Position numbers and translations under genes: made by a program
Shown: piece after piece, positions 1 to 61,503 of the stretch
Layout: each line of letters starts with the position of its first letter
Numbering within the stretch: position 1 is the stretch's first letter
Assembly (NCBI GenBank): GCA_044356725.1
Contig: JBIKVS010000006.1
Span: 1-61,503, forward strand
DNA: 61,503 nucleotides
Origin: Minisyncoccia bacterium
Lineage (GTDB): Bacteria; Patescibacteriota; Minisyncoccia; SW-4-49-11
Direction: 5' to 3'
The notes under the pieces: model-generated
Seen by the model: the letters and a program-made list of their open reading frames with translations, nothing else
Databases searched by the model: none
Told to the model about the DNA's origin: nothing

Positions 1-3000
1 AAGCCCAAAACATTAAGACAATAGAATCTCTTCCTGTAAAGAAAGCAGATACAAAGCTTAGCAAAGCAATCGTAGCAAAGATAAAGTGAGGGATGAATAA
101 ATACAAACTATTCTCTATAACTTGTTTAGCTGCTCCCTTTGGAGTTACTTTATATTTGAGATTCTTTCTTCGTAATACTCCTATCAAGGCTAAGAAGAAT
201 ATTGGCCATGTAGCAATACTGATAACTCTTCCTGCCCATAGCATTCCCCTCTCTTCATTTGGCCTTACATTGAATTTCTGTAGCCAAAATGATATTAGCT
301 CCATAATACCAATAATAGGAAGATAGAAAGTAAGGAATGGAATTAAATCTATACGAGCAATATCTAATCCAAAGAAAAAGTATAGAATTAATCCTATAAT
401 TCCTAATACGGAGACAATCCCTGTAAAATAGTGTTGCTGTAATATGAAATAATATGCTTTTTGTCTCAAGGTCATAGACTGGAATAATTTAAAGCTATGA
501 TTAAATAGAATATCAATACATCCATATGCCCAACGCATTTGTTGGTTAAAATAGGCTTTCCATGTACTAGGTCCTTCCCCAATGGCTAATACTTCTGGTA
601 CATATACACTTTCCCATCCTTGAGCATGTAATTCCATACCCGTTATCAAATCTTCGGTAATATGCGCGGTATAATAGTTAATAGATTCTAGAGCTTTGAC
701 TCTCACAACATGATTTGCCCCAATTAGGGTATTCATTTTCATCCCATCTAATCCTCGCAATATATGTCCATAAAAATTATATTGTTTTTCTGCCGCTCCC
801 TTTGTAATATATGATGTGTCTGTATTCCCATAAATTTGTGGAGTTACCACAAATCCAACTTTAGGATTATTGAAGTATCCTAAGGTTTGGGTTAAAAAGT
901 TAGCATTTGGTATAAAGTCAGTATCTATCTGAGCAATAATATCATAGTTATGTCCATGACTATCATGCCAAGCATTATGATTTCCTCCTTTTGTCTTGGC
1001 CTTAAATTTACCTGATTCTTGGTTATAATGCTCTAAGCCATTTCGAGTAAAGTACTTTACTCCATATTGTTTACATATAGCTTGTGCTTCTTTGCTATTC
1101 CCTTCATCCAATAGCCATGTATCATGAGGATAATCTGCTGATACCATTGCAGGTAAACATTGATGTAATAAATCTATAGACTCTGAAGCAGGAACAAAGG
1201 TAGTCAAAAAGGCTACTTTAAGTCCCTTTTTAGGCTTTGGAGTTTTTCTTGTTTTGATATGAGATGCAACAAGCCAATTGAATCCAGTCATGACAATAGG
1301 ATGCCATACAATATAACTCACACCTAAAAAGAGAAGAATATCAAAGATCTGCCATATTCCCTGAAAATTATTCGGAATACGAGATAATTGAAACCACCAT
1401 ATCGCAAAGATACCAACAAAAGCAATTGCTATAGTAGATAGTATTTGATGTAATAAATTATTACTTAGAGGTGTTTTATCTAATACTTTTGCTCTTACTT
1501 TTAAGAAAGAATAAAGTGTAATTACAGCTAATATAACATTCCATACAATCCAAAATTTAACTCCCCCACCATCTGTACTCAAAACTATATCTGTTCCTTG
1601 ATTGTATATCAATATTAATAATGCTCCAAGATATACTGATACATAAACTGCGAGGATTAAAATACCTTGAGTAAATGCATTTGATATTGTTGTATGTTTA
1701 GCATTAGTTGGTATCCACGCTATACTTTTACCCATTATAACAGAAACTACTGAATGAGTACTTGCTACAATTTGAATCATTGATGCAAAAAATACTTCTT
1801 TTTTAAATGGAGTTAAATGATATAGTGGATATAATATAAATGAATAAAAAACCCATCCAAAGAATAAGAGAAATGCACCATTAAAGTTTGCTTGTTGATT
1901 ATATAAAAATAATAAATAAATTGCTTGGAAAGATAATATTAACTCTAGTGGTCTTAATACAAATGATAAAAATCCACTTATATTACATAATTTAATTTTC
2001 CAAGATAATTTTGAATTTCTAAATTCAGAAGATAGTACCAACTCAGAGCGACCTCTCACCCAACGATGCTGTTGATGAAAGTATGCATAAATATTATCAG
2101 GACACATACCAATAGCAAGAATGACAGGAATATATCTAGTTTTCCATCCATTGTTCAGTAATGCAAATCCAGTCCTTGAGTCTTCACTAGCAGTAACTTG
2201 TTTAGGTCCTCCGATACTTAATAATGCTTCTCTTCTATAGATAGCATTAGATCCACAACAAATTGCTGCATCAAATCTATCTCGGGCAACTTGTGTTATA
2301 CGATAAAATATTTCTTCTCTATAGGCTCCAGCATATGCTAATGGTGAGTTTTTATAAGAAGATTTTGATGTGTCAAAGTATTGTGGACTTTGTACTATTC
2401 CTATACTTCTATCCATCATATAAGGTAATAACTCTAATAGAAAATCTTTATGAGGAGCAAAATCTGCATCAAAAATTGTTATAAAGTCACCATCTGTTCT
2501 TTCAAATGCATATTTTAGATTACCTGCTTTTTTTGTCTCTCCTTTATTTGGTCTTTCAATATAAATGAATTCAAATTTTTCTGCTAACTTTTTATGATCA
2601 GAACATAGCTCTTTAGAATCATCTAAAACATAGACTTTTTTATTATTATACTTAATTTTAGATACATATTTCCATGTATTTTCTAGAACATCAATATCTT
2701 CTCCACATATAGGTAGATATATGTCCACAGAAGGATTATATTTACTATTCTTTGCTTTTCGAATTAATTTACTATGCTTATTTAAATCAAATTTTTTATA
2801 ACATAAATTAATTCCAAATGCGACAATATGGTAAAATGTAAATAATAAGATTAAAGGTAAAATAATATACGTATATATTATACTATCTTGGAATAACTGA
2901 AAAAAACCATATATGGCTATAAACCAAGTTATTAAACCAAATGAATAGAGTAATCGATTTTTCCAAACAGATGTTTTATTGACATATAAATATTTATCAA

Positions 3001-3037
3001 TATCAAGTGGATTAGGTAACATAAACAAATTAAACAT
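1..3037 (-). CDS. Fused double GT2: two cellulose-synthase-like processive glycosyltransferase modules in one polypeptide; 3' end lies beyond the window
   Basis: Absent from the ORF track because it runs off the left edge. Hand translation from ATG at 3037 (MFNLFMLPNPLDIDKYLYVN...) is stop-free to position 1 (>1000 codons); first in-frame upstream stop at 3092-3094. Module 1 motifs: VLDDS, FDADF, SEDSRTG, QQHRW (2060-2074). Module 2 motifs: LLDEGN, IDTDF, TEDLITG, QQMRW (530-544). Each module is followed by hydrophobic TM stretches. Confidence 0.8.
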   Translation of the reverse strand, partial: MFNLFMLPNPLDIDKYLYVNKTSVWKNRLLYSFGLITWFIAIYGFFQLFQDSIIYTYIILPLILLFTFYHIVAFGINLCYKKFDLNKHSKLIRKAKNSKYNPSVDIYLPICGEDIDVLENTWKYVSKIKYNNKKVYVLDDSKELCSDHKKLAEKFEFIYIERPNKGETKKAGNLKYAFERTDGDFITIFDADFAPHKDFLLELLPYMMDRSIGIVQSPQYFDTSKSSYKNSPLAYAGAYREEIFYRITQVARDRFDAAICCGSNAIYRREALLSIGGPKQVTASEDSRTGFALLNNGWKTRYIPVILAIGMCPDNIYAYFHQQHRWVRGRSELVLSSEFRNSKLSWKIKLCNISGFLSFVLRPLELILSFQAIYLLFLYNQQANFNGAFLLFFGWVFYSFILYPLYHLTPFKKEVFFASMIQIVASTHSVVSVIMGKSIAWIPTNAKHTTISNAFTQGILILAVYVSVYLGALLILIYNQGTDIVLSTDGGGVKFWIVWNVILAVITLYSFLKVRAKVLDKTPLSNNLLHQILSTIAIAFVGIFAIWWFQLSRIPNNFQGIWQIFDILLFLGVSYIVWHPIVMTGFNWLVASHIKTRKTPKPKKGLKVAFLTTFVPASESIDLLHQCLPAMVSADYPHDTWLLDEGNSKEAQAICKQYGVKYFTRNGLEHYNQESGKFKAKTKGGNHNAWHDSHGHNYDIIAQIDTDFIPNANFLTQTLGYFNNPKVGFVVTPQIYGNTDTSYITKGAAEKQYNFYGHILRGLDGMKMNTLIGANHVVRVKALESINYYTAHITEDLITGMELHAQGWESVYVPEVLAIGEGPSTWKAYFNQQMRWAYGCIDILFNHSFKLFQSMTLRQKAYYFILQQHYFTGIVSVLGIIGLILYFFFGLDIARIDLIPFLTFYLPIIGIMELISFWLQKFNVRPNEERGMLWAGRVISIATWPIFFLALIGVLRRKNLKYKVTPKGAAKQVIENSLYLFIPHFIFATIALLSFVSAFFTGRDSIVLMFWA

Positions 3038-3111
3038 TATTAATACTCTAAAATACTGAACATAAGTATTTTGTTGTATATTATATTTAGTTTAATTTAT
3101 ATATTACCTAG

Positions 3112-3171
3112 GCTATATACCATGATAACATTTATATCATAGCTATATACCATCATAACATTTATATCATA
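3112..3171. repeat. Two tandem 30-bp direct repeats (one mismatch), each with an ATGATA-N7-TATCAT dyad; candidate operator upstream of the double-GT2 gene
   Basis: gctatataccatgataacatttatatcata (3112-3141) and gctatataccatcataacatttatatcata (3142-3171), read directly. Located 75-135 nt upstream of the ATG at 3037. Confidence 0.85.
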
Positions 3172-3198
3172 AATTTTGTCAGAAGTCAATAGATAAAG

Positions 3199-3226
3199 TA
3201 AAAAAGCCAGCATCGAAATACTGGCT
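3199..3226 (-). terminator. Rho-independent terminator after the 3248-3757 orphan gene
   Basis: Minus strand reads gccag-tatttcgatg-ctggc followed by tttttt (plus-strand A-run 3200-3205). Confidence 0.6.
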
Positions 3227-3247
3227 TGAGCATGAAGAAATGGAAAG

Positions 3248-3757
3248 CTATTTTCGAAAAAGTTGGAAGTAGCCCTCCTCTACAGGTTTCAAAGTATTAT
3301 CCCTTTCATCTGGGACCAAGTTGATATGAAATATTGTTTTAGGGTAAAAGCTGTGTGCCACAACCACAAGGTTATGGGGATATAGCATCTTGAGCCTTCG
3401 CACGAAGTCTTCCTGCTGGAGAACATCCTTCTTCTGAACCATCGTCGCAATGGTGATCTTGTGATCTGTCATTGTGACAGCAGATACCCCATTCCCTCGG
3501 TGAGGGATGAATGATAACTGGTCTGCCCCATCATATGGAAAGTAGATACCCATATCCTTTAGCTCTGTCTCTGTAGCTCTCTTGTATACGGTTGGGCCAA
3601 CCTCAATCAGGTTAGCTTTGTCCTGAGGAAAGCACCGTACCAGAACATTGCTGTTCTGACTAACAATGATATCCTCCATTGACTCCAAAGGAATTTTATG
3701 TTCGTTGCTAACGAACAAAGAGATTACAGTGGCCTTGGCGGGAATGATGGCGGTCAT
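3248..3757 (-). CDS. Hypothetical protein, 169 aa, compositional outlier
   Basis: ORF track; no family recognised. Two 60-nt stretches I hand-counted gave about 40% and 48% G+C, clearly above the flanks. Has its own promoter and terminator. Confidence 0.6.
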   Translation of the reverse strand: MTAIIPAKATVISLFVSNEHKIPLESMEDIIVSQNSNVLVRCFPQDKANLIEVGPTVYKRATETELKDMGIYFPYDGADQLSFIPHRGNGVSAVTMTDHKITIATMVQKKDVLQQEDFVRRLKMLYPHNLVVVAHSFYPKTIFHINLVPDERDNTLKPVEEGYFQLFRK

Positions 3758-3781
3758 GATTTGGTTGAAACGAACTCTCTA

Positions 3782-3810
3782 AGTATAATATAAAATCTAT
3801 ACTTTGTCAA
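3782..3810 (-). promoter_or_regulatory. Sigma70-type promoter for the orphan gene (TTGACA-17 nt-TATACT)
   Basis: Minus strand: ttgaca (3810-3805), 17-nt spacer, tatact (3787-3782), 25 nt before the ATG at 3757. Confidence 0.5.
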
Positions 3811-3824
3811 TTAAATTAATCCTA

Positions 3825-4511
3825 TTATTTTAGGATTTTCTCAAACTTTAATTTCAATATTCCAAATAAAAGCTCAAAGTTAGTCCATAAAGTCACATTA
3901 CTTTTACCGTTTTTTCTGGCATCGAATTGGATTGGAATTTGACTAATTTGATAGCCTTGATTTTTTGCTTTATATAAAAACTCATAGTCAAAGCCCCAAG
4001 GTGTGGGATTTAAGTCTACATTTTTTAGAATTTTTTTCTTAAACACTTTCATTCCTGATTGTATATCATAAGGTAGACCTAGTAGGATTTTACCGAAGAC
4101 TTTAGCGTATATGCGGCTTAATAGTTTTCTATACCATTTAATATTCTGCACTACCCTATTGGCTACCACAATATCAAATTTTTTCATTTTGACTAACATA
4201 TCATATAAGATTTCTGGTGGATACTGTAAATCTGCATCAATCATAGCTACAGAACTATACTTTGCTTTGCTAAAACCTTCTAATAATGATTGTGCTTTCC
4301 CTTTTGCTCCTTTTTTTAGAGTAACCTTAAGGGGATACCTTCCATTAACTTGTCTTATTATATCCAATGTCCTATCTTCTGAAAAATCATCTATTATAAT
4401 AATCTCATATTTGACTTTATTTTTAGTCATATTGGAATGAATTCGTTTAATTAACTCTTTAATATTGTGTTGCTCATTATAGGTTGGGATGATAATAGAT
4501 AAATGCTTCAT
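3825..4511 (-). CDS. GT2 glycosyltransferase, polyprenol-phosphate sugar synthase (Dpm1-like)
   Basis: The ORF track entry starts at 4580 and overlaps the upstream gene. The likely start is MKHLSIIIPTYNE at 4511, 1 nt after the upstream stop. Motifs: IIIPTYNE, IIIDDFSEDRT, DADLQYPPE. Confidence 0.8.
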   Translation of the reverse strand: MKHLSIIIPTYNEQHNIKELIKRIHSNMTKNKVKYEIIIIDDFSEDRTLDIIRQVNGRYPLKVTLKKGAKGKAQSLLEGFSKAKYSSVAMIDADLQYPPEILYDMLVKMKKFDIVVANRVVQNIKWYRKLLSRIYAKVFGKILLGLPYDIQSGMKVFKKKILKNVDLNPTPWGFDYEFLYKAKNQGYQISQIPIQFDARKNGKSNVTLWTNFELLFGILKLKFEKILK

Positions 4512-4512
4512 A

Positions 4513-5997
4513 TTAGAATGTGAGTTTATACTGATATAGAATAAGGTCGGGAGAGAATTCTCTCTCTTCAACCTTTTCAAAATTATTATCTAAATATGTT
4601 TTGAATTCTTTTTCATAACCCTGATCATAGGATAAAATTACATACATATACTTATGCCCGTCTTTAATTTTATTGACCTGCTCCTCTATTTTGGAACTAT
4701 CAAATGGAGGTATAGACGATACTTTACTTCTATCCCACATTGGGAATGTCTCAACACTGGTAATACCTTGATAATAATATTCAAAAGGATATATGGTAAA
4801 TGGAGCTGATAGTACAATTACATCTCTAGCACTAGCTTTAGCTGTAAGATAGATTGCAATATCTTCAAAATTTTCTTTGACTGGAGTATAGGGACTAAAA
4901 ATCTGCAGTAATAATGATATCCCTATTATCACTATTACTCCTAAATATAATATTCTCATTTGTCTGCTAAAATAGGTGCTAATTAAATAAATAATATATA
5001 AGTATAAGAATAAAGAACTTACAATAAGATATCTAGATAAAAATATAGGCCTTAAATAACTAAGTATAAAAGCTAAACCAATTGGTATTAGGATTTGGAA
5101 TATAACAAAAGTTGTAAATACTAAATATTTTAATTTTCTTTGTAAAGAGGTGAATATTATTATTACTATAATTGGCCAACTAGATAGAATAATACTATTA
5201 ATAAGATCGGTTTGAAATCCAAATATGTATTGAGAAAATATATTGAAAAAGTCAATAGAGGTTGGCGATTGTAATACTGGCTTCGTATTAGCAGCTGAAC
5301 CAAGACTTATTACATAATAGATCCAAGGAGTTATAGATAATAGAATAATAATTGCACTAATAATAAATTTTGGAAATAAATTTTTATGAAATTGCTTATA
5401 GCTAATTAAGTAGAATAAAGCATTAGCTATTAAAAATAACCAATAAAAATAATGTGTATATATACCTGAGATTGCTGTGACTATAAATCCAATCCAACTC
5501 TTCTTAGCATCCTTTTGTAGTATATCGATGAAGAAGATGCTATTTAATACGGCTAAAAGTAGCAATAAACTATACATCCTGGCTTCATTAGCATACCAGT
5601 TAATAAATGGAGATAGTATAAAGATAATTGTAGTCATTAAAGCTATTCTTTTTGTATAAAGTTTACTAGCTAAGATATACACAAATGGAATTGAGATTAT
5701 AGATATTAGTAAGGATAAATATCTAGCCGATATAATACTATTATTAAATATACCTTGCCAAAAATGTAATATAATGTGATATAAAGGTACATGTACATCC
5801 CTGCCTACAATATCTAGTATTTCAGGAATACTATGACTAACTTGCCAAATACTTTGAGCTTCATCTAATCGTATACTATTTAAGTGTATTAATGGGATAG
5901 ATATAGCAATACTAATAAGAGTAAAGAATAGTATTGTAATCCAATCTAAATTCCATAAATTATAGCGAGAGTTTTGAATAGGGATAAACTTCATCAT
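4513..5997 (-). CDS. GT39/ArnT-like (GT-C fold) polytopic membrane glycosyltransferase
   Basis: 494 aa with many TM segments. N-terminal LDEAQSIW...DVHVPLYHIILHFW loop is typical of PMT/ArnT-type enzymes. Start overlaps the upstream stop by 4 nt (ATGA). Confidence 0.65.
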   Translation of the reverse strand: MMKFIPIQNSRYNLWNLDWITILFFTLISIAISIPLIHLNSIRLDEAQSIWQVSHSIPEILDIVGRDVHVPLYHIILHFWQGIFNNSIISARYLSLLISIISIPFVYILASKLYTKRIALMTTIIFILSPFINWYANEARMYSLLLLLAVLNSIFFIDILQKDAKKSWIGFIVTAISGIYTHYFYWLFLIANALFYLISYKQFHKNLFPKFIISAIIILLSITPWIYYVISLGSAANTKPVLQSPTSIDFFNIFSQYIFGFQTDLINSIILSSWPIIVIIIFTSLQRKLKYLVFTTFVIFQILIPIGLAFILSYLRPIFLSRYLIVSSLFLYLYIIYLISTYFSRQMRILYLGVIVIIGISLLLQIFSPYTPVKENFEDIAIYLTAKASARDVIVLSAPFTIYPFEYYYQGITSVETFPMWDRSKVSSIPPFDSSKIEEQVNKIKDGHKYMYVILSYDQGYEKEFKTYLDNNFEKVEEREFSPDLILYQYKLTF

Positions 5998-7556
5998 TTA
6001 TCTATAGTTAAATTTGAATTAATAGGCACTGTTTCAAGATATTCTATATTTGAACTTACTTTACTTTGCTGAAAGTTAGGTAAGGATGCCCTGAGAAAAG
6101 GAAATATGATTATAATATTAAGTATTATCCAAGTAATATTGGCAAAAAGCGATGCGTTTATGCCATTACTGTATAGATAGTATGAAGTTCCAATGACACT
6201 AATTGCTATATATGCAAGATGCATCCAATTAAGATGGATAAAGTTGCCTGAGACTTGTGTTTTAGATGTTATACTAAAACCATTTTTCTGCCCACTCAAT
6301 ACAGCGAATAGAGCCTGAATATGAATCATAAATGAGCTCATCGAGAAGGCCAGACCTTTGAAAGAATAGGTAAAATTACTACTTCTCTGCAAAATATACA
6401 TTACTAGATAAATATATGGGATAAAGACCAATGCAATAATCATACTAGAGTTTACTAATGGCACACTGCCAGTAAACAAGAATATAATTGGTAAAATCAT
6501 ATTGAGGAGAAATACTATACCTGAGAGATAATAGCTAGCTGAGGCTAAATATTGTAATTTTTGGGATAAAGATAAACCCCTATTGAATAAAGGGTTATAT
6601 TTGAATATTATTTCTAGACTACCTCTGGCCCATCTAAATTGTTGTTTATAATATGACATAAAGTCCTCAGGGGCTAAACCTTCTGCTAATACTTCTGGGA
6701 CATATACTGATTTCCAACCTTTAGAATGGACAAATAAAGATGTTAAAAAATCCTCTGCGATATTGGTCTCACACATACCACCAGCTTCCATAATAGCCTC
6801 TCTTTTCAATACCATATTAGTACCACACATAAAGACAGAGTTGGTTTTATTCTTACCCTTACAAATAGCTCCGAAAAACAATTCCTGTTGTCTCCAAGCT
6901 CCTTCTGTGACTAGATTCTGACTATGATTTTTATAGTATTGTGGTGTCTGTACAAATCCAACTCTTTCGTCTATAAAATAGCCCATCGTTTTTTGTAAAA
7001 AGTCTTCAGATGGAACATGATCAGCATCAAATACTACAAAGTAATCACTATCAGTATGTAATAAGGCATTATTTATGTTACCAGCTTTAGCTCCATGTGG
7101 TTTTTTTCTTGTAATACAATGTATGCCTAAATCTTTAGCTAATTGTTCAACATCTTTCCAATTATCTTTCTTCGCTACAAACCCATCATTCAATAGATAA
7201 ACTTCAAATTTAGGATAAGTCATATTCTTAGCAGCAACTGCAGTTTGTTTAATAATTTCAATTGGCTCCCCTGCTACTGTAATGAATATATCTACTTTTG
7301 GAGAGAAGTTCTTATCATATATATTAGTAGCTTTAGTATCCCAAACTGTTATAATATAGCTGATAATCTGCCATAAATGAAATATTTCTCCTACAATCAG
7401 GATACCATACAGCCAATAATTACTAGGGGTGATGAAAAATGTTATAAATATAAAGTAAATGATAGAGACTAAAGCTACTCCAATCAGTAGAGTTTTGGAT
7501 GCTTGAGTGTTATTTAGAAAAATTGTTCTAGGATTATATTGTGATGTATTCTTCAT
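5994..7556 (-). CDS. Cellulose-synthase-like processive GT2 (BcsA-like)
   Basis: Motifs: LLNDG, VFDADHVP, GTNMVLKREA, AEDFLTS (TED), QQFRWARGS (QxxRW). TM segments flank the domain. Confidence 0.8.
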   Translation of the reverse strand: MKNTSQYNPRTIFLNNTQASKTLLIGVALVSIIYFIFITFFITPSNYWLYGILIVGEIFHLWQIISYIITVWDTKATNIYDKNFSPKVDIFITVAGEPIEIIKQTAVAAKNMTYPKFEVYLLNDGFVAKKDNWKDVEQLAKDLGIHCITRKKPHGAKAGNINNALLHTDSDYFVVFDADHVPSEDFLQKTMGYFIDERVGFVQTPQYYKNHSQNLVTEGAWRQQELFFGAICKGKNKTNSVFMCGTNMVLKREAIMEAGGMCETNIAEDFLTSLFVHSKGWKSVYVPEVLAEGLAPEDFMSYYKQQFRWARGSLEIIFKYNPLFNRGLSLSQKLQYLASASYYLSGIVFLLNMILPIIFLFTGSVPLVNSSMIIALVFIPYIYLVMYILQRSSNFTYSFKGLAFSMSSFMIHIQALFAVLSGQKNGFSITSKTQVSGNFIHLNWMHLAYIAISVIGTSYYLYSNGINASLFANITWIILNIIIIFPFLRASLPNFQQSKVSSNIEYLETVPINSNLTIDK

Positions 7557-7566
7557 AGAATTGTCG

Positions 7567-8823
7567 TTATTTATAAGCTTCTACAATATCTCTCTCTGAG
7601 AGAGTAGCAAAGTAATTAGGTAGTAAATTATTATAGATAGCCAGGCCAAACCAAGCCCAGTTAGTGTCATAATAACCTAATTGCTCTCTCCATTGCTGCG
7701 TATCGCGGTTGTATAGAGGTAGTAATTTTTGTTCATAAATCTGTTTGGCAACGGTTGGATTGACAAGGGCAAAGTATCCTATATTGGTTCCAATAACTGC
7801 TGGAGAAGAGCCCTTATCTAATATTTCTCCACTATGAGAATAAGTATTATAGATATTCTCGTCAGTATTCCAGATAGATAACAAGAAATCATTGTCTTGG
7901 AAATATTGTTTAGCCCTATTATCTCCATACCATAGATAATCTAAATATAGTCTCCACATCACTCTATGAGCATCAAAACTATAATTAGTAGTAATATTAG
8001 TACTTGCAGGAGCTCGTAGTTCTCCTGTTTTTCTATCTATAATTACCCAGTCTGGGGGCAAGCCTACAGATTTATCTTTATCTAGGGGGGAAGCTGAGGA
8101 TTGATTGATTATTTCATACGAAGTATCTATAACCCCCTGCCAATCATTATTTGGATTAATAACAGCAAACATCTTATATGCATAAGGTGCATAGTAAGAT
8201 GGATTTAATAGAACAGTATCTTGATTAAATTGCTCTATATCATTAGAGGTAATATATGGCTTACCATTTATTATCACCACACTTTCATCCCAGATAGCAT
8301 TAATAATACTATCTGCTTCCAATAAATATCTAGAATCATTCCAACGAGCATAAGCGAATAGGAGAGCCATTGCAATATCTGTATCTCCATCTATAGCGGC
8401 ATTCTGTCCTCCAATATTATTTAGTACCCCATAACTACCATCTTCTCTTTCACCAAATAACCAAGCAAATAGTTTATTATCCTTCCAAAGATTATCTTTT
8501 GTCCATTGCCAACTTTTATCAAAAGTCTCTTTATCATCTTGCCAAACAGCTCTTAACATAGTATAGCTCTGCCCCTCAGAGGTAGTAATATTATCTCGCT
8601 GTTTATCTAATGTTCTGAAAGTTCCCTCTTCAATATACTCATCTTTATAACCTTCCCATAAAGACTTTAGCATTGCCTGATTTGAAAATATATAATTATT
8701 CTTAATTGAAATCTCTTTTACCCATGAGGTATCAATTAGAGTGAAAAATGTAATACCTATCAATATAATAAATACACCTATCCAGATTGTCCTATTGAGT
8801 ATGCTTAATATATTATTTAACAT
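7567..8823 (-). CDS. Glycoside hydrolase family 8 endoglucanase (BcsZ-like) with N-terminal TM anchor
   Basis: TSEGQSYTMLRAVW and AIDGDTDIAMALLFAYARW match the GH8 catalytic-region signatures. Confidence 0.75.
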   Translation of the reverse strand: MLNNILSILNRTIWIGVFIILIGITFFTLIDTSWVKEISIKNNYIFSNQAMLKSLWEGYKDEYIEEGTFRTLDKQRDNITTSEGQSYTMLRAVWQDDKETFDKSWQWTKDNLWKDNKLFAWLFGEREDGSYGVLNNIGGQNAAIDGDTDIAMALLFAYARWNDSRYLLEADSIINAIWDESVVIINGKPYITSNDIEQFNQDTVLLNPSYYAPYAYKMFAVINPNNDWQGVIDTSYEIINQSSASPLDKDKSVGLPPDWVIIDRKTGELRAPASTNITTNYSFDAHRVMWRLYLDYLWYGDNRAKQYFQDNDFLLSIWNTDENIYNTYSHSGEILDKGSSPAVIGTNIGYFALVNPTVAKQIYEQKLLPLYNRDTQQWREQLGYYDTNWAWFGLAIYNNLLPNYFATLSERDIVEAYK

Positions 8824-8881
8824 TGATTATATCTATAATAATTGTTATTAAATAACCTGCATAATTAAAAGTATCACAATA

Positions 8882-8914
8882 AACAACTTTTGTCAATAGT
8901 TGACAAAAGTTGTT
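8882..8914. promoter_or_regulatory. Perfect 15-3-15 palindrome (aacaacttttgtcaa tag ttgacaaaagttgtt): operator and/or terminator between the AlbA_2 gene and the GH8 operon
   Basis: Arms checked base by base. Contains TTGACA on both strands. Lies 59-91 nt upstream of the GH8 start and 44 nt after the AlbA_2 stop. Confidence 0.7.
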
Positions 8915-8957
8915 GTTAATTTATTTGTTGATGTCTATTTTATAGCTTAAAATAGAG

Positions 8958-9494
8958 CTATTGTTCTAAAATATCTTCTATAGAGCTTAATAAAGCCTCC
9001 TTCTTCTTTTTGACTGCTAGTTCTAATAATTCATGCATACTACTAGAATCTTGGATTAACCTAGAGCTAGCATGCTTCCTGTGATATACTCCACCTGCTC
9101 TTAATACATCTGGATAATCTCTTTTACAAATAGTCGGTACTGTAAAGAATTCATCTACTTCAAAGATTAGAAGTTTTTTATTTTCATATTCTACTTTCTT
9201 AATATTATAATGTGGTAATGGATCAAGATATAGACCTAGATGATTATCTATCCAAGTTCTATCTATACTTTCTAAATCCTCACTACTAAGTCCAACTATT
9301 ACCTTAGAATCTGACACTCCAAATATCAGCATACCTCCATTAGGCATATTAGATATAGCCGCTATATGTTTAGCTAATTTAGTCTTATTATAATCGTTGA
9401 ATTTATGCCAATTAAAATTCTCTTTAAAGTCAATATGATTGTCCTCATAACTTTCTTTGATAACTTTATCTAATAGCTCTGGAGTGTATTTCAT
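8958..9494 (-). CDS. AlbA_2 (Schlafen-like) DNA/RNA-binding domain protein, stand-alone
   Basis: IDFKENF...LAKHIAAISNMPNGGMLIFGVSDSKVIVGL matches the AlbA_2 core pattern. 178 aa, no other domain. Confidence 0.6.
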   Translation of the reverse strand: MKYTPELLDKVIKESYEDNHIDFKENFNWHKFNDYNKTKLAKHIAAISNMPNGGMLIFGVSDSKVIVGLSSEDLESIDRTWIDNHLGLYLDPLPHYNIKKVEYENKKLLIFEVDEFFTVPTICKRDYPDVLRAGGVYHRKHASSRLIQDSSSMHELLELAVKKKKEALLSSIEDILEQ

Positions 9495-9503
9495 ATAGAT
9501 ATT

Positions 9504-10889
9504 TTAATAGTAAGGCATAGGTCTTGGCATTGGGATAATCTCTGTGATACCTGTTTGGAATAAAATCAAGTATAGAGATAATATAAGTATAAACCAAATA
9601 AATTGTAAGATTACAATGGATAATGCATCGCCCCAACCTTTTCTCACCCCAATCATCATAGCAGGAGCGAGTATAATAAATGTATATAATAAGTTTGTTA
9701 TAACTGATATAAGTGAGCTAAATGTATTATCATAAATCAAAGACTGCCAGCTATTATATTGATTTAATACTATCAATATAATATTAACAATAATTAGCAA
9801 GATAACCGCACCCAAACTCACTAATATATTAGTCAAATTGAATAAATGAATAGAATTTTTATTGGCAATATTAATAGGTTTATCTTGGGTTTTATCACTC
9901 TCTTTGGAGATATTCTTATGGTTAGAGTTGATATATTTTGAGATAAGATAGATTATGGATATTATGATAACTATGACGATAATCGTAATTATAATTTCAC
10001 TCAAATATAATCTAAACCAATTTTTAGCATATTCGCCTCTTACATTAAAACTTTCATTAGGAGCTAGACTTTTAGATTCTTTTATAATGCTACCAGAGTT
10101 CCCAATATTGCTAACTAAACTATCCAACTCTCTACTAGATACAGCTGATGAATCTCCTAACTTAGCCATAGGGACGAAACCAGTCTCATTATAATTGACA
10201 AATGATTGTTGCCCCTTTAATAATAAATCGCTATCGACATCCACTGCAACTCTAATATTTTGAATTCTAGAATTAACTTTTATAGTCTCAAAGTTGAACT
10301 TATATAATCCAAAACTTTCATTTACATAACCTTTAGTAGCATAAGATAGAATAATAGCCGTAGACTTATTAGTCTCTACTAGATTTGGAAGTTTTAAATT
10401 ATAAATATTGTCTGATTTGGTATATTTGATTCTAGTGTATTCAGCTGTCTGACCCGAACCATAGTAATAATAATCCTGTCCATAATCTGGGTCTCTATAT
10501 TCTACACAAGGATTATTAGGATCAGTATAATTGTATCTAATACATTCTGGAGGTAATTTCATCTGATACATTATCATCTCAGATACATCAACCTTTGGTA
10601 TTTTAAAACTAAATTCAGTTAGAGCTTGCTCTTCCTGATTGGGGATAACTAATTTAGCATAAGTAATAGCCTCTCCATTAGCACGAAAAACCACACTATA
10701 TGAATGTTTCTGACCAAATAAAAGTGAGTTAGAAGTATCCGGGTTAATTGGTGGCATAATTCTACCAATATCTGGAGCCACTGAGCTACTACTAGCAGCT
10801 TCCTGAGCCAATAATACTCCACCAAAGTTAGCTAAAAATAGACCCAATACAAGTACTAGAGCTATAGATTTTTTGATTATTTTATACAT
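9504..10889 (-). CDS. Secreted/membrane protein of unknown function
   Basis: Signal peptide (IALVLVLGLFLANFGGVLLA), a roughly 280-aa extracytoplasmic region, then about 4 TM helices. Sits 9 nt upstream of the AlbA_2 gene. Confidence 0.6.
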   Translation of the reverse strand: MYKIIKKSIALVLVLGLFLANFGGVLLAQEAASSSSVAPDIGRIMPPINPDTSNSLLFGQKHSYSVVFRANGEAITYAKLVIPNQEEQALTEFSFKIPKVDVSEMIMYQMKLPPECIRYNYTDPNNPCVEYRDPDYGQDYYYYGSGQTAEYTRIKYTKSDNIYNLKLPNLVETNKSTAIILSYATKGYVNESFGLYKFNFETIKVNSRIQNIRVAVDVDSDLLLKGQQSFVNYNETGFVPMAKLGDSSAVSSRELDSLVSNIGNSGSIIKESKSLAPNESFNVRGEYAKNWFRLYLSEIIITIIVIVIIISIIYLISKYINSNHKNISKESDKTQDKPINIANKNSIHLFNLTNILVSLGAVILLIIVNIILIVLNQYNSWQSLIYDNTFSSLISVITNLLYTFIILAPAMMIGVRKGWGDALSIVILQFIWFILILSLYLILFQTGITEIIPMPRPMPYY

Positions 10890-11009
10890 ATTTTTATTTA
10901 GTAAATTAATACTAAATATATTATAGCATAGATTTAAAAAATTATCTCAAATTTAGGAAAAGCAAATATTCTCAGAAAAAAAACTTTTACAACTAATATA
11001 GTAGTGATT

Positions 11010-11354
11010 TTATTCGTTGTGATTTTGATTGACTTTAAAAGCAATAATTCTCTCAATCAAATCATAAGGAATGGGTTTATCGAGAGGAAATTGTACGGAA
11101 CCCTTACCCTGTTTGTATTGAGATAATTCTTGCGTAAATTGTTTATGAGCTTTAGGAGTGGCATATAGTCCAATATGATGTTCAAAGGCGGCAAAATATA
11201 CCAGAGGCTTATTATTGACTTTAAAAGCTGGCATTGCATAAGAAATACTCTCCTCAGCCTCTGGAGCTAAAGTCTTGACCAAATTATACAGTTTATTCAA
11301 AATAATTTGAGTTGATTCAGGGAATTGTGATATATATTCAGGTATAGAATTCAT
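11010..11354 (-). CDS. DUF1801 (YdhG-like) domain protein
   Basis: ISYAMPAFKVNNKPLVYFAAFEHHIGLYATP...GKGSVQFPLDKPIP is typical of the YdhG/DUF1801 family. Confidence 0.65.
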   Translation of the reverse strand: MNSIPEYISQFPESTQIILNKLYNLVKTLAPEAEESISYAMPAFKVNNKPLVYFAAFEHHIGLYATPKAHKQFTQELSQYKQGKGSVQFPLDKPIPYDLIERIIAFKVNQNHNE

Positions 11355-11441
11355 ATATTGTTAATTTACATTATATATAGTATAGCATATTGACTATATT
11401 ACTAATATGTGATTATATAATTCTGTCTTGCATTTTCAAAA

Positions 11442-12035
11442 ATGAACAGCTATTCCATTCAATTCATTGCCCAACCCCAAAGAGGGAAAGGGAGAACTTG
11501 GGAATTGTCTCAATGTTCTGATATGACCAAGGTACTGGAACGCCTAAGAAGAATACGCCAATTAGTGACTCTAATAGCAGGCCCTAATTCTGATATTCTG
11601 TCAGAACTTACTGATTGGGAGAATATTACCCAAAGCTGTAATCCAATTTGGAAAAGAACTATCACTATATCTGATTCAAGAGCATATACATTCCTCATTA
11701 ATTTGTCTAATAAGCAGGCCCTTATCACTGCAAAAAGCCAAGGGAGGCCACTTCGTAAAATCGGATTACCGAAGGCAATCGATATGGAGTCTTATCAGAA
11801 AGTAATTAGTTTTATGTATATATTCATTCGATTACTTGAGGGTATGAATAGCCCTAATGAAGAGTGGGTCAAGGATATGTCAGTTGTTCAAACTAAACCC
11901 CGTCAGGGCTGGAGTGATAATAAAGAGATAAAGCATTTATTAAATATTTTTCCCCTATTACAAGCACCTCCTCCCCCCGAGATTACCATTGCAGTCCCAG
12001 CATCTTCTTATGAGATAATTATCACAAAACAATAG
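11442..12035 (+). CDS. Hypothetical protein, 197 aa, G+C-enriched orphan
   Basis: ORF track; no family recognised. The first 60 nt hand-counted at about 45% G+C. Strong terminator follows. Confidence 0.55.
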   Translation: MNSYSIQFIAQPQRGKGRTWELSQCSDMTKVLERLRRIRQLVTLIAGPNSDILSELTDWENITQSCNPIWKRTITISDSRAYTFLINLSNKQALITAKSQGRPLRKIGLPKAIDMESYQKVISFMYIFIRLLEGMNSPNEEWVKDMSVVQTKPRQGWSDNKEIKHLLNIFPLLQAPPPPEITIAVPASSYEIIITKQ

Positions 12036-12046
12036 CCCTATCTCCT

Positions 12047-12076
12047 CACCCCGTAATTTGCGGGGTGTTTTTATTT
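12047..12076 (+). terminator. Rho-independent terminator
   Basis: caccccg-taatttg-cggggtg followed by tttttattt. Confidence 0.75.
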
Positions 12077-12131
12077 ATATAGATTTAAAGAGAGTCTCAT
12101 TTTTTTGATATTATTAGCACAAAATTTTCTC

Positions 12132-13316
12132 TCATCTCATTTCTGCAAGTTTATTTGAAAATAATATTCCAATTCGATTTGTTTTTTCATTTAGTCCTGG
12201 CATACGAGTTAGTAATAAACGTTTAATTAAATCTTGATTATCTTTAGTTAGATATCCTAAAATAAAATTTATAAATTCCTGAACTGTTGTAAAGTCTGCC
12301 AAAGCTTTCTCTCTTTCAACATTTGTCAAATAATTTTTCATTGTCTTTGCAATTATTCCTTCATCTTCCTCAAATAAAGGAATAAAACTTTTGTCAAAGT
12401 AAATATCTTCAAACATTAGTTTTCTTGGGTCAATGTTTCCGTGTAGAAAATCGTTACGATTATTCATTAAAGTTTGAAATCGCTTGAACTCATCTTTTTC
12501 ACTATCAATTGGCTTAAGGAAACCATCACAATTCAAATGTAGTGTTTTAACTCGAGTGTCAATTTGTTGTCGAATTAAATTCTCGTATAGGCGCTTATCT
12601 TGTTTAAATTCATTCTTTGATAGTAAAAGGATTAATAGGTTTACAAATGACTCAGCTAACACTGGTGTCAACATTCTAATGGTAGTTCCTAATGTAACAG
12701 CTCTTTCTGTATTAATTATCCATTGATTAAAGTTTTTGTCATACTCTGCTCGTATTTCATCAGAAGGATTTAGCTCAAGCTTTTTAATTTCTTTGATATC
12801 TAAACTTCTCAACTCCTTAATTAGCTCTTTAAGAGTATCTTGAAGTCTTGTTACTGGATTGATAAACAAAGTCCATTTTTCAAAATCTTTTTGAACTACT
12901 TTCATCTGTTCCTTATAAATCTGATAATTACTTTGAATATTATTAATTAATAAGTCCCAATTTTCTTTTTCAAAATTTACTTCATTTGGAATTCTGATAT
13001 GAATTTCAATCCCACGACTTTGACCTAAAAAATGAATTTCACTTCCATGTATGAGAAAAGTATAATGCCAATGAATTAAATTATCGGTTGTCTCCCTGTT
13101 TTTTAAGTACATAATAAGTCCGTTTGGATCACCAAATCTAGCTTTTAGTAACTTATAAAGTGTAAGTGGAGAAAGTTTTTTTGAGTCATTTTGCCAAGTA
13201 TAGAGAGGATGTGTTGTATTGTCAACATCCATCTTTTTAAGATTTGATTGAATCCAGTCAAATCCTACTGGTGTCCAATTATCAAGATTAAATATTTCAT
13301 TAATAGTAGTGCTCAT
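12132..13316 (-). CDS. Hypothetical protein with C-terminal HEPN-like Rx4H motif (candidate RNase toxin / abortive-infection protein)
   Basis: 394 aa, alpha-helical-looking C-terminal half with LMNNRNDFLHGNIDP (R-N-x3-H). The N-terminal roughly 150 aa is unrecognised. Confidence 0.45.
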   Translation of the reverse strand: MSTTINEIFNLDNWTPVGFDWIQSNLKKMDVDNTTHPLYTWQNDSKKLSPLTLYKLLKARFGDPNGLIMYLKNRETTDNLIHWHYTFLIHGSEIHFLGQSRGIEIHIRIPNEVNFEKENWDLLINNIQSNYQIYKEQMKVVQKDFEKWTLFINPVTRLQDTLKELIKELRSLDIKEIKKLELNPSDEIRAEYDKNFNQWIINTERAVTLGTTIRMLTPVLAESFVNLLILLLSKNEFKQDKRLYENLIRQQIDTRVKTLHLNCDGFLKPIDSEKDEFKRFQTLMNNRNDFLHGNIDPRKLMFEDIYFDKSFIPLFEEDEGIIAKTMKNYLTNVEREKALADFTTVQEFINFILGYLTKDNQDLIKRLLLTRMPGLNEKTNRIGILFSNKLAEMR

Positions 13317-13482
13317 AAAGTTTTTGCTAACACTTATATATACGAAGATTGGTTAGTATGTAAATATAGTAAAAATCTATACTACTTGTACTTTTTACTC
13401 CATCTTACCATCAAGTCATCTCTTTACACTCATTATATAACAAATCCCCCCAGATTGTAATCTAGAGGGATTTATCATAGTG

Positions 13483-13572
13483 TGCGCAGAAGAGGACTTG
13501 AACCTCCACGGTACTTTGTATTTTCCCACAAGCACCTCAAGCTTGCGTGTCTACCGATTCCACCACCTGCGC
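13483..13572 (-). tRNA. tRNA-Leu (anticodon GAG), long variable arm, no encoded CCA
   Basis: Hand-folded: acceptor GCGCAGG/TCTGCGC, anticodon stem CAAGC/GCTTG with loop TTGAGGT, T-arm GGAGG-TTCAAGT-CCTCT, roughly 21-nt variable region. Confidence 0.85.
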
Positions 13573-13616
13573 TTTTATTAGAGTTTCGGTTTTACTCTAA
13601 TATTTTTAATTGATAA

Positions 13617-14027
13617 TTATTCAGCTGATTGAACTTCTGTTGCTGGAGTAGCTTCAACAGCTTGATTTCTAGTTGATTCTGTAGTGATAACTTTTTTAGC
13701 CTTTTCTTTTAGGCGATATTTTTTACCGATTGCATTTCTTAGGTAGAATAGTTTTGCTCTTCTAACTTTGTTATGTTTTAGAATTTCAACTTTTGCAATA
13801 TTAGGAGAATATACAGGAAAGATTCTCTCGACACCTACTCCGAGTGATACTTTTCTAACTGTAAAAGTAGCTGAAATATCAGTTTTAAGATGCTTAGCAA
13901 TTACAGTTCCTTCGAAGACCTGAATTCTTTCTTTACTTCCTTCAATAACTTTTTGATGCACTCGAACTGTATCTCCAATATTAACTGGTTCGAATGGTAA
14001 CTCTGTAGGTGTAGCTAGTGTACTCAT
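13617..14027 (-). CDS. rplS: Ribosomal protein L19
   Basis: [28 protein letters not shown]...RRAKLFYLR is a typical L19 sequence. Confidence 0.9.
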
Positions 14028-14067
14028 ATCATTATCTTATATATTCTTCCCTATAACTTATTTGGGG

Positions 14068-14141
14068 TGGGCGATGTAGGATTCGAACCTACGACCCCCT
14101 CGGTGTAAACGAGATGCTCTGACCAGCTGAGCCAATCGCCC
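14068..14141 (-). tRNA. tRNA-Val (anticodon TAC), no encoded CCA
   Basis: Hand-folded cloverleaf: GGGCGAT/ATCGCCC acceptor, GCTC/GAGC D-stem, loop TTTACAC, GTAGG-TTCGAAT-CCTAC T-arm. Confidence 0.9.
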
Positions 14142-14187
14142 TTGATTTATAATAAATGAACTCTCTCTTGTGATAAGCTCATCTTAG

Positions 14188-14261
14188 TAGCGATAGGGGG
14201 GATCGAACCTCCGACCTCGGGCTTATGAGTCCCGCGCTCTAACCAGCTGAGCTATATCGCC
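14188..14261 (-). tRNA. tRNA with CAT anticodon: elongator Met or lysidine-dependent Ile2
   Basis: Acceptor GGCGATA/TATCGCT (G1-U72), D-stem GCTC/GAGC, anticodon loop CTCATAA, T-arm GGAGG-TTCGATC-CCCCT. Lacks initiator signatures. Confidence 0.8.
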
Positions 14262-14284
14262 AATATGAGAAAGATACATTTTTG

Positions 14285-14356
<72 letters not shown>

Positions 14357-14427
14357 ATTTATACAGTGCTTATCTATTATGACACATATTTGAAAATAAT
14401 GCAAGTGTTTGTATAGGACTAAAAATT

Positions 14428-14486
14428 ATAAATTGTGAGTTATGAATGGTGAATTGTAGGGGCGACCTTACACCTTAAAGTCGATT
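14428..14486. repeat. Degenerate copy of the heptamer + GTAGGGGCGACC element (locus R1 of the G+C-rich repeat family)
   Basis: tgtgagt|tatgaat|ggtgaat|tgtaggggcgacctta...gtcg. Compare with 28500-28589 and 59832-59880. Confidence 0.7.
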
Positions 14487-14518
14487 AAAAATTATTATAT
14501 ATGCTTTTACAATAAATA

Positions 14519-15322
14519 TCATTTAAATTTAATGCCAACCTCTGCTTCTAGCCAAAAGCCAAAGGTATTTATAAAGTTTATAATAACTTCTACATCATCT
14601 ACAGGATTAATTGCTAATTCTAAAGCCATCCTCATTTCATATTCTTTTTCAGGATAATATTTGCTGAAAATCTTATACGATGGATATAAATCTCTAGTAA
14701 ATACCTTTTCCTGATCTATAACTAACACAAATCCAGCTCTTAATATTCTTTTCATAACCCAACGACACCATTCCTGAATATCTTCTTTATCTTGATTATT
14801 TACAATACCTTTGATAGTATTTTCAAATACTATTTTCAAATTTTTTGGAATAAGAATATTTGCAGTTTTTATATCTGCCTTAAAATTCTCAATTTCATCT
14901 GATATATCGTCCCCATAAATACAAACACTTTGAGTTTTAATTAAAAATTTATAATTAGCTAGATTATCGCTATTCAATAATTCATCATATTTTAGAAAGG
15001 AAAATTCTACTCCCGTAGAAAATGTAAATTTTGTATCTAATGTTTTTCTTATCGGTTTTATCCAAGATTTATCTATGTCTTGAGTTATGATAGCTAAAGT
15101 ATCAATATCTGAGATACCTTCTATTGCCTCTCCCTTAGCCACACTTCCTCTGACATAAATACTCTTTAATGAATCTTTGGTATTATCTAAATATGCTTGT
15201 TTTATCTCCTCCACCGCCTCTCTCCAAGGGGATTTTATTTTATCAAGAGATGATTCATTGATAATAAAGCCATTCTCATCTGTTGTAAGTACACTGCCTA
15301 TCTCTAAAATTGGATTAGTCAT
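14519..15322 (-). CDS. Nucleotidyltransferase-fold protein, AadA/ANT(3'')-like architecture
   Basis: IYVRGSVAKGEAIEGISDIDTLAI fits the GSx10-12(D/E)xD NTase motif. Length of 267 aa and a helical C-terminal half resemble aminoglycoside adenylyltransferases. Confidence 0.5.
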   Translation of the reverse strand: MTNPILEIGSVLTTDENGFIINESSLDKIKSPWREAVEEIKQAYLDNTKDSLKSIYVRGSVAKGEAIEGISDIDTLAIITQDIDKSWIKPIRKTLDTKFTFSTGVEFSFLKYDELLNSDNLANYKFLIKTQSVCIYGDDISDEIENFKADIKTANILIPKNLKIVFENTIKGIVNNQDKEDIQEWCRWVMKRILRAGFVLVIDQEKVFTRDLYPSYKIFSKYYPEKEYEMRMALELAINPVDDVEVIINFINTFGFWLEAEVGIKFK

Positions 15323-15384
15323 ATTTTATGAATACCTATATATGCTATAATTATAACATAGTTCTATAAATAATTGATCAAACT

Positions 15385-15819
15385 ATGTCGGAAAAATTTT
15401 TGCCTTATTGTGCGGTGTGGGTGATTTTATACAATGACAAGCAAGAAATATGTCTCCTAAGAAGATTTAATACTGGTTATATGGATGGAACTTATACTGT
15501 TCCAGCTGGGCATCTTGAGGAAGGTGAAAGTTTAAAACAAGGAGCTCATCGTGAAGCTTTGGAAGAAATTGGGATTAATATTACTAAAAGTAAATTAATA
15601 CATACTGCTTATCGTGAAAGAAGGAATGACAGAATTTATATTGATGTATTCTTTGAAGTTCTAGAATACATTGGAGAAGTTTCTAATGCAGAGCCTGATA
15701 AATGTGATGAGATTATTTGGGTGAGTAAAGAAAACTTACCATCTGCAATGGCACCTAGCCTGAGATATGCTCTGGAATCTATATTCCGAGGGGAGATTTA
15801 TTCTGAATATGTAGAGTAG
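15385..15819 (+). CDS. NUDIX hydrolase
   Basis: Nudix box GHLEEGESLKQGAHREALEEIGI. Confidence 0.85.
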   Translation: MSEKFLPYCAVWVILYNDKQEICLLRRFNTGYMDGTYTVPAGHLEEGESLKQGAHREALEEIGINITKSKLIHTAYRERRNDRIYIDVFFEVLEYIGEVSNAEPDKCDEIIWVSKENLPSAMAPSLRYALESIFRGEIYSEYVE

Positions 15820-15825
15820 GGTGAA

Positions 15826-16118
15826 AAGCTAAGTCCTCCCTCACCCATCGCAAATGGGATTTGCTCCTGTGAAACCTCACGGTTTCCCAACCTTCCTCCA
15901 CGGGAAAACTACCTTTTTCCCGACCCCTTTCCCAAAGGCTAAGGCCTTTTTACGGGTACTCCCTCCACTTGCCTCCCGTAGGAATGGAAGAGGGACAAAA
16001 AAAACAACCAACTTGTCCTCCCTTGGGGGAGGTGGCACGAAGTGACGGAGGAGGACAGTCTATATCATTTACAAAGCCTTGTTTTTATGATATAAATTGA
16101 TAGTTATCTACCATCGAG
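15826..16118. repeat. G+C-rich mosaic repeat locus R2 (modules A, C, D)
   Basis: Module A 15851-15953 matches 44564-44672. Module C 15951-15997 matches 44387-44436 (inverted) and 60016-60059. Module D 16013-16080 is identical to 16556-16623. Confidence 0.85.
16068..16096 (+). promoter_or_regulatory. Promoter carried inside repeat module D (TTTACA-17 nt-TATAAA)
   Basis: tttaca 16068-16073, 17-nt spacer, tataaa 16091-16096. GAGGTG RBS at 16116-16121, then ATG at 16128. Confidence 0.5.
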
Positions 16119-16127
16119 GTGGTTTCA

Positions 16128-16364
16128 ATGTCTAAGATTATAGTCTTTGAGATCCTGTGTATTTCACCTTACAAGATTTATGTCTTTATCAAGAGTCTTA
16201 CAGATACTGTTGATGAACCTTTAAAAATTGATATTGATCCAAGTGATGGAGAATTAAGATTTTTCACAGCCCTTCAAACAATTATTGACGATACAGATAT
16301 TCCTCTAGATATACGACAACAGGCGGAAGCAATGTATGACTCTGAATTTCTCAGGCATTGCTAA
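16128..16364 (+). CDS. Small hypothetical protein (78 aa, acidic C-terminal half), cassette 1
   Basis: The ORF track entry starts at GTG 16119; ATG 16128 has better spacing to GAGGTG. Flanked by the module D promoter and a terminator module. Confidence 0.45.
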   Translation: MSKIIVFEILCISPYKIYVFIKSLTDTVDEPLKIDIDPSDGELRFFTALQTIIDDTDIPLDIRQQAEAMYDSEFLRHC

Positions 16365-16396
16365 CACCCCAATCACTCCCATCAAAAACACCCCTC

Positions 16397-16421
16397 CCAG
16401 CCCCCAAAGGCTGGTTTTTTC
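16397..16421 (+). terminator. Rho-independent terminator (module E) after small ORF 1
   Basis: ccagcc (16397-16402), loop cccaaa, ggctgg (16409-16414), then tttttt. Confidence 0.7.
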
Positions 16422-16610
16422 TTGCTTTTTTTCGTAGGGCTTTTGTCCCTCCTATTATTTCTTTTAAAGAGATATTAGGAGGGGGTAACCTTTCAGTCGC
16501 CCGAAATCCACCTCCGGCACTTCGTGCCACCCTCGCCGGCGAGGGATAGTTATTTTTGTCCTCCCTTGGGGGAGGTGGCACGAAGTGACGGAGGAGGACA
16601 GTCTATATCA

Positions 16611-16639
16611 TTTACAAAGCCTTATTTCTGTGTTATATA
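16611..16639 (+). promoter_or_regulatory. Second copy of the module D promoter (TTTACA-17 nt-TATATA)
   Basis: tttaca 16611-16616, 17-nt spacer, tatata 16634-16639. GAGGTG at 16659-16664, start GTG at 16670. Confidence 0.5.
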
Positions 16640-16669
16640 TTAAGGGTTGTCTACCTTTGAGGTGATATA

Positions 16670-16975
16670 GTGAAAATACCACCATTTGTAAAAATAGATG
16701 ATCATTTATATATAAATACTTGTGTAGTTGATTGTATTAACCTCGGATTACAAATCTTAGGGGGGGGATACATATCTAAAGATATAGGGATACTATATAG
16801 AAATCAAGTAATAATAGATGTTTTTGATAGACGTTATATATACTTTCTATTATCCCCTGAATCAGAGATCAGTAAAATAATTTTAAATTTATCATTAAGT
16901 TTAAATAAAAAATTTTTACGAGAGTTGTTTTCTACATTTTATCGTACATATATATTTACAAAAAATGATTGTTAA
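16670..16975 (+). CDS. Small hypothetical protein (101 aa, GTG start) containing a G8 tract, cassette 2
   Basis: ORF track. Same upstream promoter/RBS module and same downstream terminator module as ORF 1, but an unrelated sequence. Confidence 0.45.
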   Translation: MKIPPFVKIDDHLYINTCVVDCINLGLQILGGGYISKDIGILYRNQVIIDVFDRRYIYFLLSPESEISKIILNLSLSLNKKFLRELFSTFYRTYIFTKNDC

Positions 16976-16977
16976 AA

Positions 16978-17201
16978 ATACCCTCCCAGCCCACAAGGGC
17001 TGGGATTTTTGCTTTTTTCGTAGGGGCGACTGAAAGGTCTTCTCTACAAAGTGGAGGGATAAACCCTCCGCTACGAAATTAATAATTCGTAATTTATTTT
17101 TCCACCCCGTCCAGCAAAGCTGTCCACCCCTCAAGAGGGGAATTTTAATACAAAGTACAGGCGACTGGCAGGAGGCCCCTACAATTCATAATTTATAATT
17201 T
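16978..17201. repeat. G+C-rich mosaic repeat locus R4 (modules E, B variant, G, F)
   Basis: cgtaggggcgactgaaaggtc; ctacaaagtggagggataaaccctccgctacg (compare 60090-60121); aagtacaggcgactggcaggaggcccctacaattcataatt (compare 60065-60094 and 28608-28645). Confidence 0.8.
16984..17019 (+). terminator. Rho-independent terminator (module E) after small ORF 2
   Basis: tcccagccc-acaa-gggctggga (9-bp stem) followed by tttttgctttttt. Confidence 0.75.
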
Positions 17202-17212
17202 AAGATTAGACT

Positions 17213-17815
17213 TTATCGCCTATTCTTAAAGGCAGCAATGAGGGTGTCTTGGTCTACATATTCGAGTAAAGTCCCATTAGCTAGTCCCCTACCGAGGCTA
17301 CTGATATTACCGCTAAAATCTTTCAACTGTTGTCTTATGTATTGGGCTGTTCTATCTCCTTGTGCGGTGGGGCTGGTGGCTATTATTATGTCTTGAATAT
17401 GTTCGGTTTTAATTCTATGTAATAATTCACTAATATGCAAATCTTCTGGTTGTGAGGCTTTGAGCGGGTCTATGACTCCCCCGAGTACATGGTATCTTCC
17501 ACTATAGACTTCAGTTCGCTCAATTTGTAGTATATCCTCAGCATATTCTACAATACAGATTGTACCTGTGTCTCTGATTTCATTATTACAAATATTACAA
17601 GTTTCTCCCTCCGAGGTATTATAACAAATGCTACATTGCCTAACTAATGTCTTGATTTTGTGGATTTCCTTAGCTAATTTGGTAAGATAGGTTTGGTCTT
17701 GATTAATTAACCAATAGGCATATCTAGTAGCAGTTTTGCGACCTACTCCTGGTAGTTGCCGAATATCTTCAATTAGCTCATTGACTGAAGCTGGTGGAGT
17801 GATTTTACGCTGCAT
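17213..17815 (-). CDS. recR: Recombination protein RecR
   Basis: HhH (LPGVGRKTATR), C4 zinc finger (CSICYNTSEGETCNICNN) and Toprim region. Confidence 0.9.
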   Translation of the reverse strand: MQRKITPPASVNELIEDIRQLPGVGRKTATRYAYWLINQDQTYLTKLAKEIHKIKTLVRQCSICYNTSEGETCNICNNEIRDTGTICIVEYAEDILQIERTEVYSGRYHVLGGVIDPLKASQPEDLHISELLHRIKTEHIQDIIIATSPTAQGDRTAQYIRQQLKDFSGNISSLGRGLANGTLLEYVDQDTLIAAFKNRR

Positions 17816-17817
17816 AA

Positions 17818-19209
17818 CTATTCATTATTCTGTTGATGTCTATAATCTAAATTAACGAAAGTTGCATATTCTTTTTTGAATCCTAATCTAACTTTACCAA
17901 TTGGTCCATTTCTTTGTTTGGCGATGTGAATTTCAGCTATACCTTTGTTTTCTGTATCTGGATTTTCTCGCTCTTCACGGTAAATAAATAAAACAACATC
18001 AGCATCTTGCTCAATCGAACCAGATTCTCTCAAGTCAGACAGTCTAGGAATTTGTGGGGAACGGCTTTCTACCGAACGAGATAGCTGGGATAAGGCTATG
18101 ACTGGAACATTGAATTCTCTAGCTAATCCCTTGAGAGACCTTGATATTTCCGATACTTGTTGTACCACATTATCCGTACGAAGACTTGATTCCATAAGTT
18201 GTAAATAGTCTATTACAATTAAGCCCAGTTCATCCACTTCAGACATAATTCTTCTCAAAATTGCTCGCATTTTCATCACGCTACTTCCTGGACTATCTTC
18301 AATAAAAAGTTGAGATTTAGATAGAGAATCAAGAGCAGGTGCTAATTGTTCAAAGTCTTGTGGATGTAATTTACCAGTTTTCATTTTGAATAAATCTACC
18401 TTTGCCTCAGAACTTATTAATCTATCTACCACTTCTTCCTTGGACATTTCTAGGCTAAAGAAGACCGCTCCCTTGCCGGAGGTAATGGCTACATTTTTGA
18501 TAATTTCCAAAGCCAGAGAGGTTTTCCCCACTGAGGGACGAGCTGCTAATATAATAAGATTAGATGGCTGTAAGCCTCCAAGAGAATTATCTAGAGAATC
18601 AAATCCAGTTTTGACTCCTTTCATTCCAATACCATTATTATGGACATCGTCAATTCTATCAAATGCATCATGAAGAGCATCACTCATCCTGACATATTCT
18701 TGTTTTACTACCTTTTGAGCTACACTAAACACTGCTTGTTCAGCTTGGTCTAAAACTTGGTCAATTTCTTGAGTTTCATCAAAACCTAATTCTACTATTG
18801 AGGAGCCAACAGCAATTAATTTTCTTAGAGTTGATTTATGTTTAACAGTGTAGGCATAATGTTCAATATGGGCTGAGGATGGCACTAAGTCCACCAAATT
18901 AGCTAAATATTCCTCTCCTCCGATTTCCTCTAACTTTTCAATTAATTCTAATTTATGACTAATGGTAAGTAAATCTATCGGTTCTTTTTTATTAAATAAC
19001 TCTAATATCATCTGATAAATTAACCCATTTTTCTCATAATAAAAATCTTCTGGTGTGAGAATATCTACGATTTTTATCAAAACATTGGAGTCAATTAGAA
19101 TAGCTCCCAGAACCGACTCCTCCATATCCACTGCTTGAGGTGGAATTTTATTATGTAATACTGGTGACTTTTCTTTATATTCTTTAGTTGTTTTCTTTTC
19201 TCTTGCCAT
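17818..19209 (-). CDS. dnaB: Replicative DNA helicase DnaB
   Basis: Walker A ARPSVGKTS, IVIDYLQLM, LSQLSR, SGSIEQDADVV. Confidence 0.92.
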   Translation of the reverse strand: MAREKKTTKEYKEKSPVLHNKIPPQAVDMEESVLGAILIDSNVLIKIVDILTPEDFYYEKNGLIYQMILELFNKKEPIDLLTISHKLELIEKLEEIGGEEYLANLVDLVPSSAHIEHYAYTVKHKSTLRKLIAVGSSIVELGFDETQEIDQVLDQAEQAVFSVAQKVVKQEYVRMSDALHDAFDRIDDVHNNGIGMKGVKTGFDSLDNSLGGLQPSNLIILAARPSVGKTSLALEIIKNVAITSGKGAVFFSLEMSKEEVVDRLISSEAKVDLFKMKTGKLHPQDFEQLAPALDSLSKSQLFIEDSPGSSVMKMRAILRRIMSEVDELGLIVIDYLQLMESSLRTDNVVQQVSEISRSLKGLAREFNVPVIALSQLSRSVESRSPQIPRLSDLRESGSIEQDADVVLFIYREERENPDTENKGIAEIHIAKQRNGPIGKVRLGFKKEYATFVNLDYRHQQNNE

Positions 19210-19214
19210 ATTTT

Positions 19215-20909
19215 TTACATTTCATCTAAAGTTTGAATATTCAATAAGTCTAAACCTATTTTAATTATAGCATTAACTCTTTCTAATAAATATAATTTAT
19301 TATTTTTATTTTCTAGATTAGTCTCTTTTAGAATTGAAGTTGTATGATAATAGGAGTTTATCATCTCAGCCAATTCATACAAGTAGTGAGCTATGTAGGC
19401 AGGGTCATATTCCCTAACAGCTTGGTCTCTAATTTCTGAGAACTTAGCTAATTTTAATATTATATTTTTTTCTACTGAATTAAAATCTTGGTTTTCAAAA
19501 TACTTTGGAGTAATACCTGATTTATTTAGAATCGACTGAATACGAGCATAAGTATAAAGGATATATGGTCCAGTTTTACCTGTAAGACTAATAGATGAAT
19601 TAATATCAAAAACAATATCTTTTTTGGTAGAAATAGCTAGTATATAGTACATATAGCTTGCTTTGGCTATAATTTGTACTCTTTTCTCTATTTCCTCATG
19701 CTCTAATTGAGTGTCTTTGAAGTAAATCTCTCTAACTTTATCTTCAATTTCTTGGATTAAAGGGTCAGCATTGACTATAGTACCCTTTCTAGAGCTCATT
19801 TTACCTTCTGGGAGACGAAATAGTCCATAGCCAATGTGATAGAGACCATCTTGCTTTATACCTAATTGCTGTGAGATAGCAAAAATTTGCTGAAATTGTA
19901 AATTTTGCTCATAAGCTGTAATATAAATCAGTTTGTCAGCATTATGACATTTGGATTTCTCAGATAATCTGTATTTTAATAAATATAAATCTTGAGTTAT
20001 ATACAGAGCCGTACCTTGAGACCTTAGAAGAATTTTGTTAGGTAAATTATATTTTTCTAGATCAGCATAAATATAATTATCTTCTGGATGTTGTTTGAAT
20101 ATCCCTCTTTCTAGACCATCTAATACAATTTCTTTCCCTTTTTTATAAATATCTGATTCATAAATATGCTCATCAAAGGATGTACCTAATTTTTGATAGG
20201 TTTGTTGTTGCCCTTCTATCACCCAATTCCTAAGTTTTAGCCAAATATCATACCAGTACTTATCGCCATTTTCCCATTTTGATAATATATCTTGAGCTTG
20301 ATCTATTAACTTTGGATTATCTTGTGATTTATGTTCGAATTCAATGTATAAATTACCAGCATAATGATCTGATTTTATATCTGGAGTTTCATCTTTATGA
20401 AACATTTCATAGATTAACATCATCTTAGCAACTGCAATACCTCTATCATTAATCACCTCAGTTTTAATCACCTGATGTCCTTGAGATTTTAAAATTTTAT
20501 ATAAAGCTTCTCCAATGGCAATATTACGAATATGACCTAAATGTAGAGGTTTATTAGTATTGGGAGAGGCAAATTCTAGGGCTATTTTTTTTCTTTGTAC
20601 TTCAGATAATTTGGCTGGAGTATCTAGTAAGGCGTGGCCCACTAAATAGGAGGTTTTGAGTCTCAAATTCATATAAGCCCCTACTATGTTGATTTCTTCT
20701 ATATATTCTATATTCTCTAATTCTAACTTTAGCTGATTTGCAATTTCTTGAGGTGATTTTTTAAAGATTTTTGCAAAGACAAAACAAGGTATAGCTAAAT
20801 CTCCAAATTGTGAATTAGGATATTCAAATTCAATTACAAATTGATTATCTATATCCAGTATTCTGCGAATTTGTATTACTAAATCATCTTTTATCTTATA
20901 CAATCCCAT
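19215..20909 (-). CDS. argS: Arginyl-tRNA synthetase
   Basis: HIGH-type motif SPNTNKPLHLGHIRN, a KMSSRKG-like loop (GKMSSRKG) and a C-terminal anticodon-binding helical domain. Confidence 0.88.
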   Translation of the reverse strand: MGLYKIKDDLVIQIRRILDIDNQFVIEFEYPNSQFGDLAIPCFVFAKIFKKSPQEIANQLKLELENIEYIEEINIVGAYMNLRLKTSYLVGHALLDTPAKLSEVQRKKIALEFASPNTNKPLHLGHIRNIAIGEALYKILKSQGHQVIKTEVINDRGIAVAKMMLIYEMFHKDETPDIKSDHYAGNLYIEFEHKSQDNPKLIDQAQDILSKWENGDKYWYDIWLKLRNWVIEGQQQTYQKLGTSFDEHIYESDIYKKGKEIVLDGLERGIFKQHPEDNYIYADLEKYNLPNKILLRSQGTALYITQDLYLLKYRLSEKSKCHNADKLIYITAYEQNLQFQQIFAISQQLGIKQDGLYHIGYGLFRLPEGKMSSRKGTIVNADPLIQEIEDKVREIYFKDTQLEHEEIEKRVQIIAKASYMYYILAISTKKDIVFDINSSISLTGKTGPYILYTYARIQSILNKSGITPKYFENQDFNSVEKNIILKLAKFSEIRDQAVREYDPAYIAHYLYELAEMINSYYHTTSILKETNLENKNNKLYLLERVNAIIKIGLDLLNIQTLDEM

Positions 20910-20912
20910 ACT

Positions 20913-22001
20913 CTAAAATAGATTTATAATATCTTTAATTGTAACTAATACAAATAATAACATTAGCATACTATATCCTATTATATGAAATTTATTTTCT
21001 AGTGCTTGACTTACTGGAGAACCCTTAATCCACTCTATGATTACAAAAAAGATTCTTCCACCATCAAGAGCTGGTATAGGCAAAATATTGAAAAAAGCTA
21101 AGCTAGTACTCAATAATCCAATAAAAGTAAGTATATATGTAAATCCTAGTACTCTAATATCTCCAACTACTTGCACTAAGCCCACAGGTCCAGTCACATC
21201 TGCTTCAGCTGGTAGTGGAGCTTGAGTAAATAAACTCATTATCATTTGTCCCAATATATAAAGTGTTGTACTGATAATACTATATATACTAATAAATGAT
21301 AATTTCAAAGACTCAAAGAATGAAAGCTTTTGGATTCCCGTAAATTGAGTTGAAATTCCAACAGCACCTTGTCCTTCAGGTGGATTCTCTCGAGGTTCTA
21401 GAGTTTTAGTCAAAGTCTGATCTCCCCTTTTAATAACTATATCTATAGACTGCCCAATGTTATCTTTAATGATATTTGTCACTTCATCTTGATTTGCAAT
21501 TTCTATTCCAGCAATATTTTGTATTTCATCCCCAAATTTTAAGTCTGATTTTTCAGCAGGAGAATCTTTAGCAACTGTAGCTATTCTAACTGCAATATTA
21601 CTATATTTATCAGAATTTATCTCAGAATCATTAATAACTACTTGCGAACCCAACATACCAACTATAGTAAAAGCTAAAATGGCAATAATTATATTCATAG
21701 TTACTCCAGCTGAGAGAATAGCTATTCTTTGCCATGGCTTTTTAGAAGCAAAAGATCTAGGATTATCTTTATTATCTCCCTCTTCACCAAGTAATTTGAC
21801 ATAACCCCCAAGTGGTAATAAATTTATATTATACTCAGTCTCACTGTTTTTAGGTTTATAGCCCCATATTTTAGGAGGAAGCCCAAAACCAAATTCTTCT
21901 ACCTTTACTCCATTCCATCGAGCTACTATAAAATGTCCAAATTCATGTCCAATGACAACAATTACTAATATTCCTAGAAAAAGTAAAATTGTAGTTAACA
22001 T
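20913..22001 (-). CDS. rseP: Site-2 protease, M50 family (RseP-like) with PDZ domain
   Basis: HEFGHF zinc motif in TM1, central PDZ-like segment, LNILPIPALDGG motif. Confidence 0.85.
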   Translation of the reverse strand: MLTTILLFLGILVIVVIGHEFGHFIVARWNGVKVEEFGFGLPPKIWGYKPKNSETEYNINLLPLGGYVKLLGEEGDNKDNPRSFASKKPWQRIAILSAGVTMNIIIAILAFTIVGMLGSQVVINDSEINSDKYSNIAVRIATVAKDSPAEKSDLKFGDEIQNIAGIEIANQDEVTNIIKDNIGQSIDIVIKRGDQTLTKTLEPRENPPEGQGAVGISTQFTGIQKLSFFESLKLSFISIYSIISTTLYILGQMIMSLFTQAPLPAEADVTGPVGLVQVVGDIRVLGFTYILTFIGLLSTSLAFFNILPIPALDGGRIFFVIIEWIKGSPVSQALENKFHIIGYSMLMLLFVLVTIKDIINLF

Positions 22002-22002
22002 A

Positions 22003-22557
22003 CTATACGGTTAAAATTTGCTGTTCTTTTTTCTTAGAAATCAACTCTAATTCATTTTGATAATCTTTGGTAAACAAATCAATTTGCTCAAAATCTTTAT
22101 ATTGCTCATCTTCTGAAATTTCTTTATTCTTAAGCTGATTTTTTACATTACTTCTAGCCTCGTCTCTTAGCTGTCTTAATGCTGTTTTGAATTCTTCAGC
22201 TTTATGGTTAAGCTCTTTCACCAAAGCTAATCTTCTCTCTTCGGTTGGGACTGGGATAACTAATCTGACTCCCGCACTCTCAGAGATGGGGTTAAGTCCC
22301 AAATGAGTGGCTTGTTGAATAGCTTTTTCAATACTCGCAATACTAGATTTATCCCAAGGAGTGATGAGCATTACTCTTGGTTCTGGTATGCTAATTGAAG
22401 CAATTTGTTTGAGAGGAGTAGGAGTTCCATAATACTCTACTAGCAAGTCATCTACCAATTCAATACTAGCTTCTCCTGTTCTTAAACCTTGAATATCTTT
22501 TTTGAAAGCCTCTACTGTTTTATTAAACTTATCCTTAATATCTACTGTATTTAACAT
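22003..22557 (-). CDS. frr: Ribosome recycling factor
   Basis: Typical Frr length and sequence (LRTGEASIELVDDLLVEYYGTPTPLKQIASISIPE...). Confidence 0.9.
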   Translation of the reverse strand: MLNTVDIKDKFNKTVEAFKKDIQGLRTGEASIELVDDLLVEYYGTPTPLKQIASISIPEPRVMLITPWDKSSIASIEKAIQQATHLGLNPISESAGVRLVIPVPTEERRLALVKELNHKAEEFKTALRQLRDEARSNVKNQLKNKEISEDEQYKDFEQIDLFTKDYQNELELISKKKEQQILTV

Positions 22558-22567
22558 ATAATATAAA

Positions 22568-23653
22568 TTAATTACTACTAATATATATTATATCACTTTT
22601 TTCTCTATCTATTAAGAGGTCTGTAATATTTTTTACTATTGTGGATAGGTCACTAGTATTCCAAGTTTCTCCCTTATTGGATGAGGCGTAAAGAACTGTA
22701 CCTACATTATAATAAATCACATTAGGGTCAGACTCACCCACTCTAATATTAGTTACTGATAGGGATAAATTTGGAGTTAATATACTAATATTTATCCAAG
22801 TTTTGCCACCATCTTCTGTTCTTAATAATTCACCAGTACTTCCAATATATATTTCATTAAAGTTATTAGAGTTGACTGCAAAAGATGTAATTTGAGATCC
22901 AGTGACAGGTCTAGATTTTAATCTTGGGACAGATTCTTCAAAACTAAATCCCCCATCTATACTATTAAATATACTTGTAATACCAAAGACTAATATATTT
23001 TCCGTGTTATCAGGATTGAGTTCTAATCCAATTACTGTACTTCTAAGATTAGTAGCTAAAACCCAATCTAAACCTTTATTATATGACTTCAATAGAACTC
23101 CACTAGATAATAATGCATAGACTATATTATCATTCTTAGGGTCTACTTTTATTGATACAAAAGATGGCCCACTTTTAGGTTCTGTATAGACTTCTTTAGC
23201 TTCATTGGCCTTTTCTAGATTCATAGTACGATACAAACGAGCTCTTTTTGATTCTATAGCACCTATATATATCTCATTAGTATTCTTAGGATTAATTCCA
23301 ACCGCAGTCGGTATAATTGGTGAATTTAATACAAGATTCCATTCATTTCCCCAATTAGAAGTTTTAAATATACTCCCTCTCCCTGTAACCGCTATAATAT
23401 CTTTATCTGCTCCTTTAGATAAGGATATAACATTTTTACTCAAATTAGTACTAGAGTTAGAGGCTACTTTTGACTTTGGCTCAAAAGTACGACCAGCATC
23501 TGTAGATTTCCAAATAGCACCTTTGACATCATCTGTTTTCTCACTATTATTATCTCCTGAGGGAAGCGAAATTGGAGAATAACTATTAAAAATAATAGCT
23601 GTAATAATCAAAATTCCTATCAATATAGTTAATGGCAATAAAAATATTTTCAT
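22568..23653 (-). CDS. BNR/Asp-box repeat beta-propeller protein with N-terminal anchor
   Basis: Repeated SxDxGxTW-like boxes: STDAGRTF, TSNWGNEW, YNKGLDW, SIDGGFSF, TEDGGKTW, SSNKGETW. Confidence 0.7.
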   Translation of the reverse strand: MKIFLLPLTILIGILIITAIIFNSYSPISLPSGDNNSEKTDDVKGAIWKSTDAGRTFEPKSKVASNSSTNLSKNVISLSKGADKDIIAVTGRGSIFKTSNWGNEWNLVLNSPIIPTAVGINPKNTNEIYIGAIESKRARLYRTMNLEKANEAKEVYTEPKSGPSFVSIKVDPKNDNIVYALLSSGVLLKSYNKGLDWVLATNLRSTVIGLELNPDNTENILVFGITSIFNSIDGGFSFEESVPRLKSRPVTGSQITSFAVNSNNFNEIYIGSTGELLRTEDGGKTWINISILTPNLSLSVTNIRVGESDPNVIYYNVGTVLYASSNKGETWNTSDLSTIVKNITDLLIDREKSDIIYISSN

Positions 23654-24504
23654 ATATGTATTTTATTATTTAGTATAAATTCTTCCATAGCTAATATGTT
23701 CTTACGGTTACTAAATAAAATAGTTGATTTTATATTATTAAGACTGTCAAGAGCTTTATAATTCCACCCAAGATTAGTATTATTGACTATATTATTTAGT
23801 TGTTGATTTAAACTTTTAGATAATCTAATATTAGTATAACTTGTCTTATCATTATGTGCAAGTGTAATCATAAAATGTATACTCTCTAACACAAATAACA
23901 ATAAATCTATTGGATAAATTAATAATTTTTGAGTATAATTAAAGACTTCAATTTCATCAGCTTTTAATAAATTGAGATATAATTCCCAAATTTGCTCAAT
24001 GGTATTCAGTAAATCTGGATTTTCTTTCATATCCAATTGTAAATCATAATGCCCCAAGGTAATATCAGTCAATTCCATAATATCTAAATAAACTGTTAGA
24101 CATCTTGAATATATAGTCGGTAGAAGTTTATGATATGTGCCCAAAAGAAATATAATACTATACTTAGATGGCTCTTCAATGATTTTAAGTAAAGCGTTTT
24201 GAGATTCTTTGGTCAAAAAATCAGCATCCTCAATAACAAAAAATGTATAAGGACTATATAATGGGGTTTGGTTGATATTGTGTTTAATAATATCAATTTC
24301 AGAGAGTCCAATACTAGATTTATCTATATCTTTTTTTATCCAGATGACATCGTTATTAATAGAATTATCTTTAGTAAAAGATTTAATGATTTCCTTAGAT
24401 AAAGCAACTTGTCCAACTCTATATGAACCTTCTATTAGAAATGTTTGGCTTTGTTTAGATTTAATTTGATTTATAATAATATCCTTTGCTTGACTACTTG
24501 TCAT
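23650..24504 (-). CDS. DNA polymerase III delta'-like clamp-loader subunit (degenerate P-loop)
   Basis: Motif order (FLIEGSYRVGQ, FVIEDADFLTKESQNALLKIIEEP, SRC) matches HolB-type proteins. Confidence 0.6.
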   Translation of the reverse strand: MTSSQAKDIIINQIKSKQSQTFLIEGSYRVGQVALSKEIIKSFTKDNSINNDVIWIKKDIDKSSIGLSEIDIIKHNINQTPLYSPYTFFVIEDADFLTKESQNALLKIIEEPSKYSIIFLLGTYHKLLPTIYSRCLTVYLDIMELTDITLGHYDLQLDMKENPDLLNTIEQIWELYLNLLKADEIEVFNYTQKLLIYPIDLLLFVLESIHFMITLAHNDKTSYTNIRLSKSLNQQLNNIVNNTNLGWNYKALDSLNNIKSTILFSNRKNILAMEEFILNNKIHI

Positions 24505-25612
24505 TATTGTTTTTATCTATAATTTTATTAATATAAGTTTCTATTTCTTTGATAAATCTTTTAGTACTAAATTGCTCGGCGTGTTTTCTGATATAATTAG
24601 TGTCATATTTATTTTCGGTAATTCTCCTTACTCCATCAGCTAATAATTCTATAATTGGAGCATCAAAAAACTCTCCTGTCTTACCCTCAACAATAGTCTC
24701 TAAGGCTCCTCCATCACGCAAGGCTAAAACCGGCTTTCCAGCAGCCATCGCCTCTACAGGAGCAATACCAAAGTCATCACTTCCAGCAAAAATGAAGGCC
24801 TTACAATTCTGATAATATTCTACAGTTATATCATCCTTTAGAAATCCCTTTATCTCTACATTAGGACCTGCTAATTTCTCTAATCTTTTTCTTTCAGGAC
24901 CATCCCCAATAATAACCAGTGGTAATCCTAGTTTATTGAAGGCCTCAATTGCAATATCAATATTCTTATATTGAGTTAATTGTGAAACTATAAGGAAATA
25001 ATCTCTATGATCTTTAGTTGCCTTTAATCTATCTACATCTACTGGAGGGTAAATCACTACAGATTCTTTGCGATAATACTTTTTTATCCTAGATTGAGTT
25101 AACTTTGAATTGGCTATAAAATAATCCACTCTATCAGCTGCCTGTCTATCCCATTGTCTTAGATAATGGGTCAATAATAAAATCATAAAATTACCGAATT
25201 TTCCTTTCCTCTGTTGTTTACGATATGAATAAAAAGCATTCCATAAAAAAGTAGCTGGAGCATGACAATAAGATATATGAATAGCTTTAGGTTTTGTGAT
25301 AACTCCTTTAGCAAAAGAATTGGAGCTAGAAATAATTAAATCATAAGGAGTAAAGTTTAATGATTCAATAGCTGATGGGAATAATGGAGCTAAAAATTTC
25401 ACTCTTGATTTAAGCCAACTAGGAAAAGTATTTACAAAACTAGCCTTTACCTTGTCGCTTGGAAAAATATCAGATACTTTAGATTCATTATATAATAAAG
25501 TAAAAATATCTGCTTTTGGATATATATCAGATAAATGCTTCAAGACTCTCTCTGCCCCTCCTAAACGAGTCAAATATTCGTGAACTAAGGCTACTTTGAT
25601 AGATTTTTTCAT
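24494..25612 (-). CDS. GT4 family glycosyltransferase
   Basis: C-terminal EDFGIAPVEAMAAGKPV...GETG (E-x7-E region) is typical of GT4/GT-B enzymes. Confidence 0.8.
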   Translation of the reverse strand: MKKSIKVALVHEYLTRLGGAERVLKHLSDIYPKADIFTLLYNESKVSDIFPSDKVKASFVNTFPSWLKSRVKFLAPLFPSAIESLNFTPYDLIISSSNSFAKGVITKPKAIHISYCHAPATFLWNAFYSYRKQQRKGKFGNFMILLLTHYLRQWDRQAADRVDYFIANSKLTQSRIKKYYRKESVVIYPPVDVDRLKATKDHRDYFLIVSQLTQYKNIDIAIEAFNKLGLPLVIIGDGPERKRLEKLAGPNVEIKGFLKDDITVEYYQNCKAFIFAGSDDFGIAPVEAMAAGKPVLALRDGGALETIVEGKTGEFFDAPIIELLADGVRRITENKYDTNYIRKHAEQFSTKRFIKEIETYINKIIDKNNNDK

Positions 25613-25614
25613 AC

Positions 25615-27090
25615 TTATTTCTCCCTTTTCATCAATGGAAAGGCTGTAGTTTCTCGAATTGGCTTTTGCATCAGTACGCTAAATAATCTCTCAGAATAAG
25701 CAAATCCACAAGTTGGTGGGATACCATATTCTAACGCTTCTACAAAATCTCTGTCTATCATCATAGCTTCATCATCACCCTGTTCTCTCAGAGATTGTTG
25801 TTCCTCAAATCTTGCTAACTGATCTACTGGGTCATTTAGCTCCGCAAAGCCATTAGTAAGCTCCGAACCATAAGCTATAAGCTGAGATCTTAGACTATAA
25901 TCTGGATTATCAGGGTTTCTCTTAGCTAAAGGTGAAATAGCCACTGGATGATCAATCAACCAAACTGGCTCTATACATTTTGGTCTGGCAGTCTTTTTAT
26001 AAATCAAATCCAGCATACGACCATAACCATCACTTTTATTATATTTCAAGTTAAGACTATCTGCTAATGCCTTTAATTTCTCAACTGTATCATATTCTTG
26101 CAGATATATCCCAGCAAACTTTTCTATGAATTCATAATAAGATAGTCTAGGCCAAGTTTGACTCCAATCTATTATTTTATCTTGATATTTTAATTCTAAG
26201 GTATTAAAAGTTTTCTGAATTACATATTTTATCAAATCCTCGGAGAAGCTTAACATTTGTTCAAATTCTGAATATGCCCAATAAAATTCAAATTGAATAT
26301 ATTCTTGCAAATGCTCATCATCAATACCCTCATTACGATAATTTTTATCAATATCAAAAACCTTCTCAAATCCTCCAGCAATATATCGCTTCAAAAATAA
26401 TTCAGAACTAATTCTAAGATAAAAATCTTCATCTAGAGCATTATGATGAGTAGAAAATGGCTTAGCCTCAGCTCCTCCAGTGGTATGCTCGAGGGTTGGA
26501 GCTTGTAGTTCCAGAAAGTCATACTTGAGCATATATTCTCGAGTAGCTTGCCAGAATTTACTTTTCATCCGAAATATTTCTCTCACTTCTGGATGTAATT
26601 TCATATCTACATATCTCTTGCGATATTTTAGCTCAATATCATCTAATTTCTCTGGCAATGACCTCAATGACTTAGTCAAAACAGTATATGAAGTCGCAAA
26701 GACACTAGGCTCTCCTCTTTGAGATAAATCCAAAGTACCAGTGACTTGTATATAGTCTCCCCTGTCTACTAACTCCTTAAAATCTTGAAAATTAAGTTGT
26801 GCCTGTTCTAATAAATCAGACTTGAAAATAAATTGAAATCCAGTGGGAAAAGAATCATCCTCTACTGTAGTAAATCCAATTTTTCCAGATAATCTAAGAG
26901 ATTTGATATATCCAGCAACAGTCAAAGTCTGACCTTTTATAGAATCAAATTGCTGAGATAAATCTTGTAAATTCATATCTCTTTTGACTTGTTCAGTATA
27001 AGGATTATTTCCCTTAGATTGTAATACTTTCGCCTTTTCTATACGATGATTACGCTCAACTTCAATAGCATTAAGTGTAGAATTTGTCAT
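25615..27090 (-). CDS. lysS: Lysyl-tRNA synthetase, class II
   Basis: OB-fold N-terminus and class II motifs (FLELQAPTLE, YRNEGID, GIPPTCGFAYSERL). Confidence 0.9.
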   Translation of the reverse strand: MTNSTLNAIEVERNHRIEKAKVLQSKGNNPYTEQVKRDMNLQDLSQQFDSIKGQTLTVAGYIKSLRLSGKIGFTTVEDDSFPTGFQFIFKSDLLEQAQLNFQDFKELVDRGDYIQVTGTLDLSQRGEPSVFATSYTVLTKSLRSLPEKLDDIELKYRKRYVDMKLHPEVREIFRMKSKFWQATREYMLKYDFLELQAPTLEHTTGGAEAKPFSTHHNALDEDFYLRISSELFLKRYIAGGFEKVFDIDKNYRNEGIDDEHLQEYIQFEFYWAYSEFEQMLSFSEDLIKYVIQKTFNTLELKYQDKIIDWSQTWPRLSYYEFIEKFAGIYLQEYDTVEKLKALADSLNLKYNKSDGYGRMLDLIYKKTARPKCIEPVWLIDHPVAISPLAKRNPDNPDYSLRSQLIAYGSELTNGFAELNDPVDQLARFEEQQSLREQGDDEAMMIDRDFVEALEYGIPPTCGFAYSERLFSVLMQKPIRETTAFPLMKREK

Positions 27091-27091
27091 A

Positions 27092-27853
27092 TTATATTTG
27101 AGTTAATATTTCAGCTCCTTTATCTGTGACTAAAATTGTATGTTCAAAATGAGCTGACAGAGAACCATCATCAGTATATACAGTCCAATCATCATCAGCA
27201 TCTGTGAACACATCCTCACTACCAAGAGTAATCATTGGCTCCACAGCAATGGTTAGGCCAGAAACTAATTTTGTACCCGCTCCTGAATTTCCATAATTAG
27301 GAATATTTGGCTCTTCATGTAATGTATGCCCCACACCGTGACCAGCATAATCTCTAATTATACCATAGCCAAATTGGTCAATATATGATTCAACAGCATA
27401 ACCAATATCCCCAGTAGTAGCTCCTGCTTTGATTACTTTAATAGCTTTATTGAGAGACTTCTGAGTTCTTTCTAATAATAATCTAGCCTCCTCTGAGATA
27501 GTACCAATACCAAAAGAAAGTGCACTATCAACAATCATATTCTTATGCAATACTCCACAGTCCAGAGACACAATATCCCCTTCTTTAATGATAGTATTAG
27601 GATTAGGAACTCCATGAATAACAGCATCATTAACCGAGGTACAGATAACTGCTGGAAATCCATAATACCCTAAGAATACTGGTTTGACTTTTTTCTTTTC
27701 AAAAAACTCTCTAGTATAAATATCTATTTCTTGAGTACTAATACCAGCTTTTACTTTATCCTCTTTTAACCAAAGCAAAGTCTCGGCTAGAATTTTACCA
27801 CCCTCTCGCATAGCTTGAATCTCATCTTTAGTCTTAACCTTGAATTGAGCCAT
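27092..27853 (-). CDS. map: Methionine aminopeptidase type I
   Basis: VIHGVPN, DIVSLDCG, GHGVGHTLHEEP, TIAVEPM, FEHT metal-ligand pattern. Confidence 0.92.
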   Translation of the reverse strand: MAQFKVKTKDEIQAMREGGKILAETLLWLKEDKVKAGISTQEIDIYTREFFEKKKVKPVFLGYYGFPAVICTSVNDAVIHGVPNPNTIIKEGDIVSLDCGVLHKNMIVDSALSFGIGTISEEARLLLERTQKSLNKAIKVIKAGATTGDIGYAVESYIDQFGYGIIRDYAGHGVGHTLHEEPNIPNYGNSGAGTKLVSGLTIAVEPMITLGSEDVFTDADDDWTVYTDDGSLSAHFEHTILVTDKGAEILTQI

Positions 27854-27856
27854 AAA

Positions 27857-28429
27857 TTATTGTAAAGCTTTTAATATATCTGCGGATACTTTTTCCATTG
27901 ATTGATTACCATTGATAGTTATTAACTTACCCTTTTCTCTAAAATATTCAATTGATGGAATTACAGATTGATTATAGGTATCAATACGATTCTTGATATG
28001 CTCTGGTTTATCATCTTCTCTCTCTAATAGCTGTAGTCTCTCAGACAGTCGATTTATCACTACTTCATCAGGTACATCAATATATATAACCTTATATTCT
28101 CGCTCAAACCAAGATAAAACTTTATGTACAATAATAGACTCTTCTTTGGATCTAGCAGCTCCATCTAAAATGATTCCAGTTTTATCATTATGATTATTAA
28201 CCAAATAATTAATCAAAACATAACTAGGCATCCAATAAGGCAAAAATTCACCTTTATTGATTGAAGCAGCAACCTTATCTGCTAGAAAACCCTTATCAGC
28301 AGCTATATTACGAAAAAAATCCCCATACGGAATAGCCTCCATACGAAATTTTTGCTTCAAAATCCCACTCTGAGTTCCTTTACCAGAACCTGGTTTACCA
28401 ATTAAAATTAAAGCATCAACTTTTATCAT
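27857..28429 (-). CDS. adk: Adenylate kinase (short-lid type)
   Basis: P-loop GKPGSGKGTQ, ILDGAARS. Confidence 0.8.
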   Translation of the reverse strand: MIKVDALILIGKPGSGKGTQSGILKQKFRMEAIPYGDFFRNIAADKGFLADKVAASINKGEFLPYWMPSYVLINYLVNNHNDKTGIILDGAARSKEESIIVHKVLSWFEREYKVIYIDVPDEVVINRLSERLQLLEREDDKPEHIKNRIDTYNQSVIPSIEYFREKGKLITINGNQSMEKVSADILKALQ

Positions 28430-28497
28430 AAGAAATATTAAATTATTTACTGTATTCTAACATAAAAGCAAAATAATTTCCAGTATATGTGTGAGAA

Positions 28498-28646
28498 AAT
28501 GATGAGTTATAAGTGGTGAATTATGAATTTGGAATGTTAAATGATGAATTGGGAATTGAGAGTTTCGTAGGGGCGACCTTTCAGTAGCCTGAAACAGTTC
28601 ATATAAATACGGGCGACTGAAAGGTCGCCCCTACAATTCATAATTA
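28498..28646. repeat. G+C-rich repeat locus R7: about ten 7-nt tandem units, then a 19-bp perfect inverted repeat, flanked by AATTATGAATT/AATTCATAATT
   Basis: Heptamers 28500-28569 (tgatgag|ttataag|tggtgaa|ttatgaa|tttggaa|...). gtaggggcgacctttcagt (28567-28585) is the exact reverse complement of actgaaaggtcgcccctac (28616-28634). Confidence 0.9.
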
Positions 28647-28673
28647 AATTATTTTATGTTATACTAGCAATAT

Positions 28674-29090
28674 ATGAAATATTTAAGATTTATACCGTCT
28701 ATTATTATAATTGGGTTTATCTGGTATTTATCTGATAAGCCTGGTCTCAAGTCTGATTATACTCCGATTATAGATTTCTTTTTGAGAAAAGGAGCTCATA
28801 TTGTGGAGTATTTTGTATTATATTTAGCTTTATTCTGGGGGTTTTTGAATACTAAATTTAGTCAAATTACTAATTCTGAATTTAACTACATTAATACTAA
28901 AACTTTTTGTATTGGATTTATAGCTACTTTATTAGATGAATGGCATCAAACTTGGGTTTTTGGAAGAGAGGGTAAGCCTCTAGATATAGCTTTTGACTTG
29001 ATAGGTTTTATTTTAGCTTATATCATTCTGTGGACATTCTGGAATTATTCTACAAACCAATCTAATAAAAACCCTACTGAAAATAAATAA
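28674..29090 (+). CDS. VanZ-like family membrane protein
   Basis: LRKGAHIVEYFVLYLALFW...DEWHQ pattern, 4 TM segments. Confidence 0.7.
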   Translation: MKYLRFIPSIIIIGFIWYLSDKPGLKSDYTPIIDFFLRKGAHIVEYFVLYLALFWGFLNTKFSQITNSEFNYINTKTFCIGFIATLLDEWHQTWVFGREGKPLDIAFDLIGFILAYIILWTFWNYSTNQSNKNPTENK

Positions 29091-29119
29091 ACTCCCTTTT
29101 AATTGGGAGTTTATTTATG
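29089..29119. terminator. Bidirectional terminator between the convergent VanZ-like gene and dnaK
   Basis: aaactccc-ttttaatt-gggagttt with T-rich tails on both strands. Confidence 0.65.
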
Positions 29120-29137
29120 ACTGAGATATCTAGAAAA

Positions 29138-31066
29138 TTATTTTTTCTCTTCAAACTCAGCATCTTTTGGAGCTTCAGCATTGGATCCAGCTTCTTCTTT
29201 TGGCTCTTCTGCTTGTCCATGATCATGTCCAGAGTGAGGGTCAGTATTTGTCTGAGCTTGTTGTTCAGCCTGATATAGTTCTGCTCCTACTTTTTGGGAA
29301 ATGGTAGATAACTCATCTAAAGCCTTTTGGATATCTTCTTTAGAATCTTTATCTTTTACTTCTTTTAGGGCATTTACTTTTTCAGTAAGAGTTGTATTAT
29401 CTTCTTCCTTAATCTTATCTTTACTGTCTTTCTGCATTTTCTCTACAGAATAGATTAAAGTATCTGCTTGATTTCTAATCTCTACTAATTCTTTAGCTTT
29501 CTTGTCTTCTTCGGCATGTAATTCCGCATCTTTAGTCATTTTCTCAATATCAGCATCGGACAATCCTGAGGAGGCTTCAATTCTAATAGATTGCTCTTTA
29601 TTAGTTGCCTTATCTTTAGCAGTAACTTTCAATATACCATTAGCATCTATATCAAAGGTAACTTCAATTTGAGGAATTCCTCTTGGTGCTGGTGGAATAC
29701 CATCTAAAATAAATCTCCCTAGAGCTTTGTTGTCTTTAGCAAATTCTCGCTCTCCTTGTACGATATTAATATCTACTGATGGCTGATTGTCACTAGCAGT
29801 AGAGAAAACTTGAGATTTGGAAACCGGTACAGTAGTGTTTCTCTCTATAATTTTGGTAGATACACCTCCCATAGTCTCAATTCCTAGTGATAATGGAGTT
29901 ACATCTAATAATAAGACATCTTTGACATCTCCTTGCAGAATACCTCCTTGAATTCCAGCTCCAATTGCTACTACTTCATCTGGATTAATACCTTGATTTG
30001 CTTCTTTTCCAAATAATTCTTTCACAAATGCTTGTATAGCTGGCATTCTGGTTTGTCCTCCAACTAGAATAACTTCTTCTATGTCTTCTTTCTTGAATCC
30101 AGCATCAGCTAGAGCTTTCTCACAAGGAGCTTTAGTTCGCTCAATTAAATCCTTAACTAATTCTTCTAATTTGGCTCTGGTCATCTGTAAATTCAAATGT
30201 TTTGGTCCAGTCTCATCATTAGCTATAAATGGGATACTGATTTCAGTTTGAAGAGAGCTCGATAATTCAATTTTAGCTTTTTCTGCTACTTCTTTTAGTC
30301 TCTGAATAGCTAGACTATCTCCTGATAAATCAATTCCTTGATCCTTTTTGAATTCACTCAAAAGATAATCCATCACTACTTGGTCTAAGTCATCTCCTCC
30401 TAAATGAGTATCTCCATTGGTAGATTTTACCTCAATAGTATCTTCTGAAACTTCAAGTACAGAAACATCAAAGGTTCCTCCTCCAAAGTCATATACTACA
30501 ATTTGCTGATCCTTTTTCTTGTCAAAACCATAAGCTAAAGCTGCAGCGGTTGGTTCATTGATAATTCTTTTAACATCTAGACCTGCGATTTTACCAGCAT
30601 CTTTGGTAGCCTTTCTCTGAGCATCGTCAAAATAAGCAGGCACTGTAATTACAGCTTCTGTTACAGGGGCTCCTAATTTAGCTTCTGCATCAGCTTTTAG
30701 CTTTTGTAAAACTATAGCCGCGATTTCAGCTGGTTGCTTCCACTCTTCTCCTAATTTAATCTCAACACCTCCATTGGAAGCCTCTCTAATCTCATAAGGT
30801 AGCAGAGCTTTGTCTTTTTGTACTTCTGGGTCAGAAAATTTACGCCCAATTAATCTCTTGGCTGAGAAAATAGTATTCTTAGGGTTTACAACCCCTTGTC
30901 TTTTAGCCACAATTCCTACTAGTCTTTCTCCACTTTTGGAAACTGCAACTATAGAAGGAGTTGTACGACTCCCTTCAGAATTTTCTAAGATTTTATGTGA
31001 ACCACCTTCAATTACAGCTACTGCTGAATTAGTGGTTCCAAGGTCTATACCAATAATTTTACTCAT
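29138..31066 (-). CDS. dnaK: Chaperone DnaK (Hsp70)
   Basis: [19 protein letters not shown] and [11 protein letters not shown] signatures. Confidence 0.95.
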
Positions 31067-31105
31067 ACTTCATATATTAATTTTTACATAAATATTATAC
31101 ACCTA

Positions 31106-31132
31106 TTAGCAGTCTATTGTCAAGAGTGCTAA
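31106..31132. promoter_or_regulatory. CIRCE element (HrcA operator) upstream of dnaK
   Basis: TTAGCAGTC-N9-GAGTGCTAA versus consensus TTAGCACTC-N9-GAGTGCTAA (1 mismatch), 40-66 nt upstream of the dnaK ATG. Confidence 0.85.
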
Positions 31133-31149
31133 TAGACAGTCCCAACTGT

Positions 31150-31917
31150 TTATAATTTGAAAGCCTGAGTTGCATTAGTATCTAAAATTTGTTCTAATTC
31201 TTGAGTATCTACACCTCGCAACTCAGCTATTTTAGATATATTATATTCTAAAAATAAAGGACTATTTTGCTTACCTCTATGAGGTACTGGAGACAGATAA
31301 GGAGCATCTGTTTCTACCAATAATCTATTCTCGGGAACAACTTTGACCGCTTCTTGGATGGGAAGTGAATTCTTAAAAGTTATAATTCCAGAAAAAGAAA
31401 AGTATATTATATGTGAAAGAGTATTGAATTTATCGACCCAGCCTTTATCCCCAGTAAAACAATGTAGTATTATCTGCAAATCTTTATATTCTGACAGAAC
31501 TCGATAAGTGTCTTCAAATGAATCTCTAGTATGAATAATCACTGGTTTATCATATTTGATAGCCATATCCAAATGTAATCTGAATAACTTTTCTTGTTTG
31601 TTCTTTACATCACTTGATCTATGATAATAAAAGTCAAAGCCACACTCACCAATTGCTACTATAGGTTCTATTGATAATATTTTATCCATTTCTAACCTAG
31701 CTACATCTAGATTAATCTCTTCATATTCGTGGGGATGTATACCAACTGAGGCATATAAAAATTCATATTTTCTAGCAAGATTAATAGCCTTTATACTATC
31801 TTCAATATTTGTTCCAACCAATATAGCTTTTATATTATGTTGTTTTATTTGTAATAATAGCTCCTCTCTATTATCATCAAATTCTTGAGAATGTAGGTGA
31901 CAATGAGTATCTATCAT
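31150..31917 (-). CDS. TatD-family metal-dependent hydrolase
   Basis: MIDTHCHL start, EIGLD-like GECGFD, IIHTRDS, HCFTG, ETDAPYL. Confidence 0.88.
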   Translation of the reverse strand: MIDTHCHLHSQEFDDNREELLLQIKQHNIKAILVGTNIEDSIKAINLARKYEFLYASVGIHPHEYEEINLDVARLEMDKILSIEPIVAIGECGFDFYYHRSSDVKNKQEKLFRLHLDMAIKYDKPVIIHTRDSFEDTYRVLSEYKDLQIILHCFTGDKGWVDKFNTLSHIIYFSFSGIITFKNSLPIQEAVKVVPENRLLVETDAPYLSPVPHRGKQNSPLFLEYNISKIAELRGVDTQELEQILDTNATQAFKL

Positions 31918-34697
31918 TACTTGATAATTTTATTGCTAGTTGTAACATTACCAGATGTATCTGTAGCTTTTAAGTAAAAGCTAAAGCTTCCAATACCAGA
32001 TGGTGGTTTATAATTATGAGTAAAGGTTTTGGGAGCTGTGGTTGGTTTTTTTAGAATAATTAATTGTCCTTGAGTATCGTCATAAAATTCTACCTGAGCA
32101 ACTCCTTGTGTGTCTGTAACATTGGCTGAAAGTATAAATCCAGAGCTAGCATCACCTGATACATTAAAACTCTCTATGATTGGGCTCACTGCATCTAATT
32201 TAATATTAATATTTATACTAGTCTCTGATTTATTAAGATAAATATCAAAAGCTCTGACTGTTAATTTTTTATCCCCTCCTGAAGGTGCGACAATACTCTG
32301 ATTAATATTACCTGATTCAGTAGAAAGTACAGCAACATCATCTAGATATATATCTACTTGCTTTAATCCCTGTGGAGCAGTAACTCTAATATCTAAAGGC
32401 ACACTATTACCATTAATAGAAGATCCTTGTGTAGGACTATTGATGACAATATTTGGTTTATTATCATCTGTATAAACATTATCTCTATCATCTTGAATAT
32501 TGGTTATATAACCCTTTGAGCGAGCCCAAGCTAATACTGGCTTTTCCCAATTTTCAAATTGAGGATCTTCTTTTGGATTTTTTGGCCAATCTCCCAAAAC
32601 ATCGTCTAATTTGACATAGTATAGTTCACTGTGTACGGTTTTAACCTCTCTCTCTTCAACAAGTTCTGGGGGAGTTAAATCAGTTGCAATTTTACCAGTG
32701 GCTTTATTGATTTTGAACTTTTGATTATATTCAAATCCTCCAGTATTTACCATTGGTTTATTACCTCTTTTTATCTCAGGTTTAGTAAATTGTCCTGGTT
32801 TTCTACCACTAGCAATTGCTTCTTTCATAAATCTATTCCAAATTGGGGAAGCTACTACTGAACCATCAGCTCCATTTCTCATTGGCTTATTGTCATTACG
32901 ACCAACCCACACACCTGCTACTAAATCTGTGGTATACCCCACAGTCAAAGCATCTCTAAACTCCTGACTTGTTCCTGTTTTAGCAGCTGCTTCCACTCCT
33001 GGAATACTAAGATTATTAGTAAATCCAAAAACTGGAGACCTAGCATTATTATCGGCTAGAATATCAGTTATTTGTCTTGCTACATTCTCATCTAATACTT
33101 GTTTTTCATCCTTTTCCCAAGAGTATAATACTTCTCCTGAAGTTTTAGTTACCTTCATTAAAGGAGTTATCTGATTAAATTTACCATCATTTGCAAAAGC
33201 TGAGAATGATCCAAAATGCTCTAATAGTTTTAGTTCTGCTCCACCCAAAGCCATAGCTAGGCCAGACTTTTTAGTTTTTGAATAATCAGTAATACCTAAT
33301 TTACCTCCTAGTTCCAGAGTATCTTTAATCCCGCCCAAATATAGAGCTTTCACAGCTGGTACATTCAAAGAAGTAGCTAAAGCTCGCCTTACACTAACAG
33401 GTCCATTAAACTGTAGATTAAAGTTATTAGGCTCATAAGGAGGAAGTCCTGGAGTAGTCTCAAAATTAGTAGGCAAATCAAATAGATAGGAATCAGGATT
33501 ATAACCTTTAGTAAAAGCTTGTGCATAAACTAATGGCTTAATTGAGGAGCCTGGGGATTGTTGAGTAGTTAGAACATTTACATTTCCATCATCATCGGTA
33601 TTAAAATAATCTTTAGATCCTACTAGAGCTAATATGTCTCCATTTTTAGGATCAATAGCTCCTAATGCTCCATTTCTGGTATCATATCTAGACCTAGTTT
33701 TCTCAATTTCTTCTTTAACTACTTTTTCTGCGATTTGTTGTAAATTCCAATCCAATGTAGTCTGTACCTTCAGCCCTCCCTGCTCTAGAACTTCTTCACC
33801 AAACTTTTCGGCTAATTTTTCTCTAACATAAAATACAAAGTGTGGAGCTTTGATATTTTGTGCAAATGGTTTAATAGTTAATTTTTGTTCTTTTTGCTGA
33901 TTATAAACATCCTCATTAATATAACCTTGTTCTTTCATTTTCAACAGTACAAATTGCTGTCTTGCCTCTAATTTTTCAAAGTTAGACCCATAAGGTGAGT
34001 AAAAAGTTGGTCTTTGTATAATTGCAGCTAACATAGCGGCTTGATAAGGCTCTAGGTCCATAGGTTTTTTACCAAAAAAACTCTGAGAAGCAGCTTCTAC
34101 TCCATAAATATTCCCTCCAAAGGGGATTTCATTGAGATAAAAAGCTAAAATTTCATCTTTGGAATACTTTTGCTCAATTTGAATTGCTAAAATAGCTTCT
34201 CTAAGCTTACGCATCAGTGACCTATCACTAGTCAATAGAGCATTTTTTACAAATTGCTGAGTTATAGTAGACCCTCCACCACCTATACCTTTACCTGTAA
34301 TATTTTGAAAGGCTGCTCTTGTAATAGCTGTAGGTCTTACCCCCCAATGTTTATAAAACTCTTGATCTTCAATTGCTATAAAGGCTTGTTTTAATATATC
34401 TGGTATTTGGTCTTCTGGAATAATTGTACGGTTTTCATTTCCAGAAATTTCATATAATAATTCTTGTCCAGTCCTATCATATATTTGAGTGGACTGAATA
34501 ATTCTTCTATCATCTAAATTAACAACACTTGGTAAATCTTTAGCCACATAAGCATATAATCCTATAAAAGAGATTAAAGAGAATACAAAAGCACCTAATA
34601 AAGCTCTATATGTTATCTTTACCCATTTTTTAGTCCAAAATGATGGTTTTTTATAAACCACTTTTTTAAAATCTTTACTATGTTTCTTTTTAGTCAT
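31917..34697 (-). CDS. Class A penicillin-binding protein (GT51 transglycosylase + transpeptidase) with two C-terminal Ig-like repeats
   Basis: EDQEFYKHWG, GGSTITQQ, RKxxE (GT51); SPGSSIKP (SxxK), KTGTS. A roughly 200-aa beta-rich C-terminal extension follows. Confidence 0.9.
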   Translation of the reverse strand: MTKKKHSKDFKKVVYKKPSFWTKKWVKITYRALLGAFVFSLISFIGLYAYVAKDLPSVVNLDDRRIIQSTQIYDRTGQELLYEISGNENRTIIPEDQIPDILKQAFIAIEDQEFYKHWGVRPTAITRAAFQNITGKGIGGGGSTITQQFVKNALLTSDRSLMRKLREAILAIQIEQKYSKDEILAFYLNEIPFGGNIYGVEAASQSFFGKKPMDLEPYQAAMLAAIIQRPTFYSPYGSNFEKLEARQQFVLLKMKEQGYINEDVYNQQKEQKLTIKPFAQNIKAPHFVFYVREKLAEKFGEEVLEQGGLKVQTTLDWNLQQIAEKVVKEEIEKTRSRYDTRNGALGAIDPKNGDILALVGSKDYFNTDDDGNVNVLTTQQSPGSSIKPLVYAQAFTKGYNPDSYLFDLPTNFETTPGLPPYEPNNFNLQFNGPVSVRRALATSLNVPAVKALYLGGIKDTLELGGKLGITDYSKTKKSGLAMALGGAELKLLEHFGSFSAFANDGKFNQITPLMKVTKTSGEVLYSWEKDEKQVLDENVARQITDILADNNARSPVFGFTNNLSIPGVEAAAKTGTSQEFRDALTVGYTTDLVAGVWVGRNDNKPMRNGADGSVVASPIWNRFMKEAIASGRKPGQFTKPEIKRGNKPMVNTGGFEYNQKFKINKATGKIATDLTPPELVEEREVKTVHSELYYVKLDDVLGDWPKNPKEDPQFENWEKPVLAWARSKGYITNIQDDRDNVYTDDNKPNIVINSPTQGSSINGNSVPLDIRVTAPQGLKQVDIYLDDVAVLSTESGNINQSIVAPSGGDKKLTVRAFDIYLNKSETSININIKLDAVSPIIESFNVSGDASSGFILSANVTDTQGVAQVEFYDDTQGQLIILKKPTTAPKTFTHNYKPPSGIGSFSFYLKATDTSGNVTTSNKIIK

Positions 34698-34726
34698 AGA
34701 ATTAAATTCTCAAAAATTATAAAGAA

Positions 34727-35068
34727 TTATGACACAACTTCTTCTGCTTCAGGCAATATATCTAATCTTCTCTCATCAATTAACTCACCTGTATGAATAT
34801 CTCTGCCATAAGTACCAGCTTTTATTCTATCCAAGGCTCTATCTATAGCTTCTAAAGTCTCTTCCAGAGTTCCTTCAACTAATATATCCCGTTCATAATT
34901 AGCTTGTTCTTGTATATTATCTTCTTCATCATCGCTAATGTTTTCATATTTAGCTTCATAACTAGAACTAAGCTTATCTTTTACAGCTACTGAATTAAGT
35001 TCAGATAATATTCTATCCTTCTTTTCTAATAATTTGTGGCGATAATATTCTAATTTTTGTGAATCCAT
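34727..35068 (-). CDS. DksA/TraR-family protein lacking the zinc-finger cysteines
   Basis: Coiled-coil N-terminus and RIKAGTYGRDIHTGELIDERRLDILPEAE. This aligns with the GTYGxCxxCGxxIxxxRLxxxPxA motif, but all Cys are replaced. Confidence 0.6.
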   Translation of the reverse strand: MDSQKLEYYRHKLLEKKDRILSELNSVAVKDKLSSSYEAKYENISDDEEDNIQEQANYERDILVEGTLEETLEAIDRALDRIKAGTYGRDIHTGELIDERRLDILPEAEEVVS

Positions 35069-35102
35069 ATGTTTAATAAGTTATTTCTTATATTATACCA
35101 TA

Positions 35103-35906
35103 TTATAACATAGAAGTAAATATAAGACTAAGTGACAATAAAAACACAAGAGTTATTCTAGATATGATTTTTTTCAAATTCAATACTCTAAAGTAATTAT
35201 CTTTGAAGATTGAAACTGAAAATAAAAGATATGTTGTTAGTAAAACTGATTGAGTTAAGTGGGTAAATGGTAAAATTCTCAGTCCAATGAATATTTGAGT
35301 TATAATCATAGCTCCAATAGTTGCAAGTATAATATAATATCTGGCTTCAGTATTATATATCCATAAAATATAAGTAATAATATTGAATGTTGCAATAAAA
35401 GAAAAAAGACTTAGAATAATAGGATGTATATCCGTAATAAATATCGATCCAAATAAATATGAATACGTAGCAAAAGACATAAAAACAATACCAGACAATA
35501 CAATCTGTCTCATAATTTCAGATTTTTTATATTCCTCATTGGATATTATGTCTTGAACTAGAAATAAACTAATCCCCAATACAGCCACAATGATGCCTAA
35601 AGGAATTGTATCACCTTTGATAACTCTCATAAATAAAATTGAGGCTATGATAAAGTGTAATGGTATCTGATAAAATCTTATTCTATTCCTATAAAGAATA
35701 AACAGATATATACATAAAATAACAAATCCAAGTATACCAAATACACTCAATAAAGGATATTGTGTTTGTAGCAAATAAAGATAAGTTGGGAAAAATATAA
35801 TCAATATTATAATATTCCAGATATTTTTATCATAAATAAAACTTAATAATTTATTATTTGAATTATAATATTCCTGAGTAACTCTTAATAATTGATTTTT
35901 TGGCAT
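35103..35906 (-). CDS. Polytopic membrane protein, unknown function
   Basis: 267 aa, about 8 hydrophobic segments, no recognised motif. Confidence 0.5.
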   Translation of the reverse strand: MPKNQLLRVTQEYYNSNNKLLSFIYDKNIWNIIILIIFFPTYLYLLQTQYPLLSVFGILGFVILCIYLFILYRNRIRFYQIPLHFIIASILFMRVIKGDTIPLGIIVAVLGISLFLVQDIISNEEYKKSEIMRQIVLSGIVFMSFATYSYLFGSIFITDIHPIILSLFSFIATFNIITYILWIYNTEARYYIILATIGAMIITQIFIGLRILPFTHLTQSVLLTTYLLFSVSIFKDNYFRVLNLKKIISRITLVFLLSLSLIFTSML

Positions 35907-35909
35907 ATA

Positions 35910-37724
35910 TTACTTATCAAAATTAATGGATTTGCCTTTATGCATATCATTTTTTTTATTTTCTTTTTCTACCATTAAATTCGATTTAACTTCTAATAAA
36001 AGCTCGTCAACTAACGAAGATATACTAAGATTTTCTTCTTGATTAGATTGATTCAAGTCTTTAAGTAATTTTTCTTTAACTAGATACTCCGATTCGCCAT
36101 AAGATGAATTAGACCTACTAAATACTTCTTTTAGTTTTTTAGCCATAATTGGATTAGAGTACTCTGTCTCACTGTTAGAATCTAATTGTTGTGTTGGTTC
36201 TAATGCAACTTCTTCTGTTTGTTCGTTTACTTGTGATTGATTATTAATAGGCTGAGAGGACAAAGATACTTTAGCATTATCTCTAGATACAGTCTGGTCT
36301 TCTTCAGGTTTTTGATAAGCTAGAGTATCAGGCTTGGTTGATATACTATGCGATTTTGATGTATCATTAGATTTAGAATAAAATTTAGATTTACTATTAT
36401 TGTCTGATGATGCCTTTACTGGTTTAGCTTGAGAGTCTTTTTCATCCTTATTTTTAATATGGTCGCCTATCAATGTAGATTTCTTATTACCATAAGTTTG
36501 TCTTGAGAACTCAATGATTTTATCACGATTAGAAATTAATTCAGGCTCTGGATCAGGCAAAGTATCAGCACTAAATGGCTGACTTGTTACTCCATCTATC
36601 ATAAGTTTTAGATAAATTTTCCATTTTGGTAAATTTACTAAATCTTCAATAGTAAGCACAGGGGTGAATTCTCTTTCCATAAACTCAGCATCAGCCGCTC
36701 CAATCCTAAAGACAATGGTTGTGCCAACATTCCCAAATACAGCCCCACGGACAACCTCAGATAACTGCTCTATATATTGATGAGCTAGAATTAAACTCAA
36801 TTTATATTTACGAGCCTCAGACAAAATCTCAGCAAAGGAATCGGTAGAGAAGTTCTGAAACTCATCAATATAAGCATAGAAGTCCTTCCTTTCATTTTCT
36901 GGAATATCTACCCTACTCATAGCTGCCAACTGCATCTTGGTAATCATCATAGCTCCCAATAATTGAGCTCCTCCTTCACCTACGGCTCCTTTAGACAAAT
37001 TCATAATCAGAATTTTTTTCTGATCCATAATTTCTCTTAGGTTAAATGAAGATTTAGGCTGTCCAATAATATTACGAATCAATGGAGATGAAGTGAATTG
37101 CCCCACTTTATTCTGGATAGGAGAAATAGCTTCAACGAGTAATTTATCAGTATACCCATCATATTCATTTAGCCAGAATTGTTTTAGTACTGGATCTTGC
37201 ATTTTGTATACAATATTTGCTCTAAAGTTTTTATCCACTAGAATTCTCATTATATCCAATAATGTGCTACTTTCATTCTCAAGCAAAGTTAAAATGGCAT
37301 TCCGTAATATATATTCTAATCTTGGCCCCCAAGAATCAGCCCAGATTTTTTTGAACACACCCACCAACCCATCAGATACAATATGTCTCTGATTTTCTGG
37401 AACATCTCCAAGTACATTAAAGGCAATTGGATACTCTAAATCTTGTGGATTAAAATATACTACATCTTTAATTCTATCCTCTGGGATATAATCTAATAAA
37501 GCATCAGCTACATCCCCATGAGGATCAACAAAAGCTAAACCTGATCCATTTCTAATATCCGACACTGCCATATTGAGAAGCAGAGATGTTTTCCCCATTC
37601 CTGTCTTTCCAATAATATGCATATGCCTTCCCCTATCATCTCTTTTAATACCAAAAAGCTTACCCTGACCATGGAAATTAGTTTTGGCTATTATCGTTAT
37701 GTCTTGATTATTATTAGAATTCAT
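35910..37724 (-). CDS. TraD/VirD4-type (type IV coupling-protein-like) P-loop ATPase with long disordered C-terminal tail
   Basis: Walker A GKTGMGKTS, Walker B FYAYIDEFQNF, LILAHQY. The last roughly 200 aa are S/N/Q/E/K-rich low complexity. Confidence 0.7.
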   Translation of the reverse strand: MNSNNNQDITIIAKTNFHGQGKLFGIKRDDRGRHMHIIGKTGMGKTSLLLNMAVSDIRNGSGLAFVDPHGDVADALLDYIPEDRIKDVVYFNPQDLEYPIAFNVLGDVPENQRHIVSDGLVGVFKKIWADSWGPRLEYILRNAILTLLENESSTLLDIMRILVDKNFRANIVYKMQDPVLKQFWLNEYDGYTDKLLVEAISPIQNKVGQFTSSPLIRNIIGQPKSSFNLREIMDQKKILIMNLSKGAVGEGGAQLLGAMMITKMQLAAMSRVDIPENERKDFYAYIDEFQNFSTDSFAEILSEARKYKLSLILAHQYIEQLSEVVRGAVFGNVGTTIVFRIGAADAEFMEREFTPVLTIEDLVNLPKWKIYLKLMIDGVTSQPFSADTLPDPEPELISNRDKIIEFSRQTYGNKKSTLIGDHIKNKDEKDSQAKPVKASSDNNSKSKFYSKSNDTSKSHSISTKPDTLAYQKPEEDQTVSRDNAKVSLSSQPINNQSQVNEQTEEVALEPTQQLDSNSETEYSNPIMAKKLKEVFSRSNSSYGESEYLVKEKLLKDLNQSNQEENLSISSLVDELLLEVKSNLMVEKENKKNDMHKGKSINFDK

Positions 37725-37736
37725 AAACTATTTTTA

Positions 37737-39017
37737 TTAGTTATCAATAATCGGAAGTCCCATAGGAGGATTGGCTTTTTTGGCTTGGACTCTCTTTAGA
37801 GTGGAGGTAGTAACTGAACCGCCTGGAAAATGAAATATGGTTGTCAATTCCTCTGTATTAAATATAAATTTAGTACTTGCAATTTTTCTTTTGATATAAT
37901 TATCTAATAATAAAATTTTTCTCAATCGCTCTAAACCTCTTTGAGGGCGATTAAAAAAATCTGATACTGATGGGATAGTATCATCATTTGGCTTGAATGA
38001 ATTCAAAGTAGAATCATTAAACTGTTGTAATGCCCCTAAGACTGATTTAACTGGAGCTGGATCAAATATTGATTTTGGAGCGACATATATTATTCTCAAT
38101 GCTGTCAAAAATCCTGGTTTAGTCATACTATATTCAATTGTCTCAATCATATTTTTATTCCCAGGAGTTAAATTTTGATCTATTCCAAACTTCTGTTCTT
38201 TTGGAGCCGGTGGCTTGGGTGCTGGGACTAATCCAAAAGAAATAAACTCTATTATTGGAGCTACATATTTATCCAAAAATGTTCTTTTATCTTCATTATC
38301 TCTGTCCAAAAGTTTATCTAGCTCTTTTTTACTAACTTTTGTCCAAGAATCATCAAGAGGTACTATTGGCAATTGCATCCATATTTGCTCATCAGGTTCA
38401 ATATTAGCCATTACCTCTAGAACCTGAGCTAAAGGATCATTAATTTGAGCATCAACATTAGGGTCTAAGAATTGTTGATAAGTTCTAATTGGATAAGCAT
38501 CATTTTTAGCCATACCTAATTCAACTCCAAATAGGTCATATTCTATCTCCAATTTATCATTATTATAGCCTTGCGTATAATCAGATACTTCTATAATTTC
38601 AACTTCAGGAAATGCTGCATATATTCCACTCTCTACCATTTTTCTATATTTAGTATGAGTTCTAATTAAAAAATGTAAATTACCTCCAATAGAAACTATC
38701 TCTAATGAGAACATATTTGGTAAAGCTCCTTCCACATTAGTCTCCCACCAAGAATAAGATGATTGACCGCCATTAAGAGTGGTCAAAAACTGTTCCATAG
38801 ATTTAGGCGTTTTCTCTTCACCTTTTTCTAATACAATTTCTAATAATACAAATTCTAAATTCTTAGATATCCAATTACCTCTGATATAATCATAATATAA
38901 TACTTTTAAAATTGTCCACAAAATTACAGGCAACCACAACCACCATGCCAAAGCTATAGCTTGAAACAGGAAGAATGGATTTTCTATTGATATGTATTGC
39001 CAAATATCACCAAACAT
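37737..39017 (-). CDS. Membrane protein partnered with the coupling-protein-like ATPase
   Basis: Two N-terminal TM helices, 426 aa, 12 nt upstream of the ATPase gene. No recognised motif. Confidence 0.5.
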   Translation of the reverse strand: MFGDIWQYISIENPFFLFQAIALAWWLWLPVILWTILKVLYYDYIRGNWISKNLEFVLLEIVLEKGEEKTPKSMEQFLTTLNGGQSSYSWWETNVEGALPNMFSLEIVSIGGNLHFLIRTHTKYRKMVESGIYAAFPEVEIIEVSDYTQGYNNDKLEIEYDLFGVELGMAKNDAYPIRTYQQFLDPNVDAQINDPLAQVLEVMANIEPDEQIWMQLPIVPLDDSWTKVSKKELDKLLDRDNEDKRTFLDKYVAPIIEFISFGLVPAPKPPAPKEQKFGIDQNLTPGNKNMIETIEYSMTKPGFLTALRIIYVAPKSIFDPAPVKSVLGALQQFNDSTLNSFKPNDDTIPSVSDFFNRPQRGLERLRKILLLDNYIKRKIASTKFIFNTEELTTIFHFPGGSVTTSTLKRVQAKKANPPMGLPIIDN

Positions 39018-39137
39018 AAATTTGTATATCTTATATTAATAAGTATATCAATTATTATATAGTTCGTCTACTAATTTTATATACCTAATATACATTGGTA
39101 AAGTTTAGTGAAAAAATTTCTACTTTATAATATATTG

Positions 39138-41171
39138 TTACTTTGTAGATTTAGCTAGTCGCTTAAGTAAGGCGTCTATACTTGGCTCTTGACCTCGAAA
39201 TCTTTTATACAAAATCATTGGATGCTCGGATCCTCCTTTAGATAATATATGCTCTCGGAATTTAGACCCAATTTCAGCATCTAGTATTTTCCCTTGCGAC
39301 AGGAAGTATTCAAAGGCATCAGCATCTAATAGTTCAGAATATTTATAGCTATAATATCCCGCTGAATAACCTCCATCAAAGATATGACTAAAGGCCGGGC
39401 TAATCAAAACTCCTTCTTCAGCTGGAAATAAAGCTGTACTTTGATTTACTTCCTCTTCTAGATTAGAGACGTCCACTGGACTAAACTCTCTAGTATTATA
39501 ATGCCAGGCTAAATCTAATCTACCCAATCTCACTTGTCTTACTGTAGCTGCAGCTTCATGGAAACTAGCAATGGATTGAATAATTTGTATATCTGAATCA
39601 GATAATGACTCCCCTGTTTGCCAATGTTTAGCTATAGATTTAAGTATATCTGTTTCATAAACCCAATTCTCCATCAATTGAGATGGTAATTCCACAAAAT
39701 CCCAATATACATTAGTTCCTGTCAAAGAGTTGTATGTTCCTTTACCTAATAGACCATGTAGCCCATGCCCAAATTCATGGAATAAAGTTAAAACTTCTTG
39801 TAAGGTCAAAAGAGAAGGAGTATCCCCCTGTGGACGACTAAAATTCATCACCAGTGAGATATGTGGGGTATAAACCTGATTGTCCTTAATATAAGCTAAT
39901 CTAAACTCAGTCATCCAGGCCCCAGATTTTTTACCTGACCGTGGATGGAAATCTAAATACAAAATTCCACTATGATCTCCATTAGCCTCTTGTACCTCAT
40001 ACACTTCTACTTCTGGATTATAAACTGGGATATCTGTTCGCTTAATAAATTTTATTCCATATAGTTGAGTAGCAATATTAAAGGCTCCTGCTAGGACTTG
40101 ATTCAATGGGAAATATTGTCTAATTTTCTCTTCATCAAAATTATATTTAGATTGCTTGATTTTATCAGTATAATAAGCATAATCATAAGCTCTAAACTCA
40201 TCTATTTCAGACTTTGCAAATTGAGAGACATCAGCTATTTCATCTTTAGCTTGTATGATTGCTTTATCTAATAGCTGATTGAGTAAATTTTCTACTTGAG
40301 CTGGAGTTTGTAACATTCGCTTTTCTAGGACATAATCAGCATGAGTCTCATAACCTAATAGCTGGGCTCTCTCCTGCCTCAAAGTAGCTATTTGTTTTAT
40401 TATTTCTCTATTATCATATTGATTATTCTGAGCTCCTCTGGTACTATAGGCCATAAACAATTCCTTTCTTAAAGCTCTATTTTGAGCATACTGCATAAAA
40501 GGAATATAGGATGGATAAGATAAATCTACAATCCATTGATTAGGATTATCTGGACTTTGGTATTGAGCTATGATTGAATCAGGTAACCCAGCTAAATCAG
40601 CCTTATCTGTAATTACTAATTTATAATTATTATTCTCAGCTAAAACATTTTGGCTAAATTTCTGAGATAAATTAGATATTTGTAAATTTATATCCCTTAG
40701 CTTTTGTTTAGATTCTTCATCTAAGAGTGCCCCATTCCTTGTAAAGAACTTATAAGTTTCTTCTAATAATGTCTTCTGTTCAGGAGTAGACAAATTTAAT
40801 TTATCTTTATTCTCATATACCTTTTTGACTTGAGAGAATAGTTTTTCATTAAGCGAAATATCATTCCAGAAATTTGTAGTAATTTCACTTAATTTCAGAA
40901 TCACTTCTTGTAATTCTGGATTAGTATCTGCTAAATCTAAATTCTCAGCCATACGATTAATATACTGCACTTCATAGGTAGCATATTCTAAAGCTTCTAT
41001 TGTATTAACAAAATCTGGTTCAAGAATCTGTTCAATAGTTTGAATTTTTTTCTTAGCAACTTGTATATGATATTCTATTGCCTCAATATAATGTGAGTTT
41101 TTAATCTCGCCAAAAGGAATGAAACCTTCAGGAGTATTAAATGAAAGGTCTATAAGAGTATTAGCATTCAT
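39138..41171 (-). CDS. M3-family zinc oligopeptidase (Dcp / oligopeptidase A-like)
   Basis: TLFHEFGHGLHG (HExxH) and a downstream E ligand region (VELPSQLMENW). Confidence 0.88.
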   Translation of the reverse strand: MNANTLIDLSFNTPEGFIPFGEIKNSHYIEAIEYHIQVAKKKIQTIEQILEPDFVNTIEALEYATYEVQYINRMAENLDLADTNPELQEVILKLSEITTNFWNDISLNEKLFSQVKKVYENKDKLNLSTPEQKTLLEETYKFFTRNGALLDEESKQKLRDINLQISNLSQKFSQNVLAENNNYKLVITDKADLAGLPDSIIAQYQSPDNPNQWIVDLSYPSYIPFMQYAQNRALRKELFMAYSTRGAQNNQYDNREIIKQIATLRQERAQLLGYETHADYVLEKRMLQTPAQVENLLNQLLDKAIIQAKDEIADVSQFAKSEIDEFRAYDYAYYTDKIKQSKYNFDEEKIRQYFPLNQVLAGAFNIATQLYGIKFIKRTDIPVYNPEVEVYEVQEANGDHSGILYLDFHPRSGKKSGAWMTEFRLAYIKDNQVYTPHISLVMNFSRPQGDTPSLLTLQEVLTLFHEFGHGLHGLLGKGTYNSLTGTNVYWDFVELPSQLMENWVYETDILKSIAKHWQTGESLSDSDIQIIQSIASFHEAAATVRQVRLGRLDLAWHYNTREFSPVDVSNLEEEVNQSTALFPAEEGVLISPAFSHIFDGGYSAGYYSYKYSELLDADAFEYFLSQGKILDAEIGSKFREHILSKGGSEHPMILYKRFRGQEPSIDALLKRLAKSTK

Positions 41172-41186
41172 AATATTTTGGAAATT

Positions 41187-41759
41187 TTATATTCTAATAG
41201 ACACTATTTCCCAATTAATAGCATTGAGATAAGTTTGTACATAGTCAGCTTTAGTAGCTGGCGCATAGTCTACCATAAAGGCGTGCTCCCACAAGTCAAT
41301 TACAAATACAATTGGAAGCCCTGCCAAATGCCCAAGTTCATGATCGGCAACCCAAGCATTAATTAAACTATTATTCTCGGCATCATAATAAGTAATAACC
41401 CAACCAATACCTCGCATACTGGCTAACCTTTTTAAGTCTGCAATATAGGAGTCAAAAGAACCAAATTGTGTTTGGATTAATTGCCCTAGTTTAGAGTTCA
41501 TATCCAAAGACTTTGACCCATCAGATAATTGTGAGAAATAATACTCATGCAATCTCATCCCATCGAATTCAAAACCTAATCTTCTCTGTAATTCTGAGAC
41601 TAATACTGCATCTTCTCCCGACTTAAGAGTATTAATTTTATCTAATAGAAGATTAGTGTTTTTGACATATCCAGCATATAGACCTAAGTGTAGAGTAATT
41701 TGTGTTTCAGATAAACCAGTATTATTAGGAATATTGAATGATTTTTCTATATAAGACAT
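41187..41759 (-). CDS. Fe/Mn superoxide dismutase family protein (divergent N-terminal helix)
   Basis: C-terminal DLWEHAF motif and upstream His candidates (LHLG, LHEYYF). The usual HHxKHH region is replaced by LHLGLYAGYV. Confidence 0.65.
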   Translation of the reverse strand: MSYIEKSFNIPNNTGLSETQITLHLGLYAGYVKNTNLLLDKINTLKSGEDAVLVSELQRRLGFEFDGMRLHEYYFSQLSDGSKSLDMNSKLGQLIQTQFGSFDSYIADLKRLASMRGIGWVITYYDAENNSLINAWVADHELGHLAGLPIVFVIDLWEHAFMVDYAPATKADYVQTYLNAINWEIVSIRI

Positions 41760-41791
41760 ATTATTAAAAGTTAGTTTATAAATTTATTATA

Positions 41792-42391
41792 CTATACTTT
41801 ACCTAAAATATCTAATAACTTTACCATCACCTGCTTAGTAGCTCTAATATCCCCAAGAGCCGTGTGAGCTTCATAATCTTTAATATCTAGAACATCCGTT
41901 AAGCCACCTGGATTAGAAAGTGAGGTAGACTTAAACATAGGTTCTTGCCCTTTGCGAGTTTGTAATAAATTAATAGTATTAGCTAACACTTTAGTATCAA
42001 TCACATTATGCCCAATTAACTCCTTCCAAAATAGTTTATCTTTATCCACAGTACCAAAAATATAATTAAGATAGGCAAAATCCATAGTAATAAAATGTGC
42101 AAATAAAATAGGTTTGTCTTCAAAATGTTTTTTTACAAATTTAGTTATCTGATTTACTAAATTTTTATAAGAAACTCCCTCCGCCTCAACTTTTTCTAAA
42201 TCTAATTTATTAATAGCCATTGATTCTTTGGTAATTTCAAATCCTGCTGGAACTTGTACCAAAGTCTGATAATGAGATATTTCTTTTAAGTTCTCATCCA
42301 GGACAATCATTGCTAGCTCTATCAATGCATTTTTATGCGGATGTTGCCCAGTAAACTCTGCGTCTATACCTAAATATACTCCTTTTTTCAT
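41792..42391 (-). CDS. DEDDh 3'-5' exonuclease (DnaQ-like fold)
   Basis: Exo I (GIDAEFTG), Exo II (MDFAYL) and Exo III (HTALGDIRAT). Confidence 0.75.
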   Translation of the reverse strand: MKKGVYLGIDAEFTGQHPHKNALIELAMIVLDENLKEISHYQTLVQVPAGFEITKESMAINKLDLEKVEAEGVSYKNLVNQITKFVKKHFEDKPILFAHFITMDFAYLNYIFGTVDKDKLFWKELIGHNVIDTKVLANTINLLQTRKGQEPMFKSTSLSNPGGLTDVLDIKDYEAHTALGDIRATKQVMVKLLDILGKV

Positions 42392-43098
42392 AATGTATTT
42401 ATAAAATTAATAAGAATTTGTGAAGCTAAGATTTCTTTTTCTTCAGTAGTGTCTAATTTATGCTTTGCATATTCTGGATATAACTGCATTCTTTCAGAAT
42501 GTTCTTTAACATTTAATTCCGGATGTAATTGAAATCCGTAAATATTAGATTTATACTTAAAACCTTGTATTGGACATCTCTCAGAATATGCTAAAATTTC
42601 AGCTCCTTGAGGTAGGGTTAAAACTGAAGATTTATGACTTACAATACCATAAAACTCATCAGGCAAAGATGTTAAAAGTGGGTCTTCTTTCCCAGTCTCA
42701 GTTAGCATAATTTTTGCAATCCCAGACTCGGCCATATTAGAATCAGTTACGATACTTCCCCCCAATAAGTCAGCTAAAACTTGGTGCCCAAAACAAATGC
42801 CCAAAGTTGGAACGGATTGTGATTGTATATGTTGAATTACAGGGTTAATTTTATCTAACATATAATTCAAATTATCAACTTTATGAGATTCATAATCCTC
42901 ATAACCTCCCTCGCCTAAACCCCCCAATATAACAGCTTTTGCTACCTTTAATTTATCCAAAATCATTTCAGTTGTGATAAAGGGAGACATCACATTCATA
43001 AAAAGAAAGTCATTATAACTTTTATCTACGCTATCATAGATACATTTTATCTCATGCCAACCAGATTGATCCGTTCTAAATTGTAAGACTAGAATCAT
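42388..43098 (-). CDS. Class I glutamine amidotransferase-like protein
   Basis: LGICFGHQVL nucleophile elbow, FQLHPE. The ORF track start at 43146 adds a hydrophobic AT-rich extension; MILVLQF at 43098 is the more likely start. Confidence 0.7.
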   Translation of the reverse strand: MILVLQFRTDQSGWHEIKCIYDSVDKSYNDFLFMNVMSPFITTEMILDKLKVAKAVILGGLGEGGYEDYESHKVDNLNYMLDKINPVIQHIQSQSVPTLGICFGHQVLADLLGGSIVTDSNMAESGIAKIMLTETGKEDPLLTSLPDEFYGIVSHKSSVLTLPQGAEILAYSERCPIQGFKYKSNIYGFQLHPELNVKEHSERMQLYPEYAKHKLDTTEEKEILASQILINFINTL

Positions 43099-43196
43099 TA
43101 TATATAGTTTAATTATAAAAATTATAGCATAAATGATATAAAACAAAAACCCTCAAAATAAATGAGAGTCTTTGTCAAATAAAGCTAGATTGTAAT

Positions 43197-43595
43197 TTAT
43201 TTAACTACAACTGTTGCTCCAGCTTCTTGTAACTTGGTCTTAAGTTCATCAGCATCTGCTTTTGAAACTCCTTCTTTTACAGCTTTAGGAGCTGCATCTA
43301 CGATGTCTTTAGCTTCTTTCAATCCAAGTCCAGTAGCTTCTTTAACTACTTTAATAACTTGAATTTTTGAGCTTCCAGCATCTTCGATGATAACATCAAA
43401 AGCTGATTTTTCTTCAGCTGCTGGAGCATCTCCGGCTACTGGAGCGGCTACACCTACTGCTACTGGAGCAGCTGCTGATACTCCTAGAACTTCTTCTAAC
43501 ACTTTTACAAGTTCAGATAGTTCAATAACGCTAAAATTCTTGATTTCATCAACAATCTTTTCAAATTTTTCTGGTACTACGAATCCTTCTGACAT
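43197..43595 (-). CDS. rplL: Ribosomal protein L7/L12
   Basis: Ala/Val-rich hinge, [24 protein letters not shown]. Confidence 0.93.
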
Positions 43596-43615
43596 AATTA
43601 TTATACTTAAATTAA

Positions 43616-44140
43616 TTATTTGGTGTCTCTATAAGCTGATAAAACAGTTACGAGACCACGAGCTACTCCTGAGGTTACTTGCAAGAATTGAGTCATAGGA
43701 GCTGCAATAGTTCCTACTACTTGAGCTTGAAGTTGTTCCTTAGAAGGTAATTTAGCAAGAGTTGTTACTTGTTCTGGTACAAGATATTTACCATCTAATA
43801 ATCCTCCTACTAAAGTAAAAGTATTCTTAGGTGCTGATTTAGAGAAATCATTAATTACTTTTGCTCCAAAAACTGGATCATTAGCAAAGACAACTCCCAG
43901 ATTTCCTGGTAATTGATCAGATAAAGAAAGACTAACACCTGTATTTTGTAAAGCTTTATTGAATAAAGTTTTCTTTACAACTTTATAGGTAGCTCCTTCT
44001 TCTCTTAACTTAGTTCTAAGTCCCTGTAAAGCAGAAACACTAGATCCTTGAAAATCAGTAAAGACCATACCTTGTGCAGAAGCAATAGTATCTTGCAATT
44101 CTTGCAACATTTCTTTTTTGCGTGATTTTGTTAACGCCAT
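43616..44140 (-). CDS. rplJ: Ribosomal protein L10
   Basis: Likely start is [10 protein letters not shown] at 44140; the ORF track extends to 44200 through the leader. Typical L10 sequence. Confidence 0.88.
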
Positions 44141-44316
44141 AATAGTATTATCTATATAATTTAACAAAAAAGCTCGACCTTTAGCCGAGACATCGTACAA
44201 ATAAAGTGAAATAATTTCACTGATTTGCCTACATAAGACTTCTGTGTAAACACTGCTTATGGTCTCTGGCTTGTAGCTTTGTATATAATAATAGCATAAG
44301 ATATATGTTTAGTCAA
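44141..44316 (-). promoter_or_regulatory. rplJ promoter (TTGACT-17 nt-TATTAT at 44316-44288) and structured 5' leader (candidate L10-leader-type autoregulatory element)
   Basis: Roughly 140-nt leader with hairpins (agtgaaat-aa-tttcact; ctcggc-taaag-gtcgag followed by cttttttg) before the ATG. Family identity not verified. Confidence 0.4.
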
Positions 44317-44350
44317 TATTTTGTACTAGATGAGATGATCGTAGACAAAT

Positions 44351-44697
44351 TATTAATTGTGAATGGTGAATTGGGAGTTGTGCTTCTGTCTCCATTCCAT
44401 CCCTACGGGAGGCAGGCGGAGGGAGTACCCGTAGGGGGAGGGTGGATAATGCTTAAAATACTGAAATAAACTCTTGTTTGTATTAATATTACAATCTATC
44501 CACCACCGGCACTCCGTGCCACCTCCTCCAAAGGAGGACAAAATACTCCACCCCCGACCGTCACAAATGGGATTTGCTCCTGTAAAATCTCACAGGTTTG
44601 GCCAACCTTCTGCCACGGGAAAACTACCGTTTTCCCGACCCCTTTCCCAAAGGCTAAAGCCCTTTTTTCAGGTACTTCCTCATAAGGGTGACAAAAA
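44351..44697. repeat. G+C-rich mosaic repeat locus R5 (heptamers, module C inverted, module D inverted with AT-rich spacer, module A)
   Basis: ttaattg|tgaatgg|tgaattg heptamers. 44387-44436 is the reverse complement of 15951-15997. 44441-44540 is the reverse complement of 59886-59996. 44564-44672 matches 15851-15953. Confidence 0.85.
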
Positions 44698-44740
44698 AAC
44701 AATATCCATAAGATTTATAGTTAAAATTCATACATCAATA

Positions 44741-44769
44741 AAACAAAAAGCACCTATTATATAGATGCC
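44741..44769 (-). terminator. Terminator after the Hsp20 gene
   Basis: Minus strand: ggcatctat-ata-ataggtgc (one mismatch) followed by tttttgttttatt. Confidence 0.55.
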
Positions 44770-44785
44770 TTTTGTGAAAATTTGA

Positions 44786-45310
44786 TTATTTGATAGGAAT
44801 CTTCTTAATCTTGACTTTTTCTGATTTTGGTAAGGTGATTGTTAACACTCCATCTTTCAGTTCAGCGGCTGATTTCTCAGCATCTACGTCAATTGGTAAG
44901 ATGACTGAACGAGAGAATGGACCCCAATAACATTCTTGATAAAAGTAATTTTCTTGTTTCACTTTTACTGAATTTTTCCTTGTCCCAGAAATAGTGACCA
45001 TATCATTAGTGATAGATACATCTAAATCTTTGGCGGTAACTCCAGCAATTGTAGATACAATTACGATATCATTATCTGTTTGATAAACATCAATAGTTAA
45101 TGCTCCTTCTATCAATTCATCATCTGCTTGGAATGTAGCTTGAGTAGAAATTTTAGTATCAGTAACATATTCATCTATTGATGCAGAATCTGAGTCCATA
45201 TCTGATACTCCTGAGAATCTGCTTCTTAAGTCATCTTGGATGTCTTCTTCTATTACTGGTTGTTCTTCAAAATCTACAGCTCCTGTTAATTTTCTTAAAA
45301 TACTAGACAT
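44786..45310 (-). CDS. Small heat-shock protein (Hsp20/alpha-crystallin)
   Basis: Alpha-crystallin domain (DVYQTDNDIVIVSTIAGV...SAELKDGVLTITLPK). Confidence 0.85.
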   Translation of the reverse strand: MSSILRKLTGAVDFEEQPVIEEDIQDDLRSRFSGVSDMDSDSASIDEYVTDTKISTQATFQADDELIEGALTIDVYQTDNDIVIVSTIAGVTAKDLDVSITNDMVTISGTRKNSVKVKQENYFYQECYWGPFSRSVILPIDVDAEKSAAELKDGVLTITLPKSEKVKIKKIPIK

Positions 45311-45394
45311 AATTTTTAAATGAATTGTTATATAAACTATTGCATTAACAATATAATAACAAATATCGAAAAAAAAAGCAAGAGTTTATGATAC

Positions 45395-46534
45395 TTATGA
45401 TTGCAAAACTTCTAAAATTTTATTATTCAACTCTTGTCCAGCTGTATTAATATCTTTATCAGAGGCATAATTATAAACTAATACCCCTTCATTATAATCG
45501 CCTTCCAAAGTTGTTTGTAAATTACTCATATCTAAATTAGGCATATTCAGATATCCTTGCTTGCTACTTTTAGCATTATCTACTACTATATGCAGACCTA
45601 TTATATCTTTAGGTAAATATTTAAATAACTCTCTATATATAATGATTATATCTTGTTCCGTTGTATTAGTTTTACTAAAATCATGAGTAAACAATTTTGA
45701 ATAAGCATATCTAGCATTTTGACCCGATCGTTCAAAGTTAATAAATTCAAGATGAGCTAATATTCTACCTATTAAAAGTCTATGGTTGTCTGTGATAATT
45801 GATTCTAGTGACTGTATTATAACTTCATAATCATTTGGCAATTCTCTTAATTTAATAATTGTTTTCTCTAAAGATAGATTTTTAGTATTGGATAAAATTA
45901 AAGATAGTAGTAATCCATTAATAATATTTTTATCAGTCAAACTATGCCTTGAATATACTTTTAGATATTCAAAAACAATCTCAGCACTAGATAAATATTT
46001 ATTTTCAACAATTGTTCTCTCTGAATATGGGTGAGGTATATCTACTGCTGAAACTGCGATAGATGGAGTTTCTAAAAATATATGTGGATATTGTAAAAAA
46101 GCACTACCTAATTGAGTCCAGTTCTTGGTGTCTAAAGTAAGAATTAAATCATAAGGATATTGACCTGGTTGAATAGAAACTAAATCTGAGTTAAATTTAT
46201 CTGAAGGAGAATGTAAATAAATTCTAAGCTGAGAATCGGTAGTATCATATTTTATAGATTCTATAGGATATTGAGAAGTATCTATACTAATAACAGACTC
46301 TATTGTAGATTGAATTACTGAACTAATAGCTGATAAGTCTAAGGATGGTAGTGAATTTTGCAAATGGATATACGATGACAAAATAGTTACATTTTTACCT
46401 TCTGATTTTAAAAAGGCAGCAATAGCTAAAGCTGACCCTAATATTTCTGCTCCGTGTATTTCTGGAATTGGAATCAGAATGGAATTAGAATCTTTTAGGG
46501 TATTATGTATTAACTCTAAATTCTTATCAGTCAT
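45395..46534 (-). CDS. DHH/NrnA-like protein with degenerate catalytic motifs
   Basis: Overall layout resembles DHH-DHHA1 proteins (IPEIHGAEILGSALAIAAFLK), but the DxD and DHH motifs are not intact. Confidence 0.35.
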   Translation of the reverse strand: MTDKNLELIHNTLKDSNSILIPIPEIHGAEILGSALAIAAFLKSEGKNVTILSSYIHLQNSLPSLDLSAISSVIQSTIESVISIDTSQYPIESIKYDTTDSQLRIYLHSPSDKFNSDLVSIQPGQYPYDLILTLDTKNWTQLGSAFLQYPHIFLETPSIAVSAVDIPHPYSERTIVENKYLSSAEIVFEYLKVYSRHSLTDKNIINGLLLSLILSNTKNLSLEKTIIKLRELPNDYEVIIQSLESIITDNHRLLIGRILAHLEFINFERSGQNARYAYSKLFTHDFSKTNTTEQDIIIIYRELFKYLPKDIIGLHIVVDNAKSSKQGYLNMPNLDMSNLQTTLEGDYNEGVLVYNYASDKDINTAGQELNNKILEVLQS

Positions 46535-46549
46535 ATGGAATGGATATGA

Positions 46550-47467
46550 TTAAGATTGTTTATACCACATTTTATAGAATACTACTAGCAGTGGTGAGGC
46601 GATGAAAATAGATGAATAAGTACCAAATAATATACCTAAGAATAATGCTAAAGCAAAATATTGTACAGATGCTCCTCCATATAAGAATATACCACCTAGT
46701 ACTACTAATAATGTTAAAGAGGTGTTGATGGAACGAGCTAAACTCTGGTCAATACTTTTGCCTACAGTTTCCTCAAAGTTATCTCCACCATATTTTCTCA
46801 CATTTTCTCTTACTCTATCGAATATCACAATAGTATCATTGACTGATGATCCTAAAATGGATAATAGTGCGATTATAAATAGAATATCTATTTGTAGGAT
46901 ACCTCTAGATGATAAATAGGCAAAGATAGCTGTTGGGATTATAATATCATGAACTAATGCCACAATAGCAGTAAATCCATAAAATCGTGATGGTACTGGA
47001 TAGGATACTCCTCTGAAGACATAAGTCATAAATAATATAATAGTAATCAAAACCACTATAATCGCTATTAATGCTCTGTTTTTTAATTCTTCTCCTACAG
47101 TTGAGCTAATTAAAACATTAGATTTCTCTTTAACAATATCTGCTTTTGAGATATCTTCGGTATCATATTTTAGTGCTATAGCTTCCTTTAATTTAGTATA
47201 ATCCTCTTCATTTATGGCTTCTAACTCTATTTTGAAAGTATTGTCATTCTTAGTTACTGAGCGTGGTTTTTGACCATTATCTATTAACGCCTGTTTTAAA
47301 TCCTCACTGGATAAATCTGGCTGACTGGTAATTTCCCAATCTAGAGTTCTTCCTCCTACAAAATCTGGCCCTAATTTTAAACCAAATACTGCTATGCTAG
47401 CAATAGAGGCTATAATCATAGCTAGTCCTAGTATTAACCATATTTTAGTATATTTGATAATCCACAT
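46550..47467 (-). CDS. secF: Protein translocase subunit SecF
   Basis: Six TM segments, typical SecF motifs (GLKLGPDFVGG, NDTIVIFDRVREN). Confidence 0.9.
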   Translation of the reverse strand: MWIIKYTKIWLILGLAMIIASIASIAVFGLKLGPDFVGGRTLDWEITSQPDLSSEDLKQALIDNGQKPRSVTKNDNTFKIELEAINEEDYTKLKEAIALKYDTEDISKADIVKEKSNVLISSTVGEELKNRALIAIIVVLITIILFMTYVFRGVSYPVPSRFYGFTAIVALVHDIIIPTAIFAYLSSRGILQIDILFIIALLSILGSSVNDTIVIFDRVRENVRKYGGDNFEETVGKSIDQSLARSINTSLTLLVVLGGIFLYGGASVQYFALALFLGILFGTYSSIFIASPLLVVFYKMWYKQS

Positions 47468-47469
47468 AA

Positions 47470-49008
47470 TTATTTCTGTAATGTTATAAATTTACCAAAT
47501 TTAGTATTTAACAACCATTTTTGATACCCAAGTAAAGTTATAAATATTCTACTAACTGTAATGGCTGTAAATAAGCTCACTACTATACCTATACCCAAAG
47601 TCAGTCCAAATCCTCTTACCACTCCAGAGGCTAGATAAAATAATATTAAAGCTGATATTAAAGTAGTGACCTGAGAGTCTCGAATCGATTCCCAAGCTCT
47701 TCTGAAGCCCTCTTTGGTACTTGCTTCAAAATCTCTACCACTTTTTAGCTCTTCTTTCATTCTCTCGAATATTAGGACATTCCCATCCACCGCCAAACCT
47801 ATACTAACTATGAATCCAGTAATACCAGCAATAGTCAGAGTAAATCCAAATAGATTAAATATAGCCAGTACTAGAATTGAATATATAGATAAAGCTAATA
47901 CTGCCACCAAACCTAAAGCTCTATAAAAAATTATCATAAATATAGCAACTAACAGTAATCCTACTGCTCCTGCTCTGATGCTTTGATATAGAGATTCTAT
48001 ACCTAAGCTAGCCTCTACAGTTTGTTGAGATGCAATAGTAATTGGAACTGGCAAAGCTCCGGCATTTAGTCCATCTACTAGTTCCTTAGCTGATGCAGCA
48101 GTAAAGTCACCCGAAATAGTAGCTTGGCCATTTGGAATTTCTTGATTAATACGAGGAGCACTTATTACATCTCCGTCTAATAATATATATAATATCTCTC
48201 CTATATTATTTTTGGTAAAGTCAGCAAAGTTTTGTTTACCTTCATCATCAAAACTTACTGCTACTTGTGGTTGTTGAGTTTGAGGATCAAAAATCACCTG
48301 AGCTGTTTTTATATTTTTACCAGTTAAAACAGCTGGTTCTCTAAAGTATGGGTTCTGAAAGTTATCAAAGTTACCAGCTTGGAATTGTTCTAGTAATTGC
48401 TGAGTTTCTTCCGCTGGACGAGCTTGATAAAAAGTTAAATTTGGAGTTTGCCCAATTTGCTTCACAGCTTCTTCAGGATTTTCAATCCCTGCAAGCTCTA
48501 CCACCAATCTAACTGTATCTCCATCTTCTAAATAAATTCTAGGTTCACTAACTCCAAAGCTATCTACTCTTTTGGTTACAACCTTTTGTAGACTATCTAA
48601 AGCCTGGCTCCTATCAGCTTCATCTACTGCATTCAAATCAACATCATATACCACTCTAACCCCACCTTGCAAATCAAGCCCCAAGATAAATGTATTATCT
48701 GGTAATTTAGGTATTTCTCTCTGGTCTAACCATTGGTCAAATCCTCTTTGTTTAAAAGGTAATTGTTCCCATTTAGATAACTGGTCAATTCTCGTATTAA
48801 TATAATCTACAGCAAAATTAGCTGGTTTTGCATAAATATAAACCAAAGCAATTACAGACAAAGTAACAATACCTATAGATTGCCGTACTATGTTTCCCTT
48901 TTTCGTCTTACCCTTAATACAATACCAAATAAATTTAAATATTATTTTAAATGGTAGCCATATTATATTCAGTACATTCTTAGGTAGTCGCCTCAGCCAA
49001 TTCAGCAT
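47470..49008 (-). CDS. secD: Protein translocase subunit SecD
   Basis: LGLDLQGG, periplasmic domain, AVDGNVLIFERMKEE. Confidence 0.9.
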   Translation of the reverse strand: MLNWLRRLPKNVLNIIWLPFKIIFKFIWYCIKGKTKKGNIVRQSIGIVTLSVIALVYIYAKPANFAVDYINTRIDQLSKWEQLPFKQRGFDQWLDQREIPKLPDNTFILGLDLQGGVRVVYDVDLNAVDEADRSQALDSLQKVVTKRVDSFGVSEPRIYLEDGDTVRLVVELAGIENPEEAVKQIGQTPNLTFYQARPAEETQQLLEQFQAGNFDNFQNPYFREPAVLTGKNIKTAQVIFDPQTQQPQVAVSFDDEGKQNFADFTKNNIGEILYILLDGDVISAPRINQEIPNGQATISGDFTAASAKELVDGLNAGALPVPITIASQQTVEASLGIESLYQSIRAGAVGLLLVAIFMIIFYRALGLVAVLALSIYSILVLAIFNLFGFTLTIAGITGFIVSIGLAVDGNVLIFERMKEELKSGRDFEASTKEGFRRAWESIRDSQVTTLISALILFYLASGVVRGFGLTLGIGIVVSLFTAITVSRIFITLLGYQKWLLNTKFGKFITLQK

Positions 49009-49027
49009 AATTTTATAGTTGGTTCAA

Positions 49028-49306
49028 TTACATCCCCATTCCCATCTCAGCAGCTACTTCTTTTTGCAAGTCCTTTTTAGCTACCTCAATAGTCTCAATA
49101 ATAGTTTTTTCTAATTTAGACTTATCCTGCATTAACTCATCACTAATCTTTAATTCCTTGATAGCTTGAGTTCCATCCATAGTTATGGATACACCTTTAT
49201 GCTCTTTAGTAATTCTTTTTTTAGCTAACTTCTTCTGTAATTTTTGCATCTCAGAAAATTGAGAAAACATTTCTTTTGCTTGATTAAATCCATCGAACAT
49301 TCCCAT
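49028..49306 (-). CDS. YbaB/EbfC-family nucleoid-associated protein
   Basis: 92 aa, QFSEMQKLQKKL...ITMDGTQAIKELKISDELM pattern. Confidence 0.7.
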   Translation of the reverse strand: MGMFDGFNQAKEMFSQFSEMQKLQKKLAKKRITKEHKGVSITMDGTQAIKELKISDELMQDKSKLEKTIIETIEVAKKDLQKEVAAEMGMGM

Positions 49307-49436
49307 ATTAATATCTATTAACTATTACTATAATATATATTATACCATAAAATTTTATTTTTGAGAATAGTACATATTTATAAATCTAGTAAGGTCGGCT
49401 GGTTAACAAAATATATTCCCTTGTAAAAAATATATT

Positions 49437-50567
49437 TTACTGTTCCAAAAGTAATTGTTTATAAATATTATAAGTTTTCTTAACCATACTATCCCAAGTA
49501 AATTCTTTAGCTCTCTCGAGACCTTTATCTCTATACTCCTTGGCAATGAGAGGATTATGTACCAGAGTGATTATTGCTTTTGTAATTTCTTCAACATTAT
49601 ATGGATCTACTAATATACCTGCTTCCCCTACAACTTCAGGCAGACAAGATGTATTAGAACTAATAACTGGAGTATTTAAACTCATAGCCTCAATTAAAGG
49701 TATCCCAAAGCCTTCATATAGGCTTAAATATATAAAGGCTTTCGCTTGTTTCAATAATAATATTTTTTCTTCATCTGTGATGAATCCTACAAATATCACT
49801 CTCTCTTGTAGCCCAAAATCTGTAATGACTGTATCAATTTGAGCATCATAGTTATACCCTTTCCCCCCTGCAATGATGAACTTTAACTTGCTATCTGGAT
49901 TGGATTCGATATATTTAGCAAAAGATTGAATGGCTGTAGGTATATTTTTACGAGGTTGTAGACTGCCAAGATATAGTATATATTCTTCTTTTAATGCCAT
50001 TCTGACTTTTTGAGAGGTACTGATTACGGTTGGGATATTGTCTATGTATCCTCCATTATAAATACTATGTATTTTTGCTAAATCTGTGCCAAAGATATTC
50101 TGAATTGCATATTTGGAATGTTTAGATACAGTTATAATAGCATCTGATTTTTTGATTGACTGTGGGATTAATGTATTAAGTAAAAATTTATCTAAAAACT
50201 TAATATGCTGAGGGACAAATTTCCAAGATATATCATGGATGGTATTTAGCATTTTGGTATATTTCGGTAATCCAAATAGAGGAGCAATGTATTGAATATG
50301 TAATAAGTCTATATGATATTGATGACAAGCTTTTGGTAGCAAGTATTCTGTCCATAATAATTTTGACTTTGGTAATAGAGGTATAACTCGCCAATTTTGA
50401 GGTAGATCTTTTAGAACAGGTGATTGATACCAGTCTTCAGTGTCAGTGAATAAATAAAAATTATGTCCTATTTCTAATCTGATTAGCCCTTTGATTAGCT
50501 CTGTAGTATACACTTCATCCCCAGTTCTTTTCTTACCTATTGCCCTAATATCTATAGCTATATTCAT
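49437..50567 (-). CDS. GT4 family glycosyltransferase
   Basis: SLYEGFGIPLIEAMSLNTPVISSNTSCLPEVVG (E-x7-E region). Confidence 0.8.
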   Translation of the reverse strand: MNIAIDIRAIGKKRTGDEVYTTELIKGLIRLEIGHNFYLFTDTEDWYQSPVLKDLPQNWRVIPLLPKSKLLWTEYLLPKACHQYHIDLLHIQYIAPLFGLPKYTKMLNTIHDISWKFVPQHIKFLDKFLLNTLIPQSIKKSDAIITVSKHSKYAIQNIFGTDLAKIHSIYNGGYIDNIPTVISTSQKVRMALKEEYILYLGSLQPRKNIPTAIQSFAKYIESNPDSKLKFIIAGGKGYNYDAQIDTVITDFGLQERVIFVGFITDEEKILLLKQAKAFIYLSLYEGFGIPLIEAMSLNTPVISSNTSCLPEVVGEAGILVDPYNVEEITKAIITLVHNPLIAKEYRDKGLERAKEFTWDSMVKKTYNIYKQLLLEQ

Positions 50568-50570
50568 ATC

Positions 50571-52430
50571 TTATTCTTTAAAGCCTCTATTCTGATAATA
50601 CCACTCATATACTTTTTTGGTAATAGGGATGGTAGTCTGAAAACTCTCATCACCCTCTTCTACTAGTACGATAACTGATAATTGGGGATTTTCGGTCGGT
50701 CCATAGGAGACAAACCAAGAATTGTTTTTCACCCTACCAGTTTGAGCAGTCCCGGTTTTACCTGCGGTTGTAAATGGCAAATCTTTTAATGGATATCCTG
50801 TTCCATCGGTTATAGTTTGTCGCATAGCTTCCTTTACTATATCATAATTTTCATCAGATACTGGGATTTCTTGTAATAAATTATTTTCTTTAGTTACTAA
50901 TTCTACATTATCATCTTTTCTAATACCCTGATATAAATATGGTTTATATAACTTACCTTTGGTTGCAATAGCATTTACACTATTTAGAATTTGCAGTGGA
51001 GTAGCCAACATCCCACCCTGTCCTATCGAGGCATTGTAAGTATCTCCCAGTAGCCAAGATTCGTTCTTTATTTCTTGTTTCCAAGCTGGGTCAGCTACAT
51101 TTCCCTTCGACTCACCTGTCAAATCAATCTGAGTTGGAGAACCAAAACCATAATATCTATAATATTGAGCTAATTTTTCAATTCCTAGACCTTTTTGTTT
51201 AGGAGTACCACCTACAAAAGTATAATAAAATACATTCACAGAGTCTGAAATAGATTTATAAGTATTAGAAATCCCGTGAATTTTCCAGTCTGGATATATA
51301 AAAGGTTGATCTGGATTATAAGGATTATCCACAACCAACCTACCTAAAGGATCATTAATTGTTGTATTAGCATTAATAATACCCTCTTGTAATAATCCAG
51401 TTGCTATTAATGGTTTTACGGTTGAGGCAGGAGCATATTCTCCTGAGATACATCTATTTAGAAGAGGGTTATCTTTGTTTTCTATTAAACTATCATAATC
51501 TTTTTGACTAATACCTTTATTGAATAAATTATTATCAAAACTAGGTAAACTAACCATAGCCAAAACCTCTCCATTCTGAGGATTCATAACAATGCCAGCT
51601 GCTTTAGTCAAGTCTTTAGCACTCAAAACTTCTTGTATACTATCTTGTAATACTTTTTGTAATTCCGCGTCAATACTCAATTGTATAGATTCACCATTTT
51701 GAACTGATTTTATAGGGATATCGGTATTACGAGGATTGATTACTCCATACTCTCCCTTTAGTTTAGACTCATAAACTTTTTCAATTCCTTTTTTACCTAT
51801 AATATCATCTCTTAGATATCTTGGATTATTGGTAATATCTGTCTCAGATAATTTACCCGTATAACCTATTAAATGTGAAAAATATTGTGAGTCAGGATAT
51901 TGCCTAATACTAGACCTCTTAAGTTCAAATCCTGGATATTTATCTTGACTAACTTCAAATGTTATAGCTTGTTCCTGTTTCATATTATCCAGCAGAACAA
52001 CTTCTGATTCATTACTATTTATGGCTTCTATAATTATATTTTCATTGAGATTAAAAAAGTTTTTTATGTCCTGTATAACCTGATTTTTTAACTCTTCTTC
52101 TTTAGGTAGTAATGCTGGTTTAAGTACCAATGAGAACACTACCTCATTATAAGCTAATATAATTCCATTTCTATCATAAATATTACCTCTTAGTGGCTTA
52201 ATATAATTTTTACTTATAATTCTAGACTGCACTAAATCTTGTTCTTTGGTATTTCCAAATTGTAATTGAAACACACGAAACCAGAATAATCCTAGGGCTA
52301 ATACAACTATAAGACCTAGAAATATCAAATGCTTATAATTATCCAAATTATTAATGTATAGAGCTGAATTTCCATCTCTATCTAAGAATAAATCTTCTGG
52401 TGTAATATCATTATCAAATAAATTGTTCAT
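50571..52430 (-). CDS. mrdA: Penicillin-binding protein 2 (elongasome transpeptidase)
   Basis: ASTVKP (SxxK), SDS-type box, KTGTAQ. Positioned after mreBCD. Confidence 0.88.
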   Translation of the reverse strand: MNNLFDNDITPEDLFLDRDGNSALYINNLDNYKHLIFLGLIVVLALGLFWFRVFQLQFGNTKEQDLVQSRIISKNYIKPLRGNIYDRNGIILAYNEVVFSLVLKPALLPKEEELKNQVIQDIKNFFNLNENIIIEAINSNESEVVLLDNMKQEQAITFEVSQDKYPGFELKRSSIRQYPDSQYFSHLIGYTGKLSETDITNNPRYLRDDIIGKKGIEKVYESKLKGEYGVINPRNTDIPIKSVQNGESIQLSIDAELQKVLQDSIQEVLSAKDLTKAAGIVMNPQNGEVLAMVSLPSFDNNLFNKGISQKDYDSLIENKDNPLLNRCISGEYAPASTVKPLIATGLLQEGIINANTTINDPLGRLVVDNPYNPDQPFIYPDWKIHGISNTYKSISDSVNVFYYTFVGGTPKQKGLGIEKLAQYYRYYGFGSPTQIDLTGESKGNVADPAWKQEIKNESWLLGDTYNASIGQGGMLATPLQILNSVNAIATKGKLYKPYLYQGIRKDDNVELVTKENNLLQEIPVSDENYDIVKEAMRQTITDGTGYPLKDLPFTTAGKTGTAQTGRVKNNSWFVSYGPTENPQLSVIVLVEEGDESFQTTIPITKKVYEWYYQNRGFKE

Positions 52431-52842
52431 ATATTTTAAGTTTTTCTGCTATATACAATACTACAACTATAGAAACCCCATTAACTATTGTATATATGCC
52501 AATATTAATATAATCTACATTAAATCCATTGAATATTAAATTTACTATTATTAGAGAAACCGTAGCCATAATACTCTGAACTGGCCAACCTTTATCAAGA
52601 AAGATACTACTAATATACACTCCTACACTCCATACAAAGTAATATAGACTAAATTGCCACCAAGGTGTCAAACTAGATAGCTGTAATATTAATATAATTA
52701 TAATCAGCCATATAAAGACAGTCCAGTATTGACGGGTCAAAATATAAACAATCAGAATTCCTAAGAAGAATAATGGCATAAATATACTAGGAATTACAAT
52801 ATGTAAAAGCAAACTTAGCAATAGTATTAAACCTAATAGCAT
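52414..52842 (-). CDS. mreD: Rod shape-determining protein MreD
   Basis: Small polytopic membrane protein between mreC and PBP2; overlaps PBP2 by 17 nt. Confidence 0.7.
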   Translation of the reverse strand: MLLGLILLLSLLLHIVIPSIFMPLFFLGILIVYILTRQYWTVFIWLIIIILILQLSSLTPWWQFSLYYFVWSVGVYISSIFLDKGWPVQSIMATVSLIIVNLIFNGFNVDYINIGIYTIVNGVSIVVVLYIAEKLKIYEQFI

Positions 52843-52845
52843 ATT

Positions 52846-53574
52846 TTAAGTTTTTAAAATAAAGACCTCAGTTAATTGATAAAAATTTATAGGATAATCC
52901 ACTATAATTCGATGAAATAAATCTCCCTCTGATACTGATTTTACTTTTCCGATTTTCAAACCAGAAGGGATAGTCTCTGTGGATGTGGTAATAACATTAT
53001 TTTCTTGATTAACTGCTTCTAATTTAGAAATTGAATCTACTTCAAGAATAGTACCAAAATTAGACTTTAATACTCCTTGAGACGAATCTGCATTTTGTAT
53101 AGAAACTGCTAATTTTATATCAGCATCATTCAGAAACTGTATCTTACTTGCAGACTCAGACACTTCTTTTACAATACCAACCAAATGTCCTAAGTAAATC
53201 ACTGGTTGCTCCACTCTTACCCCTTCATTCGAACCCGCCGCCACTAAAGCCGAGCTACGAGTAAAATTATTATCAAAAGTAATTATTTTAGCTTGAATTG
53301 GAGTGATACCTGTTTCATTTTTGGTCTCAATTGCACTTTTTAATAATTCATTTTCTGACTTTAAATACAAAAGACTTGCTACCTCCGCTTCCAAAGCAAT
53401 AACTTTAGCTTGCAACTGTTCTTGGGATAACTGATTATTAGCTTCTAAAATATTTCCTAGTGTAATTAGTGGTAATTTATTCAATGATTTCGTCATAAGG
53501 CCAGACAAAACTAAAGCAATTATAATAACTAATACCACACCAGCCACAATAATAGATTTATTTTGCTTTATCAT
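52846..53574 (-). CDS. mreC: Rod shape-determining protein MreC
   Basis: N-terminal TM, coiled-coil, beta-rich C-terminus. Overlaps mreB by 4 nt. Confidence 0.8.
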   Translation of the reverse strand: MIKQNKSIIVAGVVLVIIIALVLSGLMTKSLNKLPLITLGNILEANNQLSQEQLQAKVIALEAEVASLLYLKSENELLKSAIETKNETGITPIQAKIITFDNNFTRSSALVAAGSNEGVRVEQPVIYLGHLVGIVKEVSESASKIQFLNDADIKLAVSIQNADSSQGVLKSNFGTILEVDSISKLEAVNQENNVITTSTETIPSGLKIGKVKSVSEGDLFHRIIVDYPINFYQLTEVFILKT

Positions 53575-54674
53575 ATATGTATATTAGGTTTTTTACCTAT
53601 ATCTAATGGGATTAACAAATCTTTAAGAGAATCTAAATCTTCCAAGACCATACCGGTTCCTCTTACCACTACAGTCAGAGGATCCGAAGCAATCAGAGTA
53701 GGAACTCTAGTGGTATTAGTGATAAGAATATCTAAACCTTTTAATAAAGCTCCTCCTCCAGCCAGAATTATACCTCTTTCCATAATATCTCCAATTAGCT
53801 CTGGAGGGGTCTCTTCGATGGAAGTTTTGACCGCACTAGCAATTTGCATAATAGAATTAGCCATTGCTTTTCTAATGTCTGTATCGTTCACCATTACTTC
53901 TTTTGGCAATCCAGAAATAATATCTCTACCTTTCACTCCCATCTCAATAGGCTCACTCAAAGCATAAGCTGAGCCAATATTAATTTTAATATTCTCCGCT
54001 GTTCTCTCACCAATAGCAAGTTTATAATGTGTACGTATATATCTTATAATATCCGTGTTTAATTTATCACCAGCCACTCTAAGACTTTTAGAAATAACTA
54101 CTCCGCCCAAAGACATTACTGCAATTTCGGTAGTTCCCCCACCAATATCTACAATAATACTACCAGTAGCTTCTTGAATAGGTAATCTAGCCCCAATAGC
54201 TGCCGCAATAGGCTCTTCAATTAAATATACCTCTCTCACACCGGCATTACGAGTTGCATCATATACAGCTCTCTTTTCAACCTCTGTCACTCCAGAAGGA
54301 ATACCAACCACTACCCTAGTCTTCCAATGATGAAAGAATCCTCGCTGAGTCACTTTATTTACAAAATATTTTAGCATTTGCTCTGTAACTTCAAAGTCTG
54401 AGACAACTCCATTTACCAAAGGTCTTGTAGCTACAATATGTGCAGGAGTTCTACCAACCATAGTCTTAGCATCCTGACCAATAGCAAGAACCTGACCACT
54501 TTTTTTATTAACAGCCACTACAGACGGCTCATTAATTACAATACCTCTGTTTTTTACATAAACTAAAGTATTAGCTGTTCCAAGATCAATCCCAATATCC
54601 TGCCCAAATGAACCTAATAAATTAGATAATAGTTTTCTCTTAGATTTTACTTGACTCCTGCTTTTCATATACAT
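53571..54674 (-). CDS. mreB: Rod shape-determining protein MreB
   Basis: IGIDLGTANT, DIGGGTTEIAV, GIILAGGGALLKGLD. Confidence 0.93.
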   Translation of the reverse strand: MYMKSRSQVKSKRKLLSNLLGSFGQDIGIDLGTANTLVYVKNRGIVINEPSVVAVNKKSGQVLAIGQDAKTMVGRTPAHIVATRPLVNGVVSDFEVTEQMLKYFVNKVTQRGFFHHWKTRVVVGIPSGVTEVEKRAVYDATRNAGVREVYLIEEPIAAAIGARLPIQEATGSIIVDIGGGTTEIAVMSLGGVVISKSLRVAGDKLNTDIIRYIRTHYKLAIGERTAENIKINIGSAYALSEPIEMGVKGRDIISGLPKEVMVNDTDIRKAMANSIMQIASAVKTSIEETPPELIGDIMERGIILAGGGALLKGLDILITNTTRVPTLIASDPLTVVVRGTGMVLEDLDSLKDLLIPLDIGKKPNIHI

Positions 54675-54723
54675 TCTATTTTATATGAAATTCAGAGTTA
54701 TGTAAACATGTTTTAAAAATAAA

Positions 54724-55149
54724 CTAAAATTTTCCTGTACTACCAAAGCCTCCAGAGCCTCTCATTCCATCACTGACTTCATCTACAAATTCAATCTCAC
54801 AATGCTCTACTTTTTGGATCAAAAGTTGTATGAATTTAGAACCCTTTTCTAAAATAACTTCTCTCTCAGATAAGTTTATTAGAATTATTTTCATTTCTCC
54901 AGTATACCCACTATCAATCACACCTCCCAAACTTTTAAGTCCTTTTTTACTAGCGATACTACTTTTATCCCAAAATAAAGCTGCATATCCTACTGGCAAA
55001 TCGATAGCCAAACCTGTGGGAATAATGACTTTTTCTTGGGGTTGTATAGTAATTTCCTTTAGAGTATATAAGTCCATCCCAGCATCAGTTGGGTGGCCAT
55101 AAGTTGGTAATTTTGCCTCTGGGTGAAGTTTTTTGAATCCTATTTTCAT
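54724..55149 (-). CDS. dut: dUTP pyrophosphatase
   Basis: GVIDSGYTGE, RGSGGFGSTG C-terminal motif. Confidence 0.9.
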   Translation of the reverse strand: MKIGFKKLHPEAKLPTYGHPTDAGMDLYTLKEITIQPQEKVIIPTGLAIDLPVGYAALFWDKSSIASKKGLKSLGGVIDSGYTGEMKIILINLSEREVILEKGSKFIQLLIQKVEHCEIEFVDEVSDGMRGSGGFGSTGKF

Positions 55150-55201
55150 ATAATTTATTATATCATACTATGTTATAATAAATATACTTAAATTTAAATT
55201 T

Positions 55202-55642
55202 ATGCCAAATATATTTTTAGCTAAAACCGAACCCTCAACATTTTCTATAGATGATTTTGAAAAAGAACAAATCACTCTTTGGGATGGGGTACATAATTAT
55301 CAAGCAATCAATATAATCAAAACTTGGCAAGTTGGAGATTATGTCTTAATTTATCATTCTGTTAAAGAGAAGTGTTTAGTAGGAGTGTCTCAAGTAATAG
55401 AAGAGCCTTATCATAATTTAGCTGACCCTAGATTTAGTTGGGCAGCTAAACTTAAATTAATATATAAATTTAGTCAGGATGAAAAGATAAACTTAGCTAC
55501 AATCAAGCAAAGTAATTTATTCGATAACTTTCTTTTAGTAACCAACAGCCGTCTTTCAGTAATGCCTTGCCCAGATAATTTTGTAAATTGGATACAAGAG
55601 CAGATTCCTAAATTAAAAGATATATTCATTAGTCAAAGCTAG
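55202..55642 (+). CDS. EVE (PUA-like) domain protein
   Basis: FLAKTEPSTFSIDDF...WDGVHNYQA...GDYVLIYHS matches the EVE/DUF55 pattern. Confidence 0.7.
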   Translation: MPNIFLAKTEPSTFSIDDFEKEQITLWDGVHNYQAINIIKTWQVGDYVLIYHSVKEKCLVGVSQVIEEPYHNLADPRFSWAAKLKLIYKFSQDEKINLATIKQSNLFDNFLLVTNSRLSVMPCPDNFVNWIQEQIPKLKDIFISQS

Positions 55643-55656
55643 ATAAATACTAAAGT

Positions 55657-56400
55657 ATGACTAATTCAGACCTAAATATTATATATGAATTAAGTATATA
55701 TTCAGAAGATTTTAATAAAAAGTTAACATCACTTTTATCTAATAATTCAATCCATAAAATCTCAATAACTAATAAAAAATATAATACTACTATTGAATAT
55801 ATTATACAAAAAATCCAAAATATAAATTCTAAATTAGAAATTATCCCCTATTATTCACTCAAATATCATCAGCAATCTTCATTGCAAGATACGGCTCTTA
55901 CCTTTATTCAACAATTAAAACTATATCAAGATTTAGGTGTTAAAGAAGTTTTATTAATAAGTGGTATTCCTAAACCTAAATATGATACTAGACAAGTCTT
56001 AGAAATTTTAAGTAAAAATTATCAATCAGAGCAATTACCCCAATTAGCCGTGGCTTATAATCCATTTCTAACTGGACTAGATTTAGAGATAGAAAATAAT
56101 GTTATTGAAAATAAAATTAAGTCTGGAATCATATCTAGTATTTATCTACAAATAGGAATAGACTTAAACATAATCAGAGAATCTGTTCAATATTTAAGAC
56201 AATTACAACCTAATCTAAATATTTATCTTAGCTTAATGAACCCCACACCTACTCGTCTTGCCCAATTTCAATATAGACCTTGGAAAGGAGTATATCTACC
56301 ACAAAAATATCTACAGTCTGCAAGTAGTGCTATCAAAATTAATGAATCCATTTATAATTTAGCTCAAGAACTTAATGTGAGTATTATACAAGGAGATTAA
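55657..56400 (+). CDS. Hypothetical protein, 247 aa
   Basis: ORF track. Only vague resemblance to TIM-barrel MTHFR-like proteins (VLLISGIPKP, LAVAYNPF); not assignable. Confidence 0.45.
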   Translation: MTNSDLNIIYELSIYSEDFNKKLTSLLSNNSIHKISITNKKYNTTIEYIIQKIQNINSKLEIIPYYSLKYHQQSSLQDTALTFIQQLKLYQDLGVKEVLLISGIPKPKYDTRQVLEILSKNYQSEQLPQLAVAYNPFLTGLDLEIENNVIENKIKSGIISSIYLQIGIDLNIIRESVQYLRQLQPNLNIYLSLMNPTPTRLAQFQYRPWKGVYLPQKYLQSASSAIKINESIYNLAQELNVSIIQGD

Positions 56401-56413
56401 CCCATCTAAGCTT

Positions 56414-57034
56414 ATGCTACAAGATTTATTATCTGAGAAAAGTTGGGAAAAAGCTCTATATCAGGAGTTGCAAAAAGAATATATATACAATTTATATCAA
56501 TTTTTAATATCAGAATATACTAAGTCTACTATTTATCCAAGTTGGGATAATATATTCCTGGCTCTAAATCTATGTCCTTTGCATAAAGTTAAGGTTGTAA
56601 TTATAGGACAGGACCCTTATCATAATCCCAATCAAGCCACTGGACTAGCCTTCAGTGTGCCTTCCAAGTCTAAAATTCCCCCATCACTTAATAATATATT
56701 CAAAGAAATTAAGAGTGACTTAGGAATAAACCCTAATCAAAATGGTGATTTAGCTCGTTGGGCTAGACAAGGAGTATTATTATTAAATACAACCTTGACT
56801 GTCAGGGAGAATCAACCAGCATCACATCAAAACCAAGGCTGGGAAGTGTTAACTGACAGCATAATAAAATTAATCTCAGAGGAAAAATCTCATATAGTAT
56901 TTATTCTATGGGGAAAACAAGCTCAAACCAAAAAAAGTTTAATAGACTCCAAGAAACATCTCATCTTAGAATCTAATCACCCCTCACCATTATCTGCTTA
57001 TAGAGGTTTTTTTGGCAGTAGGCATTTTAGTTAG
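56414..57034 (+). CDS. ung: Uracil-DNA glycosylase, family 1
   Basis: VVIIGQDPYH water-activating loop, HPSPLSA leucine loop. Confidence 0.92.
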   Translation: MLQDLLSEKSWEKALYQELQKEYIYNLYQFLISEYTKSTIYPSWDNIFLALNLCPLHKVKVVIIGQDPYHNPNQATGLAFSVPSKSKIPPSLNNIFKEIKSDLGINPNQNGDLARWARQGVLLLNTTLTVRENQPASHQNQGWEVLTDSIIKLISEEKSHIVFILWGKQAQTKKSLIDSKKHLILESNHPSPLSAYRGFFGSRHFS

Positions 57035-57099
57035 GCAAATTTGTATTTGGCAAAAAATAACATACAAGCTATTGATTGGAAGTAAACATTTGTCATTAG

Positions 57100-57128
57100 T
57101 TGACAAATTTTATGTGTTGTGTTATAAA
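57100..57128 (+). promoter_or_regulatory. Near-consensus promoter with extended -10 (TTGACA-17 nt incl. TGT-TATAAA) overlapped by a TTTGTCA-TTAGT-TGACAAA dyad
   Basis: ttgaca 57100-57105, tgt 57120-57122, tataaa 57123-57128. Dyad at 57088-57108. Confidence 0.55.
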
Positions 57129-57134
57129 TAGTTT

Positions 57135-57283
57135 TAGATGAATACTGGTGTTCGTCTGTGTCCCCACGGGATACATTCCTAGTTTCGCTACAGCTTGTAG
57201 TAGATACAAGCAAGCTGGGAAATTATCCCACTTTCACCAGCATAAACTCCTCTGCGGCGTGTGCAGTAGGAGTTTTTCTTATT
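57135..57283 (+). ncRNA. Candidate small RNA (about 140 nt) of unknown family, between its own promoter and a strong terminator
   Basis: No plausible CDS on the + strand. Closing helix ctggtg...caccag, internal hairpins gcttgta-gtaga-tacaagc and tggga-aatta-tccca. Terminator aaactcct-ctgc...gcag-t-aggagttt plus T-run at 57244-57283. Confidence 0.45.
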
Positions 57284-57918
57284 TATTCTAGTGATAAATT
57301 TTTAATTTCTTGAAGAATAATCTCTATTCCCTCTTCTACAGTTAAGTTATCTGTATTAATCTCAATAGCATCTTCTGCCTTACGCAATGGAGAATGTTCT
57401 CGTTCAATATCATGTCGATCCCTTTGAGCAATTGATTCTAAAACATGCTCATAATCCGCTTCTAATCCATCTTTTTGCATCTGAGCATAGCGTCTTTTGG
57501 CTCGAACCTCTAATGAAGCTGTAAAATAAAATTTATAATCAGCTTCAGGAAAGACCACTGTCCCTATGTCCCTACCCTCTACGACTATATTTTTATCTTT
57601 AGCATAATTTCTTTGGATTTCAACTATTTCCTCACGGATAGAAGGTATACTAGCAACTTCAGCCACATTATCAGAAACAGTTTGCTCACGCAGTACATTA
57701 TAATCAATATTATTATAATCTAATTCTTGAGCTAATTTAAATAAAACATCCGAATCATTCAGATCCAGATGTTGTTGTAGTGCATTAAATGTAATCCAGC
57801 GATATAAAGTTCCTGAGTTGAGATGATAATATCCTAGTCTTTGTGCTAATAACTCAGCTGTTGTACTTTTACCTGTTCCACCTGGACCATCTATTGTAAT
57901 AACCATATAATTTTTCAC
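57283..57918 (-). CDS. cmk: Cytidylate kinase
   Basis: ITIDGPGGTGKST P-loop, YRWIT, EGRDIGTVVFP. Confidence 0.9.
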   Translation of the reverse strand: MKNYMVITIDGPGGTGKSTTAELLAQRLGYYHLNSGTLYRWITFNALQQHLDLNDSDVLFKLAQELDYNNIDYNVLREQTVSDNVAEVASIPSIREEIVEIQRNYAKDKNIVVEGRDIGTVVFPEADYKFYFTASLEVRAKRRYAQMQKDGLEADYEHVLESIAQRDRHDIEREHSPLRKAEDAIEINTDNLTVEEGIEIILQEIKNLSLE

Positions 57919-57987
57919 TTAATTTATACTAAACCTAAAAATTATAATATCATAAATTCTATAATTTGTAAAAATATAAAGTTAAAT

Positions 57988-59781
57988 CTAATGTTTCAAA
58001 ACCTCTAAATAAACCTCCTTAGGAATATGAATACGAGCAGTATCACGCATTCTCTTTTTACCTTCTTTCTGTTTTTTTAACAATTTATCCTTACGAGTTC
58101 TATCTCCACCATATAATTTCGCTGTCACATCTTTTCTAAAAGCAGAAAGTGTTTCTCTCGCCACAATTGTACCACCTATAGTTGCCTGTAGAGCCACTGC
58201 ATACTGTTGTCTTGGCAGAGATTGCTTCAATTTATGCACAATTCGCTTACCTTCATCATGAGCTTCATCTTTATATACAATATGGGACAAAGCCTCCTGA
58301 GTCTCGCCTGCCACCATTATATCTAATTTGACTAGATTAGCCTCTTGAGGAGGTAGTGGATAATAGTTAACCGAGGCATATCCTGAAGTAATACTTTTAA
58401 GTACATCATAAAAATCCACAATAACCTTAGCTAGTGGTATATGATACTCGACAATAGCTCTATCCTCTCCAATATATTTAGTATTAATAAATTGTCCTCG
58501 TCTTTTTTGTAATAAATCCATTACTGAGCCAATATAATCTTTAGGTGTCATTATCTCTAACCTCACATAAGGCTCTAGGATTCTAGCTAACTTGGTATTG
58601 TCAGGAAAATCAGTTGCGGAATAAATAGTATAAGTGTCCCCATTAGTCTGCTCCACTATATAGGCAACAGACGGAGTGCTGATAATCAAATCCAGATCAT
58701 ATTCTCGCCTTAATCTCTCGGTAATAATATCTAAATGCAACATTCCTAAAAATCCACATCTGAACCCCTTACCTAGAGCTTCTTTAGACTCAGGTTCAAA
58801 CACAAGGGAGGAATCAGATAGCTTGAGCTTATTCAGAGCATCTCTAAGTATAGGATATTCCTCGGTACTCGCAACAAAAATACTAGCGTAAACAACCGGT
58901 ACTGGCTCCATATACTCAGCTAATGGAGCTAAATCTTGACTAGCTGGAAATTTTATAATAGTATCTCCCACACGGACATTTTCTACATTTTTTAGCCCAG
59001 TGGCAATATATCCTATCATACCAGCAGAGAGAGTATCTAATTTGGTCATCTGAGGAGTGAACACACCTAATTCTAAAACTTGAGCTTCTTGTTTTTTGGC
59101 AAGCATCTTGATACTATCCGCTGTTGAAATATTCCCATCTACAACTCTAATATGAGCAATAACACCTTTATAAGAATCAAAGGCGGAATCAAAGATTAAA
59201 GCCCTAAAATTATCTCCCTCGATTGAGTTAGTAGTTGGAGCTGGGACTTCCGCAATCACTCTCTCTAATAAAGCTGGAACTCCCTGTCCAGTTTTACCAG
59301 AAATCTCCAGAATTTCAGACTCTTCCACTCCTAGCAGTTCACAAATCTCTTGCTTGACTTCAGTCACTCTAGCATGAGGTAAATCTACTTTATTGACAGC
59401 AGGTATAATGACCAAATCCTGTTCAATAGCTAGATAAACATTAGCAATAGTCTGAGCCTGTATACCTTGAGTAGCATCTACTAGAAGAATAGCCCCCTCT
59501 ACAGCCGCAAGACTTCTCGAGACCTCATAGCTAAAGTCCACATGCCCAGGAGTATCGATTAAATTCAAAATATATTCTTGGTTTTGATAATTATATTTCA
59601 CCCTAACTGGTTGCATCTTAATAGTAATCCCTCGCTCTCGCTCTAATTCCATAGAGTCAAGCAATTGCTCTTTCATCTTCCGCTTCTCTACAGTTTGAGT
59701 CAATTCCAAAATACGGTCAGACAAAGTAGACTTACCATGATCAATGTGAGCAATAATACTAAAGTTTCGAATATTTTGCAT
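57988..59781 (-). CDS. lepA: Elongation factor 4 (LepA)
   Basis: IRNFSIIAHIDHGKST, DTPGHVDF, NKVD, and the LepA-specific C-terminal domain. Confidence 0.95.
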   Translation of the reverse strand: MQNIRNFSIIAHIDHGKSTLSDRILELTQTVEKRKMKEQLLDSMELERERGITIKMQPVRVKYNYQNQEYILNLIDTPGHVDFSYEVSRSLAAVEGAILLVDATQGIQAQTIANVYLAIEQDLVIIPAVNKVDLPHARVTEVKQEICELLGVEESEILEISGKTGQGVPALLERVIAEVPAPTTNSIEGDNFRALIFDSAFDSYKGVIAHIRVVDGNISTADSIKMLAKKQEAQVLELGVFTPQMTKLDTLSAGMIGYIATGLKNVENVRVGDTIIKFPASQDLAPLAEYMEPVPVVYASIFVASTEEYPILRDALNKLKLSDSSLVFEPESKEALGKGFRCGFLGMLHLDIITERLRREYDLDLIISTPSVAYIVEQTNGDTYTIYSATDFPDNTKLARILEPYVRLEIMTPKDYIGSVMDLLQKRRGQFINTKYIGEDRAIVEYHIPLAKVIVDFYDVLKSITSGYASVNYYPLPPQEANLVKLDIMVAGETQEALSHIVYKDEAHDEGKRIVHKLKQSLPRQQYAVALQATIGGTIVARETLSAFRKDVTAKLYGGDRTRKDKLLKKQKEGKKRMRDTARIHIPKEVYLEVLKH

Positions 59782-59831
59782 ATAAGCTATATTATAGACG
59801 AAATTAGGATATTTTACAAATTAATTATAAA

Positions 59832-60121
59832 TGATGTATTATGAGTTGTGAATTTAGTAGGGTCGACCTTTCAGTCGCCTGTTTTTGTCCTCCTTTCTAC
59901 CTACGGCAGATAAATGGAGGAGGTGGCACGCAGTGCCGGTGGTGGATATTAAGTTTAATATTATTACAAGTAAGAGTTTATTTTAGTATTTTAAAGTCTG
60001 TCCTCCCTCCCCCTTCGGGTACTCCCTCCAACTACCTACGGCAGTTAAAAAGGGAGACAATATAAGTACAGGCGACTTGCAGGTTGTCCCTACAAACTGG
60101 AGGGATAAACTCCTCCGCTAC
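59832..60121. repeat. G+C-rich mosaic repeat locus R6 (heptamers, B arm, module D with 19-nt insertion, AT-rich spacer, modules C, F, G)
   Basis: gtagggtcgacctttcagtcgcc 59858-59880. Module D 59886-59945 with inserted ctacctacggcagataaat (59897-59915). 60016-60059 matches module C. 60065-60121 matches 17153-17183 and 17043-17075. Confidence 0.85.
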
Positions 60122-60220
60122 CAATATAATGTCGGCAGGGCGCTGACTCTACGAATGACAAATGACTGAAATAACTGGCTCCCGGACTTGTCTACCGTAG
60201 GTAGAGGAGCCAGGTGCCCC

Positions 60221-61503
60221 TCAGCGAAGGACACAACGGAAACCAACAGTAGTAAACGAATTGGAAGGAGTATTAGATAGACGCAGAGCAAAGACCCCTG
60301 CAATAGATGTATCACTCCAATGACCACCACGGAGGAAGGCGAAAGGGCCTCCTGTTAAACCTCCTGCATAGTATTGCCCTGTATTTTGGGTGCTATTCCA
60401 ACTAGTATTACTTGGGCGGGTTAGGTCATAACTTAGGGTTCCAAAGTTGCTTATTGCTGTCCATTGTTGCCATAAGCTTCCTGAGCTACTATTTGGTTTG
60501 TTTTGTCCTTGTATGGTATCACTTGTCCATTCCCAGACATTTCCACCTAAGTCCCAGATTGTCTCTCCATTACTTAAGGTATGGGTTCTTCTCTCTATGC
60601 TTGGGGATACATTGCCCGTCCCAAAGTATGGATCATTATCTGTACTTGCTGCTAGGGCAATACTAGGATTATTATCGCTATGTCCTCTCCATAAGCCTCC
60701 ACTTCCTACTGTTCCTCCTGTCCAGTTTGTTCCTTGTCCTTCTATATTTCTTGCTATGGTCATCCATTCATTGTTATTGATTAGTCCATACCCTGCTCCG
60801 TTTAGACTACAGGCTGTGATTGCATTTGTTTGGCTTATATTTACTGTAGGAAATCCTGTTGCTGCGGTTGTGGCTGCTACTGTTGCTGAGCCTGTCTTTG
60901 CTTCATATTTCATTACACAGAAATCGTTGGTGCCATACATACTGTTTCTAGGTACTGCTATATAGCCGGTGGGACAGCTTATTGTTGTGCTTGGTCTGTC
61001 TATATAGGTCTGTGTCCCTGCATTATTCTTATATACTAATCTATTTAAGACTAATTGTTGTGTCCCTGTTGGCACTAATGTCCCTGCTGTTATCTGGGCT
61101 TGTATTCTTTCTTCTACTCCTGGATTTACTACTATTATTTGTCCTAGCTCTGCATTGCTTGCTGTGACTCTTATTCTATTGTTCTCTTCATTTATACTTA
61201 CTCTATATTCTCCTCCTGATGGTGCTACTGGTATCCCTGCTATATAATCCGGTACTAGTACTCTTAGATCTGCTTTATTGCTACAAGTTGTTGCTCCTCC
61301 TACCTGTTCTGTTCCTGTTTGACATATGTCTTTTAATGTTGTTGTTATCCCTGCGGGATAGCTTCCTGTGTCTATTAGGTATTGTTCTATTGCTTTGTAG
61401 ATTGTATTTATATCTGCTCTTCTTTGTGCATTCCTGGCTTGTGCTATCTGTCTATTTGGGTTTACTGCTACTAGTACTATTGCCGCTAATATCCCTATCG
61501 CTG
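60221..61503 (-). CDS. Prepilin-type N-terminal helix fused to an FGE-sulfatase/SUMF1 (C-type lectin fold) domain; 5' end beyond window
   Basis: The ORF track lists only 60221-61075. The frame stays open to 61503 and reads ...IGILAAIVLVAVNPNRQIAQARNAQRRADINTIYKAIEQYLIDTGSYP (type IV pilin / T2SS pseudopilin helix). FGE-domain motifs: DFCVMKYEAK, NEWMTIARN, WEWTSD, RGGHW, VGFRC. Confidence 0.8.
   Translation of the reverse strand, partial: AIGILAAIVLVAVNPNRQIAQARNAQRRADINTIYKAIEQYLIDTGSYPAGITTTLKDICQTGTEQVGGATTCSNKADLRVLVPDYIAGIPVAPSGGEYRVSINEENNRIRVTASNAELGQIIVVNPGVEERIQAQITAGTLVPTGTQQLVLNRLVYKNNAGTQTYIDRPSTTISCPTGYIAVPRNSMYGTNDFCVMKYEAKTGSATVAATTAATGFPTVNISQTNAITACSLNGAGYGLINNNEWMTIARNIEGQGTNWTGGTVGSGGLWRGHSDNNPSIALAASTDNDPYFGTGNVSPSIERRTHTLSNGETIWDLGGNVWEWTSDTIQGQNKPNSSSGSLWQQWTAISNFGTLSYDLTRPSNTSWNSTQNTGQYYAGGLTGGPFAFLRGGHWSDTSIAGVFALRLSNTPSNSFTTVGFRCVLR
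60224..60349 (-). other. Putative DGR variable region (VR) within the FGE/C-type-lectin domain
   Basis: All scaffold codons are adenine-free. Interspersed NNT codons. Peptide LRGGHWSDTSIAGVFALRLSNTPSNSFTTVGFRCVLR. See findings. Confidence 0.6.

Follow-up and report, generated by a model that had tools for sequence, protein, structure and literature searches.

A modular type IV pilin of a CPR bacterium with a lectin-like head, a probably orphaned DGR variable region and an apparently maintained A-ending codon bias

Introduction

Modular type IV pilins are described in the main text of Raynaud et al. (2021; PMC8179133) for Streptococcus sanguinis, in which PilB carries a vWA module and PilC a lectin module; no FGE/sulfatase module was found in that main text. 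Pilus subunits are also known as targets of DGR retroelements. Bacteroides type V pili have DGR-diversified adhesins (bioRxiv 10.1101/2024.11.15.621889), and a 'GspG-type pilin' domain is listed among rare DGR target domains (PMC11661182). For CPR bacteria, Roux et al. 2021 (PMC8144416) state that DGR targets typically show neither membrane domains nor others that can be recognised. The hairpin that follows the variable region (VR) has a role in the retrohoming of the BPP-1 element (PMC3240598). In Bacillus subtilis, Rho targets are defined by T-richness together with an excess of C, and four-codon boxes favour purine-ending codons (PMC13323073).

The pilin-DGR architecture is thus already known and listed in DGR surveys, and the gene that we describe here is a further member. 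Its less ordinary part is a class-specific wobble choice that is kept across species, against the preference of highly expressed genes.

Results

A prepilin gene cut by the end of the contig

The window, meaning the whole stretch of 61,503 nucleotides that was analysed, is an entire contig (C18) of a MAG that comprises 20 contigs and is 99.3% complete; 732 ORFs were used in the genome-wide rankings. As the sequence-only reading had claimed, a minus-strand frame at 60221-61501 (426 aa) stays open up to the window edge, where the contig end cuts the pilin gene. The gene is flanked by housekeeping genes, with lepA directly downstream on the same strand after a 439-bp gap. The features discussed below are collected in Table 1.

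The 22 missing residues are supplied by both a second contig of the genome and an independent assembly. C6:95-221 matches window 61377-61503 at 100% identity and then runs into the leader MNINKKRASKG and, across the cleavage site, FTLLEILLVIAAIGILAAIVLVA. Over the junction, the JGI metagenome contig L021 (4034 nt) agrees 100% with both C6 and C18, and it encodes a 448-aa protein, P0002, which is the full-length version of the window pilin. In part of the cells, an IS30-like element would interrupt the gene at codon ~64. Both sources give the same canonical prepilin site, with Gly(-1), Phe(+1), Glu(+5) and the hydrophobic stretch of a class III signal peptide, so the cleavage motif that was to be sought upstream of the window is present.

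Table 1. Features of the pilin gene and its 3' flank, in window coordinates.
Feature	Position	Strand	Details and basis
Modular pilin coding sequence	60221..61503	-	Residues 23-448 of 448; stop 60221-60223; first 22 codons on C6:222-285
Pilin module (predicted), residues 23 to ~165	61073..61501	-	Alpha-1 helix, small beta sheet, linker; model and Foldseek
Remaining alpha-1 helix (predicted), residues 23-67	61367..61501	-	Kink N36-P37; AF2 model; hydrophobic alpha-1N begins at FTLLE on C6
C-type-lectin / FGE-sulfatase-fold ligand-binding module (predicted), residues ~166-448	60224..61072	-	Pfam PF03781 at 60230-60865; Foldseek
Gene body in 'A dialect'	60350..61501	-	152 A-ending vs 8 T-ending codons; T 17.7%, purines 63.8%
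DGR variable region (predicted)	60216..60341	-	Homologous to relatives' template repeats; passes the stop codon into GC-rich IMH-like GAGGGGC
Inverted repeat just past the VR	60175..60213	-	CTGGCTCC ... GGGAGCCAG, 22 nt between arms; sequence

Downstream of this site the protein resembles a pilin by several measures. An N_methyl domain (PF07963) is precomputed for P0002, and a family profile matches geopilin (E 1.8e-10), PulG (E 8.7e-8 over 113 positions) and PilA. The AF2 model (pLDDT 89.5) places helices at residues 14-34 and 37-67, with strands after them. When the pilin module alone was searched with Foldseek, the best 14 matches and most of the best 30 were pseudopilins or pilins, among them EpsG, GspG, PulG and PilA1, at weak E values of 0.06-0.2 and TM ~0.5. 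[quoted passage not shown]

The machinery for such a protein was found on other contigs. The prepilin peptidase PilD (Peptidase_A24) lies at C8:18639-18959, and PilB, PilT and PilC lie at C8:19926-23839, with more sets on C9 and C5. In total the genome has five T2SSE ATPases, one of them PilT-like, and two PilC genes. From family knowledge, PilD would cut the class III signal peptide between G11 and F12, and the hydrophobic alpha-1 helix with E5 would allow assembly into type IV pili via the PilB/PilC/PilT of C8.

The gene ends in a DGR variable region

Among close homologues, the last 40 residues show hypervariable positions set in a conserved scaffold. Orthologues at 72-85% identity lie beside a DGR: the L020 target has bAvd, the template repeat (TR) and RVT_1 after it, and the L019 target has bAvd and the TR. 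The L020 target's own VR is identical to its TR at 114 of 130 positions, and 15 of the 16 mismatches fall on template adenines. Counted by site, the orthologues' own VR/TR pairs differ at 15/33 A sites against 1/97 other sites in one case and at 17/32 against 2/94 in the other. The end of the window gene follows the same pattern. It differs from the L019 template at 17/32 template adenines and at 9/94 other sites (P 1e-6); over both relatives' templates, the differences are 17-18 of 32-33 A sites versus 9-11 of 94-97 non-A sites (P ~1e-6). Given these non-A differences, the relatives' templates are not the cognate template of the window VR.

The 3' end has the further parts expected of a DGR target, namely a GC-rich IMH-like motif at the end of the VR and a hairpin downstream of it. 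The motif reads GAGGGGC in the window and GAGTGGC in the relatives' templates. At the spot of the window's inverted repeat, a 9-bp stem closed by a 4-nt loop is seen in the orthologues that adjoin a DGR, and one of its pairs shows a compensatory change. On this evidence the last ~42 codons are a predicted DGR variable region. In the relatives, an Avd/RT pair would copy the template repeat into these codons, with the adenines randomised.

The genome has no detected DGR to serve this region

Neither RVT_1 nor bAvd was found in the genome by Pfam family search, and tblastn of the genome with a close Avd and RT gave a best E of only 0.42. The template repeat is likewise absent: when the genome was scanned without gaps and with mismatches at template adenines left free, nothing above chance came up. 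The closest strain, whose protein is 93% identical and whose lepA synteny is the same, also has no DGR cassette. Across the genus the RT is patchy and partly decayed, being present in 3/11 genomes, with stops in one copy. In the 90% cluster, the three shorter members P0266, P0268 and P0269 share their VR with P0002.

We considered whether the 439-bp gap before lepA holds cassette remnants; in the alignment it contains no more than the hairpin past the VR and some dispersed GC-rich repeats. Rfam found no credible family in this gap (AsrC scored 24 bits, where the gathering score is 111).

The binding tip is probably a frozen product of past diversification by a DGR that has been lost. It would be frozen because the genome is without RT, Avd and template; their absence from the assembled genome is observed, and from it we infer a true loss. 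Repeats such as TR/VR pairs and IS copies break assemblies, and a DGR cassette could sit in unassembled or unbinned DNA of this 20-contig MAG.

That caveat leads to the strongest competing reading, namely that the VR is still diversified in trans by a DGR that lies on a co-resident element or in DNA that escaped assembly. The 20 contigs do end in repeats, and the IMH-like GC-rich motif and the post-VR inverted repeat are sufficiently intact that retrohoming in trans is conceivable. Three genes in the genome carry VR-like tails with the IMH-like GAGGGGC, multiple remote DGR targets are documented (PMC5758913, PMC8144416), and the ~40 tail residues differ at 12 positions between two very close strains. 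However, four different searches of a 99.3% complete genome found no RT, Avd or TR. The three VRs also differ from one another at non-adenine, synonymous positions, which argues against recent writing from one template, and the VR is identical in all four cluster members that share the allele. The strain differences begin upstream of the VR, at codon ~279, which fits allelic recombination better than retrohoming. We therefore regard ongoing diversification in trans as unlikely and keep to a frozen tip.

The gene body has an extreme bias towards A-ending codons

We measured codon choice as fA, the A-ending share counted only in codon boxes that offer both A- and T-ending codons. The sequence-only reading had described an extreme preference for A-ending codons outside the last 42 codons, and the counts bear this out: fA is 0.95 over the first 384 codons (binomial P 3e-42), compared to 0.454 ± 0.109 over the 732 ORFs of the genome, and the last 42 codons contain 3 A-ending versus 17 T-ending codons. 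Only three other ORFs of the genome have an fA of at least 0.85, so the bias is not a common one among its genes. The T content of the gene body is the lowest of the 732 ORFs (against 31.3 ± 3.9%), its purine share ranks 4/732, and its AT skew is the strongest among all 450-nt windows of the genome. Defence-island genes are among the genome's other AT-skew outliers.

The long antisense ORFs over this gene, which had been put down to the bias, are indeed spurious. They exist because third-position T is avoided in the gene body: two of the three antisense frames have just 7-8 stops per 384 codons, while lepA has 31-57 per 597. An overlapping antisense gene was accordingly rejected as an arithmetic outcome of this avoidance. 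Two other candidate explanations were also set aside. An unstructured mRNA does not fit, as the mean folding energy of the gene body is unexceptional (rank 145/732 ORFs). A replication-strand effect does not fit either, since lepA lies on the same strand and its orthologue in L022, a near-identical strain with 1.8% synonymous codon differences, has an fA of 0.32.

The A-ending wobble choice stops exactly where DGR coding rules begin. The switch at codon 407 would follow DGR logic, with scaffold residues coded adenine-free and variable codons derived from AAT/AAC; the tail codons would be T- or C-ending and A-poor for these two reasons.

The bias appears to be a family trait rather than a sign of import or abundance

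The sequence-only reading had offered foreign origin or special expression constraints as sources of the bias. A recently acquired gene, from a phage or another lineage, would explain why this is the genome's strongest compositional outlier, why orthologues occur in differing genomic contexts, and why defence-island genes turn up among the other outliers; in addition, the lectin head has been swapped by recombination between near-identical strains. However, an fA of 0.71-0.97 is retained by orthologues and paralogues whose proteins are 50-93% identical, across many Paceibacteria-type genomes and varied contexts, next to neighbours at 0.32-0.6. A recent import is at odds with this, because an unselected one would have drifted to host codon usage at such divergence. 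The DGR RT gene adjoining an orthologue has normal usage (fA 0.42), and the window gene has housekeeping genes on its flanks. Phage origin was rejected on the IMG/VR search, which returned no close relative: the nearest viral relatives are at most 41% identical, in the lectin domain only. Foreign origin is thus not borne out, and we consider it quite improbable. By its distribution, the A-ending bias is instead a maintained trait of this gene family in Paceibacteria-type CPR bacteria.

The expression half of the suggestion survives in its general form but not as simple optimisation for high expression. Pilin proteins tend to be abundant, U34 tRNAs read A-ending codons by Watson-Crick pairing, and each of the boxes in question is served by a tRNA with a UNN anticodon in this genome, tRNA-Ile(UAU) being one. 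In NNY boxes the C share is 0.32, the value also seen in EF-Tu. However, EF-Tu (fA 0.32) and 18 ribosomal-protein genes (0.28-0.57) lean towards T-ending codons, and the short, major-type pilins code the same N-terminal peptide with T-ending codons. That the bias optimises the translation of a pilin gene expressed at very high levels is accordingly very improbable.

We give still less credence to the idea that a purine-rich, T-poor coding strand shields the transcript from Rho-dependent premature termination ('runaway transcription'). The purine rank of the gene body and the preference for purine-ending codons in B. subtilis four-codon boxes (PMC13323073) speak for it. Against it, no Rho RNA-binding domain was found in the genome, while control genomes were positive in the same search, and C is no scarcer relative to G than in the genome on average (C-G rank 334/732). 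With rho not found, we rejected Rho avoidance.

Two codon dialects distinguish long from short pilins

The family trait has a counterpart across the genus. The shared N-terminal peptide is written with A-ending codons in long modular pilins and with T-ending codons in short (major-type) pilins, and between the two classes runs of identical bases do not exceed 8 nt though 42/45 residues are identical. By this comparison, the A dialect of the gene body would be an extreme case of a genus-wide long/short pilin pattern. In the DGR-target family to which the gene belongs, the dialect spans the gene as far as the VR. Some long pilins in the genome carry the A dialect at the N-terminus only, and it is also seen in one non-pilin secreted protein (C8:3-845). 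For the other strongly biased pilin, C5:89258, only the pilin module has relatives in the genus.

Our best guess at the cause is selection on gene class. The dialect could be kept by recombinational isolation of the modular from the major pilin genes, which share a peptide, or alternatively by class-specific translation through U34 tRNAs. It is tempting to speculate that the pilins of the genus are written in two maintained synonymous dialects that selection keeps apart, through a recombination barrier or a U34-tRNA translational switch, but we hold this full proposal to be doubtful. If there were a recombination barrier, modular heads could shuffle among themselves without harming the major pilin. 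Either mechanism, if true, would mean that a paralogous gene family uses synonymous coding in a way not described before.

The lectin-like head and its place on the pilus

In Foldseek searches the C-terminal domain matched TaqVP (5vf4, E 1e-9), Mtd (1yu1), FGEs and TvpA (2y3c), with TaqVP and Mtd the best. Pfam names the domain FGE-sulfatase (residues 213-424 of the partial protein, E 4.6e-8). FGE structures (PDB 1Y1E family) have two catalytic cysteines in the C-terminal segment. Here there are no cysteines between the RGG motif and the terminal GFRC; the sole cysteine of the tail sits in the terminal GFRCVLR. Because this cysteine pair is absent, the domain is predicted to be a binding module with the C-type-lectin fold of DGR variable proteins and no FGE enzyme. 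We give practically no weight to a formylglycine-generating (sulfatase-modifying) enzyme or a type II secretion pseudopilin: the Pfam name, a weak T2SSG match and FGE structures among the fold matches point that way, but the segment that holds the catalytic cysteines in FGE has none here, the best fold matches are DGR variable proteins, the orthologues are DGR targets, and the genome has pilT and several PilB/PilC sets, typical of pilus systems.

The C-terminal module of ~280 residues would be too bulky for the filament body, and for this reason the subunit would act as an adhesin located at the pilus tip or close to it. From the architecture, a pilus-tip location and an adhesin role are most likely. 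Its ligand could be a host cell, a partner cell or a surface ligand.

Discussion

Taken together, we find it likely that the locus is explained jointly by a modular pilin with a lost-DGR tip (frozen, with RT, Avd and template lost), a codon switch set by the DGR and a maintained A dialect. Little is understood about how CPR bacteria, which live attached to other cells, pick out their partners. A pilus subunit with a retroelement-written lectin tip would be a concrete candidate for such recognition, and the orphaned copies suggest that the diversifier is often lost and specificity thereby frozen. The gene also offers a clean natural system in which to ask what, besides mutation bias and the level of expression, is able to fix synonymous sites.

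Compared to the purine bias ascribed to Rho avoidance (PMC13323073), the codon bias described here is alike in its purine-ending preference in four-codon boxes and in being tied to the gene, not the replication strand. It differs in that rho was not found in this genome, in affecting a handful of surface-protein genes and not the whole genome, and in writing the same peptide in two opposite dialects by pilin class.

The window head has a predicted fold in common with TaqVP (Thermus aquaticus, 5VF4), Mtd (Bordetella phage BPP-1, 1YU1) and TvpA (Treponema denticola, 2Y3C). Like them, it has its VR in the last ~40 residues, ending in GFRC, with an excess of differences at template adenines (here versus the relatives' templates), and the VR is followed by an IMH-like motif rich in GC and by an inverted repeat. 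Unlike them, it stands on a type IV pilin module and not on a phage fibre, lipoprotein or soluble protein, and its genome has no detected cognate RT, Avd or TR.

With the modular pilins treated in the main text of Raynaud et al. (PMC8179133), the window pilin has in common a class III signal peptide, a small pilin module and a bulky binding module, as well as the pilus tip as the expected position and adhesin as the expected role; the module here differs from theirs in having a DGR-type lectin fold with a retroelement-written tip. As in the Bacteroides type V pilus adhesins, a retroelement would have diversified the adhesive end of a pilus subunit, although in our case the subunit is a type IV pilin, the host is a CPR bacterium and the system is in a probably orphaned state. 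Finally, unlike the CPR targets surveyed in PMC8144416, this pilin family has a clear pilin anchor.

The pilin gene and its locus

The window's terminal pilin-lectin gene could be followed past the contig end. The window is contig C18 in full, and its final 127 bases (61377–61503) recur without a mismatch at positions 95–221 of C6, another contig of this genome, and the gene start lies further along C6. An independent 4034-nt JGI metagenome contig (L021) matches both contigs across the junction at 100% identity and encodes the full-length product of 448 residues (P0002). The leader MNINKKRASKG is followed by FTLLEILLVIAAIG, with Gly at −1, Phe at +1 and Glu at +5; the prepilin cleavage site, whose lack would have spoken against a pilin, was thus recovered from both C6 and L021. 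The genome itself comprises 897 kb in 20 contigs (99.3% complete by marker genes, about 33% G+C), and the protein's named relatives come from MAGs of Minisyncoccia, Parcubacteria and Paceibacteria, which places the organism among the CPR/Patescibacteria.

The first 94 bases of C6 come from the end of an IS30-type element, present in multiple copies, that adjoins the pilin gene at codon ~64; the ends of C4, C8, C11, C14 and C19 also carry its terminal sequence. Because this end is multi-copy, the assembly graph forks within the pilin gene and the contig breaks, which may reflect either an insertion in part of the population or an assembler following the repeat. Downstream, lepA follows after 439 non-coding bases, and this gap holds, at 60000–60156, short GC-rich repeat modules present in dozens of copies genome-wide. 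An Rfam match to AsrC overlapping the lepA start region (59708–59784) scored 24 bits, well short of the gathering score of 111, and is almost certainly due to chance.

Features of the pilin-lectin locus and of related loci; C5, C8, C9 and C14 are other contigs of the same genome, and G009 and G022 are other genomes
Feature	Location	Strand	Description
Pilin-lectin ORF	stop 60221–60223 to window edge	-	open frame, 426 codons
Inverted repeat after the variable region	60175–60213		22 nt separating arms
GC-rich repeat module	60064–60093		GTAGGGACAACCTGCAAGTCGCCTGTACTT
GC-rich repeat module	60131–60155		TTCGTAGAGTCAGCGCCCTGCCGAC
Prepilin peptidase, PilB, PilT, PilC	C8		one cluster
Further ATPase and platform sets	C9 and C5
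Tandem short pilins	C9:25817–26347 and C9:26487–26987		176 and 166 aa
Pilin-lectin paralogue	C5:52754–54172		similar tail
Fibre-like non-pilin paralogue	C9:23582–25585		667 aa, similar tail
Pilin with fn3 and glycine-rich modules	C5:89258–90742		495 aa, high A-ending share
Small membrane protein after the C5:89258 pilin	within C5:89258–91283		high A-ending share
Secreted repeat protein	C8:3–845		at contig end, high A-ending share
IS transposase	C14:80–1051		323 aa, HTH_38 + rve domains (IS30-type architecture)
Decayed reverse transcriptase gene (L113)	G022:C4:644–931
Decayed reverse transcriptase gene (L109/L110)	G009:C11:67–1093

A modular pilin with a binding head

The N_methyl motif is present in P0002, and a profile built from 56 family members hits geopilin (E 1.8e-10), several PilA/PilE pilins and, over 113 positions, the PulG pseudopilin (E 8.7e-8). 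In the AlphaFold model (pLDDT 89.5, pTM 0.80) the N-terminal helix spans residues 14–67, with a kink at Pro37, and leads into a small sheet; when residues 1–170 were modelled alone (pLDDT 76.5), the top 14 fold matches were mostly pseudopilins and pilins, with weak E values. Genes for a prepilin peptidase, PilB, PilC and PilT are all present in the genome. A prepilin pattern scan returned 18 matches, a few of them spurious, leaving ~15 genes with a prepilin-type N-terminus. Two tandem short pilins, whose N-terminal DNA is 90% identical and which are coded with T-ending codons, are probably the major pilins.

The C-terminal domain is FGE-sulfatase by Pfam, yet the best structural matches of the head are the variable proteins TaqVP and Mtd of diversity-generating retroelements (DGRs), followed by FGEs and TvpA. 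The FGE catalytic cysteine pair is absent from the tail, whose sole cysteine lies in the terminal GFRCVLR. The domain is therefore a binding module, not an enzyme: of the FGE/C-type-lectin assignment made in the sequence-only reading, the lectin-fold head stands and the FGE enzyme does not. The proposal that this head sits on a pilin stalk was right, and we refine it to a modular pilin, that is, a pilin module with a bulky extra domain (Raynaud et al. 2021, PMC8179133), carrying a DGR-type binding head.

The tail is a DGR variable region

Close homologues, 80–90% identical over most of the head, vary at scattered positions within the final 40 residues, around the constant scaffold RGG.W....GVF.L.L...PS.....GFRCVLR. 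Downstream of the orthologue (72% identity) at L020, a relative's locus, come bAvd, a 130-nt template repeat and an RVT_1 reverse transcriptase (RT); the L019 orthologue (83–85% identity) has the same layout as far as the contig end. The L020 variable region matches its template at 114 of 130 positions; of the 16 mismatches, 15 fall at template adenines and the other is G versus T in the GC-rich end motif. The window tail differs from the L019 and L020 templates at 17–18 of 32–33 adenine sites versus 9–11 of 94–97 others (Fisher P ~1e-6), and its non-adenine differences are mostly at synonymous third positions. Such differences would be expected if, as the alignments suggest, these templates are related but not cognate to the window tail. 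The final 42 codons constitute a DGR variable region.

Codon usage changes at codon 407

The sequence-only reading had described extreme A-ending codon usage outside the last 42 codons, and the counts bear this out. Counting only boxes with an A- as well as a T-ending codon, the first 384 codons in the window contain 152 A-ending and 8 T-ending codons, an A-ending share (fA) of 0.95, compared with 0.454 ± 0.109 across 732 genome ORFs; the last 42 contain 3 and 17. In DGRs, all template adenines are mutable, scaffold residues need A-free codons, and variable codons derive from AAT/AAC. The templates of the L019 and L020 relatives follow this coding. The A-ending bias stops at codon 407 because the tail follows these DGR rules, and the codon-switch boundary is the boundary of the variable region.

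Within the gene body, alanine is coded by GCA in 80% of cases (genome 24%) and never by GCT (genome 57%), with similar shifts for ATA (84 vs 35%), ACA (70 vs 30%) and GTA (82 vs 39%). Serine is shifted from TCN to AGY (86% vs 33% genome). Frequencies of C- and G-ending codons are about normal, and the C share in two-codon NNY boxes is doubled, from 0.17 to 0.32. T content (17.7%) is the lowest among all ORFs, purine content ranks fourth, and the effective number of codons is 32 (rank 4) vs 40.3 ± 3.8. The bias is not common in the genome: only three other ORFs reach an fA of about 0.85 or above (0.84–0.93).

The foreign origin proposed for this bias is unsupported. Five orthologues (72–93% identity) in five genomic contexts have body fA values of 0.89–0.97 with neighbours at 0.32–0.71, low-GC Paceibacteria-type homologues in GTDB genomes (46–63% identity) have 0.71–0.95 against a background of 0.34–0.51, and the closest viral relatives of the protein are distant, all of which argues against recent import. 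The A-ending bias is missing from Saccharibacteria and other distant homologues. Optimisation for high expression does not fit EF-Tu (fA 0.32) or 18 ribosomal-protein genes (0.28–0.57); a replication-strand effect does not fit lepA, which lies on the same strand and favours T-ending codons; and the gene body ranks only 145 of 732 for lack of mRNA structure. A rho gene was not found in this genome, which speaks against Rho avoidance, the model recently shown to drive purine bias in Bacillus (PMC13323073). Coding-strand purine content nevertheless averages 54.2% genome-wide. In sum, the A-ending preference of the gene body is kept among relatives and specific to the gene class.

Two codon dialects among pilins

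We compared 53 prepilin-motif matches from this and four congeneric genomes; two of these matches are not pilins. A shared peptide, GFTLLEILLVIAAIGILAAIVL.AINPN.Q, has two encodings. All short pilins (150–170 residues) use T-ending codons, their first 45 mature codons giving A/T counts of 1/17 to 8/18; among long modular pilins with the peptide, nearly all use A-ending codons, typically 15/9–25/0 and mostly 18/3 or beyond. The short pilin at C9:26487 agrees with the window gene at 42 of 45 residues but only 75% of bases, and the longest identical run between them is 8 nt; less similar modular pilins share 78–80% of bases with the window gene, with identical runs of 15–28 nt. In most modular pilins the A dialect fades past the N-terminus (fA 0.5–0.68); in the DGR-target family it runs throughout the gene body.

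Because the contrast between the dialects peaks where the proteins are the same, we favour, from these comparisons, an explanation tied to gene class. Recombinational isolation between major and modular pilin genes is one candidate; two old 5'-module lineages, each homogenised by gene conversion, could be another. Alternatively, U34 tRNAs might decode by pilin class. ARAGORN detected 38 tRNAs in the genome, including tRNA-Ile(UAU), one U34 tRNA each as the only ones for Gly and Pro, and no tRNA-Asn.

The pilin locus is a site of active recombination. Between the window strain and L022, a relative's locus, lepA has no amino-acid changes and 1.8% synonymous codon differences, while the pilin gene (L022:2565–3914) differs by 33 amino acids and in 9.6% of codons synonymously. 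All 33 changes lie from codon ~279 to the end (window 60224–60665), so the lectin head, tail included, was replaced as a block.

Fate of the retroelement

Pfam searches found neither RVT_1 nor bAvd in the genome, tblastn with a close relative's Avd and RT gave nothing better than E 0.42, and a genome scan for a template, allowing mismatches at the tail's own adenines, returned only the tail itself. No Avd or RT was called on the fetched parts of two contigs of the closest strain (93% protein identity, same murJ...lepA synteny). Three of 11 other genomes of the genus have an RT, one intact, one cut by a contig end and one with six stop codons, and four of 10 further homologue-carrying genomes have an RT or RT fragments. 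The same tail as in P0002 occurs in three shorter members of its 90% cluster, from other contigs. Some related genomes carry decayed DGR RT genes with several stops or a frameshift (Table), in keeping with the diversifier having been lost more than once in this group.

It is unlikely that the DGR cassette simply lies in unassembled DNA. Since RT, Avd and template were not found and the relatives' RTs are patchy or decayed, it seems more probable that the window pilin's binding tip is frozen, and that its DGR-type binding head has lost its diversifier.

Right after the stop codon, GAGGGGC and an inverted repeat recur in all copies. At L019:11318–11450 and L020:11408–11540, the repeat is a GC-rich stem of 9 bp around a 4-nt loop, and the two loci differ there by one compensatory base-pair change. 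The window, the C5 paralogue and the orthologous loci L022 and L025 have a longer form (~19 extra bases between the arms), and a further orthologous locus, L024, has a larger, different insert; no Avd or RT gene was called on the fetched DNA of L022 and L025, and the loci compared are few and interrelated. In phage BPP-1, the hairpin after the variable region is required for retrohoming, and the size of its loop matters (PMC3240598).
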